From an uncultured Streptococcus sp. (GTDB lineage: Bacteria > Bacillota > Bacilli > Lactobacillales > Streptococcaceae): a stretch of DNA of 64,000 nt. Shown here in pieces: positions 1 through 64,000 of this stretch; the first letter of the stretch is position 1, and each line of letters starts with the position of its first letter. Location: contig NZ_CABFMF010000033.1 of the NCBI RefSeq assembly GCF_901875575.1, positions 35,747 to 99,746 on the forward strand, in the 5' to 3' direction. The translations under genes were made by a program, and so were the position numbers. Under the pieces are notes generated by a model that was given only the letters and a program-made list of their open reading frames with translations, made no database searches and was not told the DNA's origin.

Positions 1-226
1 GAATTGTAGAAAAAAGACGTCAGTGGGGGCTGACGACTAGTTAGAGATGGTGAATTTCAAAATGCGATATGAGCACTATTTCAAAAATTCTCTTTTATTC
101 TAACACTAAATAAAAGAAATGTAAATCTCATTTTGATAATTTTCTTTTTTCTACAAAATATAGAAAAAAGAGGTACATATTATTAGAATATCAAACTTAT
201 TAAATAGAGAATCAATCCAAGTAGGA

Positions 227-1081
227 TTGGATTTTGTTGATGTAGATACATCAAAGGATGTTAAATTATTTTTAGACCCATTGTTGCTATCAGATGGTTT
301 TAGAAATATTGTTAACGATTTTGTAAATACAGTCTATAAAATGTATATTCTGGGTAATAAAGCAGATGCATTACAACTATTTTCACACTCTAAAGAATGT
401 AATGCTATCCACTTTGGATATTCTGAGAGTAACTCCAAAGGGACAGGTGTTTCAATGAAGATGCTTGATCAATTTTTTGGGTATGTCTATAAATCGGTAG
501 ATAAAATCAAAGAAAAATTACTGACACCTATAGCAATGCCGATTTTTGTAAAGAGTTTTTCAGAAGATAGGATGTCTGATTTGTTAGTAAGTTTATTAAA
601 AAAAGAATTGATTTTATATTCTTTAGAACAAGCTCGATTACACGGTTTAAAAATCAGTAATGAAGTACAACGTTTTGATTATTGGGATTCCGAGAGTCAT
701 GAGTGGGCTACCTTTGAAAGCCAGTATGTTCTTGCTCCTAATGAAAATGGTGTAGAGGAACTTCTTATCTTAGTTCCGAAGTTTGTTGTAAGTAAAAGAT
801 TTTTAGTAAATCCTTCTAGATATATTTCAGTAATTTTTCAACACTTGCAGTTGATGGAAAAGTACCAAAGGACTAATGGTACACCAAAATCTAAAAAAGA
901 ATTACGGGAATCAGAGATAGTAGCAAAATATCAAAAGGATAAAGATAAAAGCTATATTTTAGATATGACATTGACATCGCCTGAATACTATGATGTATAC
1001 TATGATAATGCAATTAGGTTTAGTGATAATAAATCTATGACAGATGAAGAGTTAATAGAGTGCCTTACAAAGGATAGATAA
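227..1081 (+). CDS. hypothetical protein, 284 aa, no motif I can assign
   Basis: Uninterrupted ORF in AT-rich DNA immediately upstream of the type I R-M operon. The TTG at 227 has no usable RBS. The frame is open back to 164, and a good RBS (AAGAGG, 168-173) precedes in-frame ATT ATT at 179-184, so the true start is uncertain. Confidence 0.5.
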   Translation: MDFVDVDTSKDVKLFLDPLLLSDGFRNIVNDFVNTVYKMYILGNKADALQLFSHSKECNAIHFGYSESNSKGTGVSMKMLDQFFGYVYKSVDKIKEKLLTPIAMPIFVKSFSEDRMSDLLVSLLKKELILYSLEQARLHGLKISNEVQRFDYWDSESHEWATFESQYVLAPNENGVEELLILVPKFVVSKRFLVNPSRYISVIFQHLQLMEKYQRTNGTPKSKKELRESEIVAKYQKDKDKSYILDMTLTSPEYYDVYYDNAIRFSDNKSMTDEELIECLTKDR

Positions 1082-1108
1082 GGTTAGATTTGGAATAGTG
1101 CTATTAGG

Positions 1109-1137
1109 GAAGAAGTAATTTCTTCTCTTTTTTCTTT
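1109..1137 (+). terminator. weak hairpin plus T-run after the 284-aa ORF
   Basis: agaag-taattt-cttct followed by cttttttctttg. The stem is only 5-7 bp. Confidence 0.3.
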
Positions 1138-1164
1138 GTTATCAGCATTTGTTATTATGATTCA

Positions 1165-1173
1165 TGATATAAT
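1165..1173 (+). promoter_or_regulatory. extended -10 element (TGaTATAAT) likely driving hsdS-KAP-hsdM
   Basis: tgatataat lies about 34 nt upstream of the hsdS start. No clear -35. Confidence 0.45.
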
Positions 1174-1206
1174 ATAAAAAATGAGAAATAAGGTAAGGAG
1201 AAGAGT

Positions 1207-2427
1207 TTGAAAGCTTTACTACCTAAAATAAAATTTAAAAATTTTGATGAGAAATGGAATAGAAAAAAATTACATAGTATTGCGCCCCTGCGTGGAGGCT
1301 TTGCTTTCAAAAGTGAAAAATTTCAAAATACTGGGATTCCAATTGTTAGAATATCAAATATCAAATTTGACGGAACTATTGGAGGGGAGTTTGAATATTA
1401 TTCTAAGATAATTTCAGATGAAAAATTTGTTCTTAGAGGGCGTTCAATTCTATTGGCTATGTCAGGAGCAACTACTGGGAAAATAGCGATGCTAGATTCT
1501 GAGGAAGAATACTATCAAAATCAACGAGTCGGCTATTTCCAAAATACTGGGGAAGTAGACTATGATTTTCTCTCTTCTGTTTTGCAGACGAAAGCATTTA
1601 CTAACCAACTAAATGCTGTATTAGTAGCAGGTGCACAACCAAATATATCTTCCAAAGAAATTGATTCCTTTGAATTTTATATTCCAGACTCAATAGAAGA
1701 ACAATCCGCCATTGGTTATCTTTTATGCACCCTTGACGACCTTCTGTCTAGCTACAAGGATAATCTCACCAACTACCAAGCTCTCAAGGCGACCATGCTC
1801 TCAAAAATGTTTCCCAAGGATGATCAGTCTGTTCCAGAGATTCGTTTGGATGGATTTGAAGATAGATGGGAAGAAAGGTGTATAGGGGAGTTGGCTGATA
1901 TTGTTCGTGGTGCTTCTCCTAGACCAATACAAGATCCAAAATGGTTTGATTCTAATTCAGAAATTGGTTGGTTAAGAATTTCAGATGTGACAAATCAGAA
2001 TGGTAGAATTCATAGTTTAGAGCAAAAAATTTCAAAATTAGGTCAAGAAAAAACAAGAGTTCTAACAGAACCTCATTTATTACTTAGTATTGCTGCAACT
2101 GTTGGTAAACCTGTGGTCAACTATGTTAAAACGGGGGTACATGATGGATTTTTAATTTTTATGAATCCAAAATTTGATAGAGAATTTATGTTTCAATGGT
2201 TAGAGATGTTTAGAGAAAAATGGAATCGATATGGTCAACCAGGAAGTCAAGTAAATCTCAATAGTGATATTGTAAAAAATCAAAAAATACTTATCCCTTC
2301 TATGGAGGAGCAACGTGCCATCGGCACTTACTTCTTAAATCTCGATAACCTCATCAGCTCTAACCAAGAAAAAATTTCTCAGCTAGAAATACTGAAAAAG
2401 AAACTCTTGCAGGATATGTTTATTTAA
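1207..2427 (+). CDS. hsdS: type I restriction-modification specificity subunit HsdS
   Basis: Two target-recognition halves, each followed by the conserved HsdS spacer motif (IPDSIEEQSAIGYLL...SSYKDNL and IPSMEEQRAIGTYFL...LLQDMF). TTG start with an AAGGAG RBS about 8 nt upstream. Confidence 0.9.
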   Translation: MKALLPKIKFKNFDEKWNRKKLHSIAPLRGGFAFKSEKFQNTGIPIVRISNIKFDGTIGGEFEYYSKIISDEKFVLRGRSILLAMSGATTGKIAMLDSEEEYYQNQRVGYFQNTGEVDYDFLSSVLQTKAFTNQLNAVLVAGAQPNISSKEIDSFEFYIPDSIEEQSAIGYLLCTLDDLLSSYKDNLTNYQALKATMLSKMFPKDDQSVPEIRLDGFEDRWEERCIGELADIVRGASPRPIQDPKWFDSNSEIGWLRISDVTNQNGRIHSLEQKISKLGQEKTRVLTEPHLLLSIAATVGKPVVNYVKTGVHDGFLIFMNPKFDREFMFQWLEMFREKWNRYGQPGSQVNLNSDIVKNQKILIPSMEEQRAIGTYFLNLDNLISSNQEKISQLEILKKKLLQDMFI

Positions 2428-2438
2428 GGATTTGAAGT

Positions 2439-4319
2439 ATGAGCGATATTTTTATAGAATTGGAGAAGATTGACACTTCAGAAGCAGCAAAAAATTTTGC
2501 TGAACTACTGCAAGAAGATAAAACATATTTTCTTAATGGAAACTGGGGATCAGGGAAATCAACATTTTTACAGGATGTAAATAAGAATAAAAAGATAAAA
2601 CTAATTACTATGGATTTTTGGAGATTAACAGATAATCGTTCAATGATTGAAGTAACATTTTCAAAACTCCACCCAATTTTTTACTTAGTTTTGATGAGGT
2701 TAAGTCTTGTTGTATTTGTGATAGTTTCTATTTTGATGACGAATGTTGTTGACATAGGATTGGGTGAGTATTTTGGTTCTGAGAAATCAGTGATTTTGAA
2801 AATTGGAGGATTGGTATCTCTAGGAGTTGCAGTTTGGAATGTTTTTAAATATAAATCTGATGAGTTGTATAGCTTCTTATTAACTAGACTACATAAATTT
2901 TCTAAGATTTTAGTTATTGATGATTTTGATAGAATGTTGGAAAAGCAGCAAGAAGACTGTTATAAGCTTTTTAGTTTGATAAATGGAAAGCTACCTATTA
3001 TTTTTGTTGGTGATATGACACTACTTTATAAGAGAGGAGATAACTATCTATCAAAGATAATTGATAGGCAAGTTGAGTTACCTTTTGTACTACATTCTTC
3101 AAATATTTGGGATAGTTATTTTCATTTATTAGAAAAAAAGTTTGGCGTTTATTTATCAGAGAACTTTAAAAAAAGAGTTAAAAGTGACCAGAGAAATTTA
3201 CGTGATAGGGAACATTTTAATGATTATGTAAATAAAGAATTTTTTACAAGAAGGAAATTTGGTCGTGTTCAAGTGGAACAACAGTTATTAATTATCTATG
3301 CTTACTTGTTTTATCCAGAACTCTATAAGAAAATGCTCAACAATATACAAATAGTCATAGAAGAGAATGAGAAAACAAAGCTAGAAGATTTCCTCCGTAA
3401 AGGCCACACAATAAAAGAGCTGTTATCTGAAATCCAAAAAGTTGATAATGAGCAATATCCACTAAGTTTTAATAAGAATAGTATGGAATATTTTCTTTAT
3501 GAAGTGCCTATGAATCGTACAAAAGATGAATTAGATACCTTGTTCGTGGAACAGTCAGATAAATTTATACAAGAGTTATTAAATTCGGATCAAAAGACTG
3601 ATTTTTATCAATATTTGAATAATCAATTTGCAGATTTTTCTGATATTCAGAAAAAAAGTTTACTAAATATTGTTATTAATGAATCTATGAAGTTTAAAAA
3701 TAGTCCCTCTATGACTCTTATTGTCCAAGAAATGTATAATGAGATAGTGCCTCCATATGAAAGAAATTATCCCCTAACAAAAGATGTGATTTCTAAAATT
3801 GTTGAAATGTGGGAAAATATTTTAAAACCTGCAGGATTAGATCAATCTGAGATTATATATTTTTTAGAAAAGCATAGAGTATTGAGCTTCCATGATTTAG
3901 GGTGCCATTTTCATGATTTAGATATTGGTTGTCAAACCTTTACAAAGTATCGTAGAAAAGATTTTCTTCTATTGACTTATTTAGCTTCAGTGGAAAAATT
4001 TAGCAAATTTGATAGTTGGGATAGCAGTATATGGGATTTTATAAATCATTTCAACGATACAGAATTTCTATCATTCTGGACATTTCAGTCTATTCTATCG
4101 AATGAATATGGCTTTGATGGATTTGATATTATTCCTGAAAATAAGAAATATATTCTTTGGACAGGGAGATATATGTTTGCTCCGCCAAATGACTATGTAA
4201 GTTATGAAAAGACAGTAATTTTAAATATTCGGGAAAAACTAAATCAAATGGAGTCAAATGGATTCGTATTTGAAGCCAAAATTGATGAACTAAAGAAACC
4301 ATTATCAATGAAAACTTAG
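2439..4319 (+). CDS. KAP-family P-loop NTPase with two transmembrane helices inserted in the NTPase domain (626 aa)
   Basis: Walker A GNWGSGKST (aa 34-42). Hydrophobic helices at about aa 80-104 and 117-136. Walker B ILVIDDFDR (aa 157-165). This is the diagnostic KAP arrangement. About 460 aa of C-terminal sequence have no motif I recognise. Gaps to hsdS and hsdM are 11 nt each. Confidence 0.75.
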   Translation: MSDIFIELEKIDTSEAAKNFAELLQEDKTYFLNGNWGSGKSTFLQDVNKNKKIKLITMDFWRLTDNRSMIEVTFSKLHPIFYLVLMRLSLVVFVIVSILMTNVVDIGLGEYFGSEKSVILKIGGLVSLGVAVWNVFKYKSDELYSFLLTRLHKFSKILVIDDFDRMLEKQQEDCYKLFSLINGKLPIIFVGDMTLLYKRGDNYLSKIIDRQVELPFVLHSSNIWDSYFHLLEKKFGVYLSENFKKRVKSDQRNLRDREHFNDYVNKEFFTRRKFGRVQVEQQLLIIYAYLFYPELYKKMLNNIQIVIEENEKTKLEDFLRKGHTIKELLSEIQKVDNEQYPLSFNKNSMEYFLYEVPMNRTKDELDTLFVEQSDKFIQELLNSDQKTDFYQYLNNQFADFSDIQKKSLLNIVINESMKFKNSPSMTLIVQEMYNEIVPPYERNYPLTKDVISKIVEMWENILKPAGLDQSEIIYFLEKHRVLSFHDLGCHFHDLDIGCQTFTKYRRKDFLLLTYLASVEKFSKFDSWDSSIWDFINHFNDTEFLSFWTFQSILSNEYGFDGFDIIPENKKYILWTGRYMFAPPNDYVSYEKTVILNIREKLNQMESNGFVFEAKIDELKKPLSMKT

Positions 4320-4330
4320 AAAGAAACATT

Positions 4331-5932
4331 ATGGAAACAACACAAACGTCCCAGTCGCTTTACCAAGCCCTGTGGAACTCAGCGGATGTTCTCCGCTCTA
4401 AGATGGATGCTAATGACTACAAGTCCTATCTTTTGGGTATGGTCTTTTATAAGTACCTGTCAGATAAGATGCTCTTTTTCGTGGCGGAGACTATGGAGGA
4501 GGGGAGTGGGAGTCTAGAGGCTGCCCTTGAGGTCTATCGTAACTACTATGAGGATGCGGACACCCACGAGGATCTTCTTGCAGTGATGAAGAACGAACTC
4601 AACTATAGTATCAAGCCTGAGTTGACCTTTACGGCTCTAGTAGCACGTGTCAATGAGGGGACTTTCCAGTTGGAAGATTTGGCTCAGGGTTTTCGTGATA
4701 TTGAGCAGAGTGATGAACTCTATGAAAACCTCTTTGAAGATATTGACCTCTATTCCAAAAAGCTAGGGGCGACTCCGCAAAAGCAAAACCAAACGGTGGC
4801 GGCAGTCATGAAGGAGTTGGCTGTGCTAGATGTGGCTGGCCATGCTGGTGATATGCTGGGGGATGCTTATGAGTATCTGATCGGTCAGTTTGCGACTGAC
4901 TCGGGTAAGAAGGCTGGTGAGTTCTATACACCTCAGCCTGTTGCCAAACTTATGACTCAGATTGCCTTTTTGGGTCGTGAGGACCAGCTAGGCTTTACCA
5001 TCTATGATGCGACCATGGGGTCTGGCTCTCTCTTGCTCAATGCCAAGAAATACTCTCATAAACCGCAGACAGTGGTCTACTTTGGGCAGGAGCTCAATAC
5101 CTCGACCTATAACTTGGCTCGGATGAACATGATCCTACACGGTGTTCCAGTTGAAAATCAATTTCTCCACAATGCTGATACACTAGATGAAGACTGGCCA
5201 ACCCAGGAACCAACCAACTTTGACGGTGTTCTCATGAACCCTCCCTACTCTGCCAAGTGGTCTGCTAGCTCTGGCTTCCTGAATGACCCTCGTTTCTCTC
5301 CATTTGGGAAACTAGCACCCCAGTCCAAGGCTGACTTTGCCTTTCTCTTGCATGGTTACTACCATCTTAAGCAGGATAATGGAGTCATGGCTATCGTCCT
5401 TCCCCACGGTGTTCTTTTCCGTGGAAATGCGGAAGGGACCATTCGTAAGGCCTTGTTAGAAGAAGGGGCTATTGATACAGTAATCGGTCTACCTGCTAAT
5501 ATCTTCTTTAACACCAGCATTCCGACCACGGTTATCATTCTCAAAAAGAACCGTACCAACCGTGATGTCTACTTTATCGATGCTTCTAAGGAGTTTGATA
5601 AGGGGAAAAACCAGAATATCATGACGGATACTCATATCGAGAAGATTTTGGAAGCCTACAAGTCTCGTGAGGAGATTGACAAGTTTGCCCATCTGGCAAG
5701 TTATGAAGAAATCGTTGAAAATGACTATAACCTCAATATCCCTCGCTATGTAGATACTTTTGAGGAAGAAGAAGTCGAACCACTGACAGATATCGTCAGC
5801 AAGATTAACACGACAAATCAAGCAATCCAAAACCAAACAGCTTCTCTACTTGAAATGCTCGGTCAACTACACGGAACTACACCAGAAGCCGATGCTGAGC
5901 TTAAAGAGTTTTTGAAAGAGTTTGAAGGGTGA
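4331..5932 (+). CDS. hsdM: type I restriction-modification N6-adenine DNA methyltransferase subunit HsdM
   Basis: HsdM N-terminal region, SAM-binding motif DATMGSGSLL, and catalytic NPPY (LMNPPYSAKW). Confidence 0.92.
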   Translation: METTQTSQSLYQALWNSADVLRSKMDANDYKSYLLGMVFYKYLSDKMLFFVAETMEEGSGSLEAALEVYRNYYEDADTHEDLLAVMKNELNYSIKPELTFTALVARVNEGTFQLEDLAQGFRDIEQSDELYENLFEDIDLYSKKLGATPQKQNQTVAAVMKELAVLDVAGHAGDMLGDAYEYLIGQFATDSGKKAGEFYTPQPVAKLMTQIAFLGREDQLGFTIYDATMGSGSLLLNAKKYSHKPQTVVYFGQELNTSTYNLARMNMILHGVPVENQFLHNADTLDEDWPTQEPTNFDGVLMNPPYSAKWSASSGFLNDPRFSPFGKLAPQSKADFAFLLHGYYHLKQDNGVMAIVLPHGVLFRGNAEGTIRKALLEEGAIDTVIGLPANIFFNTSIPTTVIILKKNRTNRDVYFIDASKEFDKGKNQNIMTDTHIEKILEAYKSREEIDKFAHLASYEEIVENDYNLNIPRYVDTFEEEEVEPLTDIVSKINTTNQAIQNQTASLLEMLGQLHGTTPEADAELKEFLKEFEG

Positions 5933-5965
5933 TGGAGAAATAGTTAGATACATCTATCAGATTTG

Positions 5966-6004
5966 AAATACCAGCCAAATTAACTTTTGGTTGGTATTTG
6001 TTTT
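5966..6004 (+). terminator. rho-independent terminator of the hsdS-KAP-hsdM operon
   Basis: aaataccagccaaa / tttggttggtattt 14-bp stem, 6-nt loop, then gtttt. Confidence 0.75.
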
Positions 6005-6011
6005 CTAAAAA

Positions 6012-6046
6012 TGATATAATTAAATTACCTAAAAGGTAATTTAATT
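6012..6046 (+). promoter_or_regulatory. extended -10 promoter overlapped by a perfect 12-5-12 palindrome (probable HigA operator)
   Basis: tgatataat at 6012-6020. aattaaattacc-taaaa-ggtaatttaatt at 6018-6046 has perfect inverted arms. It lies 17 nt upstream of the higB ATG. Confidence 0.7.
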
Positions 6047-6062
6047 TAACAGAAAGGGACAT

Positions 6063-6401
6063 ATGAAGCTTATCTATACAAACAAAACTGTTGAAAAGCA
6101 GTGCACAGAGCTGAGGAGAGCGAAAAAGGATTTTTCGGATAAGGTTGCTGTAAAGTTGCATCTCTTGATTAACTTTTTGGAAGCGGCGGATTCTTTAGCT
6201 AGTGTGACAGCTTTTCCTAAATATCACTTTCATCAACTAAAGGGAAAGAGACAGGGGCAGTTTGCTTTGGATATAGATGGTCGAAGGAGTTCCTATCGGT
6301 TGATTGTAGAATTTCGTGACGAGGATTTAGAAAAAGTGTTTCCAAATCCTGTTGAGATCGAAATCTTAAAAATAGAGGAGGTCAGCAATCACTATGAGTA
6401 A
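6063..6401 (+). CDS. higB: HigB-type (plasmid maintenance killer, RelE/ParE superfamily) toxin
   Basis: 112 aa. C-terminal YHFHQLKGKRQGQFALDIDGRRSSYRLIVEF matches the HigB killer-protein signature. Overlaps the downstream antitoxin gene by 8 nt. Confidence 0.75.
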   Translation: MKLIYTNKTVEKQCTELRRAKKDFSDKVAVKLHLLINFLEAADSLASVTAFPKYHFHQLKGKRQGQFALDIDGRRSSYRLIVEFRDEDLEKVFPNPVEIEILKIEEVSNHYE

Positions 6402-7479
6402 TAAAATTGTTGAATACAAAGACCTGATTGCTTTTCATCCAGGTCAGTATGTCAGTGAGTTAATCGAAGATTATAATGTAACGCAGAAGGAATTTGCGAA
6501 GCGTTTGGGAGTTTCGGCAAAGACTGTCAGCAAGCTCGTCAATGCTGAGGAGTCCATCAGTAAAGAAACGGCTCATAAGTTAGCTAAGCTAAGCGGAGTT
6601 TCCATGCAAACTTGGCTCAATCTTCAGAATGCTTATGATATAAAAGTGGCTGAGATTGCAGAGAAAAGAGAGCTTGAAGAAGGTAGCGAGAAAGAAATCT
6701 GTGAGATGATTGATTTCAAGTATTTTAAGGAAAAAGGCTACGTTCCAGACAAACGCTATAGCTTGAAGGAAAAGATTGTCGAGCTTCGCAAGATTCTAGG
6801 TGTGGCAAGTTTAGAAAATCTTACATCTTTTAATCATCTAGTCAGCTATCGGAATACGCGTAAGTTCACGACTAAAAGTATAGTGAATTCCAATATTATG
6901 TTGGAGTTGGCGTCTAAAAAAGCACGTGATACAACAACTATCAAGCTCAATCGTAGAAAGCTAGAAAGAAGCTTGCCTGCTTTGAGAAAGTTGAGCAGAC
7001 AAGATCCAGAAGAATTTACTCAACGTTTGTCTGATATTTTGTTAGACTGTGGTGTTGTCCTAGTCGGTCTACCTGCCTTACCAAATGCCAATCTGAATGG
7101 AGCGACTAAAAAATTCAATAATGGCAGTGCCTTGCTTTTACTCACGGATAGAAACAAAGCATCTGATATTTTCTGGTTCTCACTCTTTCATGAGATAGGA
7201 CATATTCTGGAAAATGATTTTTCATCTGATGATGGGAATAGCGAATCCTATCTTCGTTCTGAGGAACAGGCAGATCAGTTTGCAAAAGATTTCTTGATTA
7301 GACCAGAAGATTACCAGACTTTTATCAAAAAAGGAAATTTTGATAAGTCGGATATTCTAGATTTTGCAGAGGAAATAGATATTCATCCGAGCGTTGTTTT
7401 AGGCAGATTACAAAATGAGGGTATTCTTGGTTTTGACCGTTTCCGAGAACTAAAAGAAAATTATTACTTTGTTTCCTAA
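6394..7479 (+). CDS. higA: HigA-family HTH antitoxin fused to an ImmA/IrrE-type zinc metallopeptidase domain (361 aa)
   Basis: The N-terminus FHPGQYVSELIEDYNVTQKEFAKRLGVSAKTVSKLVN...WLNLQNAYD is the HigA HTH signature. The C-terminal half carries HEIGH (FHEIGHIL), typical of COG2856 peptidases. Confidence 0.75.
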   Translation: MSNKIVEYKDLIAFHPGQYVSELIEDYNVTQKEFAKRLGVSAKTVSKLVNAEESISKETAHKLAKLSGVSMQTWLNLQNAYDIKVAEIAEKRELEEGSEKEICEMIDFKYFKEKGYVPDKRYSLKEKIVELRKILGVASLENLTSFNHLVSYRNTRKFTTKSIVNSNIMLELASKKARDTTTIKLNRRKLERSLPALRKLSRQDPEEFTQRLSDILLDCGVVLVGLPALPNANLNGATKKFNNGSALLLLTDRNKASDIFWFSLFHEIGHILENDFSSDDGNSESYLRSEEQADQFAKDFLIRPEDYQTFIKKGNFDKSDILDFAEEIDIHPSVVLGRLQNEGILGFDRFRELKENYYFVS

Positions 7480-7618
7480 GAGTCAGGAAATTTTTAGAAG
7501 AAGAAAAAGTTTCATACAGTTAGTAATTATTATTTCTTTTTTGCTCATATTCCGCTCATTTTTAAGATACAACTTTGTTTCCGTATTTCCTGGAAACTGA
7601 TAGAAAGTAAGGAGAAAG

Positions 7619-8023
7619 ATGGAAACGAACAACCAACGTGCCCTTTGCCAGCAACTCTGGGCTCAAAACAAATACCTAGTCTTGAGTCATTCTAGTAATA
7701 TTTACAATGAGATTCGTCAGTATCTCAAGAATGAAGAGGTGGAAGTGACTCATGTTCAGGAAATGATTGACCGTGCCTGCCAGATTCCAGAACACAGGGG
7801 TCAGGTTTGCAATGCCTTTCAGCATATTTGGGGCTATTTCAAAAAGAAAGCGACAGATGCTGAGCGCAAGGACTATATGCTCTTGCTTGATCGCTACCGC
7901 TTTGGTCAGGATTCCAAGGAAGATGTGATTGCTAAAACCCGAGATTTGCTTGAACGCTATCCAAATACCTATTTGCAACATTCAACGTTACTGAAAGGAG
8001 ATTCCCATGAGACTTTGGCATGA
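7619..8023 (+). CDS. DUF1722 (YbgA-like) protein
   Basis: 134 aa with the motif AFQHIWGYFKK that I recognise from DUF1722 proteins. Strong RBS (AAGGAGAAAG). Confidence 0.6.
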   Translation: METNNQRALCQQLWAQNKYLVLSHSSNIYNEIRQYLKNEEVEVTHVQEMIDRACQIPEHRGQVCNAFQHIWGYFKKKATDAERKDYMLLLDRYRFGQDSKEDVIAKTRDLLERYPNTYLQHSTLLKGDSHETLA

Positions 8024-8372
8024 GGCTTTGATTTCACAGCTTCCTCGTCCTCAACTCTTGGGGCAACATCGAGAGTGTTGCGCCCTGCGTGGCAATGGCT
8101 GGGGCAGAAAGCATGCAACGGTGGACTATGTCTTTACCCACTCGCCCTATCGTCTCTATGCCTATCATGACTTGATCATGAAGGAAATGGCTGACCGTGG
8201 CTATAATATCAGTCCAGAGTGGTTGGATAAAAACTATCGTGGTAAGATTTGTCCTTCTTATGAGGATTTACCTGAGGAGACTTTGACAAGCCCTATTTAC
8301 AAGGAACACGATGCTACCTACTATAAGGAGTGTCTGGATAATCTACGAGAGAAGGGGATTGAGCTGGAATAA
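8007..8372 (+). CDS. pyrimidine dimer DNA glycosylase / endonuclease V family (Pyr_excise-like)
   Basis: The N-terminus [36 protein letters not shown] is the family signature. Overlaps the DUF1722 gene by 17 nt. Confidence 0.75.
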
Positions 8373-8658
8373 TAGTAAGGATAGCCGCATCAAACTCAAT
8401 AAACTAAATGACTATATCGAGTTGCTTAGTCAGCATGGGACGAGAGCTGGGGAACCCTATATCAAACACTTGGAAGATGAAATATGGGAACTAAGACCTT
8501 TGAGAGATCGAATTTTATTTGTAGCATGGGTTGATGGTAGTTTTGTTCTTTTACATCATTTTGTCAAAAAGACTCAGAAAACTCCTAGAAGAGAAATTGA
8601 AAAAGCCAAGCGTGAACTGAAGGACTTAAAAGAAAGAGGGTTAAGTGATGAAGAATAG
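8359..8658 (+). pseudogene. 5'-truncated Gp49/HigB-like (RelE/ParE superfamily) toxin gene
   Basis: The core [50 protein letters not shown]...[16 protein letters not shown] is typical of the family, but about 25 N-terminal residues are missing. The ORF runs back into the glycosylase gene. The only plausible start is TTG 8359, after GAGAAGGGG. Confidence 0.55.
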
Positions 8659-8941
8659 TGCTATTGGGAGTAACTGGGAGGATGTCCGATCTGAACTCTT
8701 TACGAAGGAGGAAATACTTGAAAGTGATATGCGAGTAGCTATCATGAGCGAGTTGATTGAAGCCAGACATAAGCAAGGAATCAGCCAGAAAAAGCTAGAA
8801 GAACTGAGTGGAGTAAGCCAGCCTGTCATAGCTAGAATGGAAACAGGAAAGACTAGTCCTCAGTTGGATACAGTCTTGAAAGTTTTAGCCAGTTTAGGAA
8901 AGACACTAGCAGTCGTTCCACTTGAACAGAGAAAGAGTTGA
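8648..8941 (+). CDS. XRE-family HTH antitoxin partner of the Gp49-like toxin
   Basis: [51 protein letters not shown]. Overlaps the toxin ORF end. GTG 8645 or ATG 8648 start. Confidence 0.75.
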
Positions 8942-8950
8942 TTAGAGTAG

Positions 8951-9061
8951 ACTCATACTCAATGAAAATCAAAGAGCAAACTAGGAAACTAGCCGCAGGC
9001 TGTACTTGAGTACGGCAAGGCGACGTTGACGCGGTTTGAATTTGATTTTCGAAGAGTATTA
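8951..9061 (+). repeat. BOX element (boxA + boxC, no boxB)
   Basis: actcatactcaatgaaaatcaaagagcaaactaggaaactagccgcagg ... ggcgacgttgacgcggtttgaatttgattttcgaagagtatta matches pneumococcal BOX A and C modules. Confidence 0.85.
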
Positions 9062-9209
9062 TAGTCTTTTCTAATAACAAGTCATAGTCGCTTATAAGAA
9101 TTACTAATAAGGCGTTTAAACCGTCTAACTGAAATATAGTTAAAAAACAAGCTACACAAAGGATTTGAGGCATTTGTCTCAGGTCTTTTTCTTTTGTTTA
9201 AAATAGAGA

Positions 9210-9226
9210 TATAGTTTCAAACTATA
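9210..9226. promoter_or_regulatory. Met-box palindrome TATAGTTTCAAACTATA (MtaR/MetR-type LysR regulator site)
   Basis: Perfect 17-bp palindrome 83 nt upstream of the metE ATG. Matches the streptococcal Met-box consensus TATAGTTtnAAACTATA as I remember it. Confidence 0.65.
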
Positions 9227-9308
9227 TCAAAGCCTAATTTTTTACAATTATACAGATGATTTCTTTTCTGTTAAGATAGTTTCAACAACAAATTTTGGAG
9301 GACACATC

Positions 9309-11558
9309 ATGTCAACTACAATCATCGGTTTCCCTCGTTTGGGCGAATTCCGCGAATTAAAATTTACAACTGAAAAATACTTTAGAAAAGAAATCTCAGA
9401 AGAAGAACTCTTGGCTGCCGCAAAAGACTTGCGTGCTAAACACTGGAACATCGTTAAAGAAAAAGGCATTACTGAAATTCCATCAAATGACTTTTCTCAC
9501 TATGACAACTTCCTAGATGCAGCTTTCCTTTTCAACGTGGTACCTGCTTCCGTTCAAAACTTGGACTTGTCTGATCTTGAGCGCTACTTCGCTTTGGGAC
9601 GTGGTTACCAAGGAGAAAAAGGAGACGTTCGCGCCCTTCCAATGAAGAAATGGTTCAACACTAACTACCACTACATCGTTCCTAAGTTTGAAAAAGAAAC
9701 TCAAGTAAAATTGGCTGGTCACAAAATCTTCGATGAGTTCCAAGAAGCAAAAGAACTTGGATTGAACACTCGCCCAGTTCTTGTAGGTCCATTCACTTTC
9801 CTTCAATTGTCAGATTTTGAAGAAGGTGTGAAAGCAGAAGACTTCGTAGATAGCTTAGTGGCTACTTACCAAGAAGTTTTTGCTAAATTGGCAGAACTTG
9901 GTGCGACTCGCATCCAATTAGATGAAGCTGCTCTTGTAAAAGATTTGACAGCTGAAGAAAAAGCTCTCTTCTTGAATCTCTACAACAAACTCTTGGCTGA
10001 CAAAAAAGGTCTTGAAGTCTTGCTTCAAACTTACTTCGGAGATGTTCGTGACGTTTACGCTGACCTTGTAAACTTGCCAGTAGATGCTATCGGTCTTGAC
10101 TTCGTTGAAGGTAAGAAAACTCTTGAATTGGTTAAAGGTGGTTTCCCAGCTGATAAGACTCTTTATGCAGGTATTGTCAATGGTAAAAACATCTGGCGCA
10201 ACAACTACGAAAAGAGCTTGGCTGTTCTTGAGCAAATTCCAGCTGAAAACATTGTCTTGACAAGCTCATGCTCACTTCTTCATGTGCCATTTACAACAGC
10301 TAATGAAGAATTTGAACCAGCTATCTTGAACCACTTTGCCTTTGCAGTTGAAAAATTAGATGAGATTCGTGATTTGGATGCTATCCGCAATGGTCAAGGT
10401 GAAGAAGCACTTGCAGCCAACAAAGAACTCTTTGCGACTGAGCGTGTTGGTGTTAATGCTGAACTTCGTGCGCGTATCGCTGGTTTGACAGACGCAGACT
10501 ACACTCGTCTGCCAGCCTTTGCAGAACGTGAAGCTATCCAAGAAGAAGCTTTCAAACTTCCAGCTCTTCCAACAACAACTATCGGTTCATTCCCTCAAAC
10601 AAAAGAAGTTCGTGCGAAGCGTTTGGCTTACCGTAAAGGTGAATTGTCTCAAGAAGAGTACGACGCTTTCCTTGCTGAAACGATCGATGAATGGATCAAA
10701 TGGCAAGAAGACATCGACTTTGATGTCCTTGTTCACGGTGAATTTGAGCGTAATGACATGGTTGAGTACTTCGGTCAAAACTTGTCAGGTTACCTCTTCT
10801 CTAAAAATGGTTGGGTACAATCATACGGTATGCGTGGGGTGAAACCGCCAATCATCTGGGGTGATGTCACTCGTCTCAACCCTATCACTGTTAAATGGTC
10901 TAGCTATGCACAAAGTCGTACAAACAAACCTGTTAAAGGTATGTTGACTGGGCCTGTTACCATCCTCAACTGGTCATTCCCACGTGAAGACATCTCTATC
11001 AAGGATTCAACTCTTCAAATCGCCCTTGCTATCAAGGATGAAGTGCTTGACCTTGAAGCTGCTGGTGTGAAAATCATCCAAATCGACGAGGCTGCTCTTC
11101 GTGAAAAATTGCCACTCCGTCGTAGCGACTGGTACGAAGACTACCTTGACTGGGCTATTCCTGCCTTCCGCTTGGTACACTCAACAGTAGCATCAGACAC
11201 ACAAATCCACACTCACATGTGTTACTCAGAATTTACAGATATCATCCCAGCTATCGATAACATGGATGCAGACGTTATTTCCTTTGAAGCTAGCCGTTCA
11301 AACCTTGAAATCTTGGACGAACTCAAAGCGAAAAACTTCCAAACAGAAGTGGGACCTGGGGTTTACGATATCCACTCTCCTCGTGTGCCAAATGAAGGCG
11401 AAATCGACAATACAATCGAAGCCATCCTTGCTAAAGTGCCAAGCAAGAAAGTTTGGATCAACCCTGACTGTGGTTTGAAAACACGTGGTATTCCAGAAAC
11501 AAAAGAAAGCTTGATCCGCCTTGTTGAAGCAGCTAAAGCTGCGCGTGAGAAATTGTAA
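9309..11558 (+). CDS. metE: cobalamin-independent methionine synthase (5-methyltetrahydropteroyltriglutamate-homocysteine S-methyltransferase)
   Basis: 749 aa, with the typical MetE N- and C-terminal halves ([18 protein letters not shown]..., C-terminal HTHMCYSEF zinc-site region). Confidence 0.95.
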
Positions 11559-11661
11559 GATAAGGATTTCTCAAGAAGCGCTGTTTGGTCAATCTGCCTG
11601 TTTCACTTGGATTCTAGGAATTCAGCTAACGAAAAAAATCAACTAGAAAAGGATAAGGACT

Positions 11662-12528
11662 ATGTCACGCCAAACACCGTCACTCTCATTTGAAGTGTTC
11701 CCTCCAAACCCAGCCGTGGGTAATGATAAAATTATTTCTGCTCTTCAAGATATGCAGGAGTTGGCTCCCCACTTTATCAGTGTGACTGCCAGCAATAATA
11801 AATTTAATATCAAGGAAACGACGGTTCGTTTGGCTGACTTTATCCAAAATGATTTGGCGATTCCGACCATTGCTCACTTGCCAGCCATCTATTTGACTAA
11901 GAACAAGGTTGCTGAAACTATTGCAGACTTGGACAAGGTTGGGGTGCAGAAAATCTTGGCTCTTCGTGGGGATATTATTCCAGATGTGGAACCACAAAAG
12001 GATTTCCGCTACGCAACTGACTTGATTGAGTTCATCAAGGAACAAGCCCCTCACTTTGATATTGTTGGTGCTTGTTATCCAGAAGGCCATCCAGATTCAC
12101 CAAATCAGATTTCAGATATTCAAAATCTTAAGAAGAAAGTGGATGCAGGTTGTTCGAGCCTTGTAACTCAGCTTTTCTTTGACAATGAGCGCTTCTACGA
12201 TTTCCAAGACAAGTGCATCTTGGCTGGGATTGATGTTCCTATTCATGCAGGGATTATGCCAATTCTGAACCGAAATCAGGCTCTCCGCCTCTTGAAAACT
12301 TGTGAGAATATCCATCTTCCACGCAAATTTAAAGCCATCTTAGACAAGTATGAGCATGACCCTGAGTCGCTCAGAGCAGCAGGACTTGCCTATGCAGTGG
12401 ACCAAATCGTGGACTTGGTAACTCAGGATGTTGCAGGTGTGCATCTCTACACTATGAACAATGCTGAAACAGCAAAATATATCCACCAAGCAACCCATGC
12501 CTTGTTTAATCATCAGTCTTTAGGATAA
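11662..12528 (+). CDS. metF: 5,10-methylenetetrahydrofolate reductase
   Basis: 288 aa. SFEVFPP...LRGD...CYPEGHP motifs. Confidence 0.9.
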   Translation: MSRQTPSLSFEVFPPNPAVGNDKIISALQDMQELAPHFISVTASNNKFNIKETTVRLADFIQNDLAIPTIAHLPAIYLTKNKVAETIADLDKVGVQKILALRGDIIPDVEPQKDFRYATDLIEFIKEQAPHFDIVGACYPEGHPDSPNQISDIQNLKKKVDAGCSSLVTQLFFDNERFYDFQDKCILAGIDVPIHAGIMPILNRNQALRLLKTCENIHLPRKFKAILDKYEHDPESLRAAGLAYAVDQIVDLVTQDVAGVHLYTMNNAETAKYIHQATHALFNHQSLG

Positions 12529-12537
12529 TAAAAAGCA

Positions 12538-12575
12538 AACCATTCTTCTCAAGTGAGGGGAATGGTTCCTTTTTA
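12538..12575 (+). terminator. terminator after metF
   Basis: aaccattc ... gaatggtt stem followed by cctttttaa. Confidence 0.55.
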
Positions 12576-12741
12576 ATGGTAAAGACCGCACTTTTTAAGA
12601 AAAATATGATAAAATAGACTCTGTACGTACTTGATACAAAGATGAGGGTATAAACAGATTTTTAACTATTCAAATCTGCTATAAAAAGGAAAAATACTAA
12701 AGAATAATATTTTTAAACTTTTCAAAGTATCTAATAGTTGA

Positions 12742-12959
12742 ACACGGGCTAAATCCCTAGTGAAAAAGATAGATTTCCTAGTGTGCATCGCACACTGCGT
12801 CAATCTCCTATTTTCATACGGGATTCTTCACGTCCTTAGTATCTTGTGTAACTGAACTCGCCTACAACTCTGTGGAAAAAGATAAATCTGCCTAGGAGCA
12901 GTCGCTCCATCGTCCGATTTCCTATTTTCCTTTGAGTTGCTTAACGGCTTAGTATCTTG
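12742..12959 (+). repeat. two tandem copies of a roughly 105-bp interspersed repeat (SPRITE-like)
   Basis: Unit 1 at about 12742-12846 and unit 2 at about 12850-12959 share ...gtgaaaaagatagatttcctag..cctattttc..cttagtatcttg, and each has an internal palindrome. A third, inverted copy lies at 43035-43148. The family name is from memory of the pneumococcal repeat literature. Confidence 0.55.
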
Positions 12960-13007
12960 ATTTTTGTAGGCAAGACGTATAATATTATCAATCCAAAGGG
13001 GATTAAA

Positions 13008-15221
13008 ATGACAAAACAAGTGTTTCAAACGACTTTTGCGGGTCGTGAGTTAATTGTAGAGACTGGTCAGGTTGCTAAGCAAGCCAATGGCTCTGTTGTC
13101 GTGCGTTACGGTGAGTCAACTGTATTGACTGCTGCCGTTATGTCTAAGAAAATGGCAACTGGGGATTTCTTCCCACTCCAAGTCAACTACGAAGAAAAAA
13201 TGTATGCAGCTGGGAAGTTTCCTGGTGGTTTTATGAAACGTGAAGGACGTCCTTCAACGGATGCGACTTTGACAGCGCGTTTGATTGACCGTCCAATTCG
13301 TCCTATGTTTGCGGAAGGTTTCCGTAATGAAGTACAAGTGATTAACACTGTGCTTTCTTATGATGAAAATGCTTCTGCACCGATGGCAGCTATGTTTGGT
13401 TCATCCGTGGCACTTTCTATCTCGGATATTCCATTCGACGGACCAATCGCTGGGGTGCAAGTGGGCTATGTAGATGGTCAAATCATCATCAATCCAAGTC
13501 AAGAACAAGCAGAGCAATCTCTCCTTGAATTGACAGTAGCAGGTACCAAGCACGCCATCAACATGGTAGAATCTGGTGCCAAAGAATTGTCAGAAGAAAT
13601 CATGTTGGAAGCCCTTCTTAAAGGGCACGAAGCTGTCAAAGAATTGATTGCCTTCCAAGAAGAAATCGTTGCAGCAGTTGGTAAGGAAAAAGCAGAAGTA
13701 GAATTGCTTCATGTGGACGCTGAATTGCAAGCTGAAATCATCGCAGCCTACAACAGCGACCTTCAAAAGGCAGTTCAAGTAGAAGAAAAATTGGCACGTG
13801 AAGCTGCAACACAAGCAGTTAAGGATCAAGTAACTGCTGTTTACGAAGAAAAATATGCAGATCATGAAGAATTTGACCGCATCATGCGTGATGTGGCTGA
13901 AATCTTGGAACAAATGGAACACGCTGAAGTGCGCCGCTTGATTACAGAAGACAAGGTGCGTCCTGACGGTCGTAAGGTCGATGAAATCCGTCCTTTGGAT
14001 GCGGTTGTTGACTTCCTTCCTCGTGTGCACGGCTCTGGTCTCTTCACTCGTGGACAAACTCAGGCTCTTTCAGTCTTGACCTTGGCTCCGATGGGGGAAA
14101 CTCAAATCATCGATGGTTTGGATCCAGAGTACAAGAAACGCTTTATGCATCACTATAACTTCCCTCAATACTCTGTAGGGGAAACTGGTCGTTACGGTGC
14201 GCCAGGTCGTCGTGAGATTGGTCACGGTGCTCTCGGTGAGCGTGCCCTGGCTCAAGTCTTGCCAAGTTTGGAGGAATTCCCATATGCTATCCGTTTGGTA
14301 GCAGAAGTTTTGGAATCAAACGGTTCTTCATCTCAGGCTTCTATCTGTGCGGGAACTCTTGCCCTTATGGCTGGTGGTGTGCCAATCAAGGCGCCAGTAG
14401 CTGGTATTGCTATGGGACTTATCTCAGATGGGAATAACTACACAGTCTTGACAGATATTCAAGGTTTGGAAGACCACTTTGGTGACATGGACTTTAAGGT
14501 TGCAGGTACTCGTGACGGGATTACAGCCCTACAAATGGATATCAAGATCCAAGGGATTACTGCAGAAATCTTGACAGAAGCTCTTGCTCAAGCCAAGAAA
14601 GCGCGTTTTGAAATCCTTGATGTGATTGAAGCAACCATTCCAGAAGTTCGTCCAGAATTGGCTCCAACTGCTCCGAAAATCGATACCATCAAGATTGATG
14701 TGGACAAGATTAAGATTGTTATCGGTAAGGGTGGAGAAACCATCGACAAGATTATCGCTGAAACAGGCGTTAAGATTGATATTGACGAAGAAGGAAATGT
14801 GTCTATCTACTCTAGCGACCAAGATGCTATCAACCGTGCCAAAGAAATCATTGCTGGTTTGGTTCGTGAAGCTAAGGTGGACGAAGTTTATCGTGCTAAA
14901 GTCGTTCGTATCGAGAAATTTGGTGCCTTTGTTAACCTCTTTGATAAGACAGATGCCCTTGTTCATATCTCTGAGATGGCATGGACGCGTACCAATAATG
15001 TCGAAGACTTGGTAGCAATCGGGGATGAAGTTGATGTTAAGGTTATCAAGATTGATGAAAAAGGACGTGTGGATGCTTCTATGAAAGCCCTTCTTCCTCG
15101 TCCTCCAAAACCTGAACGTGATGAAAAAGGTGAAAAATCAGAACGTCCTCACCGACCACGTCATCACAAGGACCACAAACCTAAGAAAGAATTTACAGAA
15201 ACACCAAAAGATTCAGAATAA
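13008..15221 (+). CDS. pnp: polyribonucleotide nucleotidyltransferase (PNPase)
   Basis: Two RNase PH-like domains, then KH and S1 domains. Start moved to ATG 13008 ([15 protein letters not shown]) with RBS AAAGGGG. Confidence 0.95.
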
Positions 15222-15236
15222 GAAAAGGAGAAATGT

Positions 15237-15854
15237 ATGGGATGGTGGCGCGAAACCATTGATATCGTAAAAGAAAATGATCCAGCGGCCCGCACCACTT
15301 TGGAGGTTTTGCTGACTTATCCAGGTGTCAAGGCCTTGGCGGCCCACCGTCTCTCACATTTTCTCTGGAAGCACGGCTTCAAACTCCTGGCTCGTATGCA
15401 CAGTCAGTTTTGGCGCTTTTGGACTCAGATTGAGATTCATCCAGGAGCTCAGATTGATTCAGGTGTTTTCATCGACCACGGCTCTGGTCTGGTGATTGGG
15501 GAGACAGCGATTGTTGAAAAAGGTGTTCTCCTTTATCACGGGGTGACTCTTGGTGGGACTGGTAAGGATGTTGGCAAACGCCATCCGACTGTACGAAAGG
15601 GAGCTCTGATATCCGCTCATGCCCAAGTTATCGGTCCAGTGGAAATCGGTGAAAATGCCAAGGTTGGTGCAGCAGCAGTCGTTGTGGCAGACGTACCTAG
15701 TGATGTGACGGTTGTCGGTATTCCAGCCAAGATTGTCCGCCTTCATGGTAAGAAGGATGAGCCTGTTATTCACGAAGTCGAAGAAAAACGAGAGTACTAC
15801 GTTAATAAACTCGAGCAGGCTAAAGAAGCCAGTCACAGATCGTCGGGGCTCTAA
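15237..15854 (+). CDS. cysE: serine O-acetyltransferase
   Basis: 205 aa with hexapeptide-repeat left-handed beta-helix motifs (GVFIDHGSGLVIGETA..., GAAAVVV.DVP). Confidence 0.88.
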   Translation: MGWWRETIDIVKENDPAARTTLEVLLTYPGVKALAAHRLSHFLWKHGFKLLARMHSQFWRFWTQIEIHPGAQIDSGVFIDHGSGLVIGETAIVEKGVLLYHGVTLGGTGKDVGKRHPTVRKGALISAHAQVIGPVEIGENAKVGAAAVVVADVPSDVTVVGIPAKIVRLHGKKDEPVIHEVEEKREYYVNKLEQAKEASHRSSGL

Positions 15855-15922
15855 TTTATGATGATTCTTTTATCTATTAACATTTTTTAAAAGACGATAT
15901 TCGACTGAGTAGGTCGTAAAGC

Positions 15923-15950
15923 AAAAGGGCGACTGTCAGCCCTTTTCTTG
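15923..15950 (+). terminator. terminator after cysE
   Basis: aaaagggc-gactgtca-gccctttt followed by cttg. Confidence 0.6.
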
Positions 15951-16090
15951 CATTTATTTGATTCTTCTTTTACTTTTTAGAAAGGAGCAAGGGATTCCGA
16001 AGTGTAGAGATACTCGGACTGAAATTCAATTGAACTCTTAGTGATGAAACTAATTGTTCTTGGATTTTAGTTTTCCTGACTAATTTGATT

Positions 16091-17434
16091 ATGATTAAAA
16101 TTTACGACACCATGTCTCGTGATTTGCGAGAATTTGTCCCAATAGAGGACGGCAAGGTTAAGATGTATGTTTGTGGGCCAACAGTGTATAACTATATCCA
16201 CGTGGGGAATGCCCGTTCGACGGTGGCTTTTGATACCATTCGTCGCTATTTTGAGTATCGTGGTTATGAGGTTGCCTATATTTCCAATTTTACAGATGTG
16301 GATGATAAGATTATCAACCGTGCCAAGGAAGAAGGTATCACGCCTCAGGAGGTTGCGGACAAGTACATCGCTGCCTTTCGTGAGGATGTGACGGCCTTGG
16401 GTGTCAAACCTGCGACCCGCCATCCTCGTGTGGTGGAGTTTATGGCTGATATCATCCGCTTTGTGGAAGACTTGATTGAAAAAGGCTTTGCCTACGAGAG
16501 TCAAGGGGATGTCTATTTCCGTGTGGAAAAATCCCATAACTATGCCAAGTTAGCCAATAAAACCTTGGAAGATTTGGAGCTAGGTGCTTCAGGTCGTACT
16601 GATGAAGAAACGGCTCGCAAGGAAAATCCTGTGGACTTTGCCCTATGGAAATCTGCCAAACCAGGAGAGATTTCTTGGGATAGTCCTTGGGGTTCTGGTC
16701 GTCCAGGCTGGCATATCGAGTGTTCGGTCATGTCGACAGAGATTTTGGGCGATACCATTGATATTCATGGTGGTGGAGCCGATCTTGAGTTTCCTCACCA
16801 TACCAACGAGATTGCCCAGTCTGAAGCTAAAACAGGCAAGATTTTTGCCAACTACTGGATGCACAATGGCTTTGTCAATATCGATAATGTCAAGATGTCC
16901 AAGTCCTTGGGGAACTTTATCACTGTTCATGATGCCCTCAAAACTCTTGATGGGCAAGTGCTTCGTTTCTTCTTTGCAACACAACACTATCGCAAACCTA
17001 TCAACTTTACGGAAAAGGCAGTGCGGGATGCGGAGACTAATCTCAAGTATCTAAAGAACACTTATGAGCAACCATTTACAGGAAATGTGGACGCCCAAGA
17101 GTTACAAATCTTTAAAGATAAGTTTGTAGCGGCTATGGACGAAGATTTCAACGCTGCCAACGGAATCACAGTAGTCTTTGAAATGGCCAAATGGATCAAC
17201 TCAGGCAACTATGATACAAGTGTTAAGCAAGCTCTTGCAGATATGTTGGAAGTCTTTGGAATTGTCTTTGTTGAGGAAGTTTTGGACGCTGAGATTGAAG
17301 CCTTAATCCAAAAACGCCAAGAAGCGCGTGCCAATCGTGACTTTGCGACAGCAGACCAGATCCGTGACCAATTGGCTGCTCAAGGAATTAAGCTCCTTGA
17401 CACCAAGGATGGAGTGAGGTGGACTCGTGATTGA
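16091..17434 (+). CDS. cysS: cysteine-tRNA ligase
   Basis: Class I HIGH motif (YNYIHVGNARS) and KMSKS (VKMSKSLGN). Start at ATG 16091 (MIKIYDTMSR). Confidence 0.95.
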   Translation: MIKIYDTMSRDLREFVPIEDGKVKMYVCGPTVYNYIHVGNARSTVAFDTIRRYFEYRGYEVAYISNFTDVDDKIINRAKEEGITPQEVADKYIAAFREDVTALGVKPATRHPRVVEFMADIIRFVEDLIEKGFAYESQGDVYFRVEKSHNYAKLANKTLEDLELGASGRTDEETARKENPVDFALWKSAKPGEISWDSPWGSGRPGWHIECSVMSTEILGDTIDIHGGGADLEFPHHTNEIAQSEAKTGKIFANYWMHNGFVNIDNVKMSKSLGNFITVHDALKTLDGQVLRFFFATQHYRKPINFTEKAVRDAETNLKYLKNTYEQPFTGNVDAQELQIFKDKFVAAMDEDFNAANGITVVFEMAKWINSGNYDTSVKQALADMLEVFGIVFVEEVLDAEIEALIQKRQEARANRDFATADQIRDQLAAQGIKLLDTKDGVRWTRD

Positions 17435-17813
17435 TGTCAATCTCATTAACGGGATTGCTCTAGCTTTTGAAGGGGATGCGGTATATTCCATGTATATTCG
17501 CCGTCACCTCATCCTCAAAGGTATGACCAAACCCAATAAACTTCATCAAGAAGCGACCAAGTATGTGTCAGCCAAGGCACAAGCTCGCCTGATTGCCCTC
17601 ATGTTGGAAGAGCAAGTCCTTACGGAAAAAGAGGAAGAAATCTATAAACGTGGTCGTAATACCAATAGTCACACTAAGGCTAAAAATACTGATGTAGTGA
17701 CTTACCGTATGTCCACAGGTTTTGAAGCCGTGATAGGCTATCTCCATATGACTGAAAATCTGGAACGTCTTGAGAGCTTGATTTCATGGTGCATCCAAAA
17801 AGTGGAGGGTTAG
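17427..17813 (+). CDS. mrnC: mini-ribonuclease III
   Basis: 128 aa. ALAFEGDAVYSMYIRRHL motif. GTG start overlapping the cysS stop by 8 nt, the conserved cysS-mrnC arrangement. Confidence 0.85.
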   Translation: MIDVNLINGIALAFEGDAVYSMYIRRHLILKGMTKPNKLHQEATKYVSAKAQARLIALMLEEQVLTEKEEEIYKRGRNTNSHTKAKNTDVVTYRMSTGFEAVIGYLHMTENLERLESLISWCIQKVEG

Positions 17814-17816
17814 GGC

Positions 17817-18686
17817 ATGATTGCAAAAGAACTACAAGACTGGTTTCCTGAGGCTCAGATTTTAGATCAACCAGTAGAGAAAGAAGGCTATCTCACTCTC
17901 CCTTTAGTTTCTCAGCAGTGGATTTTGCTGGAGAAAGCTGGGCTCAGCGAGCGTGAAAAGCAGTTGGTTGCCCTTTTGACCCAGCAGGAGCAAGCTAGTT
18001 CGCTCAATCCTTGGTATTCCTATTTGATTGAGGGCAAGGGACAGGCACCGCAAGCTTTTAAAAAGATTCAGTTGGTTTATTGTCATCTGTCCTATTTTCA
18101 GCAGGAAAATCTAGCTTCTTGGCTAGATATGATGCGGACTCTTTTTCCGAATTGTCAGACGGTGCTTCAGGTTGGAGCTCAGGATTATGTTTTCGTGCTT
18201 CAACAAGATAAATACACCTCTGTACGAGCTATTTTAAGTGATACGATTGAAGCAGTTGAGTATGACTTTGGACTGCGTCTATCTATTATGTTAGGTCAGG
18301 TTTGGTCTCAGACGGGGCATCAAGCCCTATCAGACTTGATCAAAGCAGAGCGGGATTTGTTTAAGACTTGGTGGCGTCAGGGTCACCAAGGTGTTCACAC
18401 TTTTTCACAACTCTATCTTTGGAGTATGGGAGAAAGACTTGTGAACCTGAGAGCAATCAAGGAATGCTTGCACCAGATGATCTTGGATCAAGACCAGATT
18501 CAGGAAATCATTCTCTCTCTTTGGGAAAATAGTGCTGTCCTAACAAAAACAGCCCAGCAACTCTATCTACACCGCAATTCTCTCCAATACAAGATTGATA
18601 AATGGGAAGAATTGACTGGGCTTCAGTTGAAGGAATTGACCGACCTGACTCTGTGTTATCAATTGATTTTACCAGATATTCTCTAA
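17817..18686 (+). CDS. PucR C-terminal HTH domain protein (putative regulator)
   Basis: 289 aa. The C-terminal LHRNSLQYKIDKWEELTGLQLKE resembles the PucR-type HTH. Confidence 0.6.
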   Translation: MIAKELQDWFPEAQILDQPVEKEGYLTLPLVSQQWILLEKAGLSEREKQLVALLTQQEQASSLNPWYSYLIEGKGQAPQAFKKIQLVYCHLSYFQQENLASWLDMMRTLFPNCQTVLQVGAQDYVFVLQQDKYTSVRAILSDTIEAVEYDFGLRLSIMLGQVWSQTGHQALSDLIKAERDLFKTWWRQGHQGVHTFSQLYLWSMGERLVNLRAIKECLHQMILDQDQIQEIILSLWENSAVLTKTAQQLYLHRNSLQYKIDKWEELTGLQLKELTDLTLCYQLILPDIL

Positions 18687-18718
18687 AGTTTTGTGCAAGT
18701 TGCACAGAACTTTTTTGT
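18686..18718 (+). terminator. terminator after the PucR-like gene
   Basis: aagttttgtgcaa / ttgcacagaactt stem followed by ttttttg. Confidence 0.65.
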
Positions 18719-18798
18719 TTTTTTGGTCATCTTGCCATAGAAAAGTTAAGCGTTTTCATTTATAATGAAACTATCAAAATACAAAAGGAGTTCACCTC

Positions 18799-19929
18799 AT
18801 GGTAGAATTAAATCTTAAAAATATTTACAAAAAATATCCAAACAGCGAACACTACTCAGTTGAAGACTTCAACTTGGACATTAAAGACAAAGAATTTATC
18901 GTTTTCGTAGGTCCTTCAGGATGTGGTAAATCAACTACTCTTCGTATGATTGCAGGTCTTGAAGACATCACAGAAGGTACTGCATCTATTGATGGCGTGG
19001 TTGTCAACGACGTAGCTCCAAAAGACCGTGATATCGCCATGGTATTCCAAAACTACGCTCTTTATCCACACATGACTGTTTATGACAACATGGCTTTCGG
19101 TTTGAAATTGCGTAAATACAGCAAAGAAGACATCGACAAACGTGTGCAAGAAGCAGCTGAAATCCTTGGATTGAAAGAATTCTTGGAACGTAAGCCTGCT
19201 GACCTTTCAGGTGGTCAACGTCAACGTGTTGCCATGGGTCGTGCGATTGTCCGTGATGCAAAAGTATTCTTGATGGACGAACCTTTGTCAAACTTGGATG
19301 CTAAACTTCGTGTATCAATGCGTGCTGAAATCGCTAAAATTCACCGTCGTATCGGGGCTACAACTATCTACGTAACTCACGACCAAACAGAAGCGATGAC
19401 ACTTGCAGACCGTATCGTTATCATGTCAGCAACTAAGAACCCTGCTGGCACAGGTACTATCGGACGTGTAGAACAAATTGGTTCTCCTCAAGAAGTTTAC
19501 AAAAACCCAGTGAACAAATTCGTTGCAGGATTCATAGGAAGTCCAGCAATGAACTTCATCAATGTGAAATTGGTTGGTAGCGAAATTGTTTCAGATGGTT
19601 TCCGCTTGAAAGTTCCAGAAGGAGCTTTGAAAGTTCTTCGTGAAAAAGGATATGAAGGCAAAGAATTGATCTTTGGTATCCGTCCAGAGGATGTGAATGC
19701 AGAAGAAGCATTCCTTGAAACATTCCCAGATTCAGTAGTAAAAGCTACTATCTCTGTATCAGAATTGCTTGGTTCAGAATCTCACCTATACTGCCAAGTT
19801 GGGAAAGACGAATTTGTTGCTAAAGTTGATGCTCGTGACTACTTGCAAACAGGTGCAACAGTTGAACTTGGATTTGACTTGAACAAAGCACACTTCTTCG
19901 ATGTAGAAACTGAAAGAACAGTTTACTAG
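18799..19929 (+). CDS. msmK: shared sugar ABC transporter ATP-binding protein MsmK
   Basis: 376 aa. Walker A GPSGCGKST, signature LSGGQRQR, and a MalK-like C-terminal regulatory domain. Stand-alone ATPase gene, as in pneumococci. Confidence 0.88.
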   Translation: MVELNLKNIYKKYPNSEHYSVEDFNLDIKDKEFIVFVGPSGCGKSTTLRMIAGLEDITEGTASIDGVVVNDVAPKDRDIAMVFQNYALYPHMTVYDNMAFGLKLRKYSKEDIDKRVQEAAEILGLKEFLERKPADLSGGQRQRVAMGRAIVRDAKVFLMDEPLSNLDAKLRVSMRAEIAKIHRRIGATTIYVTHDQTEAMTLADRIVIMSATKNPAGTGTIGRVEQIGSPQEVYKNPVNKFVAGFIGSPAMNFINVKLVGSEIVSDGFRLKVPEGALKVLREKGYEGKELIFGIRPEDVNAEEAFLETFPDSVVKATISVSELLGSESHLYCQVGKDEFVAKVDARDYLQTGATVELGFDLNKAHFFDVETERTVY

Positions 19930-19942
19930 GATTAAATATTTC

Positions 19943-19977
19943 AACACACTGTCAGTGTTTCTGACAGTGTGTTTTAC
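19943..19977 (+). terminator. terminator after msmK
   Basis: aacacactgtcag-tgttt-ctgacagtgtgtt followed by ttac. Confidence 0.65.
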
Positions 19978-20063
19978 TGTTTCAGTATGCATGGGAATAG
20001 GATGTTCTAGTTTTCTTATTAGTAAAAAAGTGATAAAATGGTAGGAAGAATTGGAGAATACAC

Positions 20064-22286
20064 ATGCCAAAAGAAGAAAATTTGAGAGGCGATGAAGTCG
20101 TCGCTTTAACACAAAAATATTTATCAGAAGAAGATGTAGCTTTTGTTCATAAGGCCTTGGTCTATGCTGTTGAATGTCACAGTGGCCAGTATCGGAAATC
20201 TGGAGAACCCTATATTATTCATCCTATCCAAGTAGCTGGAATCTTGGCCAAACTTAAGCTAGATGCTGTTACGGTTGCTTGTGGTTTCTTGCATGATGTT
20301 GTTGAAGATACGGATGCTTCATTAGATGACCTTGAGCGTGTATTTGGTCATGATGTTCGTGTTATCGTTGATGGAGTGACGAAACTAGGTAAGGTTGAAT
20401 ACAAGTCTCTTGAAGAGCAATTGGCTGAAAACCATCGCAAGATGCTCATGGCCATGTCAGAAGATATCCGTGTTATCTTGGTTAAGCTATCTGACCGCCT
20501 CCACAATATGCGGACTCTCAAACATCTTCGAAAAGATAAGCAGGAGCGCATTTCCAAAGAAACTATGGAAATCTATGCTCCACTAGCTCATCGTTTGGGG
20601 ATTTCTAGTGTTAAATGGGAATTAGAAGATTTATCTTTCCGTTATCTCAACCCAACGGAGTTTTACAAGATTACCCATATGATGAAGGAAAAGCGCAGAG
20701 AGCGTGAGGCCTTGGTGGATGAGGTAGTTACAAAATTAGAAGACTATACGACGGATCGTCACTTGAAAGGGAAGATTTATGGTCGTCCCAAGCATATCTA
20801 CTCGATTTTCCGTAAAATGCAGGATAAAAAGAAGCGTTTTGAGGAAATTTATGACTTGATTGCCATTCGTTGTATTTTGGATACCCAGAGTGATGTTTAT
20901 GCTATGCTTGGTTATGTTCATGAACTTTGGAAACCTATGCCAGGTCGTTTTAAGGACTATATCGCTAACCGTAAGGCCAATGGGTATCAGTCTATCCATA
21001 CAACAGTTTATGGACCAAAAGGACCGATTGAGTTCCAGATTCGAACTAAGGAAATGCACGAGGTAGCTGAGTACGGGGTTGCGGCTCACTGGGCCTATAA
21101 AAAAGGTATCAAAGGTCAGGTTAACAGCAAGGAATCTGCTATTGGAATGAACTGGATTAAGGAGATGATGGAGCTCCAAGACCAGGCAGATGATGCTAAG
21201 GAATTTGTGGATTCTGTTAAAGAAAATTACCTGGCTGAGGAGATTTACGTCTTTACTCCGGATGGAGCTGTCCGCTCTCTTCCAAAAGATTCAGGACCGA
21301 TTGACTTTGCCTATGAAATCCATACCAAGGTTGGTGAAAAAGCAACTGGTGCCAAGGTCAATGGCCGTATGGTTCCATTGACAACCAAGCTCAAGACAGG
21401 GGATCAGGTTGAAATTGTCACCAACCCCAACTCCTTTGGACCTAGCCGTGATTGGCTCAATATGGTCAAAACCAGCAAGGCACGTAATAAGATTCGCCAG
21501 TTCTTTAAAAACCAAGATAAGGAATTGTCTGTCAACAAGGGTCGTGAAATGCTGATGGCCCAGTTCCAAGAAAACGGCTATGTGGCCAATAAATTCATGG
21601 ACAAGCGTCATATGGACCAAGTTCTGCAAAAGACCAGCTACAAGACAGAAGAATCCCTCTTTGCGGCCATTGGTTTTGGCGAAATCGGTGCTATTACCGT
21701 CTTTAACCGTCTGACTGAAAAGGAACGCCGTGAGGAAGAACGTGCCAAGGCCAAGGCGGAGGCAGAAGAACTTGTAAAAGGTGGCGAAGTCAAGGTTGAA
21801 AACAAAGAAACCCTCAAGGTCAAGCATGAGGGTGGTGTGGTCATTGAAGGTGCCTCAGGCCTCCTAGTGCGGATTGCCAAGTGTTGTAATCCAGTTCCTG
21901 GTGACGCTATTGTCGGCTATATCACTAAGGGTCGTGGTGTGGCTATTCACCGTGTGGACTGTATGAACCTGCGTGCCCAAGAAAACTATGAGCAACGTCT
22001 TCTAGATGTAGAATGGGAAGACCAGTATGCAAACTCAAATAAGGAGTATATGGCCCATATCGATATTTATGGTCTCAACCGTACAGGTCTCTTAAACGAT
22101 GTGCTGCAAGTCCTCTCAAATACAACCAAGAATATCTCAACAGTCAACGCTCAGCCAACCAAGGATATGAAATTTGCCAATATCCATGTGTCCTTTGGTA
22201 TTGCCAATCTCTCGACGCTAACCACGGTTGTGGACAAGATTAAGAGTGTGCCAGAGGTCTATTCGGTCAAACGGACCAACGGTTAA
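20064..22286 (+). CDS. relA: bifunctional (p)ppGpp synthetase/hydrolase Rel
   Basis: 740 aa. HD hydrolase region (HPIQVAGIL...HDVVEDT), RelA/SpoT synthetase, TGS and C-terminal ACT-like regions. Confidence 0.93.
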   Translation: MPKEENLRGDEVVALTQKYLSEEDVAFVHKALVYAVECHSGQYRKSGEPYIIHPIQVAGILAKLKLDAVTVACGFLHDVVEDTDASLDDLERVFGHDVRVIVDGVTKLGKVEYKSLEEQLAENHRKMLMAMSEDIRVILVKLSDRLHNMRTLKHLRKDKQERISKETMEIYAPLAHRLGISSVKWELEDLSFRYLNPTEFYKITHMMKEKRREREALVDEVVTKLEDYTTDRHLKGKIYGRPKHIYSIFRKMQDKKKRFEEIYDLIAIRCILDTQSDVYAMLGYVHELWKPMPGRFKDYIANRKANGYQSIHTTVYGPKGPIEFQIRTKEMHEVAEYGVAAHWAYKKGIKGQVNSKESAIGMNWIKEMMELQDQADDAKEFVDSVKENYLAEEIYVFTPDGAVRSLPKDSGPIDFAYEIHTKVGEKATGAKVNGRMVPLTTKLKTGDQVEIVTNPNSFGPSRDWLNMVKTSKARNKIRQFFKNQDKELSVNKGREMLMAQFQENGYVANKFMDKRHMDQVLQKTSYKTEESLFAAIGFGEIGAITVFNRLTEKERREEERAKAKAEAEELVKGGEVKVENKETLKVKHEGGVVIEGASGLLVRIAKCCNPVPGDAIVGYITKGRGVAIHRVDCMNLRAQENYEQRLLDVEWEDQYANSNKEYMAHIDIYGLNRTGLLNDVLQVLSNTTKNISTVNAQPTKDMKFANIHVSFGIANLSTLTTVVDKIKSVPEVYSVKRTNG

Positions 22287-22316
22287 TTGTCCTAGCTCTT
22301 TACTAGAAAGGCTATT

Positions 22317-22760
22317 ATGAAAATCATTATCCAACGGGTTACAAAAGCCCAAGTGAGTATCGAAGGTCAGGTTCATGGAAAAATAAATCAGGGGCTCTTA
22401 TTGCTGGTTGGTGTTGGGCCAGAGGACCAAGAGGAAGATTTGGACTATGCTGTGAGAAAGCTTGTCAATATGCGGATTTTTTCAGACGCAGAAGGCAAGA
22501 TGAACCTGTCTGTCAAAGATATTGAAGGAGAAATCCTCTCTATTTCTCAGTTTACCCTCTTTGCGGATACCAAGAAAGGCAATCGTCCAGCCTTTACAGG
22601 GGCAGCCAAACCAGATATGGCATCAGACTTCTATGATGCTTTCAATCAAAAATTAGCACAAGAAGTGCCCGTTCAGACAGGCATTTTTGGAGCGGATATG
22701 CAGGTTGAGCTGGTCAATGACGGACCAGTCACCATTATCCTTGATACTAAAAATAGATAA
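22317..22760 (+). CDS. dtd: D-aminoacyl-tRNA deacylase
   Basis: 147 aa. MKIIIQRV...[17 protein letters not shown]...NDGPVT motifs. Conserved relA-dtd pairing. Confidence 0.92.
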
Positions 22761-22797
22761 GAAAGACCAAGCCCAGCCGGCTTGGTTTTTCTTATCT
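22755..22797. terminator. long bidirectional hairpin between dtd and the convergent membrane-protein gene
   Basis: agataagaaagaccaagcc-cagcc-ggcttggtttttcttatct. About 19-bp stem with one mismatch. Confidence 0.7.
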
Positions 22798-22798
22798 A

Positions 22799-23212
22799 TC
22801 ATAAAATACTCCAAAAAGAAATCGGTTCTTGATAGGCTTTTGGGAAGTCTTGTTTCAGGCTTTGGCAAGTGCGATAGGAAGGGATAAGGTGTCCTAGGAT
22901 GAGGAGAGTTCCCTGAAGGAGAAGTGGCATACCACTCAAACATATCAAGGAGAGAATGATCAGGCTATTCCATAGGAGAATTTGTAAGGCAAAACGCCAG
23001 AATATCGGTCTAATCTGGGAATAGAGTTGGCTAAAGTGGTCACAAAGTTGGTTAGACAGATAGGTCAATAGCACAGGATGAAAGAAAATGAGCCAACCGC
23101 TATAAATTAAAATCCAATCCCAAGTAAGCCCTTCTTTAAATTCCAAAAATCCAATCATGATTCCATCAATGACAAGGAGCTCAATGGTTTTGATGTAGAT
23201 GATTTTTTTCAT
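22799..23212 (-). CDS. small polytopic membrane protein (137 aa), paralog of the upstream gene
   Basis: About 4 hydrophobic segments. Same length and same termini as its neighbour (MKK..., ...ISFWSIL versus ...ISLWECL). Confidence 0.6.
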   Translation of the reverse strand: MKKIIYIKTIELLVIDGIMIGFLEFKEGLTWDWILIYSGWLIFFHPVLLTYLSNQLCDHFSQLYSQIRPIFWRFALQILLWNSLIILSLICLSGMPLLLQGTLLILGHLIPSYRTCQSLKQDFPKAYQEPISFWSIL

Positions 23213-23230
23213 GCTAAAACCTCCTTTTCC

Positions 23231-23644
23231 TTAGAGACACTCCCATAAAGAGATGTGTTTGTCGTAAAAGTCTGGATAGTTTTCTCTTAGGTAGTCAGTC
23301 GTCATATAATATAAAGTATAATGACAAGCAGTGATGATTGGCATAAGAGAGAAAAAACGCTGAGAACTAGTGAAGGCTAAGAGGACAAATAATAGAAAGT
23401 CGCTGATGAGCACCCCTAAATAGTAGAAGCGAATCATTTTATTGATTTGAGGATAAATCTCAGCGAATTGATGTTTGAGTCGGACAACCAAGCGAAATAG
23501 CAGGAGTACCTGAGTAAGGAGGAAAATAAAACCAGAGAGCAAGAGCCAGTCGAAAGCTGTCTCGGGTCTAGTACTAAAAAATGCAAGTAGTAGCAAATCG
23601 ATGACTGCAATTGCTGTATAATGGATTCTAAAGAGTTTTTTCAT
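23231..23644 (-). CDS. small polytopic membrane protein (137 aa), paralog of the downstream gene
   Basis: RBS GAGGGAGG upstream. Hydrophobic profile parallels 22799-23212. Confidence 0.6.
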   Translation of the reverse strand: MKKLFRIHYTAIAVIDLLLLAFFSTRPETAFDWLLLSGFIFLLTQVLLLFRLVVRLKHQFAEIYPQINKMIRFYYLGVLISDFLLFVLLAFTSSQRFFSLMPIITACHYTLYYMTTDYLRENYPDFYDKHISLWECL

Positions 23645-23673
23645 AAGATGACCTCCCTCTTTTATCTAGCTTC

Positions 23674-23702
23674 ATTCTACTCCAAAAGAATGGGAGTTAC
23701 AA
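23674..23702 (-). promoter_or_regulatory. sigma-70 type promoter for the membrane-protein pair
   Basis: On the minus strand: TTGTAA, 17 nt, TAGAAT. Confidence 0.5.
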
Positions 23703-23712
23703 GTAAAATGAT

Positions 23713-23744
23713 AAAAACCCCCTAAAAGAGAGTTCTTTTAGGGG
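23713..23744 (-). terminator. terminator of psaR
   Basis: On the minus strand: cccctaaaag-aactct-cttttaggggg followed by ttttt. Confidence 0.7.
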
Positions 23745-23751
23745 TAATTTC

Positions 23752-24402
23752 TTAGCTTATTTTTTCTACATAAAGTTGTTTGGCGATCTCCATACTAACT
23801 TGGAGGTCTTTATCTTTACTCATGATGGTAAATGTATTACTAAAACCATCGTATTGTTTGACTTGCAGTTGGTCGCCTATCGCAAGTTCATGTTTGTCTA
23901 GATAATTGAGAATGTCAAAGCTATCATGAACTCGGGTCAGACGGTAGTTACCACTTTCTTTAATATCTGCTAGTGGCAGGTTATTGATTTCAACCAAGAG
24001 TTTTCCCTTGGCTGGGATGGTCCCTCCATGTGGGCAGGTTTTGGGGAAGCCTAGCAATTTATCTAGTCTCTCTACAAATAAATCAGACACTGTATGCTCC
24101 AAAACCTCAGCTTCCTCGTGAATCTGGTCACTCGTATAGTCTAAATGATGGACTAGGAAGACCTCAATCAAGCGGTGTTTGCGATAGAGTTCAGAGACCA
24201 ACTGGAGTCCAATTTCGGTTAATTGATAGCCACGTTCTTTGTCTTTCAGGATGAGGTTCTCACTTTTCATCCGTTTGATCATTTCTGTTACGGCAGGTGG
24301 AGAAACTTGCATGCGAGCCGCAATTTCCTTGTTGGTGATTTTATGCAGGTCTGTGCCGATTTCATATATACATTTTAGATAATCTTCTTTATTTGGAGTC
24401 AT
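23752..24402 (-). CDS. psaR: DtxR/MntR-family manganese-dependent regulator
   Basis: 216 aa. MTPNKEDYLKCIYE...HTH...RKHRLIEVFL...HEEAEVLEH metal-site motifs, plus a C-terminal FeoA/SH3-like domain. Confidence 0.88.
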   Translation of the reverse strand: MTPNKEDYLKCIYEIGTDLHKITNKEIAARMQVSPPAVTEMIKRMKSENLILKDKERGYQLTEIGLQLVSELYRKHRLIEVFLVHHLDYTSDQIHEEAEVLEHTVSDLFVERLDKLLGFPKTCPHGGTIPAKGKLLVEINNLPLADIKESGNYRLTRVHDSFDILNYLDKHELAIGDQLQVKQYDGFSNTFTIMSKDKDLQVSMEIAKQLYVEKIS

Positions 24403-24507
24403 TGATTTCCCCTTGTCTAATCTCTTTATCTAGTATATCAAAAAAAGCTAGATTTCTCTAGCTGTGACTTTTTATGTTATACTTATTGCAAGAGAAAAAA
24501 CGAGGAG

Positions 24508-25356
24508 ATGGATATGACGAAAATTGCTCTTCTTTCTGATATTCACGGAAATACTACAGCCTTGGAAGCTGTTTTGGCAGATACTCGGCAGCTAGGAGTG
24601 GATGAATACTGGCTTTTGGGAGATATTCTTATGCCGGGAACTGGTCGTAGAAGGATTTTGGACTTGTTGAATGAACTACCGATTACAGCTAGAGTTTTGG
24701 GAAACTGGGAAGACAGTCTGTGGCATGGTGTCCGCAAGGAATTGGATAAGACTCGTCCTAGTCAACGCTATCTCTTGCGCCAGTGCCAGTATGTTTTAGA
24801 GGAAATTTCCCTAGAAGAAATTGAAACACTCCACAATCAACCTCTCCAGCTCCATCGTCAGTTTGGGGATTTGACGGTGGGAATTAGCCATCATCTGCCT
24901 GATAAGAACTGGGGTCGAGAGTTGATTCATACGGGAGCACAAGAGGATTTTGACCGCTTGGTGACCAATCCGCCTTGTGATATTGCTGTTTATGGTCATA
25001 TTCACCAGCAGTTGCTTCGTTACGGGACTGGTGGGCAATTGATTGTCAATCCGGGTTCGATTGGGCAACCATTCTTTCTAGATGCCCAGTTGCGGAAGGA
25101 CTTGCGAGCTCAGTATATGATTTTGGAGTTTGATAACAAGGGCTTGGTAGACATGGACTTCCGACGGGTAGACTACGATGTGGCAGCTGAATTGCAGTTG
25201 GCTAAAGACCTGAAACTTCCCTATTTTGAGGTTTACTATGAAAGTCTGGTTAATGGTATTCACCATACCCACAATCAAGAATTTCTGAGAGAATTGGCCC
25301 AGAAAGAGGGCTATGATAGGGAGTTAGATGCCTGGTTAAAAGGTGGTAATGATTGA
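24508..25356 (+). CDS. calcineurin-like metallophosphoesterase
   Basis: LSDIHGN...LLGDIL...GNWE...YGHIH motifs. Confidence 0.8.
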   Translation: MDMTKIALLSDIHGNTTALEAVLADTRQLGVDEYWLLGDILMPGTGRRRILDLLNELPITARVLGNWEDSLWHGVRKELDKTRPSQRYLLRQCQYVLEEISLEEIETLHNQPLQLHRQFGDLTVGISHHLPDKNWGRELIHTGAQEDFDRLVTNPPCDIAVYGHIHQQLLRYGTGGQLIVNPGSIGQPFFLDAQLRKDLRAQYMILEFDNKGLVDMDFRRVDYDVAAELQLAKDLKLPYFEVYYESLVNGIHHTHNQEFLRELAQKEGYDRELDAWLKGGND

Positions 25357-25380
25357 CATTACAACTAAATAGGGTATAAT
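25353..25380 (+). promoter_or_regulatory. consensus sigma-70 promoter for the Rrf2 gene
   Basis: TTGACA (25353-25358), 16 nt, TATAAT (25375-25380). Confidence 0.6.
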
Positions 25381-25430
25381 AAAAGAAAAAGAAGAGTAGA
25401 GGTAGGGTAGCCTCGTAAAAGGAGAAAAGG

Positions 25431-25868
25431 ATGCAAATTCCAAGTAGATTTACCATTGCGACTCATATGCTGATAATCATTGCCCTCAAGGGGAAGGAAA
25501 GCAAGGTGACCAGTGATTTTTTAGCTGCTAGTGTCGGGGTCAATCCTGTCATTATCAGAAAAACCTTGTCCCAGTTGAAGAAAGCAGAGCTGATTTCAGT
25601 AGCGCGTGGAACAGGGGGAACAGAGATTGTCAAGGACCTTAAGGACATTAGTCTCTTAGATGTTTATCAGGCAGTTGAGTGTCTTGGTAAGACAGGTCAA
25701 CTCTTTAGTTTTCATGACAATCCCAATCCAAATTGCCCAGTTGGAGCTCATATTCATGATGTTTTGGATCAAAAATTGGAGAGAATCCAGCTGGCTATGG
25801 AGGTTGAACTTGGTCAGACCAGTTTAGAGCAAGTCGTGGCTGATGCAGAAGAAAGTATGAGAAGTTAA
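25431..25868 (+). CDS. Rrf2-family transcriptional regulator
   Basis: 145 aa. N-terminal winged HTH (FTIATHMLIIIALKG...SDFLAASVGVNPVIIRKTLSQLKKAELI). Confidence 0.8.
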   Translation: MQIPSRFTIATHMLIIIALKGKESKVTSDFLAASVGVNPVIIRKTLSQLKKAELISVARGTGGTEIVKDLKDISLLDVYQAVECLGKTGQLFSFHDNPNPNCPVGAHIHDVLDQKLERIQLAMEVELGQTSLEQVVADAEESMRS

Positions 25869-25913
25869 AAAAAGCAAGACTTTTTTCTATTCATTAACAA
25901 CTTTCAAAACAGA

Positions 25914-25951
25914 AAAAAGCTTATGATTAAGAATATTATCATAAGCTTTTT
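25914..25951. terminator. bidirectional terminator between the Rrf2 and DUF2974 genes
   Basis: aaaaagcttatgat ... atcataagcttttt. Confidence 0.7.
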
Positions 25952-25953
25952 CT

Positions 25954-27027
25954 TTATCTATTCTTCCAGGTTTGGTAACGGGTATCAATCAATAACTGGG
26001 TAAGGCGTCCCAAGATTTCTCTTTCTTCTGGAGTGAGGAATTGCGCTTGGACGAAGAGATGATGGATGTGTTCGATAGCCTTGAAGGAAGCCAAGTCATT
26101 GATAGAAGTAATACCAGAATCAAGAATGGTGCCAAAGAAGAGGTCGAAGTAGAGCTGGAGTTCCTCATCAGGAACTGTGGCCACCCACTCCTTGAAGGTT
26201 GTGTCGACTTGTCGGCTATCACTGTTGGTATCATCCAGTTGGACGAAGTGCTTGTCCTCAATCTGCCAACTAAAGGTATCGTGCTGGGCGATACCACCTA
26301 AGGCAGTACTGTGCACGATGATTTGGTGGTTAGGGATTTCCAGCATCATACCGATAATGGAACCTTGTGGGATGAAGACCTTGGTTCTATCCATTATCCT
26401 TTGATAGCCCTCGGTTTGTGTCAATTCTTTGTGGAGACCAGGCGCATCAAAGGTATAAACTGCTGTAATTTGATTTTGCAAGCTTTGCTCAATTTGACTA
26501 GCCGCATAGATGGCTAGATTTCCTCCCTTGGAATGCCCAGCCAGAATGACCTTTTGCTTAGGATGGTGGGCAAAAAAGTTCTTTAAATAGCGAAGGGCGT
26601 GCTTTTGAGCAGGAATTTCCTTCATATAGGTCAGGTGGAAATCTTCCTTCCAGCCAATGATACTGTCATCAGTCCCACGAAAGACAATCAGATAGGTATC
26701 GAGAGTGAGGCGGTAGGTCATAGCCGCAAATTGCTTTTGCAGTTCAGGGTCGATGTCGTTGATAAAATGGGAGAGTTTGCAATTTTTGAAGCGTTTGTGT
26801 CGAGCTAATTCATCCAATAACTGGAGGCGATTTTTACTGGTCAACATGTTAGGCTCCCTTGGAACCTGAGGTGTCAGGTCTAAAAGTCGCTGAGGAGCTG
26901 TGGAGACCAGATTATCAAAGGTGAGGTAGGTAGCTTCTGTTAAGGCTAGAACGTCTAACTCATTCAAAGGTAAGTCGTAAAAGGAATCGTGTGCGACATC
27001 TTTCAGATAGTCAAAAATATTGGCCAT
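25954..27027 (-). CDS. DUF2974 / Mbeg1-like alpha/beta-hydrolase (lipase-like)
   Basis: 357 aa. Nucleophile elbow GHSKGG (LAGHSKGGNLA). Confidence 0.65.
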   Translation of the reverse strand: MANIFDYLKDVAHDSFYDLPLNELDVLALTEATYLTFDNLVSTAPQRLLDLTPQVPREPNMLTSKNRLQLLDELARHKRFKNCKLSHFINDIDPELQKQFAAMTYRLTLDTYLIVFRGTDDSIIGWKEDFHLTYMKEIPAQKHALRYLKNFFAHHPKQKVILAGHSKGGNLAIYAASQIEQSLQNQITAVYTFDAPGLHKELTQTEGYQRIMDRTKVFIPQGSIIGMMLEIPNHQIIVHSTALGGIAQHDTFSWQIEDKHFVQLDDTNSDSRQVDTTFKEWVATVPDEELQLYFDLFFGTILDSGITSINDLASFKAIEHIHHLFVQAQFLTPEEREILGRLTQLLIDTRYQTWKNR

Positions 27028-27182
27028 AAGAGCTCCTTTCTTTTTATTTATCTTATCAAATTTCCCTCAAATTAGCTAGTAGGGTTGCCTCACTCTGTTG
27101 GCTGAAAACAAGCTATTTCAAATTCAGTTTCAGATTTTCTAGCATGGAAAAATCTGTTATAATAATAGAAAAGGAGGAGCGC

Positions 27183-27860
27183 ATGCACAAGATTTTACTA
27201 GTGGAAGATGATTTGGTCATTCGTCAACAAGTCGGGAAAATGCTCTCTGAATGGGGATTTGAAGTTGTCTTGGTAGAAGACTTTATGGAAGTTTTGAGCC
27301 TTTTTGTCCAGTCGGAGCCTCATCTAGTCCTCATGGATATTGGCCTGCCCTTGTTTAATGGCTATCACTGGTGTCAGGAGATTCGCAAGATTTCCCAGGT
27401 ACCTATCATGTTTCTCTCTTCGAGGGATCAGGCTATGGACATCGTCATGGCAATCAATATGGGGGCGGATGACTTTGTGACCAAGCCGTTTGACCAGCAG
27501 GTTCTTTTAGCCAAGGTTCAGGGTTTATTGCGCCGTTCCTATGAGTTTGGGCGTGACGAGAGTTTACTAGAATATGCTGGTGTTATCCTCAATACCAAAT
27601 CCATGGATTTACATTATCAAGGGCAAGTCTTGAATTTGACCAAGAATGAATTCCAGATTTTACGCGTTTTATTTGAACACGCAGGAAATATCGTAGCGCG
27701 TGACGACCTGATGCGGGAACTTTGGAACAGTGACTTTTTCATTGATGACAATACCCTCTCAGTTAATGTGGCTCGCTTGCGTAAAAAATTGGAAGAGCAG
27801 GGTTTGGTAGGATTTATCGAGACCAAGAAAGGGATAGGGTACGGATTAAAGCATGCTTGA
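27183..27860 (+). CDS. OmpR-family response regulator (TCS01-like)
   Basis: Receiver domain (ILLVEDD...MDIGLP) plus a winged-helix output domain. Start moved to ATG 27183 after AGGAGG. Confidence 0.88.
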   Translation: MHKILLVEDDLVIRQQVGKMLSEWGFEVVLVEDFMEVLSLFVQSEPHLVLMDIGLPLFNGYHWCQEIRKISQVPIMFLSSRDQAMDIVMAINMGADDFVTKPFDQQVLLAKVQGLLRRSYEFGRDESLLEYAGVILNTKSMDLHYQGQVLNLTKNEFQILRVLFEHAGNIVARDDLMRELWNSDFFIDDNTLSVNVARLRKKLEEQGLVGFIETKKGIGYGLKHA

Positions 27861-28827
27861 TTGGAAACCATTTTTTCTAGCCTATCTGCGCTCCCGTAGT
27901 CGTCTTTTCATCTATCTGCTTTCTTTGGCATTTCTGGTCTTGCTCTTTCAGTTTTTATTTGCCAGTTTGGGAATTTACTTTCTCTACTTTTTCCTGCTAT
28001 GTTGCTTTGTAACCATCTTATTTTTCACTTGGGACATATTGGTGGAAATGCAGGTCTATCGTCAGGAACTTCTCTATGGAGAGAGGGAAGCCCAATCTCC
28101 CTTGGAAATAGCCTTGGCTGAGAAATTAGAAGCGCGTGAGATGGCACTTTATCAGCAGAAGTCAGATTCAGAAAGAAAACTGACGGATTTGCTGGATTAC
28201 TATACCTTGTGGGTCCATCAGATTAAGACCCCCATTGCAGCTAGTCAACTCTTAGTTGCAGAAGTAGCTGATCGCCAACTAAAGCAGCAACTGGAACAGG
28301 AAATTTTCAAAATCGACTCCTATACCAATCTAGTTTTACAGTACCTGCGTTTAGAAAGTTTCCATGATGATTTGGTCTTAAAGCAGGTGCAAATTGAGGA
28401 CTTGGTCAAGGAAATAATTCGTAAATACGCTCTTTTCTTTATTCAAAAAGGCTTAAATGTCAATCTACATGACCTTGATAAAGAAATCGTGACGGATAAA
28501 AAGTGGTTGCTAGTGGTTATTGAACAAATTATCTCAAACAGTCTCAAGTACACTAAGGAAGGTGGCCTGGAGATTTATATGGACGGGCAAGAGCTTTGTA
28601 TCAAGGATACAGGAATCGGGATAAAAAACAGTGACGTCCTCCGAGTCTTTGAACGTGGCTTTTCAGGATATAATGGCCGCCTAACTCAGCAGTCATCTGG
28701 ACTTGGCCTCTATCTATCTAAGAAAATTTCTGAAGAACTGGGTCACCAGATTCGCATCGAGTCTGAGGTTGGAAAAGGAACGATAGTGCGGATTCAGTTT
28801 GCTCAAGTGAACTTAGTCCTTGAGTGA
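27853..28827 (+). CDS. BceS/GraS-like intramembrane-sensing histidine kinase (TCS01-like)
   Basis: Two N-terminal TM helices with almost no extracellular loop. H-box WVHQIKTPIAAS. HATPase motifs (DTGIGI, GLGLYL). 8-nt overlap with the regulator gene. Confidence 0.85.
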   Translation: MLDWKPFFLAYLRSRSRLFIYLLSLAFLVLLFQFLFASLGIYFLYFFLLCCFVTILFFTWDILVEMQVYRQELLYGEREAQSPLEIALAEKLEAREMALYQQKSDSERKLTDLLDYYTLWVHQIKTPIAASQLLVAEVADRQLKQQLEQEIFKIDSYTNLVLQYLRLESFHDDLVLKQVQIEDLVKEIIRKYALFFIQKGLNVNLHDLDKEIVTDKKWLLVVIEQIISNSLKYTKEGGLEIYMDGQELCIKDTGIGIKNSDVLRVFERGFSGYNGRLTQQSSGLGLYLSKKISEELGHQIRIESEVGKGTIVRIQFAQVNLVLE

Positions 28828-29275
28828 GAAGAGACAATGAGTTTTTACCCAATCTCTTTTTGCTATATTTCAGGATATTTGAAGACTGTTTTTTACAAAA
28901 CCAATAATAGAATTTTTAATACGGAATATAGTATAAATACTGGTTCAAAGTGAAGTTTTGTATGCTTTATACTTTTGTTGAGTATAAAATCTATAAACTA
29001 AGGGTGAATTACAAAAATTAATTTGAGATGAAGTGAATTGTAGACTTGGGGAATGTCTCCTATTCGATTTCAGAATGAATCGTTGATACTGGATTAAAAG
29101 AACTGCAGCTTTCTTTTTATTTTGAATGAGATAGGTGTATATAGATTTGTGTAACTGGTGTAGAACTGTTTCCAAAGAATTATTGAATGTATCGAATACA
29201 CACATTCTATTGATTTTGAACCAGTTTTTAATTTCTAAATGTTGTAATAGTTTTATCAAGTAAAAGGAGACTGCC

Positions 29276-29400
29276 ATGATTGGAGACAATATAAAATTCT
29301 TACGAAAATCACATAATCTGATATAACCAGAATTTTCACGGATTGTGGGTGTGTCACGAAATAGCCTAAATCGTTAGAAAAACTGAAAAAGCTTACTTTC
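29276..29400 (+). pseudogene. XRE-family HTH regulator remnant with in-frame stops
   Basis: RBS AAAGGAG, then MIGDNIKFLRKSHNLI*PEFSRIVGVSRNSLNR*KN*. Stops fall where the family has Q, Y and G (..LTQPEF..SRYENG..). Confidence 0.6.
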
Positions 29401-29688
29401 AATAGAAGTATTGGAAATATTCATTTTACATCTATCAAAGAAACATGGGATAGACCTATATTTTACAAAATAGCAAATTATATTTTGAATGATAGTAAAA
29501 ACTGCAGTACTTGTGTGATTTACAATTATTGCACTCAATGTCCGAGTATCGCACTATCTGAAATAAGGAATAGTAGAGATTGTTCTGCGATATGTAAAAA
29601 AAAACGCATTAGCAAGGAGTATCGTATATGCTACCATATCTTAAAACTATTAGATGGTATCTCTTTTTTAATTTTCTTTTTGGTGTAG
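29401..29688 (+). pseudogene. C-terminal fragment of a radical SAM / SPASM-domain peptide maturase
   Basis: The frame reads ..IGNIHFTSIKETWDRPIFYKIANYILNDSKNCSTCVIYNYCTQCPSIALSE...DCSAIC. It has the GNI..S..E.W motif and a CxxCx5CxxC cluster typical of SPASM tails. No N-terminal radical SAM core is present. Confidence 0.5.
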
Positions 29689-31139
29689 TATCGAATATCT
29701 GCACAGCTTTGTTACCGTATTTCACGCAGGCATTAATCAAAGGGGATTATCAAGTAGCTCTATATGGTTACTCTATGTCAGTGGCAGGTTATTTGAGTTG
29801 TAACTATATCCAAATGATACTTGATTGGAAGCAGGGGATTATCTTTTCGACTACTTTGAAAAATGAGTGGTTTCGTTCACTTCTGGGACTCAGTCACTAC
29901 GATTTCAAGCAGAAAACAGTAGCAGAGTATATTTCCTATCAATCTAATGACCTAGATTCGTTGGAAAAGGATTACCTTCCTCCATTGATGAGTTTTATCA
30001 AACAAATTTTACGTATCATCATTTACGCTTTCATTATTAGCAGAACAATTAATCCTATTGTATCACTGATTTTAATCTTTTCTACTGGAATTAGTATTCA
30101 AATTCCTAAAATCGTTGGGAAGTTGACCGCTAATCGTAGACAGGTTTACTTGAAAAAACAAGGAGATTACTATCGAACTTTGGAGGATTTGCTCATGGGA
30201 CATCATTTGGTAAATAAACTAACTATGTCGCATTTTTTGAATCAACAAAAGAGTTCTCTAAAGAATTTGCAGGATAAGTATTTTAAGTATGGTTTGACAA
30301 AAATTACAGGCATCTTATTGACAGGTGTTTCTTTTGAATTCATTAGTCTTGTTCTGTTTATTTATTTAGCCTACTCTCTATCTCACCAGCAACTCGGTAT
30401 TCCTGAGGTGGTGGCGAGTTTCGGATATATTAATGCTTTTTCTGAACCAATACAGGAAATCCTTTATGATTTACAAATGTTAGAGTCCGTAAAGCCTGTA
30501 ATCAAGAGTTTTCAAAACATTGTTGGGAGACCCGTTTCAGTTCAAGCACCTCAACATTCTTTTGATACGATTACTTTGAAAAACATTTCCAAACAACTGG
30601 GAGAATCAAAATTGATAATTACTTCCGCTACGATTCAAAAAGGGGATAAAATTGCGCTTATTGGTAAGAATGGGTCTGGAAAAAGTAGTCTTCTCAACAT
30701 TTTAAATGGAACAGATGAAGATTTTGAAGGACAAATTGTGCTAGATGGGCTTGTTTTGGATCATCTTTGGGGAAGATTCGGTATGATTCTGCAACAAGAA
30801 CATACATTTATTTCGAGTTATGAAAATAATGTAACGCTATTCAATAGTTTCAATGAAAAATTCAGAGAAGAAGATTTTGAAAAAATTCCACCACAAACCC
30901 TGTCAGGTGGTCAGCAACAACGAATGTATTTAAATCGTGAGAAAAATCGTAAAAATCCATTGCTTATCCTAGACGAACCTTTCTCTGCCTTGGATACTAA
31001 TCAGTTTAAAATGGAATTGGAAAGAGTTCTGGAACTACCAAGTGCCGTCATTGTTACTTTACATCGCCAAAACGAATTATTAAGTAAGTTTGACCAAGTT
31101 TGGGAAATTAAGAATGGAGAACTTGTAATTTTGAAATAG
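29628..31139 (+). CDS. fused permease/ATPase ABC exporter (peptide-export type)
   Basis: 503 aa. About 6 TM segments, then Walker A GKNGSGKSS, signature LSGGQQQR, Walker B LLILDEPFSALD. Confidence 0.8.
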   Translation: MLPYLKTIRWYLFFNFLFGVVSNICTALLPYFTQALIKGDYQVALYGYSMSVAGYLSCNYIQMILDWKQGIIFSTTLKNEWFRSLLGLSHYDFKQKTVAEYISYQSNDLDSLEKDYLPPLMSFIKQILRIIIYAFIISRTINPIVSLILIFSTGISIQIPKIVGKLTANRRQVYLKKQGDYYRTLEDLLMGHHLVNKLTMSHFLNQQKSSLKNLQDKYFKYGLTKITGILLTGVSFEFISLVLFIYLAYSLSHQQLGIPEVVASFGYINAFSEPIQEILYDLQMLESVKPVIKSFQNIVGRPVSVQAPQHSFDTITLKNISKQLGESKLIITSATIQKGDKIALIGKNGSGKSSLLNILNGTDEDFEGQIVLDGLVLDHLWGRFGMILQQEHTFISSYENNVTLFNSFNEKFREEDFEKIPPQTLSGGQQQRMYLNREKNRKNPLLILDEPFSALDTNQFKMELERVLELPSAVIVTLHRQNELLSKFDQVWEIKNGELVILK

Positions 31140-31153
31140 CTAAATTATAAAGA

Positions 31154-31260
31154 ATAAAACGCATATTATCAGGAGTTCATCTGAACCGCACCCCAAAAGT
31201 TAGATTTTTTCTGTCTAACTTTTGGGGTGCAGTTCAAAACCTTGGTACTATGCGTTTTAT
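31154..31260. mobile_element. 107-bp MITE, RUP-like
   Basis: Terminal inverted repeats ataaaacgcata / tatgcgttttat with TA at both ends. Central hairpin gcaccccaaaagttaga...tctaacttttggggtgc. The size equals the 107-bp pneumococcal RUP. The family assignment is from memory. Confidence 0.6.
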
Positions 31261-31362
31261 TGTGGGAAGATTTACTTCATTTTCTCCTTAAATTGAGTTT
31301 CTTCCCAGCCTCTATCAGAGCTTTTAGGTAAAAAGTTGAGGATAATACAGTTGTAGAAGGAC

Positions 31363-32965
31363 GAGCACACTGAAAAAATAAGGAGCTTACTTTTAATGAA
31401 AGGAAAATCGAGGAATCTCTCATCAATTTGAGCGAATTCCTCAGTTATTTTGTATTTATAAAGGTCATAATTCGTTTCATATTGACCAAGAAGATGATTG
31501 TGGCTGTCTGTAACTCCATGCTGAAAAGACCCGATGCCCTTGCGACATCAAAGACATGTCTCTGTTTTAGTTCGGTATTCTTCGCTTCGATTTTATAGCG
31601 ATGTCTGGTAATTTCTTTAAAATAAGGTGTTTCCTGAAATTTCTTCTGGAAAAGATGGTCGTTACTCTTAATAGCTAATGAATAAGTCTTAGACTTTGTC
31701 CCCTTCTTATAATAACCTTCCTTGGAAAGGCAACTCTTGCACTTATCTTTGTCAAAGTAATGAGTGACAACTTAATTCTTATTTTGATATTTTTTCCCTG
31801 TCCTTGCTTTGCGAATAGCCATGTGTTATTCTGGACAGACAAATAGCTCTGCATCTTTATTAAATTCAAACGCATCCTCTTCTTTACGGTAACCTTTTGA
31901 AACAGAAGGGTTCAGTTTTGACACCAAATGAATCTTTTCTTTGCGAGCTAGTTGAATATTGTCCTTTCCTGAATAAGCCGCATCACCAATAATAGTCTCG
32001 ATGTCCAGACTATTTTCCTTTGTTTTAGCATATAACTCAGGTAAATATTTCCTATCACTTTGTTCGCCAGAAGTGACCACACAAGCAGTAATAATCCGTT
32101 CATCCGTTATAGCGATATGACTTTTATATCCATAGAAAGAGCTGTCGGCTGTCTTATGTCCGAGCCTAGTATCCTCCTTAACAGAAGCTTCCAAGTATTC
32201 TAAGTCGTCCTCAACAGCCTCTTTTAGGTAATTGAACTTTTGAGAGACAGCCGGTAGGGCTAAGAGTTCCTCATGTTTTTTAACCATAGCCATTGACTCC
32301 TCTGTATATGTCAATTCTGCTTCGAGTTTATCTTCTTGAGGTTTCTTTGGAAATTCTATTTTGATATCTTCTGAATGTTGATAAATCGTTTTACGTAAAG
32401 CTTTTGAACGCTTCCTAAGAATTTCTTGGGGTTTCTTAGGATTATAATGAGATTTGGTGTGAGTGGCATCCACAATGAGGATTTTACTCTTAATCAAGTT
32501 GTGTTCGAGTGCAATTTGAACAGACTTCTGAATCAATACATCAAGCAGTTTGTAATCTTTAATTCTTAGCTTTCTAAATCTTGTCAGTGAGGATGGCTCG
32601 ATAACAGAATCCTCAGGAGCTAGACCAAGAAAAAATTTAAAGGTCATATCTGACAAGGAACGTCCCCCCACATCGACATCTGATAACTTATAAATATCTT
32701 CTAACAAGAGATATTTGAACATCATAATCGGTGAATAAGCTTTACACCCAAAATAGGGACGATAATTCTTTTCTAGTTCATCATGAATAAAGCTAAAATC
32801 ACAGAGTTCAGTTAGCTGACGAAAAAAGTGGATTTTAGGAACCACGATATCATACAAACTAGAATAAGGACTGACATCCATAGTTAACTGATTATCAAGC
32901 ATCATTTCACCTCATCTCTAGTTTAACAAAAAAGCCATCAATTTGATGACTTTTTCAGTGGGCTC
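31363..32965 (-). mobile_element. IS1182-family-like insertion sequence (about 1.6 kb), inactivated
   Basis: Imperfect terminal inverted repeats gagcacactgaaaaa (31363-) and tttttcagtgggctc (-32965). Encodes a single DDE transposase frame. Confidence 0.6.
31445..32905 (-). pseudogene. DDE transposase (DUF772 N-terminal domain, IS1182/IS5 type) with two in-frame TAA stops
   Basis: The N-terminal 359-aa ORF ends ...FVCPE*. The same frame continues HMAIRKARTGKKYQNKN*VVTHYFDKDKCKSC...RHRYKIEAKNTELKQRH...NMKRIMTFINTK*. Confidence 0.7.
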
Positions 32966-33299
32966 ATGAAACGCTATGAGTTTTTTGTTGCACTATATTT
33001 TACAATTTATCATTATAAAATAAATGCTGAGCTTTTTGAAAGCTTCTAATTTGGAAAAATTAGAATTGCTGAAAAGTAAGAGTACATTAATGATATTTTA
33101 TGAATATATGTACACACACTAATTAGTTATAAATATGAGAAACGAAAATTATATTAGTGTTGTTGAACTGGGCTAAAGGGAAAGGGGAGAAAAAGTTATC
33201 AATTGAACGATACTTCAGTACCAATAAAATTGAGTACTAAAGTATACAAAAATTACTAATGGATTGAGACTTTTGTATTTGATTATACCGTAGAGAATA

Positions 33300-33767
33300 T
33301 TAGTCAAATAAAATTGTTTTGTTTTCACTAATGCATTTCTTATTATTATCCCAGTAGTTAATACTTTCAAAGCTTCCTTTTCTTAAATAAAGCGGTATCC
33401 TTTTTCTTATATCATTTTGCATTGGTATTTTATCAATATCTTTTAGATTCCACCATTTTGGCTCACCTTCATCAGATGTGCTTAGTTCACCAGTAAACTG
33501 AGTACATAAAAAGTCATAGAAGACAAATCTCTCATTACCAATTGAATTAGTAAAGCCTGAAATTCCCTTTAATTCAAGATTTAATGCAGTGAGTCCAGTT
33601 TCTTCCTTAAGCTCCCGTAGTGCAGCTTCAAAAAAACTTTCAGGGAATTCAACTTTTCCCCCTGGTGGAATCCAGCCAGGAAAATTATCGTGCTGTCTAT
33701 TAAGTAATAAAATTTCTTGATTTTTCAAAACGCAAATATTAACCCAGTTTTTGATTTTTTCAGTCAT
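33300..33767 (-). CDS. NUDIX (MutT-like) hydrolase
   Basis: Nudix box GGKVEFPESFFEAALRELKEETGL. ATG 33767 has a GAAGG RBS, whereas the longer ORF start at 33797 has none. Confidence 0.75.
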   Translation of the reverse strand: MTEKIKNWVNICVLKNQEILLLNRQHDNFPGWIPPGGKVEFPESFFEAALRELKEETGLTALNLELKGISGFTNSIGNERFVFYDFLCTQFTGELSTSDEGEPKWWNLKDIDKIPMQNDIRKRIPLYLRKGSFESINYWDNNKKCISENKTILFD

Positions 33768-34078
33768 ATTATCAACCTTCAATAAGTATTTTTTCATATA
33801 TTATACTATATGTCAAGAACTATATGCTATTTATGATTGTGACAAATGTGTCTCAGCCAAAGATTGATGATTTTTATGAAATAGCTGATTAACTCTCAGA
33901 TATGACGATAAAATAATTTTTACAAGACTAGTTAACCTTATTATACTGTGGCAAAAAATAGAATTTCATTGATTTTCTGTATATATTTTCTATTGATTCA
34001 AATGGGATATATGTGGGTCTTGTTTTACCTTTAAGAAAAGTTGATAATAAAATCAAGATATCTGAAGGATTTTAAGAA

Positions 34079-34348
34079 ATGGATGGTATAGGTTATGTAA
34101 TTTATATCAGAATTAGTAACATTCCTGAAAAAGCCTATGAATATGTTGTAAATGGGAGCTTTGCTATTGGATGGATTATAGATCGGTATCAAGTTAAAAC
34201 TGATAAAAAATCTGTAATCACTGATGATTCAAATGATTATAGTGATGATGAAAAGTATATCTTCAAGTTGCTATTGAGAATTATTAATGTAACTATCCAA
34301 ACGGTTGATTTAATAAATAGTTTACCTAAATTCGAAGTTGTTGAATAG
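34079..34348 (+). pseudogene. isolated C-terminal tail of a type ISP / type IIG-like restriction-modification enzyme
   Basis: IPEKAYEYVVNGSFAIGWIIDRYQVKTDKKSVITDDSNDY...IINVTIQTVDLINSLP matches the conserved C-terminal module (..Y.VNGKSALEW..ERYQV..DK.SGI.NDPN..). About 1000 upstream residues are absent. Confidence 0.5.
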
Positions 34349-34493
34349 CTTTTAATAAGGAGATGAATACGTTGTCTAAAGTGTATTTGTCTTCTTTTAT
34401 TTAAATTTAATTTTCAATAAACTGATTAATTTATCTTATGATATAATAAAAACAAGTACATTACATTAATTATCATAGTAAAGGAGTTGTTAA

Positions 34494-35564
34494 ATGGAAA
34501 ATTATAATGAGTTACTAACACTTAGGAATAAAATAGAAAATACACTGAATTATCAACTGTCACTAAGCAATTTAGAATTATATCACAGCAATCTATTTGC
34601 TGTTGTTCTGGAGAAGTCTGAATTTATTAATCATAAGTTTTTTAGTAATGTTATTGATATTAATAAAAAATATACAGATTTAAAGGTTTACAGAGAAAAA
34701 AATTCGATTGATTTAACTATCGAGGTTATTGATGAGGATAGAAGGACTCATGTTATTTTTATAGAAAATAAGGTTAAGTCTTTACCAGACAAAAGTCAAT
34801 TAATTCGTTATTCTGAAAAAGATTCTAATGCTAAAGGGATACTTCTTAGTTTAGTTAAACCTGAATTTGAACTACCTGATAGTTGGTTTAGAAGAAGTTA
34901 TGGTGAGCTAATTGAGTATTATAGTGATTTACTTGATAAAGTAGATGAGAGTTTTAGATTATTCTTAACAGATTATGTTGAATATATGAAGAATGTGAAA
35001 GAGTTTATTGAAAAGATAAGTTATGGCGAATCATACTTTTTAGAAGAGTGTAATAATAAAGTACTTGAAGGTATGAGATTAAGGTCGGTTGTCGAGAAGA
35101 TTCATTATGCGAATTTAGAGAATAAGATTTCTGATTTAGAATATAAAACATACTCTGGTAGGATAAGAGGAGCTCATCATTTTGGGATTTATCTTCCTAT
35201 CGAAGGTACTACGTCATCATTTGATATTCAGATACAAGGAAAACAGTATAGACATAAGGTTAATTTTTCTCTTGAAGATAAAGCAAAATTAGGTGATTTA
35301 GAAAGAATATGTGATAGTATAAAAGAGAAAACTTGTTTGTATAATTTCAATCTAGAGGATAATCCAATTTTAGAAAAATCATCTTCAATAAAAAAATGGA
35401 AAACATATGGTAAAAAAGATTATTATGATTATGCTCATATAAAAAAACATGTATCTAGTAAAGAGTTGATTAATTATATAAGAACGGATATCAAGAAAAT
35501 TGAAGCGGATCTGAAAATTGTTAAAGATATTATTTTAGAAAATATTAAATCAACAACTAAATAA
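34494..35564 (+). CDS. PD-(D/E)xK nuclease superfamily protein (356 aa)
   Basis: N-terminal ELYHSNLFAVVL, then D73 (SIDLTIEV) and E91-N-K93 (VIFIENKVKS), followed by QLIRY. This is the layout of the PDDEXK families seen in defence islands. RBS AAAGGAG. Confidence 0.6.
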   Translation: MENYNELLTLRNKIENTLNYQLSLSNLELYHSNLFAVVLEKSEFINHKFFSNVIDINKKYTDLKVYREKNSIDLTIEVIDEDRRTHVIFIENKVKSLPDKSQLIRYSEKDSNAKGILLSLVKPEFELPDSWFRRSYGELIEYYSDLLDKVDESFRLFLTDYVEYMKNVKEFIEKISYGESYFLEECNNKVLEGMRLRSVVEKIHYANLENKISDLEYKTYSGRIRGAHHFGIYLPIEGTTSSFDIQIQGKQYRHKVNFSLEDKAKLGDLERICDSIKEKTCLYNFNLEDNPILEKSSSIKKWKTYGKKDYYDYAHIKKHVSSKELINYIRTDIKKIEADLKIVKDIILENIKSTTK

Positions 35565-35750
35565 AAAAATTAAATGCTGGTGAAGCAGTATTGATAAGTA
35601 TCAATCTTCTAAAGGATTTATATATTAAGGTTGAAAAGTGTGCTCGCCCTCATCATAATGAAACACCTAGCCTATTATTTTAAGAAAAACAGATTCAGTA
35701 AGTAATACAGAATAATCATCATTATTTAACCAAAAATTAGGAGAAAATAA

Positions 35751-37184
35751 ATGAAATATGATTTTAATTACTGGCAATTTTCGCCAGAAAATCAATATTT
35801 GGATAGGAAATCAGCTAGGAAAAAACCATCGGAATTGTTAAAGCATCTGATTGCCTTTGCTAATGCTGACGGAGGTCAGTTGATTATCGGGATTGAAGAT
35901 GAAAAGCAGGATAATATTATCACTGGTTTCAAGGATGGGAAAGCCTATCCAATTGATGATTTCAAAAAGATAGACCGAGAGATGCGGGATACACCGTTGG
36001 ACTTATCTTTTGAGGAAATACCTGTGGTTAATCATAAGGGAGAAGACGACCTGATTTTGGTTATCTCAGTTGAATTATCATCGAACCGAGTGATTGCTGC
36101 TCCAAATGATGAAGTTTATCTACGACAGGGAGATGAATCAGTCAGGTTGAGTTATGAGCAACGTATACAACTTAGTTATGATAAGGGACAGCGTTTCTTT
36201 GAAGATGAAATCATTGAAGATGCCACATTAGATGATATTGATGAACTATTGGTTCAGGATTTTAAGGACCATTTTGATATTTCAGAACGTTCAACTGAGG
36301 AGATATTAAAGGCAAGACGGTTTCTTATCAATGGTAAATTAACAAAGGCAGCTATTCTTATCTTTGGTAAGTATCCTTCAGCATTTTTCCCTCAAGCACG
36401 TGTTCGTTTTCAACGATTTGATGGGGTAGATGTAGGTACAGGAAGTGAATTTAATGTTATTAAGGAAGTAACATTTGATGATGCATTGCCTAAATTAATT
36501 GTTAAAGTTAGAGATTTTATTCGAACCCAGCTACGAGAGTTTCAGTATCTAGATAGTGATGGTAGATTTCAGATACTTCCAGAATATCCTGAATTTGCTT
36601 GGTTTGAAGGAATTGTAAATGCAGTAACCCACAGGAATTATTCAGTATACGGAGATCATATCAGGGTATTGATGTTTGATAATCGTTTAGAGATTCATAG
36701 CCCAGGAAAACTACCGAATATTGTAACTGTTGAGAATATAAGACATGAACGTTTTTCTAGAAATCCGCGTATAGCTCGTACCTTAACTGAATTTGGATGG
36801 GTCCGAGAAATGAATGAGGGAGTAAAACGAATCTATTCTGAAATGGAATCTGCTTTTCTCCATGAACCGTGTTACTCTGAACCAGGTAACAAAGTAGTTT
36901 TAATATTAGAAAACAGTATTACAAGTAGAACATTGAGAACGCGTGATTCTTTGGAAAGTAAACTTAGAGATTATAGTGATTTAAGTGTTGATGAAAAACT
37001 ATTGATACAGTATATGTACAATACAGCAGAACCTATGACAACTAAAAAAGTAGCAGAGTTCTTAGGTAGGAGTGTTTCTTACTCGTCAAAATTATTGAAA
37101 ACGTTGAGAGCAAAAGGCATTTTAACATGGTATGGGACAAGTACGAAAGATCGCAGTCAATACTATAAATTAGAAATGAAATAA
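35751..37184 (+). CDS. AlbA_2 (Schlafen-like) DNA-binding domain + HATPase_c_4 + C-terminal wHTH protein (COG2865-type, 477 aa)
   Basis: ENQYLDRKSARKKPSELLKHLIAFANADGGQLIIGIED (AlbA_2). GIVNAVTHRNYS...IEIHSPGKLP...FSRNPRIARTL...EMNEGVKRIY (ATPase-like). RBS AGGAGAAAA. Confidence 0.7.
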   Translation: MKYDFNYWQFSPENQYLDRKSARKKPSELLKHLIAFANADGGQLIIGIEDEKQDNIITGFKDGKAYPIDDFKKIDREMRDTPLDLSFEEIPVVNHKGEDDLILVISVELSSNRVIAAPNDEVYLRQGDESVRLSYEQRIQLSYDKGQRFFEDEIIEDATLDDIDELLVQDFKDHFDISERSTEEILKARRFLINGKLTKAAILIFGKYPSAFFPQARVRFQRFDGVDVGTGSEFNVIKEVTFDDALPKLIVKVRDFIRTQLREFQYLDSDGRFQILPEYPEFAWFEGIVNAVTHRNYSVYGDHIRVLMFDNRLEIHSPGKLPNIVTVENIRHERFSRNPRIARTLTEFGWVREMNEGVKRIYSEMESAFLHEPCYSEPGNKVVLILENSITSRTLRTRDSLESKLRDYSDLSVDEKLLIQYMYNTAEPMTTKKVAEFLGRSVSYSSKLLKTLRAKGILTWYGTSTKDRSQYYKLEMK

Positions 37185-37385
37185 AAACGAAGAAAAACGA
37201 AGAAAACATAGTTACTAATTAGTGAATTTATAAAGTAAGCTCACTTTTAAATTCATGAAATTTATTCGCTTTATAGATTTGCAATTCAGTTGTTTGTATG
37301 GGAATGTGATTTGTATTATCCATCGTTTCACAACAAGTAACGAAACGAAGAAAAACGAAGAAAAACGAAGAAAAACGAAGAAAAA
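37184..37385. repeat. two blocks of a phased 10-bp tandem repeat (AAAAACGAAG) flanking a 132-bp spacer
   Basis: Block 1 at 37184-37208 has about 2.5 units. Block 2 at 37341-37385 has about 4.5 units. There is an A5 tract every 10 bp. Confidence 0.9.
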
Positions 37386-37695
37386 TAAATCGTTATTTCT
37401 CAACTACATAAGCTCCGAGAACTAAAAAGTGATAACCCTTTGATAACCTCTTGATTTTCAAAAGAATTATATATGTAAAAATTGAGGATTTATCTCTCAA
37501 AATTACTTGATTTTAGTGATAATTTACCATAAATATCATGATGTAGAAAAAACCAGGTCTTAAGAAAGCTCGTAAAGCTAGCCAGTTCTCAAAACGTTAA
37601 TCAATACGATTATATCAACGTTTCAAAGCACTCAAAAGTTTACCTTATGGGTGCTTTTTTCGTGTTTTTTTGAAAAGTTTACCTCAAAGTTCACC

Positions 37696-38093
37696 TTATT
37701 GTTTTAGAGACTTTAAAGCAAATTCACCTACTGTCATAGGAACTACATTAGAAGTGTTGACATAAGTCTGAGTTGTACCTGTATCGCTATGAGTCAATGC
37801 TTCAGAAATGGCTTCTAAACTCATTCCTGCTTGTTTTGCAAGTGTCGCTCCCGTATGTCGCAGTTTAATGAGGTGTAGCGTGTGTCAGCTCTTTATGTCG
37901 CTTCCTGATGCTTTTCATTTTATTGTTTAGATAGTTAGCATGTAAAGGCTTGTTGATGTTTCCTTTTGTGTCGATATATGTAAAAACAAATTGTTCTGGA
38001 TTACTGATGATGCCAAACTTTGCTAGTTCATATCTTTGTTGTTCTTTCCAAGAGATAAGAAGCTGAAGTAAGTCATTAGAAATAGAGAAAATA
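37696..38093 (-). pseudogene. tyrosine recombinase (phage-type integrase) remnant, N-terminally truncated and frameshifted
   Basis: The minus strand reads ..ISWKEQQRYELAKFGIISNPEQFVFTYIDTKGNINKPLHANYLNNKMKSIRKRHKELTHATPH*. After a 1-nt frame change it reads LRHTGATLAKQAGMSLEAISEALTHSDTGTTQTYVNT... (RHT and catalytic Y motifs). Confidence 0.7.
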
Positions 38094-38413
38094 GGATAGA
38101 AAAAGCTCTATTTCAGGAGAAAATGAAGCAAATATTTCTATAATAAAACGCAATCTTTCAGAGGAGATACCGGTTTTTCTTTTTCTAATAAGGAATCTAA
38201 AATTTCTTGCTTTCTCTATCTGTTCAATTGATAGATTTCTTCAGAGAAAGACTGTAACATTTTTGATATAATGTTAAGGATGGACTGACGGATATTTAAA
38301 GGATAATTTTCAAAAGAATAACAGGTGAGAAGAAAAATATGTAAGATTGGATAGAAGTCTCTCTACCATCATCCATGCAGAAACAAGATTATATGAAATA
38401 AAGGAAGTAACCA

Positions 38414-39463
38414 ATGACCGGAAACTATTCAACACGTGAATACCGTGAGAAATTATATGATGATCTTCATGTTCGATTAAGAGATACAGTGATTTTGATG
38501 TGTGCGATTTTTATTGCCTCTATCGGCCTAAATATGAATTCAACAGCTGTCATTATTGGAGCCATGCTGATTTCCCCTCTTATGACACCGATTGTTGGAC
38601 TCGGATTTGGTTTAGCTATTTTTGATACGCGTTTAATCAAGCAATCTCTAGAGGTTTTATTCACCCAAGTATTGGTCAGCTTGCTTGTGTCGACTCTGTA
38701 TTTCTGGATTTCTCCCTTATCTTATGCAAGTAGCGAATTGATTGCACGAACCTCTCCAACCATTTGGGATGTTCTCATTGCTATTGCTGGTGGAATAGCA
38801 GGTGTCATTGGTTCAAGGAAAAAAGAAGCAAATAATATCGTGCCAGGAGTAGCCATTGCAACAGCTCTGATGCCACCTATCTGTACTGCAGGCTATGGTT
38901 TAGCTAATGGAAATGTACGATTTTTATTTGGAGCTCTCTATCTTTTCTTGATCAACTGTGTATTTATCATGCTAATCAACATTGTTGGAACAAGAATTTT
39001 GATGAGAAAATCTCCCTTAAGTTCATTTAAAGAGCTAAATATTAAAATGAGAATTGGGTTGACATCCTTGATTGTATTATTGATTCTTCCAGCCAGCTAT
39101 TCAGCAGTTACTCTGACGATAGAGCAAGCGCGAAAAGAAGGAATTAAACAGTTTGTAGGAAAAGAGTTCGCCAATCACACGGTTATTAATCAAGTCTACA
39201 AGTCAAGGAACAATGAATTGGTCTTAACGGTTGTTGGAGATCCGATTTCAGAAGAAGAATTAGAAACGCTCCACCAAAAACAAGCCTCTTACGGTATTCA
39301 ATCTGTTCAATTGAAAGTCAATCAAGTCCATAATTCGACAAAATTAGACAGTGATACGACCAAAGAATTTTATGAAACCATTAACAAGTATATCGATCAA
39401 AAACTCTCCGAAAAAGATTCACAAAAAGATCTCGTAAAAGAAAATGAAGCAGACAAGGAATGA
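38414..39463 (+). CDS. DUF389-family integral membrane protein
   Basis: 349 aa. Repeated hydrophobic core (IIGAMLISPLMTPIVGLGFGLA..., VPGVAIATALMPPICTAGYGLA) that I recognise from DUF389. Confidence 0.65.
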   Translation: MTGNYSTREYREKLYDDLHVRLRDTVILMCAIFIASIGLNMNSTAVIIGAMLISPLMTPIVGLGFGLAIFDTRLIKQSLEVLFTQVLVSLLVSTLYFWISPLSYASSELIARTSPTIWDVLIAIAGGIAGVIGSRKKEANNIVPGVAIATALMPPICTAGYGLANGNVRFLFGALYLFLINCVFIMLINIVGTRILMRKSPLSSFKELNIKMRIGLTSLIVLLILPASYSAVTLTIEQARKEGIKQFVGKEFANHTVINQVYKSRNNELVLTVVGDPISEEELETLHQKQASYGIQSVQLKVNQVHNSTKLDSDTTKEFYETINKYIDQKLSEKDSQKDLVKENEADKE

Positions 39464-39548
39464 GGATATTGACCTTATCAAACCCATGAAAGCAAATCTT
39501 GTGTGGTGGTTTGACCAATCACTACTAGCTCAGATTAAATAAAATATA

Positions 39549-39581
39549 AAAAAGCAACAGCTGTTTTAGTTGTTGCTTTTT
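39549..39581. terminator. bidirectional terminator between the DUF389 gene and thrS
   Basis: aaaaagcaaca-gctgttttag-tgttgcttttt. Confidence 0.75.
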
Positions 39582-39602
39582 AGGTAGCTAGGATTTTATC
39601 TC

Positions 39603-41546
39603 TTATTTCTCAACTCGTGATTTGTTAGCGATATCAGCTAGGATAGCTTGAACAAAATCATCTACTGAGACAGTTTGTGTTTCTTTTTGGCCATAGCGGC
39701 GAACGTTAACAGTTCCGTCTTCCATTTCCTTGTCCCCAACGATTAATTGGTAAGGAATCTTGCTGGTTTGTGAAGCACGGATCTTGAACTGCATTTTTTC
39801 ATTGCGCTCATCGACATCTGCACGGACACTACGGTCGCGGAGTTTCTTAGCCACTTCCCATGCGTAGTCCACGTGTTTTTCGTTAGATACTGGGATGAGG
39901 GTTACTTGGTGTGGTGCAAGCCATGTTGGGAAGGCACCCTTGTAGTTTTCAATCAAGATAGCAGTGAAGCGTTCCATAGTTGAGATAACCCCACGGTGAA
40001 TCATAACTGGACGGTGCTCTTCGCCATCAGCTCCGATGTATTTGAGGTCGAAGCGTTCTGGAAGCAAGAAGTCAAGCTGGATAGTAGAAAGGGTTTCTTC
40101 TTTGCCAAGGGCAGTCTTAACCTGGATATCCAATTTTGGTCCGTAGAAGGCTGCTTCACCTTCGGCTTCAAAGTAGTCAACACCCATTTCATCAAGGGCT
40201 GCACGAAGCATGGTTTGGGCATTTTCCCACATTTGGTCGTTGTCGAAGTATTTTTCTTTGTCCTCTGGGTCACGAAGAGAGAGGCGGAAGCGGTATTCAT
40301 TCAAGTTGAAATCTTCATAAACATCGATAATCAACTGAAGGGCACGTTGAAATTCTTCTTGGATTTGTTCTGGAGTAACGAAGAGGTGACCGTCGTTGAG
40401 TGACATTTCACGTACACGTTGAAGACCAGTGAGGGCACCAGATTTTTCATAACGGTGCATCATACCGATTTCAGCGATACGGATTGGCAATTCACGGTAA
40501 GAGTGAACATGGTGTTTGAAGACTTGGATGTGGTGCGGGCAGTTCATTGGACGAAGGACAAATTCTTCCCCGTCACCCATGTCCATAGTTGGGAACATGT
40601 CTTCTTGGTAATGATCCCAGTGACCAGAAGTCTTGTAAAGTTCAACAGAAGCAAGTGGTGGAGTGTAGACGTGTTGGTAACCAGAAGCCAACTCTTTGTC
40701 TACGATGTAGCGTTCCAATTCACGACGGATAGTTGCACCATTTGGCAACCAGAATGGAAGTCCTTGACCAACCTCTTGAGAAATCATGAAGAGGTCAAGC
40801 TCTTTACCAAGTTTACGGTGGTCACGTTCCTTAGCTTCTTCACGCATTTGAAGGTAGTTTTTCAAGTCTTTCTTGTCAAACCAAGCTGTACCGTAGATAC
40901 GTTGCATCATAGCGTTGTCGCTATTTCCACGCCAGTATGCACCTGCTACATGGAGAAGGTGGAAGATTTGGATGCGACCTGTTGATGGGACGTGAGGGCC
41001 ACGGCAGAGGTCTACATACTCACCCTGACGATAGATAGTCAAACCGCCTTCGTCTTCTGAGTGTTCTTCAATCAATTCCAACTTGTAAGGGTCGTTCTTG
41101 AAGATTTCACGTGCCTCATCTTTAGTCACTTCTTCACGAATAGATGTGAAGTTTTCTTTGACGATTTTTTGCATTTCTTCTTCGATACGTGGAAGGTCTT
41201 CGTTAGAGATTTGACCAGCAGTATTATCTGTATCGTAATAGAAGCCGTCTTCGATGGCTGGACCAACTCCCAAGTGAATGTCTGGGAAAAGACGACGAGC
41301 TGCTTGGGCAAACAAGTGGGCAGCGGAGTGACGCAAGATTGGAAGGGCATCTTCGTGGTCAGGTGTCACGATTTCAAGGCTACCATCTTCAGTGATAGCA
41401 CGAGTAGTGTCGATGAGTTTGCCGTTGAATTTACCAGCCAAGGCCTTTTTAGCTAGGGAATTGCTGATAGATTGGGCAATTTCAAAAGTTGTTACGCCAG
41501 ATTCGAATTCACGAATAGCGCCATCTGGGAAAGTAATGTTAATCAT
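39603..41546 (-). CDS. thrS: threonine-tRNA ligase
   Basis: TGS domain, editing domain, class II core and anticodon-binding domain. Start moved to ATG 41546 ([17 protein letters not shown]) after AAGGAGAAAA. Confidence 0.95.
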
Positions 41547-41620
41547 GATTTTCTCCTTATATTGGTTATCCATTATTTCTAAAGCAGAAGTGTTTCCCTA
41601 TTTCGCAGTCTTAAATAAAG

Positions 41621-41833
41621 AAAAACAAAAAGCGACATCCTCGAAAGGACGTCGCAACGTGGTTCCACCTTCATTTATGTACAACAAAAACTGTTGACAC
41701 CTCTGATTGGCTCTAACGTAGCCACCGTTTTATGTTTTCATAAAAGTAAGTAGAGTAGTATCAATTTAGACTTTCTATGCGTTTTCAGCAACCACGCACT
41801 CTCTAGTAGAAAGGGGCTAAGTGACTTGTCTCT
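41621..41833 (-). promoter_or_regulatory. T-box riboswitch leader of thrS
   Basis: The minus strand carries AGAGAG..GGTTGCTGAAAACGC (stem I features). It also has the T-box core AAGGTGGAACCACGTTGCG (plus 41654-41673), overlapping the terminator gcgacgtcctttcgaggatgtcgc + TTTTTGTTTTT. Candidate specifier ACU in ..gatACTActc. Confidence 0.8.
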
Positions 41834-41840
41834 ATGGATT

Positions 41841-41868
41841 ATTATAGCATGATTGTGAGATTTTTCAA
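41841..41868 (-). promoter_or_regulatory. promoter of the thrS leader
   Basis: Minus strand: TTGAAA, 16 nt (ending TGC), TATAAT. Confidence 0.55.
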
Positions 41869-42245
41869 GGATTTTGTGAAAGTTTTTTGTTTTTCATTTT
41901 TTGTAGAATACGCTTGATACCAATACCGGAAGCCATACCTATTATGGCAAAGATTTCATAGGCTAGAAAGTAGATAATGCTAAAATCTTGGAAAGGAATG
42001 ATAGTAAAACAAAAGAGTAATAAAATATTGAGTAACCACCGAAGGGAAAAATGAAAATGGTAGCCGTAAAGCAGAGAAACGATGAAGGTTACTAAAGGAG
42101 AAAAAATAAAGATATTTAGAATATAGAGTCCTAGGAGATTGGAGTCGGATGAGAGTAATGAAAATAACTCATAAAGTGGCCAATAAAAGAAAAATATGAC
42201 CAGATAGTAGGGGAGATGGGAATAGAATCGACGCATGATAATCAC
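41865..42245 (-). CDS. small hydrophobic membrane protein (126 aa)
   Basis: 4 hydrophobic segments. No family recognised. Confidence 0.5.
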   Translation of the reverse strand: MIIMRRFYSHLPYYLVIFFFYWPLYELFSLLSSDSNLLGLYILNIFIFSPLVTFIVSLLYGYHFHFSLRWLLNILLLFCFTIIPFQDFSIIYFLAYEIFAIIGMASGIGIKRILQKMKNKKLSQNP

Positions 42246-42320
42246 CTCGTTTAAAAAACAGACAACTTAGGTCTATTGCTATAATTATTATAGCATATTT
42301 AAAACAAGAAAGTAAATTTG

Positions 42321-42349
42321 TTGACAAAGAAGTTAGTTATTGGTAGAAT
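42321..42349 (+). promoter_or_regulatory. rpsO promoter
   Basis: TTGACA (42321-42326), 17 nt, TAGAAT (42344-42349) preceded by TGG. Confidence 0.6.
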
Positions 42350-42439
42350 AAGGATTGTCGTAAAGACAAATAACTTCTTCTTGGTTACAGGCATGCCGAC
42401 CTGTCACTCGGATGAAGCCAAATAAAAAGGAGAAAAATC

Positions 42440-42709
42440 ATGGCAATCTCAAAAGAGAAAAAAAATGAAATCATCGCACAATATGCACGTCACGAAGGTG
42501 ATACAGGTTCAGTAGAGGTTCAAGTTGCTGTCCTTACTTGGGAAATCAACCACCTTAACGAACACATCAAACAACACAAAAAAGACCACGCTACTTACCG
42601 TGGATTGATGAAGAAAATCGGTCGCCGTCGTAACTTGCTTGCATACTTGCGTAAAAACGACGTTAACCGTTACCGTGAGTTGATCAACTCTCTAGGACTT
42701 CGTCGCTAA
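42440..42709 (+). CDS. rpsO: 30S ribosomal protein S15
   Basis: 89 aa. [24 protein letters not shown]... Confidence 0.97.
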
Positions 42710-42742
42710 TTCAAGATACAAAGGCCGTCAAAAGCACAAAGC

Positions 42743-42797
42743 AAAAAAGATAAAATCTCCTAGAAACTTCAGTTTCTAGGAGATTTTATCTTTTTTG
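42743..42797 (+). terminator. rpsO terminator
   Basis: About 25-bp perfect stem aaaaaagataaaatctcctagaaac / gtttctaggagattttatctttttt. Confidence 0.9.
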
Positions 42798-42900
42798 CCA
42801 AGTACTTAGGCCGTGTTCAATTGAGCATATCTTGATAATGAAGCTACTCTAAATTGGGTAGCTTTTTTACATTGTCACCTTACCTCGATATACTCAAGTA

Positions 42901-42975
42901 TTATCTTCGGTTACGGTTCCTAGCACTGTAAGGTAAAATAAACCAGAATGATCTCCCTTCGGGGAGATTTTTTTG
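42901..42975 (+). ncRNA. candidate small RNA (about 75 nt), unverified
   Basis: Promoter TTTACA (42866-42871), 17 nt, TATACT (42889-42894). About 55 nt downstream lies a strong terminator atctccc-ttcg-gggagat + ttttttt (42951-42975). No ORF. Confidence 0.3.
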
Positions 42976-43034
42976 TTTCACTAAAAATTTTGTACAACCT
43001 TCGCCTCGTTGCCTAGTCTATAAACGTTTTATCC

Positions 43035-43148
43035 AGCAAGAATCATGATGCTAAGGGCGTCAAAAATCCGTATGAAAATAGGGAAAGGATACCGTGTTCG
43101 ATGAACACAAGGAGTTTCATCTTTTTCACTAGGATTTTAGCCCGGGCT
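43035..43148 (-). repeat. inverted copy of the SPRITE-like repeat seen at 12742-12959
   Basis: The reverse complement aligns by eye: ..ccgtatgaaaatagg...ctttttcactaggattttagccc.. versus the reverse complement of 12742-12846. Confidence 0.5.
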
Positions 43149-43181
43149 CAAATCAGCTCTCTGATTTTCAGAGGGCTTTTT
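43125..43181 (+). repeat. 57-bp direct repeat, left copy (brackets the cadD cassette)
   Basis: ttcactaggattttagcccgggctcaaatcagctctctgattttcagagggcttttt. About 55/58 identical to 44219-44276. Confidence 0.85.
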
Positions 43182-43188
43182 CATTAAG

Positions 43189-43289
43189 GTTTTATCGGTC
43201 ACAATTTTGGAGACTGCAAAAACCAATCACTTTGTTAGCTATTAGTTGTGCTTGTTTTATCGGTCACAATTTTGGAGACTACAAAAACC
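43189..43289 (+). repeat. pair of 36-bp direct repeats separated by 29 nt (CRISPR-like geometry)
   Basis: gttttatcggtcacaattttggagactGcaaaaacc (43189-43224) and gttttatcggtcacaattttggagactAcaaaaacc (43254-43289), 35/36 identical. Confidence 0.9.
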
Positions 43290-43587
43290 TCAAATGGTAT
43301 CAGCTAATGACACCATAAAGGTGCGTAGCTACTCGGCTTTTCAAGCCGAGTAGCTGTCTGCAAGCCCCTTCGGAAAGCCCACACTTTACGAAGTAAAGTA
43401 TAGTATGTTATACTTTACATGGAAGTAGTCACCGAATTCCAGTTAGAAATTACTTTGTAACTACGTTTTGAGGAGGAGTAAAATGCTTTCCTATGTTCGA
43501 CATTACCCACTAGCGATAGCTAAATTAATGTGTCTGTGCTCTCCTAAAATCTGCTGATTTATTACTGACCAATACAGGAGGTTTTTT

Positions 43588-44208
43588 ATGGGACAGACAA
43601 TCATATCTGCTATTGGTGTTTATATTTCCACCAGTATCGATTATTTAATTATTTTATTTATTTTATTTGCACAGCTATCACAGAATAAACAAAAATGGCA
43701 TATTTATGCGGGGCAATATCTAGGCACAGGCTTACTTGTAGGGGCGAGTTTAGTTGCTGCTTATGTCGTTAATTTCGTGCCTGAAGAATGGATGGTTGGA
43801 TTGCTTGGTTTAATCCCTATCTATTTAGGGATTCGCTTTGCAATTGTTGGAGAAGGTGAGGAAGAAGAGGAAGAAGAGGAAGAAATTATTGAAAGATTAG
43901 AACAAAGCAAGGCCAATCAACTGTTTTGGACAGTTACATTGCTGACAATTGCGTCTGGCGGAGATAATTTAGGTATCTATATACCTTATTTTGCTTCGTT
44001 AGATTGGTCACAGACCCTCGTGGCGTTGCTTGTGTTTGTAATCGGCATAATTATCTTATGCGAGATTAGTCGGGTGTTATCCTCTATTCCGTTAATATTC
44101 GAGACAATTGAAAAATACGAGCGAATCATTGTGCCCTTAGTATTCATTCTACTTGGACTATACATCATGTATGAAAATGGCACGATAGAGACTTTTCTGA
44201 TCGTGTAG
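43588..44208 (+). CDS. cadD: CadD-family cadmium resistance transporter
   Basis: 206 aa, 5-6 TM. GVYISTSIDYLIILFILF and ASGGDNLGIYIPYF motifs. Central acidic loop EGEEEEEEEEE. RBS CAGGAGG. Confidence 0.8.
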   Translation: MGQTIISAIGVYISTSIDYLIILFILFAQLSQNKQKWHIYAGQYLGTGLLVGASLVAAYVVNFVPEEWMVGLLGLIPIYLGIRFAIVGEGEEEEEEEEEIIERLEQSKANQLFWTVTLLTIASGGDNLGIYIPYFASLDWSQTLVALLVFVIGIIILCEISRVLSSIPLIFETIEKYERIIVPLVFILLGLYIMYENGTIETFLIV

Positions 44209-44218
44209 TTTTTTTTGT

Positions 44219-44276
44219 TTCACTAGGATTTTAGCCCGAGCTCAAATCAGCTCTCTGACTTCAGAGGGCTTTTTAC
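44219..44276 (+). repeat. 57-bp direct repeat, right copy
   Basis: ttcactaggattttagcccgagctcaaatcagctctctgacttcagagggcttttt. Confidence 0.85.
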
Positions 44277-44465
44277 ATTGTTATCTTACCTTGCTATGCT
44301 CAAGCATTATCTTTGCTTATGCTTTCTGGCACTGTATGGAAAAATCAACCATAATTTTTCTGGTTTTAATTGTATTTTTTCCATAGCTTGTTACACAGTT
44401 GAAAATATGGTATACTTTTCATGAGAATTTTCTAAATTTTTAAGATTCTATCAAAGGAGGTTTTC

Positions 44466-45512
44466 ATGCTTTCCAAATTTTCTGGAAGCCGACAAGACCA
44501 GCAATTTGTGTTACTTTTAGTTATTTTGCTAGGTATTTTAGGGATTTCTCTCTTTCTAGCAGTTTCAATGGGATCTGTTGCGATTGATCTAGGAGATACC
44601 TATCGGATTATTTTGAGTAGGTTGGGATTTCCTCTTGAGATAGGAGAGGTTTCCAAGTCGACTCTTGCCATTGTATGGAACATGAGATTCCCCCGAGTAT
44701 TGTTAGGTCTGATAGTGGGGGCTGGTCTTTCTATGTGTGGTAGCGTGATGCAGTCTACAGTGAACAATCCCATCGCAGAGCCTTATGTCTTAGGAATATC
44801 TGCGGGTGCAACTCTAGGAGCAACTCTAAGCATCATTCTTGGTTTAAAAGTGATGATTAGCCTTGGAGCTTTTCTTGGAGCTATTTTGGCAACAATTGCT
44901 GTTCTCATCATTGCCTCTATGCAGGGAAGGATGACGACTTCCAGTCTGATTTTATCAGGAACGGTGGTCAACGCTCTCTTTCTGGCTTTTTCCAACTTTA
45001 TTATCTCAGTCGGCGCTAATGCGGATAGTGTGATGACCATTAAGTTTTGGACCATGGGCTCGCTCGCGGGGACTTCCTGGGCAGACTTGGTCCTGCCAAC
45101 TATAGTAGTAGGAATGGCCTTTCTATTTTTCTCTACCCAGTATCGTGTTTTCAATGCGATGATGATGGGAGATGAGGCTGCTTTAACTTTGGGGATTCCC
45201 TTACGCTTTTATTGGTATCTTTATGTGACAATGGTGGCTGTGCTGACAGCAGTATTAGTGGCAACCTGTGGGATTATTGGATTTGTCGGCCTGATTACTC
45301 CACATTTAGCTCGAGGGTTAGTAGGAACGAATTACAAGAGGCTTTTTCCTGTTGCAACCTTGCTAGGTGCCCTTTTTGTCGTCTGGGCAGACGTACTCTC
45401 TCGTATCATCATTCCAAATGCTGAGTTGCCTATTGGTATTTTCACAGCCTTAGTAGGTGCTCCCTTCTTTATCTACATTGTTGGAGGTAGGCGAAGGGAG
45501 GTGAGGGTCTGA
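44466..45512 (+). CDS. FecCD-family iron-chelate/B12-type ABC permease
   Basis: 348 aa, about 9-10 TM. FPRVLLGLIVGAGLS and TPHLARGLVG motifs. Confidence 0.85.
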   Translation: MLSKFSGSRQDQQFVLLLVILLGILGISLFLAVSMGSVAIDLGDTYRIILSRLGFPLEIGEVSKSTLAIVWNMRFPRVLLGLIVGAGLSMCGSVMQSTVNNPIAEPYVLGISAGATLGATLSIILGLKVMISLGAFLGAILATIAVLIIASMQGRMTTSSLILSGTVVNALFLAFSNFIISVGANADSVMTIKFWTMGSLAGTSWADLVLPTIVVGMAFLFFSTQYRVFNAMMMGDEAALTLGIPLRFYWYLYVTMVAVLTAVLVATCGIIGFVGLITPHLARGLVGTNYKRLFPVATLLGALFVVWADVLSRIIIPNAELPIGIFTALVGAPFFIYIVGGRRREVRV

Positions 45513-45513
45513 T

Positions 45514-46269
45514 ATGGACTTGATTTGTCAGGACATCCATTTTGGACTAGGGGAGAAAAAAATCCTCAAAGGAGTCTCTCTTAAGGTTGAAGGGAATCAA
45601 TTTCACACGATATTAGGACCAAATGGAAGCGGGAAAACCAGTCTACTTAAACTTCTCTATCGTCAGGAAAAGGCGGACAAAGGCTTGATAAGTCTAGATG
45701 GGAAACCTCTTGAACAATGGACAATCAAAGAAACAGCCAAGCAAATGGCAGTTGTCACCCAGTTTAATCAGCTGCAGTTTGATTGTACAGTTGAGGAAAT
45801 CGTCTTGCTGGGAAGAACTCCCCACCTCTCTTTTTTACAGAAGGAAAGGGAAAGAGATTTTACACTCGTTCAAGATGCCCTTGTTAAGGTGGATATGCTT
45901 GAGAAGAAAACTCGTCTCTATTCGTCTCTGTCAGGGGGAGAGAAACAACGAGTCTTATTAGCCCGAGCCTTGGCGCAAGAACCGACTCTCTTGCTCCTGG
46001 ACGAACCAACCAATCACTTGGATATCAAGTATCAGCTAGACTTGTTGGCCATTGTGAAAAATCTCAAGGTCAATGTTCTAGCTGTCCTACATGATATTCA
46101 ACTTGCTTGTCGCTATTCGGATTATCTCTATCTGATGAAAGAGGGGGAAATCCTTTACCAAGGGACTCCAAAGGAGACCATCACCCCTGAGTCATTGCAA
46201 ACTGTATACGGAGTTCAAAGTCAGGTGAATTGGACCGAGGATCAGCAAGCTATGATTCACTATTTATAA
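45514..46269 (+). CDS. iron-chelate ABC transporter ATP-binding protein
   Basis: Walker A GPNGSGKTS, signature LSGGEKQR, Walker B LLLLDEPTNHLD. Confidence 0.88.
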   Translation: MDLICQDIHFGLGEKKILKGVSLKVEGNQFHTILGPNGSGKTSLLKLLYRQEKADKGLISLDGKPLEQWTIKETAKQMAVVTQFNQLQFDCTVEEIVLLGRTPHLSFLQKERERDFTLVQDALVKVDMLEKKTRLYSSLSGGEKQRVLLARALAQEPTLLLLDEPTNHLDIKYQLDLLAIVKNLKVNVLAVLHDIQLACRYSDYLYLMKEGEILYQGTPKETITPESLQTVYGVQSQVNWTEDQQAMIHYL

Positions 46270-46288
46270 GAATGAAAAGGAAAACAAG

Positions 46289-47299
46289 ATGAAAAAAACA
46301 CTAAGCATTTTACTCGTAACAGTAGCTACCCTAACCATGGCAGCTTGTGGCAATACTACTACAGAAAAAGCTACCACACAATCTAGCACAGAGACAAGTC
46401 AAAAGGCAAACGCAGAGACGACTTATCCACTAACGGTCAAAACCTATGACGCGAAAGGAAATGAAGTCGAACAAGTTTTTGACAAGGCACCTGAAAAAGT
46501 TATTACAAACAATCTTTCAACCACTGAAATCTTATTGGAGTTAGGCTTGAAGGATAAAATTGTTGGCATGCTCAATCCAGACAATGCTGTGACGGACAAA
46601 TACAAGGACGCGATTGCGACTATTCCTCAAATTGGGGATAAAAAAACAGCCTCACAAGAGACAGTCCTTTCTTATGAGCCAGACTCTGTGATGGGTCGAA
46701 ACATGATGTTTTCTGAAAAATCCTTGGGGACAGTTAGCACTTGGAATGAAAACAAAATCCCAGTTTATACGCAAAAAGCTTCTCTCTCAACAATTCAGCA
46801 AGATTTGGGGAATATCGTAGAAGATGTCAAAAATCTTGGAATGATTTTTAATGTTCAGGATAAAGCTAATGAATACGCAGCCCAATTACAAGCTAAAATT
46901 GACGCTGTTAAGAAAGCAAATCCAGCAAGCCAAGGTGAAAAGAAAAAGGCTTTGATTATGGTTGCTTATAATGATGAAACCTTCGGTGCCTACAAGTCTG
47001 CTTTGCAAGAAAGTTTGCTGAACCAACTTGGTTATACAAACGTTGCTACGGGGACATCAGGCTTGACCTTGGAAAATCTCGTGTCAATGGATCCTGAATT
47101 GATTATCTATGTAACCAGCGATCGTAATAAAAAATTGGATGAAAAAGCAGTAGAGTTGATGAAGGCAAATGCTGTTTTGGAAAGCGTTCCTGCTATTAAG
47201 AATCAAAAAATCATGACCATCTCTTACGATGAGTTGATGGACTATGGTCCAGCAGTGATTGATTCTCTTGAGAAAATCAATGACTTTATCAATAAATAA
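46289..47299 (+). CDS. ABC substrate-binding lipoprotein (periplasmic binding protein type 2, siderophore/heme/B12 class)
   Basis: Lipobox LTMAAC. 336 aa. Confidence 0.8.
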   Translation: MKKTLSILLVTVATLTMAACGNTTTEKATTQSSTETSQKANAETTYPLTVKTYDAKGNEVEQVFDKAPEKVITNNLSTTEILLELGLKDKIVGMLNPDNAVTDKYKDAIATIPQIGDKKTASQETVLSYEPDSVMGRNMMFSEKSLGTVSTWNENKIPVYTQKASLSTIQQDLGNIVEDVKNLGMIFNVQDKANEYAAQLQAKIDAVKKANPASQGEKKKALIMVAYNDETFGAYKSALQESLLNQLGYTNVATGTSGLTLENLVSMDPELIIYVTSDRNKKLDEKAVELMKANAVLESVPAIKNQKIMTISYDELMDYGPAVIDSLEKINDFINK

Positions 47300-47972
47300 T
47301 GAGTTTGATTGGGAAGGAATTCAAGTCAAAATCAGCCTTCCTTCTAACTACGACCCCAATCAAACCTATCCGGCTATTTTATTGAATGATGGAAACTTGG
47401 ATTTCCTATCGTCCCTTTCCGAATCTGTGATTTTAGTGGGCTTGATCTCTAAAAATCGCCTAGACGACTACACTCCCTGGAGGGCAGCTGCTCTGAGAGA
47501 TGGAGCTCCAGATTTTGGGGGTCAGGCCAACGTCTATCATGATCATTTATTTAGAGGTCTTTTAGATAAGTTGCAGTCGCTTTATCGACTGGATGAAGCA
47601 CGCCTTGCCTACGGAGGTTATTCACTAGGTGGTTTGGCGGCAGTCTACAGTCTTTTCAGCTTTGACAAGGTTTCCTATGTCTTTTCGATCTGCGGTTCCT
47701 TTTGGTATCCTGATTTTGTGGCTTACTGCAAGGAAGAGTCAGTGAAAAATCTAAACTGTTTGCTGTATTTACAGAATGGTCAAACAGAAGGAGCCTATCA
47801 TACTAATCGCTTGGCTCAAGCACCAGTCTATGCCGAGAAGATTCATACTAGTCTTCAGAAAAGCTATCCGACCGGTCAGTTTGTCTTTGATTCTTATGGG
47901 CATCATGAACAAGTGGCTGAACGCTTTCTGGCCTTTTCCAGCTGGTTGGTCCAAAAATGGAAAATCGAATAA
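47280..47972 (+). CDS. alpha/beta-hydrolase esterase (enterochelin-esterase-like family)
   Basis: GYSLGG nucleophile elbow and distal YGHHE. ATG 47280 is preferred over TTG 47259. Overlaps the binding-protein gene. Confidence 0.6.
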   Translation: MTLSINNEFDWEGIQVKISLPSNYDPNQTYPAILLNDGNLDFLSSLSESVILVGLISKNRLDDYTPWRAAALRDGAPDFGGQANVYHDHLFRGLLDKLQSLYRLDEARLAYGGYSLGGLAAVYSLFSFDKVSYVFSICGSFWYPDFVAYCKEESVKNLNCLLYLQNGQTEGAYHTNRLAQAPVYAEKIHTSLQKSYPTGQFVFDSYGHHEQVAERFLAFSSWLVQKWKIE

Positions 47973-47979
47973 AAGAATT

Positions 47980-48003
47980 ATCCCTTGGCAGAAGCCAAGG
48001 GAT
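47980..48003. terminator. bidirectional hairpin between the esterase gene and plsC
   Basis: atcccttggc-agaa-gccaagggat. Confidence 0.65.
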
Positions 48004-48015
48004 TGTTGTATTTAT

Positions 48016-48765
48016 TTAACCAAGTTTTTCTCTTTTCTTATCTGGATTCCAGATGAAGCTTGCGATAAAGCTAAAGATGATAGTTAGGATAGCGAGGATA
48101 ATGGCAAGGATGAGGGCAGGAATGCGGATAAACCACCAGAGTGGGTTTGGTTTTTTATCATTGTGCCATTGTTTCGTTTCTTGGTCCAGACGTTGGAATT
48201 CTGTTTGGATACGATTGGCGACTGTTTCAATGCCTTCATCATTCATTTTCTTGATATCTGAGATATCGATTGGATTTCCAAAGTTCATATCGACACGCTC
48301 ACGGCTAACCAAGCCTTTCAAGGTCATAGGACCTGTGTAGGTAACCGGCATAATACGGACCTTGGCCATTTTGGCAATCAGAGCAACTCCACCCTTGACA
48401 TCGTTTGAGTGACGGCTCCCACTTGGAAACATGATGAGAGAGCGCTCACTTTTTTTAAGAACATTGATAGGGTATTTGATGGCAGAAGCGCTAGGATTTT
48501 CACGGTCGATAGGAAAGGCGCCACACATACGGATCCACCAACCAAAGATACGGTTGGTAAAGAGTTCTTTTTTTGCCATAAAGATAAATTGTTTTGGCTT
48601 GGTCGCAAAGGCCATGTAAACAGGATCCCACCAGGTACGGTGAGGCGCAACTAAAATATAATTTTCATCTTGATTAGGAATTTTATCAGTATTATGATAG
48701 TGGGCATTGCCATTGATGGACCATAGGAGCAAGACAACCAATCCACGTAAATAAGTATAAAACAT
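48016..48765 (-). CDS. plsC: 1-acyl-sn-glycerol-3-phosphate acyltransferase
   Basis: HxxxxD motif (APHRTWWDP) and FPSGSR motif. Start moved to ATG 48765 after GAAGGAG. Confidence 0.85.
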   Translation of the reverse strand: MFYTYLRGLVVLLLWSINGNAHYHNTDKIPNQDENYILVAPHRTWWDPVYMAFATKPKQFIFMAKKELFTNRIFGWWIRMCGAFPIDRENPSASAIKYPINVLKKSERSLIMFPSGSRHSNDVKGGVALIAKMAKVRIMPVTYTGPMTLKGLVSRERVDMNFGNPIDISDIKKMNDEGIETVANRIQTEFQRLDQETKQWHNDKKPNPLWWFIRIPALILAIILAILTIIFSFIASFIWNPDKKREKLG

Positions 48766-48885
48766 GCGATCTCCTTCAATTATTTTCTTGTTATTATTAT
48801 ACCTTATCAAAGGAGGGCTGGCAAACTTTTCCCTTGACTAGGTGCATATTTGGGGTGAGATTAGAATTCTGTTAAAAAAAATGAT

Positions 48886-51234
48886 ATGATAGAATTTATG
48901 GATAAAAATAAGATTATGGGATTAACCCAAAGAGAAGTCAAGGAAAGACAGGCTAAGGGCTTGGTCAATGATTTTACTGCATCGGCCAGTACTAGCACTT
49001 GGCAAATCGTTAAACGAAATGTCTTTACCCTTTTTAACGCTTTGAACTTTGCCATTGCTTTGGCACTAGCCTTTGTGCAGGCTTGGAGCAATCTGGTCTT
49101 CTTTGCCGTTATCTGCTTTAACGCTTTTTCTGGAATTGTGACCGAGCTGCGAGCTAAACACATGGTGGACAAGCTCAATCTCATGACCAAGGAAAAGGTC
49201 AAGACTATTCGTGATGGCCAGGAAGTTGCTCTTAATCCTGAAGAATTGGTTTTAGGAGATGTCATTCGTTTGTCTGCAGGGGAGCAGATTCCCAGTGATG
49301 CCTTGGTTTTGGAAGGCTTTGCGGAAGTCAATGAAGCCATGCTAACGGGAGAAAGTGATTTGGTGCAAAAGGAAGTGGACGCCTTGCTTTTGTCAGGAAG
49401 TTTCCTAGCTAGTGGGTCAGTTTTAGCTCAAGTTCACCATGTCGGTGCAGACAACTATGCTGCCAAACTCATGCTGGAAGCCAAGACTGTGAAACCAATC
49501 AACTCTCGTATCATGAAATCGCTGGACAAGTTAGCAGGTTTTACTGGAAAGATTATCATTCCTTTTGGTCTGGCTCTCTTGCTAGAAGCCTTGCTTTTAA
49601 AAGGCTTGCCTCTTAAGTCATCCGTTGTAAATTCGTCAACAGCCCTTTTGGGGATGTTGCCTAAGGGAATTGCCCTTTTGACCATTACTTCGCTCTTGAC
49701 TGCGGTGATTAAGTTGGGCTTGAAAAAGGTCTTGGTGCAGGAGATGTATTCTGTTGAGACCTTGGCGCGCGTGGATATGCTCTGTTTGGACAAGACGGGC
49801 ACCATCACCCAAGGAAAGATGCAAGTGGAGGCTGTTCTTCCACTGACGGAAACTTACGGTGAAGAGGCTATTGCCAGCATCCTGACAAGCTATATGGCCC
49901 ATAGTGAGGATAAAAATCCAACTGCCCAAGCTATTCGAAAGCGTTTTGTGGGAGAAGTTACTTATCCTATGATTTCCAATCTTCCTTTCTCAAGCGACCG
50001 CAAGTGGGGAGCCATGGAGTTAGAAGGTTTGGGAACAGTTTTCTTAGGGGCGCCTGAGATGTTGCTGGATTCTGAGGTACCAGAAGCCAGAGAGGCCTTG
50101 GAGAGAGGTTCACGTGTCTTGGTCTTAGCTCTCAGTCAGGAGAAATTAGACCATCACAAGCCACAGAAACCATCTGATATTCAGGCTCTAGCCTTGCTGG
50201 AAATCTTGGACCCCATTCGAGAGGGAGCAGCTGAGACGCTGGACTATCTCCGTTCTCAGGAAGTAGGACTCAAGATTATCTCTGGTGACAATCCAGTTAC
50301 GGTATCCAGCATTGCCCAGAAGGCTGGTTTTGCGGACTATGACAGTTATGTAGATTGTTCGAAAATCACGGATGAGGAATTGGTTGCTATGGCGGAGGAG
50401 ACTGCGATTTTTGGACGTGTTTCTCCCCATCAAAAGAAACTCATTATCCAAACGTTGAAAAAAGCGGGTCATACAACAGCTATGACAGGGGACGGGGTCA
50501 ATGATATTCTGGCCCTTCGTGAGGCGGATTGCTCTATCGTAATGGCGGAGGGAGACCCGGCAACACGTCAGATTGCCAATCTGGTTCTCTTGAACTCTGA
50601 CTTTAATGATGTTCCTGAGATTCTCTTTGAAGGTCGTCGCGTGGTCAATAACATTGCTCACATTGCACCGATTTTCTTGATAAAGACCATCTATTCTTTC
50701 CTGTTAGCAGTCATCTGTATTGCCAGTGCTTTACTAGGTCGGTCTGAATGGATTTTGATTTTCCCTTTCATTCCGATTCAAATTACCATAATCGACCAAT
50801 TCGTGGAAGGTTTCCCGCCATTTGTTCTAACTTTTGAGCGAAATATCAAACCTGTTGAGCCAAACTTCCTCAGAAAATCCATGCTTCGTGCCCTACCAAG
50901 TGCTCTCATGGTCGTCTTCAGCGTTCTCTTTGTGAAACTATTTGGAAGTAGCCAAGGTTGGTCTGAAATAGAAATCTCAACCCTCCTCTATTATCTCTTG
51001 GGGTCAATTGGCTTCTTATCTGTATTTAGAGCCTGCATGCCATTCACTCTTTGGCGTGTCCTCTTGATTGTCTGGTCAGTAGGAGGCTTCCTAGCTACAG
51101 CTCTCTTCCCAAGGATTCAAAAACTACTTGAAATTTCGACCTTGACAGGACAAACGCTACCTGTTTATGGTGTCATGATGTTGGTCTTTACGGTGATTTT
51201 CATCCTGACCAATCGCTATCAAGCTAGAAAATAA
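48886..51234 (+). CDS. cation-translocating P-type (E1-E2) ATPase
   Basis: TGES, DKTGTITQG phosphorylation site, TGDGVNDILAL hinge, 8-10 TM. Confidence 0.9.
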   Translation: MIEFMDKNKIMGLTQREVKERQAKGLVNDFTASASTSTWQIVKRNVFTLFNALNFAIALALAFVQAWSNLVFFAVICFNAFSGIVTELRAKHMVDKLNLMTKEKVKTIRDGQEVALNPEELVLGDVIRLSAGEQIPSDALVLEGFAEVNEAMLTGESDLVQKEVDALLLSGSFLASGSVLAQVHHVGADNYAAKLMLEAKTVKPINSRIMKSLDKLAGFTGKIIIPFGLALLLEALLLKGLPLKSSVVNSSTALLGMLPKGIALLTITSLLTAVIKLGLKKVLVQEMYSVETLARVDMLCLDKTGTITQGKMQVEAVLPLTETYGEEAIASILTSYMAHSEDKNPTAQAIRKRFVGEVTYPMISNLPFSSDRKWGAMELEGLGTVFLGAPEMLLDSEVPEAREALERGSRVLVLALSQEKLDHHKPQKPSDIQALALLEILDPIREGAAETLDYLRSQEVGLKIISGDNPVTVSSIAQKAGFADYDSYVDCSKITDEELVAMAEETAIFGRVSPHQKKLIIQTLKKAGHTTAMTGDGVNDILALREADCSIVMAEGDPATRQIANLVLLNSDFNDVPEILFEGRRVVNNIAHIAPIFLIKTIYSFLLAVICIASALLGRSEWILIFPFIPIQITIIDQFVEGFPPFVLTFERNIKPVEPNFLRKSMLRALPSALMVVFSVLFVKLFGSSQGWSEIEISTLLYYLLGSIGFLSVFRACMPFTLWRVLLIVWSVGGFLATALFPRIQKLLEISTLTGQTLPVYGVMMLVFTVIFILTNRYQARK

Positions 51235-51270
51235 AGACAGACTGCAATCTGTGGATTGTGGTCTTTTTTA
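51234..51270 (+). terminator. terminator after the P-type ATPase gene
   Basis: Imperfect hairpin agacagactgcaatc-tgtg-gattgtggtct followed by tttttta. Confidence 0.45.
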
Positions 51271-51336
51271 GCTGCAAGATAGTTAGCTGAAATGTGGTAT
51301 AATAAGAGGGAATAGAGTTTTGGAAAGTGAGAGAAG

Positions 51337-52014
51337 ATGATTTCAAAGAGATTAGAATTGGTAGCTTCCTTTGTGCCACAGGGAGCCATTTTACTAGATG
51401 TGGGAAGTGACCATGCTTATCTGCCTATCAACTTGGTCGAAAGAGGACAAATCAAAAGTGCCATTGCGGGTGAGGTGGTGGAAGGTCCATACCAATCTGC
51501 AGTCAAAAATGTTGAGGCTCACGACCTAAAGGAGAAAATCCAGGTTCGTTTAGCCAATGGCTTGGCAGCTTTTGAAGAGGCAGACCAAGTATCTGTCATT
51601 ACCATTGCTGGTATGGGTGGTCGTTTGATTGCTAGGATTTTAGAAGAAGGCTTGGACAAGTTAGCTCATGTAGAGCGTTTGATTCTCCAGCCCAATAATC
51701 GTGAAGACGACTTGCGTATCTGGCTACAAGAGAACGGATTTCAGATTGTAGCTGAAAGCATCGTAGAAGAGGCTGGCAAGTTTTACGAGATTTTGGTGGT
51801 GGAAGCAGGCAAAATGAAGCTATCAGCCAGTGATGTTCGCTTTGGACCTTTCTTGTCCAAAGAAGTCAGTCCGGTTTTTGTACAAAAATGGCAAAAAGAA
51901 GCTGAGAAGCTAGAGTTCGCCCTCAGACAAATTCCAGAAAAAAATCTGGAGGAACGTCAAGTTCTAGTAGATAAAATTCAAGCCATCAAGGAGGTTCTCC
52001 ATGCTAGCAAGTGA
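51337..52014 (+). CDS. trmK: tRNA (adenine22-N1)-methyltransferase
   Basis: [31 protein letters not shown]... is typical of TrmK/YqfN. Confidence 0.8.
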
Positions 52015-52798
52015 AGTGATTAAAGCGTATGAAGCCTTTTGCCCTCAGGAATTTTCTATGGAAGGAGACAGTCGCGGCTTGCAAATTGGCACTTTGGACA
52101 AGGATATCCAAAGAGTCATGATTGCTCTCGATATTCGTGAAGAAACGGTGGCTGAAGCTATTGAAAAGGGTGTGGATTTGATTATTGTCAAGCATGCACC
52201 GATTTTCCGTCCTATCAAGGATTTGGTAGCTAGCCGTCCGCAAAATCAGATTTATATCGATCTCATCAAACATGACATCGCAGTTTATGTTAGCCATACC
52301 AATATTGACATTGTTGAAAATGGCCTCAATGACTGGTTCTGTCAGATGCTGGGCATCGAGGAAACGACTTATCTACAGGAGACAGGTCCAGAACGTGGAA
52401 TTGGTCGTATTGGGAATATTCAACCTCAGACCTTTGGAGATTTTGCCCAACATGTCAAGCAAGTCTTTGGCCTAGATAGCCTTCGAATGGTGCATTATCA
52501 AGAAAGTGATTTGCAGAAGCCTATTTCAAGAGTGGCCATCTGTGGTGGAAGTGGGCAGTCATTCTATAAGGATGCCCTAACTAAGGGAGCCCATGTCTAC
52601 ATCACTGGTGATATCTATTACCACACAGCCCAGGACATGCTGTCAGATGGGTTGCTAGCACTGGACCCTGGTCACTATATCGAAGTGCTCTTTGTGGAAA
52701 AAATCGCAGAACTTCTTAATCAATGGAAAAAGGAAAAAGACTGGACTATTGATATTGTACCTAGTCAAGCATCGACCAACCCTTTCCACCATATCTAG
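52001..52798 (+). CDS. Nif3-family dinuclear metal centre protein (YqfO-like)
   Basis: 265 aa. Conserved trmK-nif3 pairing. HTNIDI and GHYxxE motifs. Confidence 0.8.
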
Positions 52799-52814
52799 TT
52801 AGAAAGTGAAAACA

Positions 52815-53930
52815 ATGAAAAAAGTTGCCATTATTGGAGCAGGAATTGTGGGAGCAACAGCTGCCTACTACCTCTCGAAAGAAAGTGACCTAGAGGTGAC
52901 CGTTTTTGACTATGGAAAAGGTCAAGCCACCAAGGCGGCGGCGGGAATTATCAGTCCTTGGTTTTCCAAACGCCGTAATAAAGCCTGGTACAAAATGGCG
53001 CGCTTGGGGGCTGACTTTTATGTGGATTTATTAGCTGATTTAGAGAAATCAGGGCAAGAAATCGACTTTTATCAGCGCTCGGGAGTCTTTCTCTTGAAAA
53101 AGGATGAAACAAAGCTAGAAGAACTCTATCAACTAGCCTTAGAGCGTAGAGATGAGTCTCCCTTGATAGGAGACTTGGCTATTTTAGATAAAGTCTCTGC
53201 TAGTGAGTTCTTTCCTGGGTTACAGGGATTTGACCGCCTACTCTATGCTTCTGGTGGAGCGAGAGTAGATGGTCAGCTCTTGGTCACTCGTTTACTAGAA
53301 GCTAGTAAGGTTGAAGTGGTGAGAGAAGAGGTGGGTCTAAATCCTTTATCAGCAGGCTACCAGATTGGAGACCGCATTTTTGATCAGGTTATTTTAGCGA
53401 CAGGTGCTTGGTTGGGACAAATATTGGAACCGCTAGGTTATCAGGTGGATGTTCGTCCCCAAAAGGGGCAACTCCGAGATTATCACGTAGAGCAAGACAT
53501 GGTAAACTATCCTGTTGTTATGCCAGAAGGGGAGTGGGATTTGATTCCCTTTGCAGGTGGGAAATTATCATTAGGTGCTACCCATGAAAATGACATGGGA
53601 TTTGATTTGACGGTAGATGAAATCTTGCTCCAACAAATGGAAGATGCAGCCCTGCCTTGCTATCCTAGTTTAGTAGAAGCTACCAGAGCTGGTGAACGTG
53701 TGGGAATTCGCGCCTATACTAGTGATTTCTCTTCCTTTTTTGGGCAAGTGCCAGATTTAACAGGTGTCTATGCGGCTAGTGGATTGGGTTCTTCAGGTCT
53801 CACAACTGGACCTATTATTGGCTACCATTTAGCTCGATTACTTCAAGGAAAAACTGTAACATTAGAAAGTTCTGATTATCCAATTGAGAAGTATGTAAAG
53901 CAAATAGAAAATGAATCATTTTTTTACTAA
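52815..53930 (+). CDS. FAD-dependent oxidoreductase (DAO family)
   Basis: N-terminal Rossmann motif VAIIGAGIVGATAAYYL. ATG 52815 or GTG 52806 start. Confidence 0.8.
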   Translation: MKKVAIIGAGIVGATAAYYLSKESDLEVTVFDYGKGQATKAAAGIISPWFSKRRNKAWYKMARLGADFYVDLLADLEKSGQEIDFYQRSGVFLLKKDETKLEELYQLALERRDESPLIGDLAILDKVSASEFFPGLQGFDRLLYASGGARVDGQLLVTRLLEASKVEVVREEVGLNPLSAGYQIGDRIFDQVILATGAWLGQILEPLGYQVDVRPQKGQLRDYHVEQDMVNYPVVMPEGEWDLIPFAGGKLSLGATHENDMGFDLTVDEILLQQMEDAALPCYPSLVEATRAGERVGIRAYTSDFSSFFGQVPDLTGVYAASGLGSSGLTTGPIIGYHLARLLQGKTVTLESSDYPIEKYVKQIENESFFY

Positions 53931-54017
53931 ATTTTCACTAAAGGCTTTAGTATGGTAAATGACATTCCCTATCAAAAATGGTAAAATAAGAAAAAATCTG
54001 AGAATCGAGGAAAACAG

Positions 54018-55037
54018 ATGCAAGAAAAGATCTTGGTAACCGGCGGTGCCGGTTTTATCGGAACCCACACTGTAATTGAGTTAATCCAAGCAGGCCATCA
54101 GGTTGTTGTGGTGGATAACCTTGTTAATAGTAATAGAAAAAGTTTAGAAGTTGTTGAGAGAATTACAGGAGTTGAAGTGCCTTTCTATGAGGCAGATATC
54201 CGTGACACTGATACTCTCAGAGATATTTTCAAGCAGGAAGAACCGACAGGTGTTATTCACTTTGCTGGTTTGAAGGCTGTAGGAGAATCAACACGTATCC
54301 CTCTGGCCTACTATGACAACAATATTGCTGGAACTGTCAGCCTTTTGAAAGTTATGGAAGAAAACAACTGTAAAAACATCATCTTCAGTTCTTCTGCGAC
54401 AGTTTACGGAGATCCTCATACAGTACCAATCTTGGAAGATTTCCCACTTTCAGTGACCAATCCATACGGTCGTACTAAACTCATGTTAGAGGAAATTTTG
54501 ACGGATATTTACAAGGCAGACTCAGAATGGAATGTGGTCTTACTTCGTTACTTTAACCCAATCGGAGCTCATGAAAGTGGCGATTTGGGTGAAAATCCAA
54601 ACGGTATTCCAAACAACCTCTTGCCATATGTGACTCAAGTTGCAGTTGGAAAACTGGAGCAAGTTCAGGTTTTCGGTGATGACTATGAAACAGAAGACGG
54701 AACTGGTGTTCGTGACTATATCCACGTTGTCGATTTGGCTAAAGGTCACGTCGCAGCCCTTAAAAAAATCCAAAAAGGTTCAGGACTGAACGTTTACAAC
54801 CTTGGAACAGGTAAAGGCTACTCTGTTCTTGAGATTATCCAAAATATGGAAAAAGCGGTGGGACGTCCAATTCCTTACCGTATCGTAGAACGTCGCCCAG
54901 GTGATATCGCAGCCTGCTATTCAGACCCTGCAAAAGCCAAAGCAGAACTCGGTTGGGAAGCAGAACTAGGCATCACCCAAATGTGTGAAGACGCATGGCG
55001 TTGGCAAAGTAAACATCCAAATGGATTTGACGATTAA
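54018..55037 (+). CDS. galE: UDP-glucose 4-epimerase
   Basis: GGAGFIGTH Rossmann motif, SSSATVYG, YGRTK catalytic motif. Confidence 0.92.
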   Translation: MQEKILVTGGAGFIGTHTVIELIQAGHQVVVVDNLVNSNRKSLEVVERITGVEVPFYEADIRDTDTLRDIFKQEEPTGVIHFAGLKAVGESTRIPLAYYDNNIAGTVSLLKVMEENNCKNIIFSSSATVYGDPHTVPILEDFPLSVTNPYGRTKLMLEEILTDIYKADSEWNVVLLRYFNPIGAHESGDLGENPNGIPNNLLPYVTQVAVGKLEQVQVFGDDYETEDGTGVRDYIHVVDLAKGHVAALKKIQKGSGLNVYNLGTGKGYSVLEIIQNMEKAVGRPIPYRIVERRPGDIAACYSDPAKAKAELGWEAELGITQMCEDAWRWQSKHPNGFDD

Positions 55038-55038
55038 G

Positions 55039-56007
55039 ATGGTGATGTCAATCATTGTCCCCTGTTTAAACGAAGAGGAAGTACTTCCTCTTTTTTATCA
55101 GTCTGTAGAAGCTATAGTTCCTGACTTGGAAGCAGAAATCGAGTATCTCTTTGTCGATGATGGATCAAGTGATGGAACCTTGGAACTCTTAAAGTCCTAT
55201 CGGGAGCAAAATTCAGCAGTACATTATATTTCGTTCTCGCGAAATTTTGGCAAAGAAGCTGCTCTTTATGCAGGTTTGCAGTATGCGACAGGAAATCTGG
55301 TGGTGGTGATGGATGCAGATCTCCAAGATCCTCCTAGTATGTTGTTAGAGATGAAAAATTTACTAGAGCAAAATGCAGATTTGGATTGTGTAGGAACACG
55401 GAGAACTAGTCGAGGGGGAGAACCAGTTTTACGTAGTCTCTGTGCTAATCTCTTTTATCGCCTCATGAAAAAAATTAGTCCAGTAGCCCTGCCGTCAGGT
55501 GTCCGTGATTTTCGCATGATGAGAAGATCCGTAGTTGATGCCATTTTAAGCTTGACGGAGTCCAATCGTTTTTCTAAGGGGCTCTTTGCCTGGGTCGGCT
55601 TTAAAACCCACTATCTGGACTATCCAAATATTGAAAGACAGGCTGGCAAGACCAGTTGGAGTTTTAGGCAACTCTTTTTCTACTCTCTTGAAGGGATTGT
55701 TAATTTTTCAGATTTTCCCCTAATTATAGCCTTCGTAGCGGGTCTCCTATCTTGTTTTATTTCTTTGCTTATGACCTTTTTTGTGGTGGTTCGAACTCTC
55801 ATTTTAGGGAATCCTACATCTGGTTGGACTTCACTTATGGCAGTGATTCTATTTCTAGGAGGAATTCAACTTTTAACAATTGGGATTCTCGGAAAATATA
55901 TCAGTAAGATTTATTTAGAGACCAAAAAAAGACCACTTTATCTCATCAAAGAAAGAAGTGCTCTTCCTGTTGTTATTAAAGAAAAAAATAAGGTTAAAAG
56001 ACTATAA
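55039..56007 (+). CDS. family 2 glycosyltransferase, GtrB/CsbB-like polyprenyl-phosphate glycosyltransferase
   Basis: SIIVPCLNEE, DDGSSDGT, VVMDADLQD, plus two C-terminal TM helices. The start abuts the galE stop. Confidence 0.8.
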   Translation: MVMSIIVPCLNEEEVLPLFYQSVEAIVPDLEAEIEYLFVDDGSSDGTLELLKSYREQNSAVHYISFSRNFGKEAALYAGLQYATGNLVVVMDADLQDPPSMLLEMKNLLEQNADLDCVGTRRTSRGGEPVLRSLCANLFYRLMKKISPVALPSGVRDFRMMRRSVVDAILSLTESNRFSKGLFAWVGFKTHYLDYPNIERQAGKTSWSFRQLFFYSLEGIVNFSDFPLIIAFVAGLLSCFISLLMTFFVVVRTLILGNPTSGWTSLMAVILFLGGIQLLTIGILGKYISKIYLETKKRPLYLIKERSALPVVIKEKNKVKRL

Positions 56008-56070
56008 TTTTACTTGAAAATATGATAGACTAGAAGAGATGAAAAGACATCCTAAATTTAAGATTTTATT

Positions 56071-56274
56071 TTAAGATTGATCTTTAATCAAGGCACGTGT
56101 AGGGCAATTTTTGACTGCTTCTAAAATGTCTTGATTGGGACAAATTTCTTTTTCTAGTTGATTTGGATCATCGTAAAAGCGCACGATACCATTATCGTGA
56201 TAATCAAAAAGATCAGAGTAAGTTTGACAGAGCCCACAGGCAATGCAGCGTTCAGGTATAAGTGTGATTTTCAT
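56071..56274 (-). CDS. small ferredoxin
   Basis: MKITLIPERCIACGLCQ...AVKNCPTRA cysteine motifs. Start moved to ATG 56274. Confidence 0.75.
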   Translation of the reverse strand: MKITLIPERCIACGLCQTYSDLFDYHDNGIVRFYDDPNQLEKEICPNQDILEAVKNCPTRALIKDQS

Positions 56275-56319
56275 ATTTATATTGTAATAAGAAAAGCAAA
56301 AAAACACAAGGAGTAAGGT

Positions 56320-56784
56320 ATGGGAAAAGAACCGTGGAAAGAAGATATTTATGAAGAAAAAGAAGAAACAAGATCTGAACGACGTAGAACTGAACTTGGA
56401 GAAATAACAGCTAATCGTGTTTTGACAATTCTAGCGAGTATTTTCTTTGTAATTGTTTTAGTAATGATTATTGTTTTAGTTTATCTTTCATCTGGAGGGA
56501 GCAATCGTACACTAGCCTTAAAAGACTTTCACGACTCTAGCACAAATGTCGAACAGGTATCTTCTTCTACAAGTACTGAACAAGAAGCTTCTGCTACAGA
56601 CAAAAAAGAAGCATCTAATTCTGAGAATCAAGAAGGGACTACGAAAGTTTTACCAGGAGAAGGAGAAGCTGCCATTGCAGCTCGTGTTGGTATTTCGATA
56701 GCTCAATTGGAAACCTTGAATCCTTCTCACATGTCGACAGGATCATGGTATGCTGATCCTGGTGATGTTGTTAAGACTAGATAG
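56320..56784 (+). CDS. membrane-anchored protein with a C-terminal LysM-like module
   Basis: Charged N-terminus, one TM helix (VLTILASIFFVIVLVMIIVLVYL), a Ser/Thr-rich linker, then ..AARVGISIAQLETLNP... Confidence 0.55.
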   Translation: MGKEPWKEDIYEEKEETRSERRRTELGEITANRVLTILASIFFVIVLVMIIVLVYLSSGGSNRTLALKDFHDSSTNVEQVSSSTSTEQEASATDKKEASNSENQEGTTKVLPGEGEAAIAARVGISIAQLETLNPSHMSTGSWYADPGDVVKTR

Positions 56785-56793
56785 GAGTCAGAA

Positions 56794-57465
56794 ATGAAAA
56801 CAATTCAAATTGCAATTGATGGTCCTGCCTCAAGTGGCAAAAGTACAGTAGCGAAGATTATTGCTAAGGAGTTTGGTTACACATATTTAGATACAGGTGC
56901 TATGTATCGAGCTGCTACTTACATCGCATTGAAACACCAATTGAACGAAGACAATGTAGAGCAACTACTTGGACTTCTTGAACAGCATCCCATTAGTTTT
57001 GGGCGTTCAGAAGCAGGGGAACAGCTTGTTTTTGTAGGGGATGTAGATATCACTCATCCGATTCGTGAAAATGAAGTGACAAATCGTGTATCTACCATTG
57101 CAGCGATACCAGTTATCCGTGAAAAGTTGGTGGCTCTCCAACAGGAAATTGCCCAAAAAGGTGGCATTGTCATGGATGGCCGTGATATTGGGACTGTTGT
57201 ATTGCCACAAGCAGAATTAAAAGTTTTTCTTGTAGCTTCTGTTGATGAAAGAGCAAAACGACGTTACGAGGAAAATATGGCCAAAGGTATTGAAACAGAC
57301 CTCGAAAAACTTAAAGAGGAGATTGCTGCACGTGATTATAAAGATAGTCATCGTGAAACTTCACCTCTTAAACAAGCAGAGGATGCAATCTACCTCGATA
57401 CAACTGGTTTAACTATTGAAGAAGTGGTTGATAAAATCAAGGAAGAAGCTAAAAAGAAAATGTAG
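56794..57465 (+). CDS. cmk: cytidylate kinase
   Basis: [17 protein letters not shown]-loop. 223 aa. Confidence 0.93.
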
Positions 57466-57472
57466 AATGATG

Positions 57473-57499
57473 AAACCGATTCTTGGATATCGGTTTTTT
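57473..57499 (+). terminator. terminator after cmk
   Basis: aaaccgat-tcttggat-atcggttt followed by tttc. Confidence 0.65.
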
Positions 57500-57505
57500 C
57501 TCTAT

Positions 57506-57534
57506 TTGTCAAAAACCTATTTTTAGGGTATAAT
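57506..57534 (+). promoter_or_regulatory. promoter upstream of the phnA-like gene
   Basis: TTGTCA, 17 nt, TATAAT. Confidence 0.55.
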
Positions 57535-57593
57535 AGTTGCTGTTCGAGAAAATTTGATTTTCAAAGAATAGTGAAACCTTATAAGGAGATGTT

Positions 57594-57932
57594 ATGAACA
57601 ATTTACCAAATTGTAAAGAATGCGATTCAGAATATGTTTACGAAGATGGAGCTATGCTAGTTTGCCCTGAGTGTGCTTATGAGTGGAATCCTGCTGAAGT
57701 TGCCGAAGTGGAGGAGGGTCTTGTAGCTATTGATGCCAATGGAAATAAATTGACAGATGGCGATACAGTCACTTTGATCAAGGATTTAAAAGTTAAAGGT
57801 GCGCCTAAAGATTTAAAACAAGGTACGCGCGTCAAGAATATCCGCATTGTAGAAGGCGACCATAATATTGACTGTAAGATTGATGGATTTGGTGCTATGA
57901 AACTCAAGTCAGAATTTGTGAAGAAGATTTAA
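57594..57932 (+). CDS. PhnA/YjdM zinc-ribbon protein
   Basis: [25 protein letters not shown] zinc ribbon plus the conserved C-terminal domain. Confidence 0.85.
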
Positions 57933-57934
57933 TC

Positions 57935-58564
57935 ATGTCGAATAAACTTAAATTTATTTTTTATAGCCGTATCTTTTTGTTTCTAACAGCTTTTACTGGC
58001 GTCTATCTTGAAATCGTCAATCGTGGTGGTTTTGGGATGCTTCTCTATTATACGGTTCTATCTAACCTTTTAGTAGCAATTTTTACCCTCTATCTGTTAA
58101 GGGTTATGAAGCGGGATGGTGAAAACTGGCAAGGTCCAACTCTTTTACGTTTAAAGGGTGGTGTCACCATGAGTATTATGATTACCTGTGTGATTTATCA
58201 TTTTCTCTTGGCACCTATCGCAACCAATTTCTATACGCTAGAAAATTTCCTTTGCCATTATATTGTACCTCTCTGGTTTTTAGCAGATACTCTTTTCTTT
58301 GATAAGCAGGGTCAATATAAGATTTGGGATCCCATTGTGTGGACAATTTTACCCCTGCTTTATATGATTTTTGCTCTTTTTAATGGCTTGGTATTGAAAC
58401 TGGATATCCCAAATTCTAAGGTCAGCCCCTTCCCTTATTTCTTTTTGAATGTAGCTAAAGGATGGGACGTGGTTATCAAGTGGTGTGCCATTATCTTTGT
58501 AGCTTATATGTTGGCAGGATTTGTCTTTTACTTTATTAAGCAAATCAAGAGAAAGTCATCCTAA
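57935..58564 (+). CDS. polytopic membrane protein (about 6 TM), family not assigned
   Basis: 209 aa, hydrophobic. Begins 3 nt after the phnA-like stop. Confidence 0.6.
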   Translation: MSNKLKFIFYSRIFLFLTAFTGVYLEIVNRGGFGMLLYYTVLSNLLVAIFTLYLLRVMKRDGENWQGPTLLRLKGGVTMSIMITCVIYHFLLAPIATNFYTLENFLCHYIVPLWFLADTLFFDKQGQYKIWDPIVWTILPLLYMIFALFNGLVLKLDIPNSKVSPFPYFFLNVAKGWDVVIKWCAIIFVAYMLAGFVFYFIKQIKRKSS

Positions 58565-58716
58565 TACTCTTCGAAAATCTCTTCAAACCACGTCAGTTTC
58601 GCCTTAAGGGTATATATGTGACTGACTTCGTCAGTTTCATCTACAACCTCAAAACAGTGTTTTGAGGAGCCTGCGGCTAGCTTCCTAGTTTGCTCTTTGA
58701 TTTTCATTGAGTATAA
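58563..58716 (-). repeat. BOX element (C-B-A as read on the plus strand, one boxB)
   Basis: taatactcttcgaaaatctcttcaaaccacgtcag...ctgcggctagcttcctagtttgctctttgattttcattgagtataa. Confidence 0.88.
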
Positions 58717-58837
58717 GACACAAGGGATTCATTTTCGAGTTTAAGAAGGAGTCTGTACACTAAAGAGACTTCTTCTTTTCTTGCTTGAGAATTATCAACA
58801 GAGAAAGATATTAAGAGAAAATATAGAAAGAGATTTC

Positions 58838-59989
58838 ATGAAACAATTTTTAGAAAGGGCTAGTATTCTCGCCCTATCCCTCGTTTTAATTACTTCCTTT
58901 TCCATTTCGAGTGCCTTACCAGCAATGTTTGACTATTACCAAGGATATCCTAAGGAACAAATTGAACTCCTGGTCAGTCTTCCTTCTTTTGGCATTATGA
59001 TCATGCTATTGTTGAATGGAGTTCTTGAAAAAATGTTTGCTGAGAGGTTACAGATTAGTTTGGGGCTGCTGATATTATCTCTCAGTGGAATCGCACCTTT
59101 CTGGTATCAAGGCTATGCTTTTGTCTTTGGAATGCGAATTCTTTTTGGTCTTGGAGTAGGAATGATTAACGCCAAGGCTATTTCCATTATCAGCGAACGC
59201 TATCATGGAAAACCCCGAATTCAGATGTTGGGCTTAAGAGGATCGGCAGAAGTAGTTGGAGCTTCTCTTATCACATTGGCAGTTGGCCAACTTATAGTGT
59301 TTGGTTGGACAGCTACTTTCCTAGCCTATAGTGCTGGATTCTTAGTCTTGATTCTCTATCTCCTCTTTGTTCCTTATGGCAAGGAAAAGAAAGAAGTTAA
59401 GCAAAAAGAGATGGGAACAAACAGCTTAAGCCGTGAAATGAAAGGGTTGATTTTCCTTTTAGCCATTGAAGCCGCAGTTGTAGTGTGTACCAATACAGCA
59501 ATCACGATTCGGATTCCAAGCTTGATGGTGGAAAGAGGACTAGGAGATGCCCAGTTATCTAGCTTTGTCTTAAGTGTTATGCAGCTTATTGGTATTGTAG
59601 CAGGTATCAGTTTTTCCTTCCTAATCTCAGTCTTTAAAGAAAGATTGCTTCTCTGGTCTGGTATTACCTTCGGCTTAGGGCAAATTGTGATTGCCATTTC
59701 TCCATCCTTATGGGTGATTGTAGTAGGAAGTCTTGTAGCTGGCTTTGCTTATAGCGTGGCCTTAACGACTGTCTTTCAGCTGTTATCAGTCCGCATTCCA
59801 TCTAAATTATTGAACCAAGCAACCTCTTTTGCAGTATTGGGTTGTAGTTTTGGGGCTTTTACAACACCGATTGTTTTAGCTCTTATTGGCTTCATAACAC
59901 AAAATAGTATGATTGTTTTTGCTCTTCTAGGTGGATGGTTAATTGTGACTTCTATTTTAGTCATGTATGTACTACAAAAGAAAGCTTAG
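58838..59989 (+). CDS. MFS transporter
   Basis: 383 aa, about 12 TM. Start moved to ATG 58838 (MKQFLERASILAL). Confidence 0.8.
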   Translation: MKQFLERASILALSLVLITSFSISSALPAMFDYYQGYPKEQIELLVSLPSFGIMIMLLLNGVLEKMFAERLQISLGLLILSLSGIAPFWYQGYAFVFGMRILFGLGVGMINAKAISIISERYHGKPRIQMLGLRGSAEVVGASLITLAVGQLIVFGWTATFLAYSAGFLVLILYLLFVPYGKEKKEVKQKEMGTNSLSREMKGLIFLLAIEAAVVVCTNTAITIRIPSLMVERGLGDAQLSSFVLSVMQLIGIVAGISFSFLISVFKERLLLWSGITFGLGQIVIAISPSLWVIVVGSLVAGFAYSVALTTVFQLLSVRIPSKLLNQATSFAVLGCSFGAFTTPIVLALIGFITQNSMIVFALLGGWLIVTSILVMYVLQKKA

Positions 59990-60048
59990 GAATTCTTTCC
60001 CAAGTTTTTTTTCTATATGAAGCTACAAGAATAAACTTTGGTCAAAAC

Positions 60049-60248
60049 TAATACTCTTCGAAAATCTCTTCAAATCACGTCAGCGTCGCCTTACCGTAGG
60101 TATGGTGACTGATTTCGTCAGTTCTATTTACAACCTCAAAGCAGTGCTTTGAGCTGACTTCGTCAGTTCTATCTGCAACCTCAAAACAGTGTTTTGAGCC
60201 ACCTGCGACTAGTTTCCTAGTTTGCTTTTTGATTTTCATTGAGTATAA
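60049..60248 (-). repeat. BOX element (C-B-B-A as read on the plus strand, two boxB)
   Basis: Same termini as 58563-58716, with a duplicated ..gacttcgtcagttcta..caacctcaaa.cagtg.tttgag.. module. Confidence 0.88.
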
Positions 60249-60373
60249 ACAAGTTGCTAACCCAAAATGACTAAGATGTGGGAACTTAGTTTTCATAGAC
60301 TTTTTATCTGTCCCTAATTAATTTTTGCTACTCTAGCTTGTTTACTCTGCCTTTTCTTGATAAAATAGAAGCT

Positions 60374-61123
60374 ATGACGAGATATAAAGCAACTATTTCC
60401 TATGATGGTTACGCCTTTGCTGGTTTTCAGCGCCAGCCTCATGCGCGTAGCGTTCAGGAGGAACTTGAAAAAACCTTGACTAGATTGAATAAGGGCCAAG
60501 CTATTACTGTTCATGGAGCAGGGAGAACGGATAGTGGGGTTCATGCCCTGGGACAGGTCATTCATTTTGACCTGCCCTATCAAATGGATGAGGAAAAACT
60601 CCGTTTTGCTTTGGACACTCAGTCTCCTGAAGATATCGATGTGATTTCGATTGAGCTTGTGGCGGATGATTTTCATTGTCGTTATGCCAAGCACAGCAAG
60701 ACTTATGAGTTTATCGTAGATAGAGGGCGTCCAAAAAATCCTATGAAACGCTATTATGCAACGCATTTTCCTTATCCGCTAGATGTGGCAAGGATGCAAG
60801 AAGCGATAAAAAAATTAAAAGGAACTCATGATTTCACAGGGTTTACAGCATCTGGTACCAGTGTGGAGGATAAGGTCAGGACCATTACAGAAGCCAGTCT
60901 TTCAGTCGATGAGACAGGACAGTTTTTAACCTTTAGCTTTTCTGGAAATGGCTTTCTGTATAAACAAATCAGAAATATGGTTGGAACCCTGCTGAAAATT
61001 GGGAACAATCGCATGCCAGTAGAGCAAATTGACTTGATTTTGGAGAAAAAAGACAGACAGCTTGCAGGGCCCACTGCAGCATCTAACGGTCTATATTTGA
61101 AGGAGATTACTTATGAAGAATAA
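60374..61123 (+). CDS. truA: tRNA pseudouridine(38-40) synthase
   Basis: [21 protein letters not shown]...[11 protein letters not shown] catalytic Asp motif. Confidence 0.92.
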
Positions 61124-61886
61124 TCGTATTTTAGCACTTTCAGGAAATGATATTTTTAGTGGGGGTGGTTTGTCCGCTGATTTGGCTACCTATACCTTGA
61201 ACGGTTTGCATGGCTTTGTGGCAGTGACTTGTTTGACAGCCTTGACAGAAAAAGGATTTGAAGTCTTTCCAACTGACGATACCATTTTTCAACATGAATT
61301 GGATAGCTTGCGTGATGTGGAGTTTGGGGGAATTAAGATTGGTCTTCTTCCTACTGTCAGTGTGGCTGAGAAGGCTTTGGACTTTATCAAACAACGCCCA
61401 GGAGTTCCTGTGGTACTGGATCCCGTCTTAGTCTGTAAGGAAACACACGACGTAGCTGTAAGTGAACTTTGCCAAGAGTTGATTCGCTTTTTCCCTCATG
61501 TCAGTGTGATTACGCCTAATCTTCCTGAAGCAGAATTGCTAGCAGGTCAAGAGATTAAGAATTTGGAAGATATGAAAGCAGTTGCGCAAAAATTGTATGA
61601 TTTAGGTGCGCCAGCAGTAGTTGTTAAGGGAGGCAATCGTCTCAGACAAGATAAGGCTATGGATATCTTTTATGATGGACAAACCTTTACAGTGTTAGAA
61701 AATCCCGTTATCCAAGGACAAAATGCGGGTGCAGGATGTACCTTTGCTTCAAGCATTGCCAGTCACCTAGTCCAAGGACAAGAACTATCAGCAGCAATTG
61801 AAAGTTCAAAAGCATTCGTTTACCGTGCCATTGCACAAGCAGATCAATATGGAGTAAGACAATATGAAGCAAACAAAAACAACTAA
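61113..61886 (+). CDS. pdxK: ribokinase-superfamily vitamin kinase (pyridoxal / hydroxymethylpyrimidine kinase type)
   Basis: 257 aa. GGLSADL, VLDPV, AGCTF motifs. The gene symbol is by analogy with the pneumococcal truA-pdxK arrangement and is tentative. Confidence 0.7.
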
Positions 61887-62325
61887 AATTGCCCTTATAT
61901 CCCTATTAACCGCCCTTTCTGTGGTTCTAGGTTATTTCTTAAAAATTCCAACGCCGACAGGTATTCTAACTCTTTTAGATGCGGGTGTCTTCTTTGCAGC
62001 CTTCTATTTTGGTAGTCGAGAAGGTGCTATTGTTGGAGGATTGGCTGGATTCCTCATTGACCTCTTATCAGGCTATCCTCAGTGGATGTTCTTTAGTTTA
62101 ATTAACCATGGTTTGCAGGGATTTTTTGCAGGTTTCAAAGGAAAAGGCCAGTGGCTAGGTCTTGTCTTAGCAACTTTTGCCATGGTTGGGGGCTATGTTT
62201 TGGGTTCAACTTTGATGAATGGCTGGGCAGCAGCCCTACCTGAAATTCTTCCCAACTTTTTCCAAAATACAGTGGGGATGATTGTCGGATTTATTTTGAA
62301 CCAAAGCATCAAGAAGATAAAGTAA
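61864..62325 (+). CDS. ECF-transporter S component (vitamin-specific, PdxU-like)
   Basis: 153 aa, 5-6 TM. Overlaps the kinase gene by 23 nt. Confidence 0.65.
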   Translation: MKQTKTTKIALISLLTALSVVLGYFLKIPTPTGILTLLDAGVFFAAFYFGSREGAIVGGLAGFLIDLLSGYPQWMFFSLINHGLQGFFAGFKGKGQWLGLVLATFAMVGGYVLGSTLMNGWAAALPEILPNFFQNTVGMIVGFILNQSIKKIK

Positions 62326-62353
62326 AAAGTTAGCTGTTCGAGCTAACTTTTTT
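62325..62353. terminator. bidirectional terminator between the ECF S-component gene and pepQ
   Basis: aaaagttagct-gttcg-agctaactttt. Confidence 0.75.
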
Positions 62354-62361
62354 GTATAAAT

Positions 62362-63444
62362 TTAATCAAAATAAAGCAAGTCTTTGCTGGTGCTTGTAAA
62401 GAGGTCAAAACCATTCTTAGTAACAACACCGCAGTCTTCGATACGGACACCAACCTTGCCAGGGATATAGATACCAGGTTCAACAGAGAAGCACATGCCT
62501 TCTTCGATAACCAAGTCGTTTCCTTCCATGATAGATGGGAATTCGTGGACATCCATACCGATACCATGACCGAGACGGTGGTTGAAGTATTCACCGTAAC
62601 CAGCTTTTTCGATAACCTCACGGGCAGCACGGTCCACTTCATGGGCAGTCACACCTGGTTTGATAAAGTCAAGAGCAGCTTGTTGGGCTTCAAGAGTCAA
62701 GTTGTAAATATCTTTCTTGAACTGATCTGGTTTACCGACAGCGACTGTACGAGTCATGTCAGACGCATAGCCGTTGACCAGAACCCCTAGGTCAAAGAGG
62801 AGAAGAGCATTATTTTCAACCTTATTAGCTGCTGGAATGCCGTGTGGATTCGCAGCATTATCGCCAGTCAAGACCATGGTATCAAAGCTCATTTCATAAC
62901 CTTCACGTTTCATGGCAAAGTCGATTTGAGCGATAATATCTGTCTCCGTCTTATCAAGAGAGATATTATCGAAACCAACCTTAACAGCCTTATCAGCATA
63001 AAGACCTGCAACCATCATTTTTTGCACTTCATCAGCTGATTTGATAAGGCGCATGCGTTGGATACGGGGAGTGAGGTTGTCAAACTCAGCAGTTTCAAAG
63101 ACAGTTTTTAAACCATGATATTTGGTTAAGATGAGATTGTCAAACTCGACAGCGACACGTTTGAAGTCAAGTTGTGGAAGAGCATGTTTCATTTTTTGCC
63201 ATGGATTTTCAGAGTCCACATAGCCCACAACTGGGAAGGAAACAGTGCTACTTGCACGCTCCACTTCAAGGGCTGGGACAAAGAGGAGAGATTCCTGATC
63301 TGCTAGGACAAAAAGGAACATTTGGCGTTCATGGGGATCACTGTAAAAGCCAGTGAGGTAATTGATTGTGACGGGGTCAGATACGACAGCGACGTCTAGT
63401 TTTTCTGTTTCAAGATATGTTACGATTTGTTGTAATTTAGACAT
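62362..63444 (-). CDS. pepQ: Xaa-Pro dipeptidase (M24B)
   Basis: 360 aa. Metal ligands in DLGVLVNGYASDMTRT, HRLGHGIGMDVHE, FSVEPGIY, VRIED. Confidence 0.88.
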   Translation of the reverse strand: MSKLQQIVTYLETEKLDVAVVSDPVTINYLTGFYSDPHERQMFLFVLADQESLLFVPALEVERASSTVSFPVVGYVDSENPWQKMKHALPQLDFKRVAVEFDNLILTKYHGLKTVFETAEFDNLTPRIQRMRLIKSADEVQKMMVAGLYADKAVKVGFDNISLDKTETDIIAQIDFAMKREGYEMSFDTMVLTGDNAANPHGIPAANKVENNALLLFDLGVLVNGYASDMTRTVAVGKPDQFKKDIYNLTLEAQQAALDFIKPGVTAHEVDRAAREVIEKAGYGEYFNHRLGHGIGMDVHEFPSIMEGNDLVIEEGMCFSVEPGIYIPGKVGVRIEDCGVVTKNGFDLFTSTSKDLLYFD

Positions 63445-63570
63445 ATGCTACCTTCTTTCTACCCCTCTATTTTGGCAAAAAATGAGAGAAAATGCAAGGG
63501 AGAAGGGTAAAAGAATAGGTAAAAAGAACCCCAATACTTTAGTGGAGTTCTTTTGAGTATGGCTTTGTAT

Positions 63571-64000
63571 TTATGAAAAGTCAGCCTTGCTTTTGACGTC
63601 GCTGTATTCTTCAGCGATTTCTTGGCTGAGAATGTCCTCATAAGCAGGGAGTTGAATGTCCTGACCATATTTCTTCTTGAGGGCAGTAGTGACTAGTCTA
63701 TAAGCCAGATTGGCATTACGAGAGAGGATAGGCCCGTGGAAGTAAGAACCAAAGACATTTTTATAATGAACCCCTTCTCCGACTTTTTCTTCATTATTCC
63801 CATTTCCGTAAACAATATGGCCAAGCGGTTTTTGGTCATCTGAGAGGAAGGTACGGCCCTGGTGGTTTTCAAATCCATAGTAGGTTTCATTGAAATCTTT
63901 ATTGTGAATCTTGATGTCCCCGATAAAGCGATTATTGGTCTGGTTGAGGGTATAGTGACCCATGACCCCTAGTCCTTCGATGCGTTTGCCTGAAGCTTCA
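63571..64000 (-). CDS. gatD: glutamine amidotransferase GatD (lipid II isoglutaminyl synthase subunit), 3' part only
   Basis: CobQ/CobB-type GATase C-terminus (..[17 protein letters not shown]..). The frame stays open past the ORF-track ATG to the window edge. Confidence 0.7.

Follow-up and report, generated by a model that had tools for sequence, protein, structure and literature searches.

Transmembrane P-loop NTPases are established as anti-phage genes, with PifA, Tmn and the KAP fusions of 2025-26 as examples, and genes embedded in type I restriction-modification (R-M) operons are known to be a source of defence systems. PifA is an F plasmid protein that excludes T7. PrrC, the classic type I-embedded gene, fires upon inhibition of its R-M partner, and the Rlo genes of C. 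jejuni are nested in type I R-M loci as independent defences. Payne et al. (bioRxiv 10.1101/2024.01.29.577857) found an enrichment for defence among genes that are embedded in loci of type I R-M, BREX or DISARM systems, and TgvAB in V. cholerae represents an embedded independent defence in a type I R-M locus (PMC11411939). In E. faecalis, KAP NTPases fused to unknown C-terminal regions (EF_KAP) protect from phages; Walker B (D246/D247) and the C-terminal region are both required, and the mode of protection was reported not to be abortive infection (PMC13552941). Tmn senses the phage protein RIIB, causes plasmolysis and synergises with PrrC and Gabija; its features include main clades of about 1270 aa, decameric assembly, Mg2+ export, a long ARM/HEAT solenoid C-terminal region and the lack of a conserved operon context (PMC13001434). 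Tmn is a YobI-family NTPase (PMC13001434), not a KAP NTPase as the initial annotation of the DNA studied here had stated.

The DNA analysed is a stretch of 64,000 nucleotides from an uncultured Streptococcus sp. (hereafter the window). Near its start, a gene termed X is nested between hsdS and hsdM of a type I R-M operon, with the following features.

227-1081, forward strand: DUF8370 gene, related to PADLOC candidate PDC-M36A (1.2e-15)
1106-1128, forward strand: terminator-like hairpin, a 10-pair stem followed by TTTTTCTTTG, which closes the upstream DUF8370 cargo gene and precedes TGATATAAT
1165-1173, forward strand: extended -10 element TGATATAAT, read directly from the sequence and probably serving as promoter for hsdS-X-hsdM
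1207-2427, forward strand: hsdS, type I specificity subunit of 406 aa with a TTG start and two target-recognition domains (Methylase_S twice; Specificity_I, 1.8e-105)
2428-2438, forward strand: left spacer of 11 nt, which is the left cargo junction; the ribosome-binding site AAGGA overlaps the hsdS stop codon
2439-4319, forward strand: X, a membrane-anchored KAP-type P-loop NTPase by prediction, 626 aa, the slot cargo (WP_295501496.1, "P-loop NTPase fold protein")
4311-4330, forward strand: conserved right junction AAAACTTAGAAAGAAACATT, containing the X stop codon TAG (4317-4319) and the hsdM leader
4331-5932, forward strand: hsdM, type I methyltransferase of 533 aa (TIGR00497, 365 bits), right homology arm of the slot
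5966-5999, forward strand: intrinsic terminator of the operon, with 14 pairs, a 6-nt loop and a GTTTTCT tail
6063-7479, forward strand: HigB-like toxin and HigA-type HTH/M78-peptidase protein, a third variable site directly past the operon terminator

The three open reading frames lie on the same strand and are separated by spacers of 11 nt each, exactly as first described. The single extended -10 element and the single strong terminator (14 bp) proposed to enclose them were likewise located. A good -35 hexamer was absent at TGATATAAT, which is why this element was missing from a consensus promoter scan. Promoter-like hexamer pairs within positions 1-6500 numbered 25 against 24.4 expected from shuffled sequence; with no excess over the shuffled level, an internal promoter has no support. 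The suggestion that X, being poorer in G+C than hsdM, is a later insertion held up: X contains 28.9% G+C (GC3 23%) compared with 34.6% in hsdS, 46.1% in hsdM (GC3 50%) and 39.5% in the whole window, and its foreign composition agrees with the slot junctions described below.

Within X, four regions were delineated.

2538-2564, forward strand: Walker A motif GNWGSGKST (aa 34-42, with K40); residues without variation among 24 family members: G34, W36, G37, G39 and K40
2667-2846, forward strand: predicted transmembrane hairpin of two helices (aa 77-136), which separates Walker A from Walker B
2907-2933, forward strand: Walker B motif ILVIDDFDR (aa 157-165); residues without variation among 24 family members: D161, D162, F163, D164 and R165
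3339-4316, forward strand: C-terminal domain (aa 301-626), modelled as a helical bundle or solenoid with a small alpha/beta cap (pLDDT 85-95), the proposed sensor

Judged by its sequence and predicted structure, X is a KAP-type P-loop NTPase with a predicted membrane hairpin within the NTPase fold. It scored 35.4 bits with the Pfam profile KAP_NTPase (PF07693), for which the cut-off is 20; the match spans aa 16-169 and covers positions 4-166 of the 293 in the profile. The same match is also precomputed for its relatives. The hydropathy profile peaks at about aa 76-110 and 117-136, the first hydrophobic segment itself covering about aa 77-103, and the AlphaFold2 model places helices at 79-100 and 116-136, between strands 54-58 and 156-160. 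In the alignment of the 24 members, which are 27-62% identical to X, a hydrophobic stretch was found at the hairpin position in every sequence, and two segments were resolved in 20. The Pfam match, the hydropathy, the modelled helices and the alignment thus agree with the original assignment of X as a KAP-type NTPase carrying transmembrane helices inside the fold. The NTPase module, including a helical lid, extends to about aa 300 in the AlphaFold2 model, so that about 326 C-terminal residues are left without assignment rather than the 460 or so given at first.

The outline of this C-terminal domain is conserved, but it is the most variable and fastest-diverging part of the family, with a mean identity of 25% compared with 45-47% in the NTPase core. 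A Foldseek search with the domain returned no match below E = 0.1, which makes it a fold orphan; helical-repeat proteins appeared at E values of 0.14-3, which are not significant. No nuclease, protease or other enzyme domain was recognised in X by profile and structure searches. The NTPase module gave Foldseek matches to oligomerising AAA+/STAND ATPases, among them the defence proteins RdrA, Avs3/4 and EfAvs5; since these matches are weak (E of about 1e-4 to 1e-3, TM-score at most 0.55), oligomerisation of X is drawn as an analogy. In the 2023 PADLOC database (PADLOC 2.0 candidate models), no model of a known or candidate system matched X apart from PifA (E = 0.0012, in the P-loop/Walker A region). 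No YobI or Tmn model in Pfam or PADLOC, both of which are assumed to contain one, matched at E <= 0.01. X is embedded in a type I R-M operon as PrrC and RloC are, but differs from them otherwise: no PrrC or RloC model matched, the fold is of the KAP type, a nuclease domain is lacking and the family is not confined to type I loci.

Comparison of orthologous loci, a check advised at the outset, showed that the insert between hsdS and hsdM is present or absent while its boundaries stay constant. The survey covered 75 metagenome loci with hsdM 96-99% identical. X occupied the slot in 8 loci, and in 11 the slot was empty. The commonest alternative cargo was a fused PARIS AriAB (16 loci; PDLC02982, 8e-106), followed by the PADLOC candidates PDC-S34 and/or PDC-S61 (15 loci), unknown small genes of 192 or 197 aa or encoding DUF6119 (13 loci), Kiwa KwaA/KwaB (11 loci) and a CBASS cyclase with its effector (one locus), giving at least 10 cassette types besides the empty slots. 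Cassette boundaries were identical across the variants: the conserved right junction includes the X stop codon, and empty slots finish in nearly the same sequence. Each cassette has its own ribosome-binding site. The 3' end of hsdS, ending in KKKLLQDMFI and the stop codon, was kept in all slot variants and is the left homology arm of the slot, whereas the second recognition domain of hsdS (window 1863-2292) was replaced in loci L026 and L075. The gap from the hsdS stop codon to the conserved leader of about 20 nt before hsdM is, as this survey shows, a recombination hotspot. Because the slot beside a near-identical hsdM is either empty or filled with other cassettes within the same boundaries, X is one interchangeable cassette of a defence hotspot, foreign in composition and situated inside the hsdS-hsdM transcription unit. 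The streptococcal species concerned are naturally competent, and cassettes would be exchanged by homologous recombination, with hsdM and the conserved 3' end of hsdS serving as arms. Expression of the cargo would then ride on a promoter kept active for methylase production.

No hsdR lies inside the 64-kb window, as had been observed at first. This absence stands for the window itself but not for the locus: contigs 98% identical to window 1-5941, examined as a check, have an intact hsdR of 996 aa, the end of which is some 1.7 kb ahead of window position 1, in the order hsdR - 71 aa - DUF6261 - DUF8370 - hsdS. The R-M system is therefore complete, and an alternative effector is not needed. The hsdR-to-hsdS interval forms a second variable stretch with DUF8370 as its cargo, and the genes 5' of hsdS vary among loci. 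At the site after the operon terminator, otherwise near-identical contigs have a Fic gene or nothing. The defence island around X also contains a toxin-antitoxin pair, Fic, RhuM and PDC-S68. The position of X between hsdS and hsdM, along with the lack of hsdR in the window, could suggest an accessory or alternative type I subunit that tethers M2S to the membrane or replaces HsdR. Such a role is hardly credible given the intact hsdR just upstream, the occurrence of the same R-M family with an empty slot or unrelated cargo, and the occurrence of X without type I genes.

On the evidence of sequence comparison, the X family is a small Lactobacillales family of candidate function, patchy and partly plasmid-borne; among 1.84 billion representatives, only 183 clusters (50% identity) matched X. 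It is common in S. thermophilus, S. salivarius, the mitis group and the plasmids of Enterococcus and Lactococcus. Among 79 genome loci carrying a family member, the nested order hsdS-X-(PDC-S61)-hsdM was found in 32, and in nine of these hsdS and X are separated by about 1.25 kb; a further 11 adjoin another type I system, and 36 have no detected type I gene alongside. Nested X recurs over several streptococcal species and two chromosomal sites with 40-98% identity, so that the nesting of a KAP NTPase between S and M, for which the initial annotation had known no described case, is real and recurrent. The expected association of X homologues with R-M or defence genes was found in streptococci, where 43 of 58 loci are nested in or adjoin a type I system. 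Relatives 55-57% identical to X reside in the same chromosomal island but not between hsdS and hsdM. Un-nested relatives in this island occur in S. oralis, S. infantis and S. mitis; in S. oralis, a different type I operon beside them has PDC-S05. In locus L055, X is the sole gene between flanking housekeeping genes. More distant relatives (25-37% identity) are located on plasmids or chromosomes and have no type I genes in their vicinity. X relatives, all of low identity to X, occur on 52 Enterococcus, Lactococcus and Lactobacillus plasmids; neither of the two plasmid loci inspected had type I genes near the relative, and plasmid-borne members were found beside small serine recombinases. On Lactobacillus and Bifidobacterium chromosomes, relatives stand among mixed neighbours including integrases, AbiH and AbiEii, and the neighbours of distant relatives are largely housekeeping genes.

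X is probably a self-contained single-gene anti-phage cassette that acts without the R-M complex, in one of several cargo slots of a mitis-group Streptococcus type I R-M operon. We model it on STAND NTPases, PifA and Tmn as a STAND/Tmn-like sensor working through the membrane. The C-terminal domain would recognise a phage protein, binding would drive NTP-dependent oligomerisation, and the assembled hairpins would disturb the membrane, causing plasmolysis or a leak of ions or nucleotides, and so stop phage replication. The membrane is proposed as the site of action because no other effector is recognisable in X. Nesting would be a matter of genome organisation, and the R-M complex would not be needed for X to act.

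The initial annotation had instead proposed a protein kept latent by the R-M complex or an alternative effector of M2S. In its PrrC-like form, X would be an abortive-infection effector guarded by the type I complex and released when a phage anti-restriction factor attacks that complex. The tight nesting with 11-nt spacers within the methylase/specificity operon, the recurrence of this nesting across species and sites, and the precedent of PrrC and RloC, PrrC being almost only embedded in type I R-M (Payne et al.), are all consistent with guarding, as is the triggering of PARIS, the most frequent of the other cargoes, by the anti-restriction protein Ocr (PMC9122126). PARIS itself, however, does not need EcoKI (PMC9122126), and the slot beside a near-identical hsdM is empty or filled by systems, such as PARIS, Kiwa and CBASS, that work elsewhere without R-M. 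The un-nested relatives at 55-57% identity, those at 25-37% and on the inspected plasmids without type I genes, and the 36 loci with no adjoining type I gene, including the lone X in L055, all argue against both versions; the presence of hsdR argues against the alternative effector. Furthermore, X has no similarity to PrrC or RloC. Between the window lineage and S. thermophilus, identity is 92% for hsdM (as it is with the S. salivarius orthologue), 80% for hsdR and 62% for X, which looks like cassette replacement rather than co-evolution of an interface. A PrrC-style dependence of X on the R-M complex is thus unlikely. A looser functional tie is slightly easier to entertain, given that 43 of 58 streptococcal loci are nested in or adjoin a type I system, though still doubtful: the slot may preferentially gather second-line defences that are set off once the type I enzyme has been disabled by a phage, in which case, by analogy, the C-terminal domain would sense the inhibited R-M complex itself or an anti-restriction protein of a streptococcal phage. 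If so, X would be a new sensor-effector type functionally tied to restriction.

X could also be half of a multi-gene cassette requiring a neighbouring cargo gene such as PDC-S61 (PD-(D/E)xK-like, 250 aa) or the HAD-like PDC-S34, in which case the X of the window, with neither partner, would be a remnant or depend on DUF8370/DUF6261. PDC-S61 follows X in S. thermophilus and S. salivarius as well as at many loci of the mitis group, PDC-S34 precedes X in four metagenome loci, and the gap in nine of the nested genome loci fits PDC-S34 by size alone; a nuclease partner would also provide the enzymatic effector that is not recognisable in X. Against this, PDC-S61 occurs with Kiwa or PDC-S34 without X, or alone, and therefore behaves as an independent module. 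X stands alone and intact in the window lineage (about 22 contigs), nine genome loci and four metagenome loci, and its plasmid relatives lack PDC-S61. We consider an obligate partner improbable.

About equally improbable is that X is not an immune gene, but a membrane NTPase for DNA uptake, conjugative-DNA exclusion or membrane signalling, or else a selfish gene in an operon that cannot be silenced. The housekeeping neighbours of distant relatives fit such a role, some slot copies are broken (C3-C3-C3 in L153 and L154), and KAP NTPases were first described with proposed roles in membrane signalling complexes, according to citing passages in PMC3387028 and PMC13552941. On the other hand, X occupies a slot that PARIS, Kiwa, CBASS and PADLOC candidates also use, lies in an island with a toxin-antitoxin pair, Fic, RhuM and PDC-S68, is patchy, partly plasmid-borne and adjoined by small serine recombinases, and diverges fast in its C-terminal domain. 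The shared slot, the defence island, the patchy distribution and the fast divergence are typical of defence genes and argue for an immune role.

Two elements are new at this locus. The X family is, by sequence and model, a small Lactobacillales family of putative defence genes whose C-terminal 326 residues have no structural relative, and the gap between hsdS and hsdM in this streptococcal R-M family is a slot with precise boundaries and often exchanged content. The slot is a practical place to seek new defence genes in oral and dairy streptococci and is relevant to how S. thermophilus starter cultures resist phages.

Among tested proteins EF_KAP is the nearest by class; it resembles X in its KAP-type P-loop domain, its transmembrane helices, its C-terminal region of about 320 aa without known domain or structural relative, and its occurrence as a single gene on mobile DNA of Lactobacillales. 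X relatives on E. faecalis plasmids adjoin a small serine recombinase, the marker used in the EF_KAP study (PMC13552941). Compared by description only, EF_KAP has Walker B residues D246/D247 and one N-terminal helix, whereas in X these residues are D161/D162 and the two helices both lie between the Walker motifs. Unlike X, EF_KAP was not reported inside an R-M operon, and it may be another subfamily with a different action. Tmn shares with X a pair of transmembrane helices inserted in the P-loop domain, a helical and variable C-terminal region as a putative sensor of phage proteins, and a single-gene organisation with no separate enzymatic effector, but it belongs to the YobI rather than the KAP family and is, in its main clades, about 1270 aa long compared with 626 aa for X, whose C-terminal helical domain comprises 326 aa. 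PifA, the sole PADLOC match of X, belongs to the KAP family and the same defence class, although it lacks transmembrane helices (PMC13001434) and the similarity is limited to the P-loop. PrrC and RloC resemble X as co-transcribed NTPase genes inserted among type I R-M genes; they combine an ABC-type ATPase with a nuclease domain, whereas X is a KAP NTPase without one, and PrrC is almost exclusively R-M-embedded and regulated by the R-M complex, in contrast to the X family. With respect to genes identified through "guilt by embedding" (Payne et al.), the slot cargo matches their candidate models PDC-S34 and PDC-S61 and X matches none; here the embedded position is a slot between hsdS and hsdM with exact conserved junctions. 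The slot also resembles the P2/P4 defence hotspots of phages and satellites (PMC9122126), which are likewise short, lie between two conserved genes and show a high turnover of defence cassettes including PARIS; those hotspots are flanked by prophage genes, whereas the hsdS-hsdM slot is flanked by subunits of a chromosomal defence system.

Three genes on the same strand, separated by spacers of 11 nt on either side of X (the 626-aa KAP-type P-loop NTPase gene), form the core of the locus, at exactly the coordinates proposed in the initial annotation.

Features of the operon and its flanks (window coordinates)
227-1081: DUF8370 gene, partial match to the PADLOC multi-gene candidate defence model PDC-M36A (1.2e-15)
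1106-1128: terminator-like hairpin upstream of hsdS
1165-1173: likely promoter element TGATATAAT (extended -10), between the upstream hairpin and hsdS
1207-2427, + strand: hsdS, 406 aa, TTG start; Methylase_S matched twice, full-length type I specificity models at 1.8e-105
2439-4319, + strand: X, 626 aa, Pfam KAP_NTPase
4331-5932, + strand: hsdM, 533 aa, TIGR00497 at 365 bits
5966-5999: terminator of 14 pairs downstream of hsdM
6063-7479: HigB-like toxin (112 aa) and a 361-aa HigA-type HTH/M78-peptidase protein, the latter matching PADLOC PD-Lambda-2_B (3.7e-28)

Promoter-like hexamer pairs were as frequent as in shuffled sequence (25 found, 24.4 expected), with no enrichment of internal promoters. 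Since the hairpin and TGATATAAT also lie upstream and the terminator downstream, a single hsdS-X-hsdM transcript is the simplest reading. A full count gave G+C contents of 28.9% for X (GC3 23%), 34.6% for hsdS, 46.1% for hsdM (GC3 50%) and 39.5% for the whole window, which upholds the earlier estimate that X is lower in G+C than hsdM. The exact X protein was present on 22 metagenome contigs, the longer of which had the order hsdR (996 aa) - 71 aa - DUF6261 - DUF8370 - hsdS - X - hsdM, followed by Fic or nothing and then by DUF1722 - Pyr_excise - metE. Three of these contigs were 98% identical to window positions 1-5941, which places the end of the upstream hsdR ~1.7 kb before window position 1. 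The R-M system around X is thus complete on these contigs, and the idea that X substitutes for a missing HsdR was dropped.

A metagenome scan with the window HsdM identified 80 loci whose hsdM was 96-99% identical, of which 75 showed an upstream hsdS. The gap between the hsdS stop codon and the hsdM leader, hereafter the slot, varied in content among these 75 loci. It was empty in 11, typically with a spacer of 53-65 nt, and held X in eight, either alone (four loci) or behind the PADLOC candidate PDC-S34 (four loci, three of them with a second candidate, PDC-S61, following). Other cargo occupied the rest: fused PARIS AriAB (AAA_21 + DUF4435; PDLC02982 at 8e-106) in 16, PDC-S34 and/or PDC-S61 in 15 (one with a Gp49-type pair), Kiwa KwaA-KwaB in 11 (five with PDC-S61), a CBASS cyclase with a NUDIX/2TM-type effector in one, and other genes in 13. 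The boundaries of the cargo were identical in every variant (comparison loci L098-L177). Cargo began 0-30 nt past the hsdS stop, mostly within 16 nt, behind the conserved coding end ...KKKLLQDMFI*, usually carried its own GGAG-type ribosome-binding site, and ended at a conserved (A)CTTAGAAAGAAACATT leader ahead of the hsdM ATG. The X stop codon of the window (TAG, 4317-4319) falls within this leader (4311-4330), and the last ~20 nt of empty alleles are almost the same. Junctions of this kind likely mark the exchange of cassettes through homologous recombination between the conserved flanks, a route that we infer because these species are naturally transformable. Judged from this comparison, X is best described as one of several exchangeable cassettes at a defence hotspot that lies within a type I R-M operon.

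PDC-S61 adjoined hsdM in many loci and was stacked with X, Kiwa or PDC-S34, and therefore runs of two or three cassettes can occupy the slot. Fragmented cargo, with PARIS (L098 and L123) or X (L153 and L154) split over several ORFs, suggests decay of cassettes in addition to their replacement. The 13 loci with other genes comprised a 192-aa gene in eight (e.g. L134:7375-7950) and a 197-aa gene in four (e.g. L161:7373-7963), both without any match, and a DUF6119 protein in one (L142:6376-7965). All three are candidate new defence genes, and the precisely bounded hotspot together with its unmatched cargo is the most useful by-product of the analysis.

Variation was also found elsewhere in the island. 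The site between hsdR and hsdS, which carries DUF6261 and DUF8370/PDC-M36A-like genes in the window lineage, was highly variable among loci; in syntenic contigs the stretch consisted of a 71-aa ORF, the DUF6261 gene and then the DUF8370 gene. Just past the hsdM terminator, the HigB-like toxin gene overlaps the start of the HigA-type HTH/M78 gene by 8 nt. A Fic-domain gene or nothing took the place of this pair in otherwise 98%-identical contigs, making this a third variable site. Furthermore, the second target-recognition domain of hsdS (window 1863-2292) was replaced in L026 and L075, which were otherwise 95% identical, so specificity domains are shuffled in the same operon that exchanges cargo.

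A 62%-identical homologue of X was found at another chromosomal site in S. thermophilus and S. salivarius, in the order hsdR - variable genes - hsdS - X - 250-aa gene - hsdM; the X gene goes unmentioned in the S. thermophilus defensome papers PMC11514479 and PMC12322248. The 250-aa gene (L011:11904-12656, L015:11891-12643), absent from the window, is PDC-S61 (8e-120) and has a PD-(D/E)xK-like region. An obligate two-gene system of X and PDC-S61 was rejected as the main reading, given that PDC-S61 is freely combined with other cargo and X is also found by itself.

The genome survey covered 79 loci with a member of the X family. X lay between hsdS and hsdM, with or without PDC-S61, in 32 (nine with an extra ~1.25-kb gap between hsdS and X), directly 5' of another type I operon (X - hsdM - RhuM/PDC-S05 - hsdS - hsdR) in seven, and beside a truncated hsdM plus the PADLOC candidate PDC-S68 in four. 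Fifteen mitis-group loci carried X in the same island (PTS - ROK - VTT ... DUF1722 - Pyr_excise - metE), where type I genes did not adjoin it; among them was L055, in which X was the sole gene between flanking housekeeping genes. In the remaining 21, all distant relatives, no hsd gene was detected up to 10 kb away, and eight of these loci were truncated by a contig end on one side. Nesting of X between hsdS and hsdM is thus recurrent, not obligatory. In S. oralis, S. infantis and S. mitis, a relative 55-57% identical to X usually followed a ~885-aa ResIII/DEAD helicase (L030:7098-9755; equivalents in L033-L059) that lacks the HsdR nuclease domain and has weak PbeA-like matches. Obligate pairing with this helicase, considered for S. 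oralis, was rejected on account of L044 and L055, which do not carry it. The distant relatives belonged to Lactobacillus, Bifidobacterium, Enterococcus, Weissella, Alkalibacterium and S. sanguinis, and their neighbours were housekeeping genes with scattered integrases, AbiH, AbiEii, a C5 methylase and PADLOC candidates. A tblastn search identified relatives on 52 plasmids (Enterococcus 32, Lactococcus 18, Lactobacillus 2), among them an E. faecalis conjugative plasmid on which the relative follows a small serine recombinase. Two tandem paralogues from the X family, of 768 and 775 aa, occurred on plasmids of Lactobacillus melliventris and L. helsingborgensis (L091 and L092, 9956-14666).

These distributions bear on the earlier proposal that X is an R-M-guarded effector or an alternative partner of the HsdM2-HsdS methylase complex (M2S). 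Its nesting is real, but functional coupling is unlikely. Dependence on the R-M complex in the manner of PrrC would sit poorly with near-identical operons whose slot is empty or filled with unrelated cargo, with the 36 of 79 family loci where no type I gene adjoins X, and with the absence of similarity between X and PrrC or RloC. X was also only 62% identical between the S. thermophilus/S. salivarius and window lineages, whose hsdM is 92% identical (hsdR 80%, hsdS 33%). One point in favour of such dependence is that PARIS, the commonest cargo, is triggered by an anti-restriction protein; for this reason the slot may favour second-line defences, and X itself might sense anti-restriction factors.

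Assignment of X to the KAP family proved correct (Pfam KAP_NTPase, 35.4 bits; cut-off 20), and NCBI names it 'P-loop NTPase fold protein' (WP_295501496.1); PADLOC and NCBIfam searches gave no informative match. Among 1.84 billion representatives at 50% identity, the family comprised 183 clusters at E <= 1e-3, ~40 of them full-length. Nearly all members in the genome scan came from Lactobacillales, the exceptions being a small number of Bifidobacterium genomes and a single Oscillospiraceae contig. No relative was found among 50,697 phage genome records, and there is therefore no sign of a prophage origin. In an alignment of 24 members, 27-62% identical to X, the Walker motifs (GNWGSGKST with K40; ILVIDDFDR) were invariant, as were R255, K273, Y287, P341, Y351, E355, D388 and W527 in the lid and C-terminal part. 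The hydrophobic segments of X (aa ~77-103 and 117-136) had a counterpart at the hairpin position in all 24, with two segments resolved in 20. Mean pairwise identity was 45-47% in the NTPase core, 25% over aa 301-560 and 22% in the terminal cap.

An AlphaFold2 model from this alignment was confident (pLDDT 86, pTM 0.75). It predicted a P-loop core of five strands (29-33, 54-58, 156-160, 187-191, 210-213), with a helical hairpin (79-100 and 116-136) inserted between the strands that bear Walker A and Walker B. C-terminal to the core come a helical lid (~241-300), residues 315-549, folded entirely as helices, and a small alpha/beta cap at 570-616. A Foldseek search of the full model in the PDB matched the ATPase module alone, and weakly (E 1e-4 to 1e-3, TM-score <=0.55), to oligomerising AAA+/STAND ATPases such as MuB, RFC, ORC and the Dark apoptosome, with the defence proteins RdrA, Avs3/4 and EfAvs5 among the matches. 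A separate model of aa 301-626 (pLDDT 84.7) gave nothing below E = 0.1 in PDB or viral structures; its best, non-significant resemblances were helical-repeat proteins of Puf, HEAT and TPR types. The family profile against the sequences of all PDB chains matched the P-loop and nothing else. An unassigned C-terminal region therefore exists as first described, although the model reduces it from ~460 to ~326 residues, which constitute a fold orphan. No nuclease, protease or other enzyme domain was detected in X by profile and structure searches.

The exact slot common to X and validated systems, the occurrence of relatives outside any hsdS-hsdM pair, both on plasmids and in related species, and the fast divergence of the C-terminal domain together point to X as a stand-alone anti-phage gene. 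In the proposed mechanism, the C-terminal domain would sense a phage protein, sensing would drive NTP-dependent oligomerisation, and the membrane hairpins would then perturb the membrane. We infer every one of these steps, the direct support being the architecture and the absence of another effector domain.

Recent work backs the putative class of X, transmembrane P-loop NTPase defence genes. Tmn, an NTPase of the YobI family that combines a P-loop domain containing two helices with a solenoid C-terminus, induces plasmolysis and senses phage RIIB (PMC13001434), and PifA, according to the same paper, leads to membrane depolarisation and leakage. At the sequence level, however, X falls outside Tmn. 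X relatives on E. faecalis plasmids adjoin a small serine recombinase, which prompts comparison with EF_KAP, an E. faecalis KAP-NTPase fusion with tested anti-phage activity (PMC13552941). Its published Walker B, D246/D247, fits neither X nor the E. faecalis plasmid relative, and because of this position EF_KAP probably represents a different KAP subfamily. Enrichment in defence functions has been reported for genes that lie inside type I R-M, BREX and DISARM loci (bioRxiv 10.1101/2024.01.29.577857; TgvAB in PMC11411939), and X, as embedded cargo with a candidate function, would be a new member of the transmembrane P-loop NTPase defence genes.
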